Shown one piece after another: positions 1 to 20,000 of a stretch of 20,000 nt of DNA (the first letter of the stretch is position 1; each line of letters begins with the position of its first letter). The notes under the pieces are model-generated. The model was not told where the DNA came from and ran no database searches. It was given only the letters and a program-made list of their open reading frames with translations. Location of the stretch: contig JBNGIO010005634.1 in NCBI GenBank assembly GCA_049999805.1, positions 48,330 through 68,329 on the forward strand, given 5' to 3'. The position numbers were made by a program, and so were the translations under genes. This stretch comes from Folioceros fuciformis (lineage: Eukaryota).

Positions 1-165
1 GAAAATAGGTACATTACGCACAACATAGTGCTAGTGTGTAGTGCCTTGTACCATTTTTACACTATACATGCAATCACATACGTGATATATAAAACAGGAT
101 GAAGTGAGAGAGTCCATGATAGAACTTTGCGGCTAGTGCAAAAGATGTGATAGGTATCATTCCCC

Positions 166-265
166 NNNNNNNNNNNNNNNNNNNNNNNNNNNNNNNNNNN
201 NNNNNNNNNNNNNNNNNNNNNNNNNNNNNNNNNNNNNNNNNNNNNNNNNNNNNNNNNNNNNNNNN
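166..265. other. Assembly gap (100 N)
   Basis: Run of N; exactly 100 N usually denotes a gap of unknown size. Confidence 0.99.
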
Positions 266-269
266 CTCA

Positions 270-353
270 CAAGTACAAGTGCTTGCGAAACAAATGTGTT
301 ACAAATCACCCCAAGTACAAGTGCTTGCGAAGCAAATGTATTACAAATCACCC
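270..353. repeat. 42-bp tandem repeat, two near-identical copies, abutting an assembly gap
   Basis: CAAGTACAAGTGCTTGCGAA(A/G)CAAATGT(G/A)TTACAAATCACCC at 270-311 and 312-353, with 2 mismatches. Confidence 0.9.
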
Positions 354-599
354 CTTTTCGTTACACTAAACTATAACATGGATGCCCTACATGTACTAGA
401 GACATGACTCTCCATGCCACACCTTTTGCTCCATGTCTACTCACTTACATATCAACCATAATTAGCGATAGCTTGTGTTTGAAGCTTTGGATTCAACCTT
501 CACACTTACTCATTTCCTCTGAGGTGCAAGAACAAGCCCAAGGTCATATAATCACAACCTCATGATCGTATTCTTGCAAAATCAAGTTCTTGTTCTTGC

Positions 600-2120
600 A
601 GATCATGATCATTCATCCATTTCTATGATAAGATCAGATCTTGATCATACTCACTCAAGATGGTGATTTTCCTAGATCAAAATCATGGAAGAGATTTGTT
701 TTTTTCCATGGCCATGACTCTTAAGAAGAATGGACGAAGCCTAAATAGAACTAATGACTCGTATTCTGGCTTTGTGCGCATCCTTTGTCACAATCCCACA
801 GTAGTTAGCTCTTGTTCATTGGTTCTCTCTAAAGAACCCACTCCAATAATAGAGGTTTGGGATGTGGAAGCTGCAACTTAATTGCTAGTGGTTGGAATGA
901 CTTTCCTTTATTATTTGCTCACATGACACCTTGACCTGTGAATTTACATAAAACCTTGAACTTTAGGGTCACTTACAAAGAGTGACAATTGTCACTCTCT
1001 GTTGCAGCTATCCTGGCACTCTCTATTGCGTCCTCTATAGCCATTGTCTTCTCTTACTTCTTGAAGGAGTGAGTGATATGAGCTCCTTCGTTTAGTAGTC
1101 CCTCTTAAACTCCCTTAGAGTCTTCCAAATTTGGAACGTTTTCTTCCTTTAGGGACTCTAAAGGCTTTAAAATTTTTGAAGAATAAAAAGTGAAGTTTGT
1201 ATCGACCTATTAAAGATCTTCCCTTATCATTCTTCAAAGTCCTTTGTATTCAAGCATTTCCTCTAGATCTTCCTTTGGGAAGTTTACATGCCTAGCCACT
1301 GGTGCTTGCATTGTTCATTAGTGATCCTTTAGTTTAACCACATCCAAAGTAATAACTTTCATTGTGTTGATCTTTAATTTTGCAATCTTCTTTAGCTGCC
1401 TCCCTAGCGTGGTTATTTGTGCTTGAAGCTATTGAATGCCCTTCAGCATGTGATGCCTCCCTCAAGGCTGGGTTCCCTACCTTGATCTTCTTCAATATAT
1501 TTCTTAGCTCTGACATCTACATGGCTATCTTCAAGGTTAATTCTTGCTTCTTGTGGCTTAATGGCTAAAACCTCAATGTGTTGATCTGGAACCGAGTCTA
1601 TTGAGCAAAGATATCCTTGTCTCTCTTGTTTTTAGCTCATTGCATAGCTTGATGACTCCCTTTGGCTTGGGCAAAAATGTAGTTCTAAGTGATTCCTATT
1701 GCTCCAAGGCCTACTTGATGTGTCCAATTGCATCCTTTGTCGTCTTGCTGAGATGCTCTAATTCCACTAGTCTAGCTTGCACCACCTCTAGGGCCTAAAT
1801 GCTCTTTTCCATGACAATAGCCCGGTCCAAAGCTGCCTTAGCTATGACTTCCACCACCCTAGCCCGTCCCATGGTAGTGCAAATCTTCTTCTTGGCCTTT
1901 TGTGTCTTCGTTTGTTCTATTGCGAGATGGGTTCTTATTGATGTTGTAAAGGGGTAGACAACAAGAGGCGCTTGGGTGTAAGGGAAAGAGGAGGAGCTAT
2001 TAGGGTGACTCAAAGGAAGAGGGTATGGTAGGAGGCCGAGGCATGACAAAGGTGGAAGATAGGGAGAAGGAGGAGGAAACGTCTCTTCTTGAGAAATCAT
2101 TTGAGTGATAGCCAATTATT
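600..2120 (-). mobile_element. Probable decayed transposon-derived coding remnant (gag-like or coiled-coil), multiple stops
   Basis: The minus strand is purine-rich with broken ORF pieces (1795-2115, 1334-1516) encoding a Pro-rich then coiled-coil-like peptide interrupted by stops (…ALDRAIVMEKSI*ALEVVQARLVELEHL…). There is no intron structure. No diagnostic RT/INT motif, LTR or PBS was found, so the class is inferred. Confidence 0.35.
979..998. repeat. Perfect 20-bp palindrome
   Basis: AGAGTGACAATTGTCACTCT is its own reverse complement. Confidence 0.9.
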
Positions 2121-3474
2121 TAGGCTATCTCCCATGCCATACCTCAATTAACAAAGGTTATGTCGAAGTCGTCACATGAAACAAATAGCAAAACAATTGC
2201 AACACCATGATTCATGCAAACTATCCACTAGTGCACGGAAGACCCCCCCTCCCAGAATGTGGTATAACACCTCGTGTAGTTCCCCTCCTATATCAAGTTA
2301 ATAGCAAATAAGGTGTGAGCGTCCATCTCTTTGTTTTCCTCAAACAAGAAAACTTATCTCATTGTTCTTAGTGCAGTTTGATGACCCTACTATTTTGGGT
2401 TTAGATTGACCTGAATTTAAATTTTAAACTAACTTTCTAAGTAACTTTCTAAGAAATTGGTATCTACCCATCTCCATGTGAGGACTCATAGGACTTTTGT
2501 CCTCCATGTGCAAATCTTGTATAGTCATGGTTGTCAATACCCATATCTGCTTGTAAGTAATGTGAACATGAACTTACAGAAATAAGTGAAATTATTTACA
2601 TATGCTTCAAGGTACATAAACATATATAAAAAATATAATAGAAATTTTTTGAGGGCAGTATGAGAATCCTTTTTCCCTGCCACGACCCAAGAATATCTTG
2701 GTTATGGCTTTAGTTGTGTCCCACGACTCCGGAGTTTTGTTCTCCGGCTGTCCCACATCACCGGGGATACACATTGACAAAAAAAGACGAGGAAACGGGA
2801 AAAGAAAGCACTCGGAAGCTGCACGGGAAGCTTCGCCAGGCTGTAAGGTCGCAATGTTGCAACGATAATGGGCGCTCTGGTTGGCTGTCGGGAAAGCAGC
2901 CTCCTCCCCTGATGAAGGTTTTATCGCCTTTGACTGGGGTCCGCACGGGCCTTTGCTCATATATTAGTAAATGGGCACACCGCCGCCGTTTGAAGAAAGA
3001 GAGAAGACAGAGGCTGGAGGCGAAATCATTCGGTATGCATACTGCACTCTCCTGTCCTTCAGGTGCAACCGAAGGCGGAAGTGTCTGTCCATACCGACAT
3101 CTCAGTCTCTGATGTCTCAATCGCGCGTTGCAGTTGGAGACGCGAATCCATGACTGGTGTAGCCGAACCTTCCGTTTGGTCTTCGGTGTGCCAACGTCTC
3201 AGCGGCCTGGTAGTTTGACTTATTTGATCCAGTGCTTGCTCGGAACTTCATTGTTGTTCGTATGGAGGTGTGGATTCATTCCTTGCCGTAGCTGCGACAG
3301 CTTGTTTCATTTGTGTGCGGCGCAGGAGTGTGTAATGTGGTGTGCGCAGTCGTCAGAAGGCAATTCTGCATCAGATTCGGAGGCCTGTTGGTTTGATTGG
3401 CGCTGAGATTTGATCTGTGGCTTGCACGCAGTGTTTAATGACTTGATACGAGCTGTGGATTCGGAAGGTGGAAA

Positions 3475-4434
3475 ATGGCGGACAGGCGAGGGGAGGTTGC
3501 GCCGGGAGGTCCTCGCCGGAGCGTGGGTACGAGAGATGGGGAGGTTCCCAGGCTGGAGAGAGGAGGGAGCAGGGGGGAAGGCGGGCTGCCTCAACGCCCT
3601 GGTGTAGATCCTGTGCTAGGACGCGCCAGGTCTGCCAGCTCGAATCCGTTTGTGGACGACCCGGCCATGGCCGGTAGGACTGAGCCGCTTCCACCAAATG
3701 CTCCTCCTCCTGCGGACGAGCTTTTATGGAATCCACTTCTCAGTCGGAGCGGGGCTCGCTCCAGGGGATCCAATTCGGGCAGGCGGTCACAGGCAGAGGA
3801 CTCTGCTCGGTGGAATCCGCTGCTGTCCCGGGCCGGATCGCGCCACAGTCAGCCACTGGGGGATGATGCTTGGAATCCCGTTCTCAGTCGAGCGAGGTCG
3901 GGGAGCTCCAACATAGGGATGGACTACGTGCGTGGAGCCTCTACCAACGATGGCTCTGTTATGGCAGCCGCCACTGCGTTTGACCCATCTGTCTTGTTGC
4001 AGGAGGGTCTCGGGGAATGGAAGGATCGTAATTTCAATCTTGCCTACATCAAGAAGGTGCAGAGTTTCAAAGGAAGGAATGTTGAGGAGCTGATGAGAAG
4101 TGCGAGCCGAGGTGCTGAGGAGAAGGGGCAGGGGGAGACTGTGGAGGAGCCTGTCAGGATGGACTACTCTTTGGACCTTCCCAAGGACTTCTACGATGTT
4201 CTGGCAGCTGCACCGCACGCTGCTTTGATACATCTTGTCATCCTCTACCATCAGGCGCTTTGGAAGAAAGGTTTTCTCTCCGAAGCAGATAAGATTGCAA
4301 GGACCTTGTCGGAGCTCCGCATTCCAGACCAGATATCTCAGACGGAGCTGAGGGGCATGGATCTTCTGCTCAAAGATGGGCTGTTGCAGTACATGCAGCG
4401 TGTCAGCCCACATTTGCCAGTTATTCCCACCCAG
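3475..4434 (+). other. ABCG exon 1: 320-codon N-terminal extension (low-complexity R/G/S-rich region with repeated WNP[LV]LSR motif, followed by a helical segment)
   Basis: ATG at 3475 in a good context (GAAA-ATG-G), open frame to a CAG|GT donor at 4434/4435. The next exon continues PTQ-IVKFKSLSYS, matching the PDR 'P.vEVRFenLsv' entry into NBD1. Confidence 0.75.
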
Positions 4435-7400
4435 GTTGGTGCTGTGTCCTTCTCTTCTGCTATGGTGACCGCATGGGCCATGTCTTTATTTTGCAAGCGA
4501 GGTTGTTATCTGAAGGGGAACTGTTTGGCTTTCAGATTGTCAAGTTCAAAAGTCTCTCTTACAGTCGGGAAGTGGTCAGACCGGATATTCCGTATGAGAC
4601 CATGTACACCAAGGTGAGCAGGAGTGGTACATGTCACCGTAGTGAATCCCCCCAACATCGTGACATCTCACGGAGTGGGTTCTTACGCTTGCTGACAGGT
4701 GATGGGTTGTATTGCTGGGCCCTTGAAGAAAAAACCTGTCCCTGAGACGGTTCACTTTCTCAAAGATGTCACAGGCTACTTGATGCCGGGCACGCTCACT
4801 CTGATTGTAGGTAATGGTGGAGCGAACCCATGTGTCGTCATCGTCCAACTCCGACTTCGTAGTACGTAGCATTTTTTGTTCTTAGATTTGTCCATGAAGG
4901 CTTAACCTTCTCCGCACGCTCTCTGGTACAGGTCCTCCTGGTTGTGGTATGAGTATTCTGCTGAAGTTGTCTGCTGGTCGTCATCCTCTGCCGGGTGCCC
5001 ACGTTGAGGGCAGTGTCACCTACAACAATAAGGAAGTCAGTGGTCTCCTGTACCAACGCCTTGCTGGTGTTATTGAAAATCGGGACGTCCATCTCGCTAA
5101 CTTGACTGTGCGGGAAACTTTGGAGTTCGCCAGAGATGTGTCACTGGCTTGGAGTCCTAAGATGTATGGGCCAGAATTGCTGCGAATGTTATCCGAGGCT
5201 CTCGAAGCTGGACAAGATCCGAAACTGGAGCTTACCCTCAGCATGTTGGGTTTGAAAAGGGTTGCTGACCGCCCTGTGGGGGCACAACTGACGGAAGATG
5301 AAAGACACCGCTTGACAGCAGCGGAGGTGGTGGCAGGGGCCTATGCTGTTTATCTTTTCGATCAACTGAATGCTGGCCTGGATGATTCGGTAACGTATGA
5401 CCTCGTGAACAGCCTTCGGATCTTCACCCGTGTCCGCCATTTCACTGTGATGGCTTCACTGTTTCAGCCATCGGCTGAAGTGTACGACCTTTTCGACAGA
5501 GTCATCGTTCTGGACAAAGGGCAGGTGGTGTTCCAGGGTCCTCGCGAAGATGTGTTACCATATTTTGAAAAACTTGGGTAAACTCCATGCGAAGGGTTGC
5601 TTTCTGAAGGTTTCTACTCTGCTGCGGGTCTGCTTGATCAATGCATTTACAGTGGCGACTGCACTGTTGTGTTGGCAGATATTTTAAGCCAATTCATCTG
5701 GGAATTGGTGAATTTTTGGGTGAAGTCACCACTGAGGAGGGTAGACAGTACCTTCGGAATGGCTTTCCGCCACTCAGCTTGGATGATTTCGTAACTGCCT
5801 TTCGTGCATCCGATGCCTATGCACACATTTGTCAAGTTGTAGACAGTCCAGTCCTGACGCAGCAGGTCTGGGTGCAGGTAAATTGCTGCGTTTTGCATGG
5901 TTTCAAGTTTGTTGTAATGTCAAGATTCAGCACTTCAAAACACAGCTGTGTCTGCAAGCGAAGAAAGAAGCAAAAATTTTTGGAAGTTTCTTCTGAGTCT
6001 CATCGGGCTCCTCATGGCAGGGTTCTCAGCCTATCGGGTTAGACCTTGTAGATCGTCAGGACACGCTCGGCGCCACGGAGCTTCCTTCAACAGTGGTTGC
6101 AGGGCTATCTGCTACTAGCAGTCTTCAGACTACATCAATGGATCAAACCTTAGAGGTCCAGCCTGGTGACGAAGTTGTTGCGTTTGGAGGGCCTTCAGAA
6201 ACTTTGCACTACTTGAAGGCAGAAAACCTGTCAGCAACTGAAGTAAGAAGGGCCATCGATCAGATTCAGGGCCCCGTGCGTTTGCAACTTCAGAGAACTG
6301 TGAAGGAGGTGTGTGCTTCGTGTCATGGTTCTGTTGGTTTGACTGTAACCCTTCACCTGCCTAGTCTCTGGTGTAATGCTGCTGATCCTACAAATGGTGG
6401 AGGTGTAATTGATTGTTATGACCTGGCGAGCAGGTAGATAACGACACAATCAACCGACAATTCACGGAGGATTACATTCTGAGTCCTGGTAGTGAATTCA
6501 GGAGACTTTTACAACGGGAGGTGACAGTCGCCTGGAGGAATAAGTTTTCTCTGGGTCTACGCCTATTTCAGGTCTGTTCTCCCAAGTTTTGACTGCCCGC
6601 ATGATTTTCATAGCTGCAGCATTACTTTGCATAACCGTTGTACATTTCTAAGCTCGTGTTACTGTTGTGCAGATACTTTTGATGAGCTTGTTCACAGGTT
6701 TCATCTTCTTCCGTGTGCGAAATAAACCGAAGCAAAATAATATGAATTTGTTACGGGGCTCATATTTTGTCTCACTTCTGAACATGACGTTGTTCAATCT
6801 GGGACAAATCCCTGTTTTGATGGAGGAGAGGGCAATTTACTACAAGCAGCAAGGCCAACACTTCTATCGTCCCTCAACTTTCCTGTTTGCAAAGATTTTT
6901 GGAAGCATGCCAGTTTCGTTGGCTGAGGTACAGCTCTTATTCTGATTCTTGCTGTCACTTTGGTACGTTAGTCCCTCTAGGTCTTCTAATTGCTTCCCTT
7001 GGTCTTCCAGGCAACAGTGTGGACCTTGATAGTGTATTACACGACGGGCCAAACTTTGTCGGNNNNNNNNNNNNNNNNNNNNNNNNNNNNNNNNNNNNNN
7101 NNNNNNNNNNNNNNNNNNNNNNNNNNNNNNNNNNNNNNNNNNNNNNNNNNNNNNNNNNNNNNNNNNNNNNNNNNNNNNNNNNNNNNNNNNNNNNNNNNNN
7201 NNNNNNNNNNNNNNNNNNNNNNNNNNNNNNNNNNNNNNNNNNNNNNNNNNNNNNNNNNNNNNNNNNNNNNNNNNNNNNNNNNNNNNNNNNNNNNNNNNNN
7301 NNNNNNNNNNNNNNNNNNNNNNNNNNNNNNNNNNNNNNNNNNNNNNNNNNNNNNNNNNNNNNNNNNNNNNNNNNNNNNNNNNNNNNNNNNNNNNNNNNNN

Positions 7401-10351
7401 NNNNNNNNNNNNNNNNNNNNNNNNNNNNNNNNNNNNNNNNNNNNNNNNNNNNNNNNNNNNNNCCACAGCCTTGGTCATAAACGAATTCAACTCTGGTAGC
7501 TTCAGCATGCTCTGTGGGGACATACCCAATATCTTAAATCTGCCTCAGTGTAATGGCCGACCCGAGAACACCATTGGTCATGCATACTTGGCGAGAGGTC
7601 AATTCTACACCGGATACCATTGGATCGGTATCGCAGTGGCTTGCATCCTTGGCTGGATAGTCCTTTTCAACACATTGGCGTATCTCGCACTCGCCAAAAT
7701 CAGGCATGTTGAACCACCTCGGGTACCCGACAATCGCCAGGCAAGTGTTTTGTGGATGCCAATGCTGGAAATTTCCAAGTCGTCAATGTGGGGAGTGTGC
7801 TGTTGGTCTCACTGTGGTTGGTTTTCTGTTCGTTCTTCTCAGCATAAGCATAACAGCTCCATGCAAGTTGCAGCGGAAGATGTGGAATGGGCAGAAGCTG
7901 CAAGGCAGAAGCTTACCCATACAGCTGTACCTGTGACTCTGTCCTGGCATGAACTCAGCTTCGATATTTTCATACCCCAAATCCAAGAAACTCGATCCAT
8001 TTTGAAGTATGTATCTGGTTGGGCAGAACCCGGTGACATGCTCGGCATATTGGGTTGTACAGGTTCAGGGAAGACAACTCTGCTCAACTGCCTTGCAGGT
8101 TCTCCACCTTTCTGGTAGCTTGGGTGTGTCGTTTGTCTTTCTCCAGGGCTCTGGACTTCACACTTCTGTATCTGTTGCTGTGCAGGACGCAAAGTGGACT
8201 TGTCCAGGGTAGGAGGGCAAATATTAGTCAACGGGTTCCCTCGAAATCAGAAAACTTTCTCAAACGCTGTCGGATATGTTGATGTTTTCGAGGCCTACCC
8301 ACCTTACATGACTGTAAAAGAAGCAGTTGCTTTCAGTGCAACTATGAGCCTTGGCAGGCACTCGACAGCTCAGAGCCGTAGAGAGTTTGTTGAAGAGGTA
8401 GTCCAATCATATCAGCCCACCCTTATCGCTTGTAAGTGCCAATGCTCTTGTCTTGGATAGAATGTTGACGACCTATGGGTTCCCTGGTTAGATATTGAGC
8501 CTCGTGGAAATCAAGCACTTCGAAGACGCATTGGTGCTCTCCTTGGGCGAGAATGTGTTGGCGAAAGACCGGGCTGTGCGAATGGCTATAGCGTCAGAAC
8601 TGGCGTCTAATCCAAGTGTCATTTTCCTTGACGAACCCACAAAGGGACTGGATACCCAGGCTGCGGTACACGTGATCGATTCTCTTCGGGTACGTGTGGA
8701 GTATAACGTGCTGAATGAAGCAAGCTTGTTGGAAGTTCAGTGTGTGACCTTTGACTGGATGCTCCGCAGCATATCGCAGCAACAGGAAGGACCATAATTA
8801 GTACTTTGCAACATCCAAGTCAGAGACTGCTCTCAGCATTCACGAACGTCACGGTTTTGAAGAAGGGTGGATCAATTGTTTATTTTGGTTCAGTTGGCAA
8901 GAATGGCAACTATCTGCGGGTATGTCGTTGAGCTTATGCGAGCATTCCTCATGTTCATGCGAAGTATTTCTGACAAATTGCCGGGCACCATGACCTTTGA
9001 TCGTTGCGCTGCAGGAGTATTTTGAAGCCATCCCAGGCACACCTCTGTGCCCTCCAAACAAGAATGCTTCCACCTTTGCTATCGATGTGATAGGAGATGG
9101 TGTGGCCAATCTGGTCGCCGTCAAGGACTATGCGTTCGAGTACCGAGTGAGTGATCTGGCTCTAAACAACCATGTGAACCTGCAGAGATTGCGACGGGAT
9201 AAGACTGGTCCTGAACTCATGGGAACGGGTTACCGTGCATCGCAAGGACAAATGTTGGCGGAGGTTGTGATTAGGATGCAGAAAATGTATTGGAGAAACG
9301 TGAACTACAGCTGGGCGCGGATGATGTTTGTGACGGTCATGGGTTTATTACTCGGCTCCGTCTACTTTGATGCAAAGTACCTTACAACGCCGAAAATGAA
9401 TAAAAGGGCCTTCAGTATCTTCATATCGTGTGTGCTTATGGGCATCACCAATGCTCAGAACGTGATACCACAGCTTCTGTCACACAAATTAGTATACCTA
9501 CGAGAAGCAGCGGCCAACCACTACAGTCCTCTGCTGTACAACATTTCCTGGGGTTTAGCGGAGGTAATATTCTTTGCAGCCCAGAACAAGGGGTTGGCAC
9601 TTCGCGGCTTCTGTTGGTTTGAGCTTTCATCTGAAAGTATGTATGACTACATGACGAGCCTCACTGTGCATGCAGATTGTTTACCTTACGGTGGCCACGA
9701 TGATATTCTGTGGCATCTTCCTTGGCATGTCTCAAATCGCAGTCGGCGATGCGAAAGACTTCTTCCAGTACTGGTTCATCCTTTTGGAATTTACGCTCGC
9801 CATTACATTTTTTGGCATGTTTTTGGCAGTTGTCTCTCCTGTTCCACAGGTAAGCATTTATCTTTTCTGTTCGGTCGTTATCCTACAGAGTTCTGTTACG
9901 GTTCTGTTCGGTGCTAACTCAATGTTTGGTTGTGCAGATTGCGGCTGTGTTGGTGCCAATTGTCATCAGCATGTGGGTGTCAACTGGCGGTGCAGTTATT
10001 ACGCACAGGCTGCTGCTGAAGCCTTTTGAATGGATGTTTTGGACAAATCCACTGCAGTACGCTCTGAACAGCTTGACATCCATTGCCTTCTTCTGCGACA
10101 CTTTCAAGCCGGAGTGTCTGGATGGTGGAGCGAATATGGCCTGTTTAAACGACGCAAGCAAATGTCCGCTATGTGACTGTCCACGCCTGGTTGATGCGAA
10201 TAACATATTCGTGTGGACGCAACTCAAGTTCAACCGGTCGTTGAACCACGGCCGTCTTGGCATCGACATGGCAGCGTTGGCCGCTTTGTGTATTTTTTTC
10301 AGATTTCTAGCTTACCTAGTGCTCTCGTATCGCAAGAAAAAGAATTGGTAG
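3475..10351 (+). CDS. Full-size ABCG (PDR-topology) ABC transporter-like protein with internal PDZ-like domain and degenerate NBDs; spliced, partly interrupted by an N-gap
   Basis: Hand-built exons with frame-consistent splice sites: 3475-4434, 4536-4613, 4699-4810, 4932-5577, 5679-5877, 6021-6308, 6434-6571, 6673-6927, 7011-7062(gap), (gap)7463-7740, 7843-8098, 8186-8397, 8492-8689, 8770-8919, 9015-9563, 9676-9849, 9938-10351 (TAG). PDR-type motifs: [165 protein letters not shown]. The NBD-TMD-NBD-TMD order is that of the ABCG family. Confidence 0.93.
4699..5577 (+). other. NBD1 of the ABCG protein (degenerate)
   Basis: Walker A GPPGCGMS (K->M, codon 4949-4951), Q-loop region GVIENRDVH, signature LTEDE (5288-5302), Walker B/D-loop VYLFDQLNAGLD (E->Q, 5363-5365). 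Confidence 0.88.
5857..6296 (+). other. PDZ-like domain inserted between NBD1 and TMD1 (split by intron 5878-6020)
   Basis: Spliced peptide TQQVWVQ|GSQPIGLDLVDRQDTLGATELPSTVVAGLSATSSLQTTSMDQTLEVQPGDEVVAFGGPSETLHYLKAENLSATEVRRAIDQIQGPVRLQLQR. It matches the PDZ pattern: betaA, a GLGF-type loop (PIGL), 'LxxGDxI/VxxxxG', a 'S/T..EV...I' alphaB helix and a terminal 'PVRLxLxR' strand. Recognised by eye; no HMM was run. Confidence 0.78.
7063..7462. other. Assembly gap (400 N) inside TMD1 of the ABCG gene
   Basis: Run of N between ...YYTTGQTLS and ALVINEF...; the central TMD1 helices are hidden. Confidence 0.99.
7741..7842 (+). other. GC-AG intron (102 nt)
   Basis: CAG|GCAAGT is a consensus GC donor. 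The acceptor has a pyrimidine tract, TTCGTTCTTCTCAG. The intervening translation (ASVLWMPMLEISKSSMWGVCCWSHCGWFSVRSSQ) looks non-coding. Confidence 0.65.
7930..8919 (+). other. NBD2 of the ABCG protein
   Basis: Walker A [9 protein letters not shown] and Walker B IFLDEPT are intact. Q-loop GYVDVFEAY, signature region VLAKDRAVRM and H-loop STLQHPS all deviate from PDR consensus. Confidence 0.9.
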
Positions 10352-10694
10352 AATGGCACGAATGTTTTGACCCTTGTAAATTGTTCTCACCTGATTGACG
10401 TGGCACCTTTACTCACTTTTTGTATAGTCTTCAGATTTCTAGCAATCTTGTACCGCAAGGGCGAGATTTGGTAAGACAGCATCGATGCCTAGATTCTTGT
10501 AAATTGATATTACCTTATTACTACCGCACAGGTCATTCTTTAGTGGCTTCTTACCGTTTGCCATTACGAGAGCAAAGAGACTCTACATTTTTGTTTCCTT
10601 ACCAAAGAAAAAGGAAAATGAGCAAGATTTCTGCACAAATTTCTTCTTTTTTAAGAATACTGTAATCCTTCCAATTACGGACCTGATAATTATG

Positions 10695-13600
10695 TTACAC
10701 CCACACTGCAGACGGATATGTCTCCATCTCGGTTGCCAATTCCGACGTCAGCTTCTCTGTTTCGTCATCACAACCGCCTGCAAAGTTGTACACGCGATAA
10801 GATAGCTGAAAAGCTCCCCACAGCATCTGCAGGCAGATCTTCATCCTGTTCAGCTCGTACGATGGGTTTCCCCCGTTGCCTTGTGTTGTCAGGGATTTCA
10901 CTCTTTTACTCTCCTGCGCCAGAGAACATTGGTCTCACCTCACTGAAAAACTGAAAATTCTGACAAAGCAAGACGCTGTAGAGGACCATTGTTTTCAGGA
11001 GTGACTATTGTGACATGTTACTTACTTCGAGTGCCATGATTACAGAACGGGAGGCCAGTCCAACCATGCCTTCTTTGATACGGACGACAATGCTGAAATC
11101 AAACTGAATCTTGTGCCCTGAGAAACGCTTCATGTCATCCTCTTTGTTCCTCTCCACAGCTTCAACCTCTTTCTTCACCTACATTAATTTGCAGAACGTA
11201 AAAATGTAAGAAGGAGAAGCAACGATGAGAGGAGCCTCTTCAATCATAGCACCAGCGGGACTGGTGGAGCGAGATACTTTGTTAGGCAAATACTGCTCCT
11301 GATCCTAACCTTTTCAAAATACAGATTGACTCTATCAAGTTGCTCTGAAGCAGGGGGATCAACTCTCCATTTCTCCACATGCTGTGCCATGGCAAGCAGT
11401 TTTGAGTACAAAGCTGCTGCCAGACGTATAGTTTCGAGCTTCTTACTAGGGAACCCCTCAAACCGTGCCAGCACCTGGAGATTGCAGCTCAATTTAGTGT
11501 GATAGAGCCCAGGACCACCAAGGCACATTACGAAAACAAAGAATCCTGAAACTACGCATCGTGCAGGACCACATACACATGCTGCTTCCCACTCACCTGT
11601 GTCTCATCTGTCAAGTCTTCAAGCTGGATCTCAACGCTTTCATGGAAGCGCAACAGTTGATCCATGTTAGAGGTTTGAAACGATTCCACCGCCACCTTAG
11701 TTTCTAGTATACATTCAGCATGCCGTTGAACGTCATCTTCAATTTTTTGAAAATAGGCTGATCTGCAAGCATCGCAGAAAAATTCGGCCACTAAAATTAA
11801 GATGAGGCACAGGAAGCAAGACAACAAGGTCAGAAAATCAAAGGTTTACACATGATGGCAAAATGTCTGATGCAAGAAGTCCTTTTGAGGATCGTGTGAC
11901 CTACTTTTTTGTGATCTCGGCAAGTGCGTCAGCCATGCCCCCTTGAGCGTTTGCACTAGCTGAAGGTTTTGGCAGGGGTGCACTTATACCAGAGCTGGTC
12001 TTCTGGCTTGTATATCGCCCCTCCAGTTTACCTTTCATAGCTCTATACAAAACCCCCATCTTCGAGGACCTCCGGAGCCTCGAAGTCTTTTTCATCCTTA
12101 GTGGGCCTTTGCCTGGTTTTTTTTTTGGTGGAGGTGGGGGACGATTGGACCCAGTTATACCTGAAGGATGAGGAGGGGGAGGAGGGGGAGGAGGGGGAGG
12201 AACAAGAGGAATAAACATGGACGGAGTCTCCCTACTCTTGACCTCAGCGTCTTGCAAAGGATGTCTGTTGTCTGAAACATCCTGCTTGCGAGAGACCGGT
12301 GTAGGGGCGTCTGGTAGTACATTCTGAGCTGGCTCCTTTCTCTCATGGGCACCGAATAGGTCAACGGGTTTCAGGTCAAAAACTGGGCTGAACATGTTCG
12401 GAGTAAAGTTCACAAAAAGGGGAGACTCAATAGTTGGCTTACTACTCCTTCTGGGAGAGACTGGCATGGGATTGAAACCCATCAACATGGACGGCTCAGG
12501 CGAAAAACCTTGTCCCACACATTGGGGCACTGCATCAATATCCACTGGGTTATCGCCCTTCTCCAGGCGAACCTGATTCGGCTGTGCTTCCTTCTCAAAT
12601 ATTAAGGCAGAGGGAGGCCACAGCAATGGTACAGCTCCAATGTGCATATGATAAGACTGCAGAGCATCTGGGGTGGGAGGAAGAACTGATGTGGGAGTGC
12701 ATGATCCTTTAGTAGAAGAGCAAGAATCAGACTCTTGATCCTGTTGGCCACTTAGATCTGATTTCTCTGCTCCTTCATCTGCAAGGATTTGCACCGATGC
12801 ATCGCCAGATTGCAATATATTATTGAGATCCTGTGAAGCAGAACTTCCCTGATCCTCAGATATTTGCACAGCAGATTTAGCATGCTTGTTTATTTCTTCA
12901 AGCATAAAAAATATCTTGTGGCCTACGTGTTCACAATGCCACAAACGAGTTAGCACATGGTTACTCCGGACCACAAGGAAACCATAATCAACACGTACAA
13001 CTGAATCAATCCACTTACTCAGCTGTTCCAGAGCAAAGGATTCATCCAGGGTATGACTCTTCAGCTTTGTGATTTTGTTTTTACTATTTCTGAACTTGCT
13101 CCTTGTACTCCGTTGCAAGTAGTGTGAGTGCTGAGTAGGAGTTGAGGGCGAGCTCGCCTTCACCTGACGAGGGGAGTCCCGGTTTCTGTCCCAGAAGCTT
13201 CTCTTCCCCTGCAACTCTGCATTGTCAAACCATTTGCACATTGAACTCCAACAACAAGCGGCTTCAAGTGAATCAAGTAATGTAAGTGTGTTCATCACGA
13301 TTAGCTAGATACCTTGAAGGTGCACCTTCGCAGCCTTCTCGGTGTTCTCAACAGCAATGGGAACTTTTTCCTCATCCTGAAGTCATAGGGCAGACTCGAT
13401 ATTACCATTTCTACAAGGTGAGCAGAGCACTTTCTCCAGACATCAGTTAAAGCATCACACTACTAGGGTTGAGGTTATCATACACTGGATTCACCATCAC
13501 TGCCACTGTACATGGAACCATGAAGATTGCTCTGCGCATCAAACAATCAAATATAAAGGCTTCTTGTACAACACACACGTACTGCTTTCCTCAGCAAAGC

Positions 13601-14993
13601 CCTGTAAATGGATATGAATGGATACAAAACACGCCATTGTCTGGGCAAGGTTTTCCGGTGCTACCTTCTGTGCAAACGTCTCAATCCATGTGTTCTCCAT
13701 AGCACGAAGAGTCTGGTAGAAACGCTTCAAACGCTGCGTACCGAGGATGCAAATTAATTCCAACTCTACCATTGCAAAAGTTCTGCAGCTACACATCAAT
13801 CCTATTGCATACAAAGCTTCTTGCGCCAAATAAAGTTAGCAGAGTGCACAACATAAGCACAGACGTACTTGAAAGATGGGCTTCTGTTCTCCAGCTCTAT
13901 GGTCTCCACTAGCCAGCTTGAAGGAAGACACTGGGGAAACTTTGCCAGGATAAAGAGCAGTGAGGGCTTCCATTGTATTCATCAGAACCTGCAGAGATAT
14001 TCAGGTCTTTTAGAGCAGCATTCCTCTGCAAAGTGTGTATGACTCTACCCTTCAGGGAAAGATGTATAGTTACCTCATCCAGGTCAGCCGAGGTGTTACA
14101 AGGGGGCAGCTTCAATGTATCCCGCAGTACAATCAACCTGCGGCGGAGCTCTACCATAACAACAAGACCTCCAACCCAGCCATATCCACCGACCCTTGCA
14201 CTGTCGAGCTCATGAAGACGTGCCATATTGTTATTTAGTCTGATCTGCAGTGGCAGATCCCTTGGAGCAATAGCCTGAACACCCCTCCCACATATTTTAG
14301 CATGGTCTTAAAATATAAACACACTTGTGCAGGCTTGCCGTCACCACATAAGCCAAGTTCTCACAGCAGAGCCAAGAGCTCAAAAAACTAGTCTTCACCT
14401 TGACATCATAGGGGCCTAGTAACTCCTTCAATCTTGCTTCAGAATTTGAAACGCTTTCCTCCATTGCTGTGCGCCGTCGCACAGCTTCCTCCAAAGCCTG
14501 GTCCACAGACAATAAGACCAGTTATAAGTGGTTAACTTAAAATTGACAAAGATCCTAGCAGGACAGATATACGTAGTGCCGGTGGAGGAGTGTGCGTTGG
14601 AAGGTCTACCTTGTCATAAGCCTTGTCCACTGCAACAGCAATGACTTGCCTCAATTCTTCAAGTCTCACGGTCTTGTCTTCACCGACTTCCTGTAACATT
14701 CCCTCCAATCATCAAACGTGCATTTGCCAAGGTTGAAACCGAGACATAGCCGGTGGTGTGGGCCCAGACCCCAACTGTACGACGAAGATAGCAAATCATG
14801 ACCTCCTCTCACTCCATACACGGCCATAGTTTCGGCTCACCTCCCATATGACTTGAAGTTCAGCCTGGCGGTCCCCGCGTCGTAGGGACAGCTCATCGGA
14901 ATGCTTGTGTGCGTTGAACAGGGACTTGAGGCGGGGCACCTTAGGACCGCATTGGCCAATTCCAGCCTCACACTTGCACCAACAGTTACTCAT
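10695..14993 (-). CDS. At4g04980/At1g61080-like proline-rich ('hydroxyproline-rich glycoprotein family') protein with CHUP1-like C-terminal domain; spliced, 5' end uncertain
   Basis: Exons (high to low): ~14993-14841 (start tentative), 14690-14610, 14497-14399, 14244(or 14274)-14074, 13988-13869, 13733-13583, 13410-13313, 13208-13019, 12922-11905, 11762-11597, 11474-11310, 11178-11026, 10913-10695. All introns are GT-AG and phase-consistent. Family motifs: MVELRRRLIVLRDTLKLPPC, CTPTSVLP, a poly-Pro tract, LRRSSKMGVLYRAMKGKLEG, GMADALAEITKKSAYFQKIEDDV, LTDETQVLARFEGFPSKKLETIRLAAALYSKL, MLWGAFQLSYRVYNFAGGCD. Confidence 0.88.
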
Positions 14994-17532
14994 CTCTCAC
15001 CGACTAATTGAGTTTGCATCAACTTCAGTTGATAGTTGACGAGGTTCACTACAAGCTCGCTAGCATCACAGAACACAATCCCCTAACATGACTTTTCGGC
15101 AGGTTGAAAAGCTGCACTGCGGGACAAGAAACGCGATCTCTCATCCTCCAAGGCACATTCAAAGTCGAGCAACTCAGGCGAGCCCGTCGCAAAACATATG
15201 CGCAGAAAATCCGGCCGGCAATTTGCTCCATGCCTGACGACCTGATTCCCCGCCTGCAGCTCTTCCCGCCGATCCGTCACCTCAGCTCAGCTCACCTCAC
15301 CATAACTCCTCCGTCAAACAAAACTCGAGGCAAATCAGCGCCTTTCGGCCCTGCACCGAACCGAAACCTGACCAGATCCTACCGGAAGGTCGTCAGCCAC
15401 TTCTCCTGCCCCGCCTTCCCGAGCAAGGTGAAGAAGGCGATCGAGCACCTTCCAGGCCTTACAACCCGCCACACCCCTGTGGAGCATCCCGGACACGAAT
15501 TCTCAGCTTTGCGCAGATGCAGGAGGCGTAATTGGCCCCGCCCGGCGGAGACCGGCTCCGGAAGCCGGAATTCCACAACAACGCTCCAAAGGATCGGCGC
15601 GGCAGAGATCCAGGCCACAGGCACCGCATTCCATCCAGTCCAGGGCCAGCTGGAGCGGGTCCCGGCGGGGCTCGGTGCAGCGCCTCACAAGCTGTTCCTA
15701 CTGTGCACATTGGTTGCAGCCCGGGACACCAGACACATGCTGGTGCAGGGGGGAGGCAGAAAGGACGGTGAGTACAGCAGCGAGCGAAAATGCGATGAGG
15801 CCAGGGTGCCGATGCCGACGCCGATGCCGAGGGCGGAGGAAGCTCCGTGCGACAAGCTTCACAGGACAGGCGAGGAGCGCAGAGCACAGTGCAGCTGCAA
15901 TGTAGTGGAGAGCGCGGCGCCCAGTTCAGGCATCGACGCAGGCATCACCGTTGTTTGCGGGGCGGGTCCTAGTCCTGCTCCGTTCTTTCTGGCGTTCAAA
16001 CTGTGCCGCATGTAATTTTTAAATGGCGGCCAGGGGTGATAAAAAGGCAGTTGCAGAAACGGAGGGTGCACAACTCGAGCCGAGTCGGCACATCCTCTCG
16101 TCATGCATACAGCAGCCCGACTCGTAAATGTCAGTTACGGTGGTTAGGGCTCCACGTCCTAAAACTCTAATGACCCCCAAAAGACGCACCGTTTGGCCGA
16201 CGGCCTGATTAGGGCCTCCTCTGTCTTTCTACTGGCGCAGAAGAGATAGGATAGCTTTCTTCGATTTCTCACGTTTTAGAGCGATTTTTTTCTTCTTTTC
16301 TACGATTTTTTCTTCCATTTCTCACATGTATCTAGGGATATCTCGCCCAATGGAGACTAGATACCTACAGGCTATGTTAAATATGCATCTACCATGATAC
16401 AAACAAGAAGAAAACATGCCTCATGTGGTGGTAGTGGATCCACTTTCTAGGGTTTAGGAAAAATTTGCACATGATGTTAGTGGCTTGGATGTTGGGCACA
16501 ATGCTTTATGTGCAAGATCCAAAACATTCTTGACATACAAGATCCTTAATCCTACATACTAATTTTATGTCTATAGTTGTGTTTGACAATTCATGTTTGA
16601 ATCCAACTACTAGCTTGGAACTACCTTAGAAATCAAGTTGAGGTAATGGTGTTTGGCTAAGTGGTTGCGTGGAGTGGAATGCAACTACAGGATTGGCTTG
16701 AACCATCGTAGCTGCAGAGAAACGAGCATCAGCATAGAGGGATTGTTTGCTATGGAGCTAGAAAGGTGTGAAGCAAACTTGTTGACATTCAAGAAGGATT
16801 AGGTCAAGTGAAACTACCCAAAGTATGAGATCTCATTGCAACTGGTTGTCACCAATACCTTTAGAAAGCTATGGTGGTAGCAATAGATATCAAGGAGTCT
16901 ATGCCCCATGAACTATGCCCCCATGAACTATGAAGTGGTTTGATAGAATTGCAGCTTTTTAGGAGACAATGCTCATGTTGTTTTAGAATGAAGTGGTTAG
17001 CTAAGATTGTAGCCTCTTAAGAAAGAATGGTTGTCTTGTTTACAAAGGCATGAAGTAGCCTTGTAGGAAACAATGGTTATGACGAATTTGGCTTTAAATG
17101 CCAAATTTGTAGCAATCGCCTTGTAGTAAAATTTGATACTAGACGAAGAAACATGAGGATTTTATGTGTTAAACAAGACTCTTTAAACACAAAGATATAA
17201 GTAAACTCTATAGATTTGAAGATTTTTTTTTCTTAATATTAGTATTTTCTTACATATATTTTGATTATTTCACTAATTGGATATAAATAGATATATTCTG
17301 TTGATAAAAAAAATTATAATGAATAACACATATCATGAATTTGTATTGTACAACTTCCTAAATTAACTTGCTAAACATGCATGTCCTTCCACATATGTCA
17401 CCACGAACATTGGGCTGGCAGGGCCGCAACTACGTAGCTTTTAACATAGCCTTTCACACGGTGCCTTCAGCAGACACGTGGGGTAGTTTACCGGCAACGT
17501 CTAAACCAGCTGCATATTATCTTCTGGGTACT

Positions 17533-19484
17533 TCATTGTTGAAGGAGCGCCTTCTTCTCCCATATGCAGTAACCATTTCCTACGGCTGCCACATTGTATT
17601 CATCTAAACTTGGCGCTAAATTACCGATCTCAATTCTACCTCCGATCTTCATCACCACTCTGTCGTCAATCCGGGCTACGTACACGTCATGCTCTGCTGC
17701 AACAATTTCAACGTTACTCTTGGAGTTGATTCCATTGCGATTCCGGATGCTGATGAAGTTCCTCAGCTCCTCCTTGAATCCCCAGTCGAAATAGTGATCA
17801 TAGAACTGCAGGAATGAGTGCGAAGACCAAGGTTCAATCACGTGCTTTGGGCGACAGCAAAAGAAGAAATCGGGCGATTGCATGAGGACGAGGAGCTTAC
17901 GATGCAAGGAATGCCAGGGTGTGTCATGATGTACGCGTATCCCTGCATTACTTTGTCGGCGGGGAAGGGCCAGTGGGCTTGCGTGGATCCAGTGTCGTGG
18001 TTGTCTATGAAGGTCACAGACCTGGAAGGCCAATACCCCAGCATACCAGGAGGCTTGTTGTTATTATCCCTCAGCCGCCACAGTTCCCCGTTGACAGCCT
18101 GCTGGAGTATCCCCTTGGTGGTGAAGTCGAAGGCCGTGGCTCGGTCTCCAGTAGCATGCACCCAATTCACAAGCTCCTGACGGTGGCTGTCCTGGTTGTA
18201 GTCCAGCCCCTGGTCGCCATACCTGCACGTGGTCCAGACCTCGCCGACAGAGAACTCCGGCTGCGTTCGTTCAATATACATGCCGACGAAGTGGCCCGCG
18301 AAACCCTTGGCGAAGTCGAACCTCCAGCCATCGAACCCGATGTCCGTCTTGAGCCACTTCATCCAGTCGGAAAGGTCGTCCTGCACTGTCTGGTTGGTGT
18401 GATCCAGGTCCGGGGCGGCGCCGAAGTCTTCACCAGTGTCAGGGTTCCCCGATCCATCGCTGTAAGGGAAATCGTTCCCGGCAATGGCCCAGGGGCCCCA
18501 GTCGAGGCGGTCATCCGGGGTACCTCCTTCGAAGAGACACCACTGTCCTCTTTCATCTTGCCTGTCCCCGCAGCGATGGTTGATAACGATGTCGGCGATA
18601 CACCGCACTCCCTTGCTGTGAAATGCATCAATCACAGCCTTCAACTCATCCTCGTTGCCGTAATGCGTGTTGTCCAGATCCAGAAGCTTGTTAGGCATGT
18701 ACCCTGCCAAGCCACGACAGGCAATGTAACTAAACCGCGGTCCAGGGCCGTACAAACACACTGATCCGTGCCCTACCCTACTGACAACGAAATCCGATAA
18801 CTTCCAAGCAGGGGGAATGTTGTGATATATCCACACACCTTGAGGTGCCACAGAGTGCGTTGCCGGAGGAAACCAGATGTCCGTCACACCAGCTTCCGCC
18901 AAATCATCCACGTTCCTCTTCAGCACGTTATACCAGCCCTCCTTGTGCCTCCACGACTCCCAGTTGAATCCCTGCGGAGCCAGACGCGTCAAAGCCAAAT
19001 CCTCCCCCCCCCTCCTCACGCACGATAGCACCACTCAGCGACATCTAACACTGACCTGAAACATGATGATCTTGGTCCAGTCAGCCTTGATGTTACCACC
19101 ACGGCACGAAGGCTGCTCCACCTCCTCCGCGGGAGCATCCAGGGTAGCCTCACCAGTGATCTCCACCGCATTCAACACAATTTCCTCAGCCTGTGCAGCA
19201 CCATTAGCCACTCCGTTCTCGCCCTCGTGAGCCTTCTCCTCTGCATCCTCGGAGACTTCCTGCACTGCTTCCAGAGGAGGAGCTGCGGAGGATACACATC
19301 GCCAGCTCCAGCTTCGTTCCCTCACTGCGCGAGACCGCAACCGGGGACCTGCGAAGGGAGAGCAGGACGGCTTTACGGCAACGGTGGAAGCTGCGGCACC
19401 TTCCTGGGGCAGCTCCCTTGCAGGCGCATTCAGAAGAATTTCGCAGTGCACCAGAGATCTGAAACCCGACACCATGGCCGCCAT
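17533..19484 (-). CDS. AMY: Alpha-amylase, GH13 plant type (AMY1/family-one-like catalytic domain) with an N-terminal extension of about 135 aa; about 545 aa in total
   Basis: Exons 19484-19056, 18971-18839, 18703-17901, 17805-17533. Motifs: [28 protein letters not shown] (nucleophile D), SVGEVW (acid/base E), [11 protein letters not shown] (D), [23 protein letters not shown], and a C-terminal beta domain ([14 protein letters not shown]...GNGYCIWEK). The three intron positions resemble cereal secreted amylase genes. Confidence 0.96.
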
Positions 19485-19815
19485 CGTCCCGTGTCTTGAG
19501 AAGTTGAGGCACTGACGAGGACAGCCGGGTCAAGGAGGTGCCTACATAGCCTTGGAATCAGACCGAACTAACAGGTGGCGGGAAGGGAAGGCGTCGCCAT
19601 GTGTCTATCGTAGAGAAATGGAGATCAAAATGTACCGCAAACAACCGGCCATGTGGCTCCGCAGATCATATGACCGCAGACTAAGTGACACGAAGCCCAA
19701 CAGCCTGGCAATATAGATACGTACATACATACTTGTTTGTTTTGTGCGGAACTCTAACTTTCCTACATAGGTGGCCAACTAGGGACATAGGGGTAAAGGA
19801 ATACTAAGGGCTGCT

Positions 19816-19850
19816 TTCCATGCAGCCCGTATTTTACGGGCTGCATGGAA
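19816..19850. repeat. Perfect 16-bp inverted repeat (hairpin) with 3-nt loop
   Basis: TTCCATGCAGCCCGTA (19816-19831) - TTT - TACGGGCTGCATGGAA (19835-19850). Confidence 0.92.
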
Positions 19851-20000
19851 CAAGTTGCGGAACTCCACTGGGTTTGTTGGTTTTCCATCGGCACATGACT
19901 TTCCCAACTTTTCGTTTTTCACGCAAATGTGACCGGACGCGCTAGCAAACATGACCGGGTGCATCTATGACCGAGCTTGCTGCGACCCACATCGTATGAT

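What the first reader, a model, noticed from the sequence alone, without database searches (positions are those of the whole stretch)
4799..8820. Both composite ATP sites are degenerate: candidate pseudo-ATPase ABC protein
Seen in NBD1: Walker A GPPGCGMS (Lys->Met), Q-loop GVIENRDVH (Gln->Asn vs AYISQHDLH), signature LTEDE (vs I/VSGGQ/E) and Walker B LFDQ (catalytic Glu->Gln). Seen in NBD2: Walker A and B are intact, but Q-loop GYVDVFEAY (vs GYCEQNDIH), signature VLAKDR (vs GLSTEQ) and H-loop TLQHP (vs TIHQP) are altered. Known: PDRs such as yeast Pdr5 are asymmetric, with one dead site and one canonical site formed by NBD2 Walker A/B/H-loop plus the NBD1 signature. Here that second site also loses its SGG signature and the His is displaced by one position. 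All visible exons, splice sites and the reading frame are intact, which argues against a pseudogene. Inference: the protein hydrolyses ATP poorly or not at all and may act as a nucleotide sensor, channel regulator or scaffold (compare SUR and CFTR), consistent with the PDZ insertion.
Basis: partly seen in the sequence, partly recalled or inferred. Interest (0 to 1): 0.82.

Follow-up and report, generated by a model that had tools for sequence, protein, structure and literature searches.

The report
Plant ABCG protein lacking consensus ATP sites
This is an expressed, intact gene for a large plant membrane protein of the drug-pump (PDR/ABCG) type in which both ATP-splitting sites have lost key residues, a state shared by an ancient family found from pond algae to flowering plants, so it probably no longer works as an ordinary ATP-driven pump.

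Summary
DNA contigs of two runs and a fully spliced contig from another sample and study show no differing letter, so Lys->Met (ATG 4949-4951) and Glu->Gln (CAA 5363-5365) are real. The gene has 17 exon blocks (3475-10351, + strand, about 1729 aa) and no visible stop.

It is not a private oddity. It belongs to a monophyletic clade (SH 1.0) of long PDR-like proteins from Zygnematophyceae, liverworts, moss, lycophytes, ferns and many seed plants. None of 44 members has SGG in the NBD1 signature, 2 of 44 keep the NBD1 catalytic Glu, and 3 of 34 keep the NBD2 Q-loop Gln. The Lys->Met change is lineage-specific. A strict Walker A survives in 39 of 44 members.

The insert at 6021-6308 folds like a PDZ domain. 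Relatives with canonical ATP sites carry it too, so it does not argue for lost ATPase activity.

Best reading (0.6): a conserved ABCG that binds nucleotide but hydrolyses little or none. Pseudogene and artefact are rejected. Residual ATPase at NBD2 is the live rival. No biochemistry exists. The clade was probably noted before as "V1-Type" (PMC8359288), without its motifs.

The parts
3475..4434 (+). Coding exon 1. N-terminal extension (320 aa), rich in Arg/Gly/Ser, with three WNP[LV]LSR repeats (nt 3727, 3811, 3871). The last ~90 aa are conserved in the clade.
   Evidence: ORF and splice donor. tblastn to P0001, P0002 and P0004. Repeats. No Pfam family at E<=5. The X3 contig starts to fit at 3431, with 138 loose letters before it, which points to an upstream 5'UTR exon.
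4536..4810 (+). Exons 2 (4536-4613) and 3 (4699-4810): N-terminal strands of NBD1. The last base of exon 3 starts the Walker A Gly codon.
   Evidence: GT-AG introns removed in the X3 contig. Model.
4932..5577 (+). Exon 4: NBD1 core. Walker A GPPGCGMS (to 4954, Met 4949-4951), Q-loop VIENRDVH 5069-5092, signature LTEDE 5288-5302, Walker B LFDQ (Gln 5363-5365), D-loop AGLD 5372-5383, H-loop SLFQPS 5456-5473.
   Evidence: Pfam ABC_tran E 4.4e-07, 31 bits against a cut-off of 25. Coordinates. Motif columns compared with 52 canonical PDRs. 0 other letters in X1, X2 and X3.
5679..5877 (+). Exon 5: end of NBD1 and linker.
6021..6308 (+). Exon 6: PDZ-like domain inserted between NBD1 and TMD1 (96 aa).
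   Evidence: Exon start corrected to 6021 by the X3 joint. AF2 model pLDDT 75.1. All Foldseek PDB rows listed (ranks 1-50) are PDZ domains, E 0.04-0.25, TMq 0.46-0.65. ESM Atlas nearest named clusters are PDZ, 0.92. No Pfam PDZ hit at E<=5.
6434..7062 (+). Exons 7-9 (6434-6571, 6673-6927, 7011-7062): first part of TMD1 (ABC2_membrane).
   Evidence: Pfam ABC2_membrane E 5e-14. Joints.
7063..7462 (.). Run of 400 N inside the gene. The X3 contig holds 231 nt between the flanks, which keeps the reading frame (52+231+2 = 285 nt).
   Evidence: record coordinates in table 8.
7463..7740 (+). Exon block 10: end of TMD1 with the PDR_assoc motif, followed by a GC-AG intron at 7741-7842.
   Evidence: Pfam PDR_assoc E 1.3e-07, 31.6 bits against a cut-off of 24.9. 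Joint 7737->7840, movable by 3. GCAAGT...TCTCAG.
7843..8919 (+). Exons 11-14: NBD2. Walker A GCTGSGKT 8053-8076 (exon 7843-8098); Q-loop GYVDVFEAY 8272-8298 (exon 8186-8397); signature VLAKDR 8555-8572 and Walker B VIFLDE 8618-8635 (exon 8492-8689); H-loop STLQHPS 8800-8820 (exon 8770-8919).
9015..10351 (+). Exons 15-17 (9015-9563, 9676-9849, 9938-10351): TMD2 and the stop codon at 10349-10351.
   Evidence: Pfam ABC2_membrane. tblastn. Joints and pieces.

Best explanation
The locus encodes an expressed, intact, roughly 1729-aa full-size ABCG (PDR-type) membrane protein. Its layout is N-terminal extension, NBD1, PDZ-like domain, TMD1, NBD2, TMD2.

Shown:
- It belongs to an ancient streptophyte clade (Zygnematophyceae plus land plants) that arose from long PDR-like ancestors with canonical ATP sites, at least some of which already carried the PDZ-like insert.
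- In that clade both composite nucleotide-binding sites have lost consensus residues.

In this protein, site 1 (NBD1 Walker A, Q-loop and Walker B plus the NBD2 signature):
- lacks the Walker A Lys (Met)
- lacks the Q-loop Gln (Asn)
- lacks the catalytic Glu (Gln)
- faces a non-signature sequence, VLAKDR.

Site 2 (NBD2 plus the NBD1 signature):
- keeps a consensus P-loop and Walker B Asp-Glu
- lacks the Q-loop Gln
- has its His one position late
- faces LTEDE, where the two signature glycines are Glu and Asp.

Inferred:
- The protein cannot run the normal ATP-sandwich hydrolysis cycle.
- At most it binds nucleotide, here most likely at the NBD2 P-loop.
- It uses the ABCG scaffold for something other than primary active pumping: nucleotide-dependent gating, facilitated passage, or a receptor or scaffold role, with the PDZ-like domain as a docking module.
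For: Reality of the gene:
- Motifs and coordinates are as stated.
- X1, X2 and X3 show 0 other letters. One 9448-nt X3 contig lacks all 15 visible introns: 14 are listed as joints and the last follows from table 8.

Clade:
- 35 of 35 long sequences are monophyletic, SH 1.0, stem 0.60.
- With 15 added sequences the degenerate clade again has SH 1.0 and includes Spirogloea and Mesotaenium.

Clade-wide loss of consensus residues:
- NBD1 signature first Gly: 0 of 34 (canonical PDRs 52 of 52).
- NBD1 catalytic Glu: 0 of 34 (Gln in 30).
- NBD2 Q-loop Gln: 3 of 34.
- NBD2 His at the canonical place: 0 of 34.
- SGG in the NBD1 signature: 0 of 44.

The replacements are themselves conserved in the vascular-plant subclade:
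- S-D-x-D in the NBD1 signature (Ser 26 of 26, Asp 24 and 25 of 26)
- Asp-Gln in NBD1 Walker B (26 of 26)
- Glu in place of the NBD2 Walker B Asp (25 of 26)
- His one position late (21 of 26).

Domains remain conserved within that subclade: NBD1 74.6 %, TMD1 73.9 %, TMD2 75.7 %, NBD2 66.1 % mean identity.

A strict Walker A survives in at least one NBD in 39 of 44 members. That fits retained nucleotide binding.

From the literature:
- The Walker B Glu polarises the attacking water, and Glu->Gln is the standard hydrolysis-blocking change.
- The NBD1 signature is needed to complete the active site 2 of Pdr5 (passages of PMC8421411).
- The signature contacts the gamma-phosphate (passages of PMC7756269).

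Recalled, not from a call: Walker A Lys->Met is the classical dead mutant of ABCG2, and a signature Gly->Asp (CFTR G551D) abolishes ATP-dependent gating.
Against: - No ATP-binding or ATPase measurement exists for any clade member that I could find.
- This protein's NBD2 keeps GxxGxGKT, Walker B Asp-Glu, the D-loop and a nearby His. It is one of only 7 of 44 members with both NBD2 motifs, so slow or atypical hydrolysis at site 2 is possible.
- The TMDs are well conserved, as expected for a protein that still moves something.
- Two Zygnematophyceae-type members keep the NBD1 catalytic Glu, so the clade is not uniform.
- Five of 44 members lack a strict Walker A in both NBDs. Some of these look like gene-model errors. 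If real, they argue that even nucleotide binding is dispensable.
- dN/dS was not computed because no orthologue CDS was available.
- The X3 run is only guessed to be RNA by the tool. Its spliced contig is my ground for calling it cDNA.
Confidence: 0.6

Rival explanations
1. It is still a primary active transporter. Site 2 (intact NBD2 Walker A and B with a displaced His) hydrolyses ATP slowly or by an atypical mechanism without a consensus signature, and site 1 is only a structural or regulatory ATP site, as in Pdr5 or ABCG5/G8.
For: - NBD2 has GCTGSGKT and VIFLDEPT, an intact D-loop and His at +1.
- The TMDs and the PDR_assoc motif are conserved.
- Asymmetric ABC proteins with one dead site are fully functional (passages of PMC7756269 and PMC8421411).
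Against: - Site 2 faces LTEDE instead of [IV]SGG[QE], and the Q-loop Gln is missing.
- In Pdr5 the NBD1 signature is what completes the active site.
- In the seed-plant subclade the NBD2 P-loop itself is ruined (GGSKxSKx, GGANGSAA; Lys in 17 of 26) and the Walker B Asp is Glu in 25 of 26. Hydrolysis at site 2 therefore cannot be the conserved function of the clade.
Confidence: 0.27
2. It has no nucleotide function at all. The NBDs are purely structural and the protein acts as a scaffold, or as a subunit of a complex in which another protein supplies the energy.
For: - Five of 44 members lack a strict Walker A in both NBDs.
- A PDZ-like docking domain is present.
Against: - 39 of 44 members keep at least one strict P-loop.
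- The NBD1 Walker A Lys is present in 26 of 26 vascular-plant members and the NBD2 Lys in 8 of 8 of the other subclade.
- Several of the five exceptions look like model indels or truncations.
Confidence: 0.08
3. It is a decaying pseudogene copy of a PDR gene.
For: Many catalytic residues are lost. The Pfam ABC_tran scores are weak (31 and 25.8 bits).
Against: - All visible exon blocks are open and all visible splice sites are intact.
- A contig with all visible introns removed exists in an independent sample.
- The same degenerate states are conserved in 44 sequences, from algae to angiosperms, with 66-76 % domain identity within vascular plants.
Confidence: 0.02
4. The unusual residues are sequencing or assembly errors.
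For: None, beyond the N run in the gene.
Against: Three runs from two samples and two studies show 0 other letters over the sites. The closest relative, Diphasiastrum, has near-identical motif variants: GPPGCGRS, LTENE, LFDQ, GCTGAGKT, FLDEPT.
Confidence: 0.01

Closest known systems
Canonical plant PDR / full-size ABCG transporters (the 52 canonical sequences)
   Same: - Reverse (NBD-TMD)x2 topology.
- ABC_tran x2, ABC2_membrane x2 and the PDR_assoc motif.
- About 34 % NBD identity.
- The NBD1 H-loop lacks His in both groups (Leu in canonical PDRs, Phe here).
   Different: - It is 250-300 aa longer, with an N-terminal extension and a PDZ-like insert that 0 of 15 canonical controls have.
- No PF14510 hit.
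- It lacks the NBD1 SGG signature, the NBD1 Walker A Lys and catalytic Glu, the NBD2 Q-loop Gln, the LSTEQ signature and the in-place His. Each of these is present in 49-52 of 52 canonical PDRs.
'V1-Type' early-diverged full-size ABCGs of Cho et al. 2020 (PMC8359288; sections 12 and 14 read)
   Same: The taxon range they give (Chara, Klebsormidium, Physcomitrella, Sphagnum, Selaginella, Amborella) matches the superclade found here: Chlorokybus, Cymbomonas, Spirogloea, Mesotaenium, liverworts, moss, Selaginella and seed plants.
   Different: - Identity of the two groups is not proven, because their tree is in a supplement I could not open.
- They say the type is absent from angiosperms other than Amborella. 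One search lists members from many angiosperm orders, including grasses.
- Their text has no occurrence of 'Walker' and does not mention motif loss or a PDZ-like domain.
Long PDR-like relatives with canonical ATP sites (Riccia fluitans P0130, Chlorokybus P0131, Cymbomonas P0136)
   Same: - Same superclade (SH 1.0).
- Similar length (1500-1708 aa).
- P0130 carries the PDZ-like insert (E 3.5e-15) and P0131 does weakly (2e-4).
- They share the 'ERHR' tail after the signature.
   Different: They keep VSGGE, DEISTGLD, GSSGAGKT, EQNDIH and HQPS, so both sites look competent.
Yeast Pdr5 (asymmetric PDR)
   Same: Site 1 is degenerate in nearly every motif: Walker A Lys lost, Walker B Glu lost, NBD2 signature non-consensus (passages of PMC7756269 and PMC8421411).
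   Different: Pdr5 keeps a fully canonical site 2, completed by VSGGE of NBD1. Here that signature is LTEDE, the NBD2 Q-loop Gln is missing and the His is displaced.
CFTR and SUR (ABCC proteins used as a channel and a channel regulator)
   Same: They are precedents for ABC proteins whose nucleotide sites gate or regulate rather than pump, with a non-hydrolytic site that holds ATP (review PMC7756269, passages; abstracts listed).
   Different: They belong to a different subfamily and fold (type I exporter), have only one degenerate site, and their site 2 is hydrolytic. Nothing here shows channel or regulator activity.

Membership tests
Full-size ABCG / PDR | Reverse order NBD1-TMD1-NBD2-TMD2 in one polypeptide | tested here: met
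   Order of the Pfam hits along the exons. Collinear tblastn to 1628-1749-aa homologues.
Full-size ABCG / PDR | Two ABC2_membrane domains and the PDR_assoc motif | tested here: met
   PF01061 E 5e-14, 1.9e-09 and 1.6e-05. PF08370 31.6 bits against a cut-off of 24.9.
Full-size ABCG / PDR | N-terminal ABC_trans_N domain (PF14510) of plant PDRs | tested here: not met
   No hit on exon 1 at E<=5 or E<=0.01. Only a conserved stretch just before NBD1 is shared with clade members.
Full-size ABCG / PDR | Consensus ABC motifs giving at least one competent composite ATP site | tested here: not met
   Site 1 has Met, Asn and Gln plus VLAKDR. Site 2 has LTEDE, no Q-loop Gln and a shifted His.
Pdr5-type asymmetric PDR | Degenerate site 1 | tested here: met
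   compared with the Pdr5 description in PMC7756269.
Pdr5-type asymmetric PDR | Canonical site 2 completed by an NBD1 VSGG[EQ] signature | tested here: not met
   LTEDE at 5288-5302. 0 of 44 clade members have SGG.
Degenerate long PDR-like clade (this report; probably part of 'V1-Type') | Falls inside the clade in a tree | tested here: met
   SH 1.0 in two trees.
Degenerate long PDR-like clade (this report; probably part of 'V1-Type') | Equals the 'V1-Type' of Cho et al. 2020 | not testable with these tools
   Their tree and gene lists are in supplements, which are closed. Only the taxon range agrees.
PDZ domain | PDZ fold (beta-sandwich with two helices) | tested here: met
   AF2 pLDDT 75.1, order of elements E-E-E-H-H-E. 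All listed Foldseek PDB hits are PDZ, probability up to 1.00, but E only 0.04-0.25 and TMq 0.46-0.65. ESM Atlas named neighbours are all PDZ clan, 0.92.
PDZ domain | Match to a curated PDZ sequence profile | tested here: not met
   No Pfam family at E<=5 for 6021-6308.
PDZ domain | Binds a C-terminal or internal peptide in the groove | not tested
   No partner is known. C-termini of clade members are listed only.

The most novel reading that the evidence does not exclude
An ABCG-fold protein family conserved since the common ancestor of Zygnematophyceae and land plants has given up ATP hydrolysis at both sites, yet has stayed under selection in many lineages from Zygnematophyceae algae to flowering plants. 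It keeps just one P-loop: NBD2 in this lineage and most bryophyte, fern and lycophyte members, NBD1 in seed plants. That would make it the first full-size ABC 'pseudo-transporter' family: a nucleotide-binding, non-pumping membrane receptor, gate or scaffold that docks partners through a built-in PDZ-like domain.
Probability: 0.4. Interest if true: 0.85.

Novelty: new variant of a known kind. Interest (0 to 1): 0.68.

Why it matters
ABC transporter mechanisms are built on the rule that at least one composite site is hydrolytic. Known exceptions to full symmetry (Pdr5, ABCG5/G8, CFTR, TAP, TM287/288) all keep one consensus site (review PMC7756269, passages read).

A clade that is conserved from algae to grasses and trees, expressed, and lacks a consensus signature, Q-loop and catalytic base in the relevant places would be a natural experiment on what an ABCG scaffold can do without the power stroke.

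It also marks a land-plant gene family with no assigned function. No Arabidopsis protein was among the 34 other clade members examined, which may explain why it has been overlooked. I have not shown that the family is absent from Arabidopsis.

Tractable orthologues exist in Physcomitrium patens and in Marchantia-type liverworts.

Tried and rejected
- RNA evidence: 'no RNA holder listed' on record. X3 is only guessed to be RNA, and I rely on its spliced contig.
- Own genome: none is held, so paralogues could not be sought. dN/dS was not computed because no orthologue CDS was available.
- Pfam: no family at E<=5 for the PDZ-like exon, the N-terminal exon, or three of the four neighbouring ORFs scanned.
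- P0100 as a stepwise intermediate (site 1 degenerate only): it was sister to the clade at only SH 0.605 and moved to the canonical side in the larger tree. Dropped.
- Apparent echo of the last coding segment downstream of the stop (about 10404-10474): only a 14-nt exact match. Not pursued.
- Acidic NBD1 signature pairing with a basic NBD2 P-loop (GGSKxSKx) as a nucleotide-free latch: grasses have GGANGSAA with the same acidic signature, so the co-variation does not hold. Kept only as a remote idea.
- Earlier findings of this scan: nothing.
- Literature:
  - No paper holds PDR + PDZ + ABCG + plant.
  - 'PDZ' + 'ABC transporter G family' + plant gave one unrelated paper.
  - 'V1-Type' + ABCG gave only PMC8359288.
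  - 'pseudo-ATPase' + 'ABC transporter' gave one unrelated paper.
  - Searches gave no description of this clade's motifs.
  - The Vitis survey PMC3823996 (passages) does not single it out.
  - Supplements are closed, so gene lists that might name clade members were not seen.
- Complex prediction and the second structure job were not used. An NBD1-NBD2 model would pass by likeness to solved ABC dimers and says nothing about hydrolysis.
Full report
**1. What is at the locus**

The window is eukaryotic, with many short GT-AG introns of 80-143 nt. On the + strand, from 3475 to 10351, lies one gene in 17 exon blocks:
- 3475-4434, 4536-4613, 4699-4810, 4932-5577, 5679-5877, 6021-6308, 6434-6571, 6673-6927
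- 7011-7062, then a 400-N run (7063-7462), then 7463-7740
- 7843-8098, 8186-8397, 8492-8689, 8770-8919, 9015-9563, 9676-9849, 9938-10351

None of the blocks has an in-frame stop.

Pfam finds ABC_tran, ABC2_membrane, PDR_assoc, ABC_tran and ABC2_membrane in that order, which is the reverse topology of full-size ABCG/PDR proteins. The ABC_tran scores are only 31 and 25.8 bits against a cut-off of 25. Homologues of 1628-1749 aa align collinearly over the whole length, including the N-terminal extension and the insert between NBD1 and TMD1.

**2. Check of the observation**

The 88 are the hits of at least 1300 aa among the 120 listed; the 32 shorter ones were dropped.

One detail to correct: the first Gly codon of the NBD1 Walker A is split by the intron 4811-4931.

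**3. Are the letters real, and is the gene used?**

Of the runs found with 4500-7060, I laid three on 3300-10600.
- X1 and X2 are DNA-type runs from one sample that may be the source. They are collinear with the genome and show 0 other letters.
- X3 comes from another sample and study of the same organism label. It holds one 9448-nt contig that fits from 3431 to 10600 with 0 other letters and skips every visible intron. Fourteen introns are listed as joints. The last one (9850-9937) follows from the record coordinates in table 8.

The contig corrected two boundaries of my first model. Exon 6 starts at 6021, and exon block 10 ends at 7740 before a GC-AG intron (7741-7842).

Across the N run the contig has 231 nt, which keeps the frame (52 + 231 + 2 = 285). 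I cannot see whether these 77 codons are stop-free.

The tool only guesses that X3 is RNA. A contig without introns, beside DNA contigs that have them, is what cDNA gives.

So the Met codon at 4949-4951 and the Gln codon at 5363-5365 are not errors, and the gene is spliced as modelled. The predicted protein is about 1729 aa.

**4. The same state in relatives**

The NBD1 exon finds, ahead of all canonical PDRs, a set of long proteins (about 1400-1750 aa) from:
- liverworts (Calypogeia, Riccia, Marchantia paleacea)
- Physcomitrium
- Ceratopteris
- Selaginella
- many seed plants, including Magnolia, Vitis, Eucalyptus, Camellia and several grasses

The TMD2 exon adds Diphasiastrum, which is the closest at 58 %, and more ferns.

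In a FastTree LG+gamma tree (89 sequences, 1351 columns) the 35 long sequences form one clade with SH 1.0 and a stem of 0.60. The clade has two subclades, each with SH 1.0:
- Selaginella plus seed plants (26 sequences)
- the window protein plus ferns, liverworts and moss (9 sequences)

Column counts over the 34 other members:

| Position | Clade members (34) | Canonical PDRs (52) |
|---|---|---|
| NBD1 signature, first Gly | Gly in 0 | Gly in 52 |
| NBD1 signature, second Gly | Gly in 2 | Gly in 51 |
| NBD1 catalytic Glu | Glu in 0 (Gln 30, His 2, Ser 1, Asn 1) | Glu in 52 |
| NBD2 Q-loop Gln | Gln in 3 | Gln in 52 |
| NBD2 His at the canonical place | His in 0 | His in 50 |

The His one place later is found in 21 of 26 of the vascular subclade, in the window protein, and in 0 of 8 of its own subclade.

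The two Walker A lysines behave differently:
- NBD1 Lys is kept in 32 of 34. Outside the window protein it is lost in Calypogeia (Thr), in one unnamed sequence (Val), and in Diphasiastrum (Arg).
- NBD2 Lys is kept in 8 of 8 of the window's subclade, but in only 17 of 26 of the vascular subclade. There the P-loop reads GGSKxSKx or GGANGSAA, and the Walker B Asp is Glu in 25 of 26.

**5. How old, and from what?**

A search of 1.84 billion representatives with the NBD1 exon gave 126 proteins at E<=1e-30. Of the best 150, 124 have an SGG-like NBD1 signature and 26 do not. I added 15 of these and earlier hits to the tree and looked up their names.

- Spirogloea muscicola and two Mesotaenium proteins (Zygnematophyceae) fall inside the degenerate clade (SH 1.0). 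Their NBD1 signatures are already degenerate (LTAGE, TDANE, LSAEQ).
- The Spirogloea protein and an unnamed relative still have Asp-Glu in NBD1 Walker B.
- So loss of the NBD1 signature, that is, of site 2, is at least as old as the Zygnematophyceae-embryophyte ancestor. It is older than, or independent of, the Glu->Gln change.

Sister or outgroup to the degenerate clade, inside a superclade with SH 1.0, are long proteins of Riccia fluitans (P0130), Chlorokybus (P0131) and Cymbomonas (P0136). Their motifs are all canonical: VSGGE, DEISTGLD, GSSGAGKT, EQNDIH, HQPS.

Over 44 clade sequences:
- 0 have SGG in the NBD1 signature.
- 2 have Asp-Glu in NBD1 Walker B.
- 7 have Asp-Glu in NBD2 Walker B, the window protein among them.

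A strict GxxxxGK[ST] is found:
- in NBD1 only in 26
- in both NBDs in 7
- in NBD2 only in 6, the window protein among them
- in neither in 5, of which at least three look like indels or truncations of gene models

**6. Constraint**

No CDS of orthologues was available and no genome is held, so dN/dS was not computed. The protein-level evidence is as follows.
- Within the vascular subclade (21 of its 26 sequences; five that are short or show gaps or indels in the motif table were left out), mean pairwise identity is 74.6 % in NBD1, 73.9 % in TMD1, 75.7 % in TMD2, 66.1 % in NBD2 and 61.6 % in the PDZ-like domain.
- The figures among canonical PDRs, which mix paralogues, are 77.3 % (NBD1) and 85.2 % (NBD2).
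- The replacement residues are themselves nearly fixed there.

That is not drift. NBD2 is the domain that has relaxed most.

**7. The insert and the N-terminus**

Exon 6 (6021-6308) aligns with all 25 clade members tried at 22-41 % identity, with two invariant and several nearly invariant positions.
- AlphaFold2 on that alignment gives pLDDT 75.1 and a strand-strand-strand-helix-helix-strand order.
- All Foldseek PDB hits listed are PDZ domains. The scores are modest: E 0.04-0.25, TMq 0.46-0.65.
- The ESM Atlas neighbours are PDZ clusters at 0.92.
- Pfam's PDZ profiles do not hit at E<=5.

I call it PDZ-like.

A profile built from the clade's insert finds it in 9 of 12 further relatives tested, including the canonical-motif Riccia protein (E 3.5e-15) and weakly Chlorokybus (2e-4). 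It finds it in 0 of 15 canonical PDR controls. So, at least in the Riccia/Chlorokybus sister lineage, the insert occurs together with canonical ATP sites, it probably predates the loss of ATP-site residues, and it is not evidence for that loss.

The N-terminal 230 aa are rich in Arg, Gly and Ser, carry three WNP[LV]LSR repeats and match no Pfam family.

**8. Mechanism**

What is established about ABC sites (passages read in PMC7756269, and PMC8421411):
- One site is built from Walker A, Walker B and the A-, Q- and H-loops of one NBD, plus the signature of the other NBD.
- The signature contacts the gamma-phosphate.
- The Walker B Glu polarises the attacking water, and Glu->Gln blocks hydrolysis.
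- Pdr5 has a dead site 1 and a canonical site 2 that NBD1's VSGGE completes.

Here site 1 carries natural versions of the two classical inactivating changes (Lys->Met, Glu->Gln) and has no Q-loop Gln.

Site 2 has a good P-loop and Walker B. It faces LTEDE, with carboxylates where the glycines should approach the gamma-phosphate. It has no Q-loop Gln, and its His is one residue late.

From memory, not from a call: Gly->Asp at the second signature glycine is the CFTR G551D gating defect, and Lys->Met is the standard dead mutant of ABCG2.

My inference, at 0.6: the protein does not run a normal hydrolytic cycle. It may bind nucleotide at the NBD2 P-loop, as seed-plant members may at the NBD1 P-loop.

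The main rival, at 0.27, is slow or atypical hydrolysis at site 2, which this particular protein is better equipped for than most of its clade. That cannot be the conserved function of the clade, because the seed-plant NBD2 P-loop is ruined. Pseudogene and artefact are excluded as far as these data go.

**9. Comparison with what is known, and novelty**

Cho et al. 2020 (PMC8359288; abstract and sections 12 and 14 read) describe an early-diverged 'V1-Type' of full-size ABCGs in Chara, Klebsormidium, Physcomitrella, Sphagnum, Selaginella and Amborella, 'not detected in any other angiosperm'.
- By taxon range this is probably the superclade seen here. Their tree is in a supplement I could not open.
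- Their text never mentions Walker motifs.
- One search shows members in many angiosperms.

Eight full-text searches found no description of the doubly degenerate sites or of a PDZ-like domain in a plant ABCG. The library lacks most subscription journals, so this is not proof of absence.

I rate the finding a new variant of a known kind: a PDR-type ABCG clade without a consensus ATP site. The window's gene is a new member of it, with an extra, lineage-specific loss of the NBD1 Walker A Lys.

**10. Verdict**

Interest is 0.68. Function is entirely inferred.

Noticed in passing
window 7741-7842: A GC-AG intron (GCAAGT...TCTCAG) in an otherwise GT-AG gene. The spliced X3 contig supports this cut rather than the GT donor at 7723 that I first chose.
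   Followed up: yes
window 3727-3890 (exon 1): Three copies of a WNP[LV]LSR motif, 20-28 residues apart, in an Arg/Gly/Ser-rich N-terminal extension that matches no Pfam family.
   Followed up: partly
window 166-265 and 7063-7462: Two runs of N (100 and 400). The second lies inside TMD1 of the gene and hides 231 nt of the transcript, judged from the X3 contig.
   Followed up: partly
window 3431 and upstream: The X3 contig has 138 letters before 3431 that do not lie on 3300-3430. This suggests a 5'UTR exon further upstream and a 5'UTR intron.
   Followed up: no
window 10600 onward: The same X3 contig runs about 3.8 kb beyond 10600, so it also covers whatever lies downstream. A 465-aa ORF on the minus strand at 11901-13298 has no Pfam family.
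   Followed up: no
window 17838-19034 (-): A 398-aa ORF with an alpha-amylase catalytic-domain match (PF00128, E 2.1e-11). It is probably one exon of a neighbouring glycoside hydrolase gene.
   Followed up: no
P0011-P0036 (seed-plant clade members), NBD2 Walker A: In seed plants the NBD2 P-loop reads GGSKxSKx (dicots, magnoliids) or GGANGSAA (grasses), and the Walker B Asp is Glu, while NBD1 keeps GPPGSGKS. The window's subclade does the reverse. Which P-loop is kept therefore differs between the two subclades.
   Followed up: partly
P0132 (Mesotaenium): The clade-built PDZ-like profile hits this protein twice (residues 417-485 and 544-612). This is either a tandem duplication of the insert or a gene-model artefact.
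   Followed up: no
one search hit list compared with PMC8359288 section 14: The paper states that the early-diverged type is absent from angiosperms other than Amborella. The hit list shows clade members in Magnolia, Coptis, Vitis, Eucalyptus, Camellia, Cornus, Cinchona, Parasponia and several grasses.
   Followed up: partly
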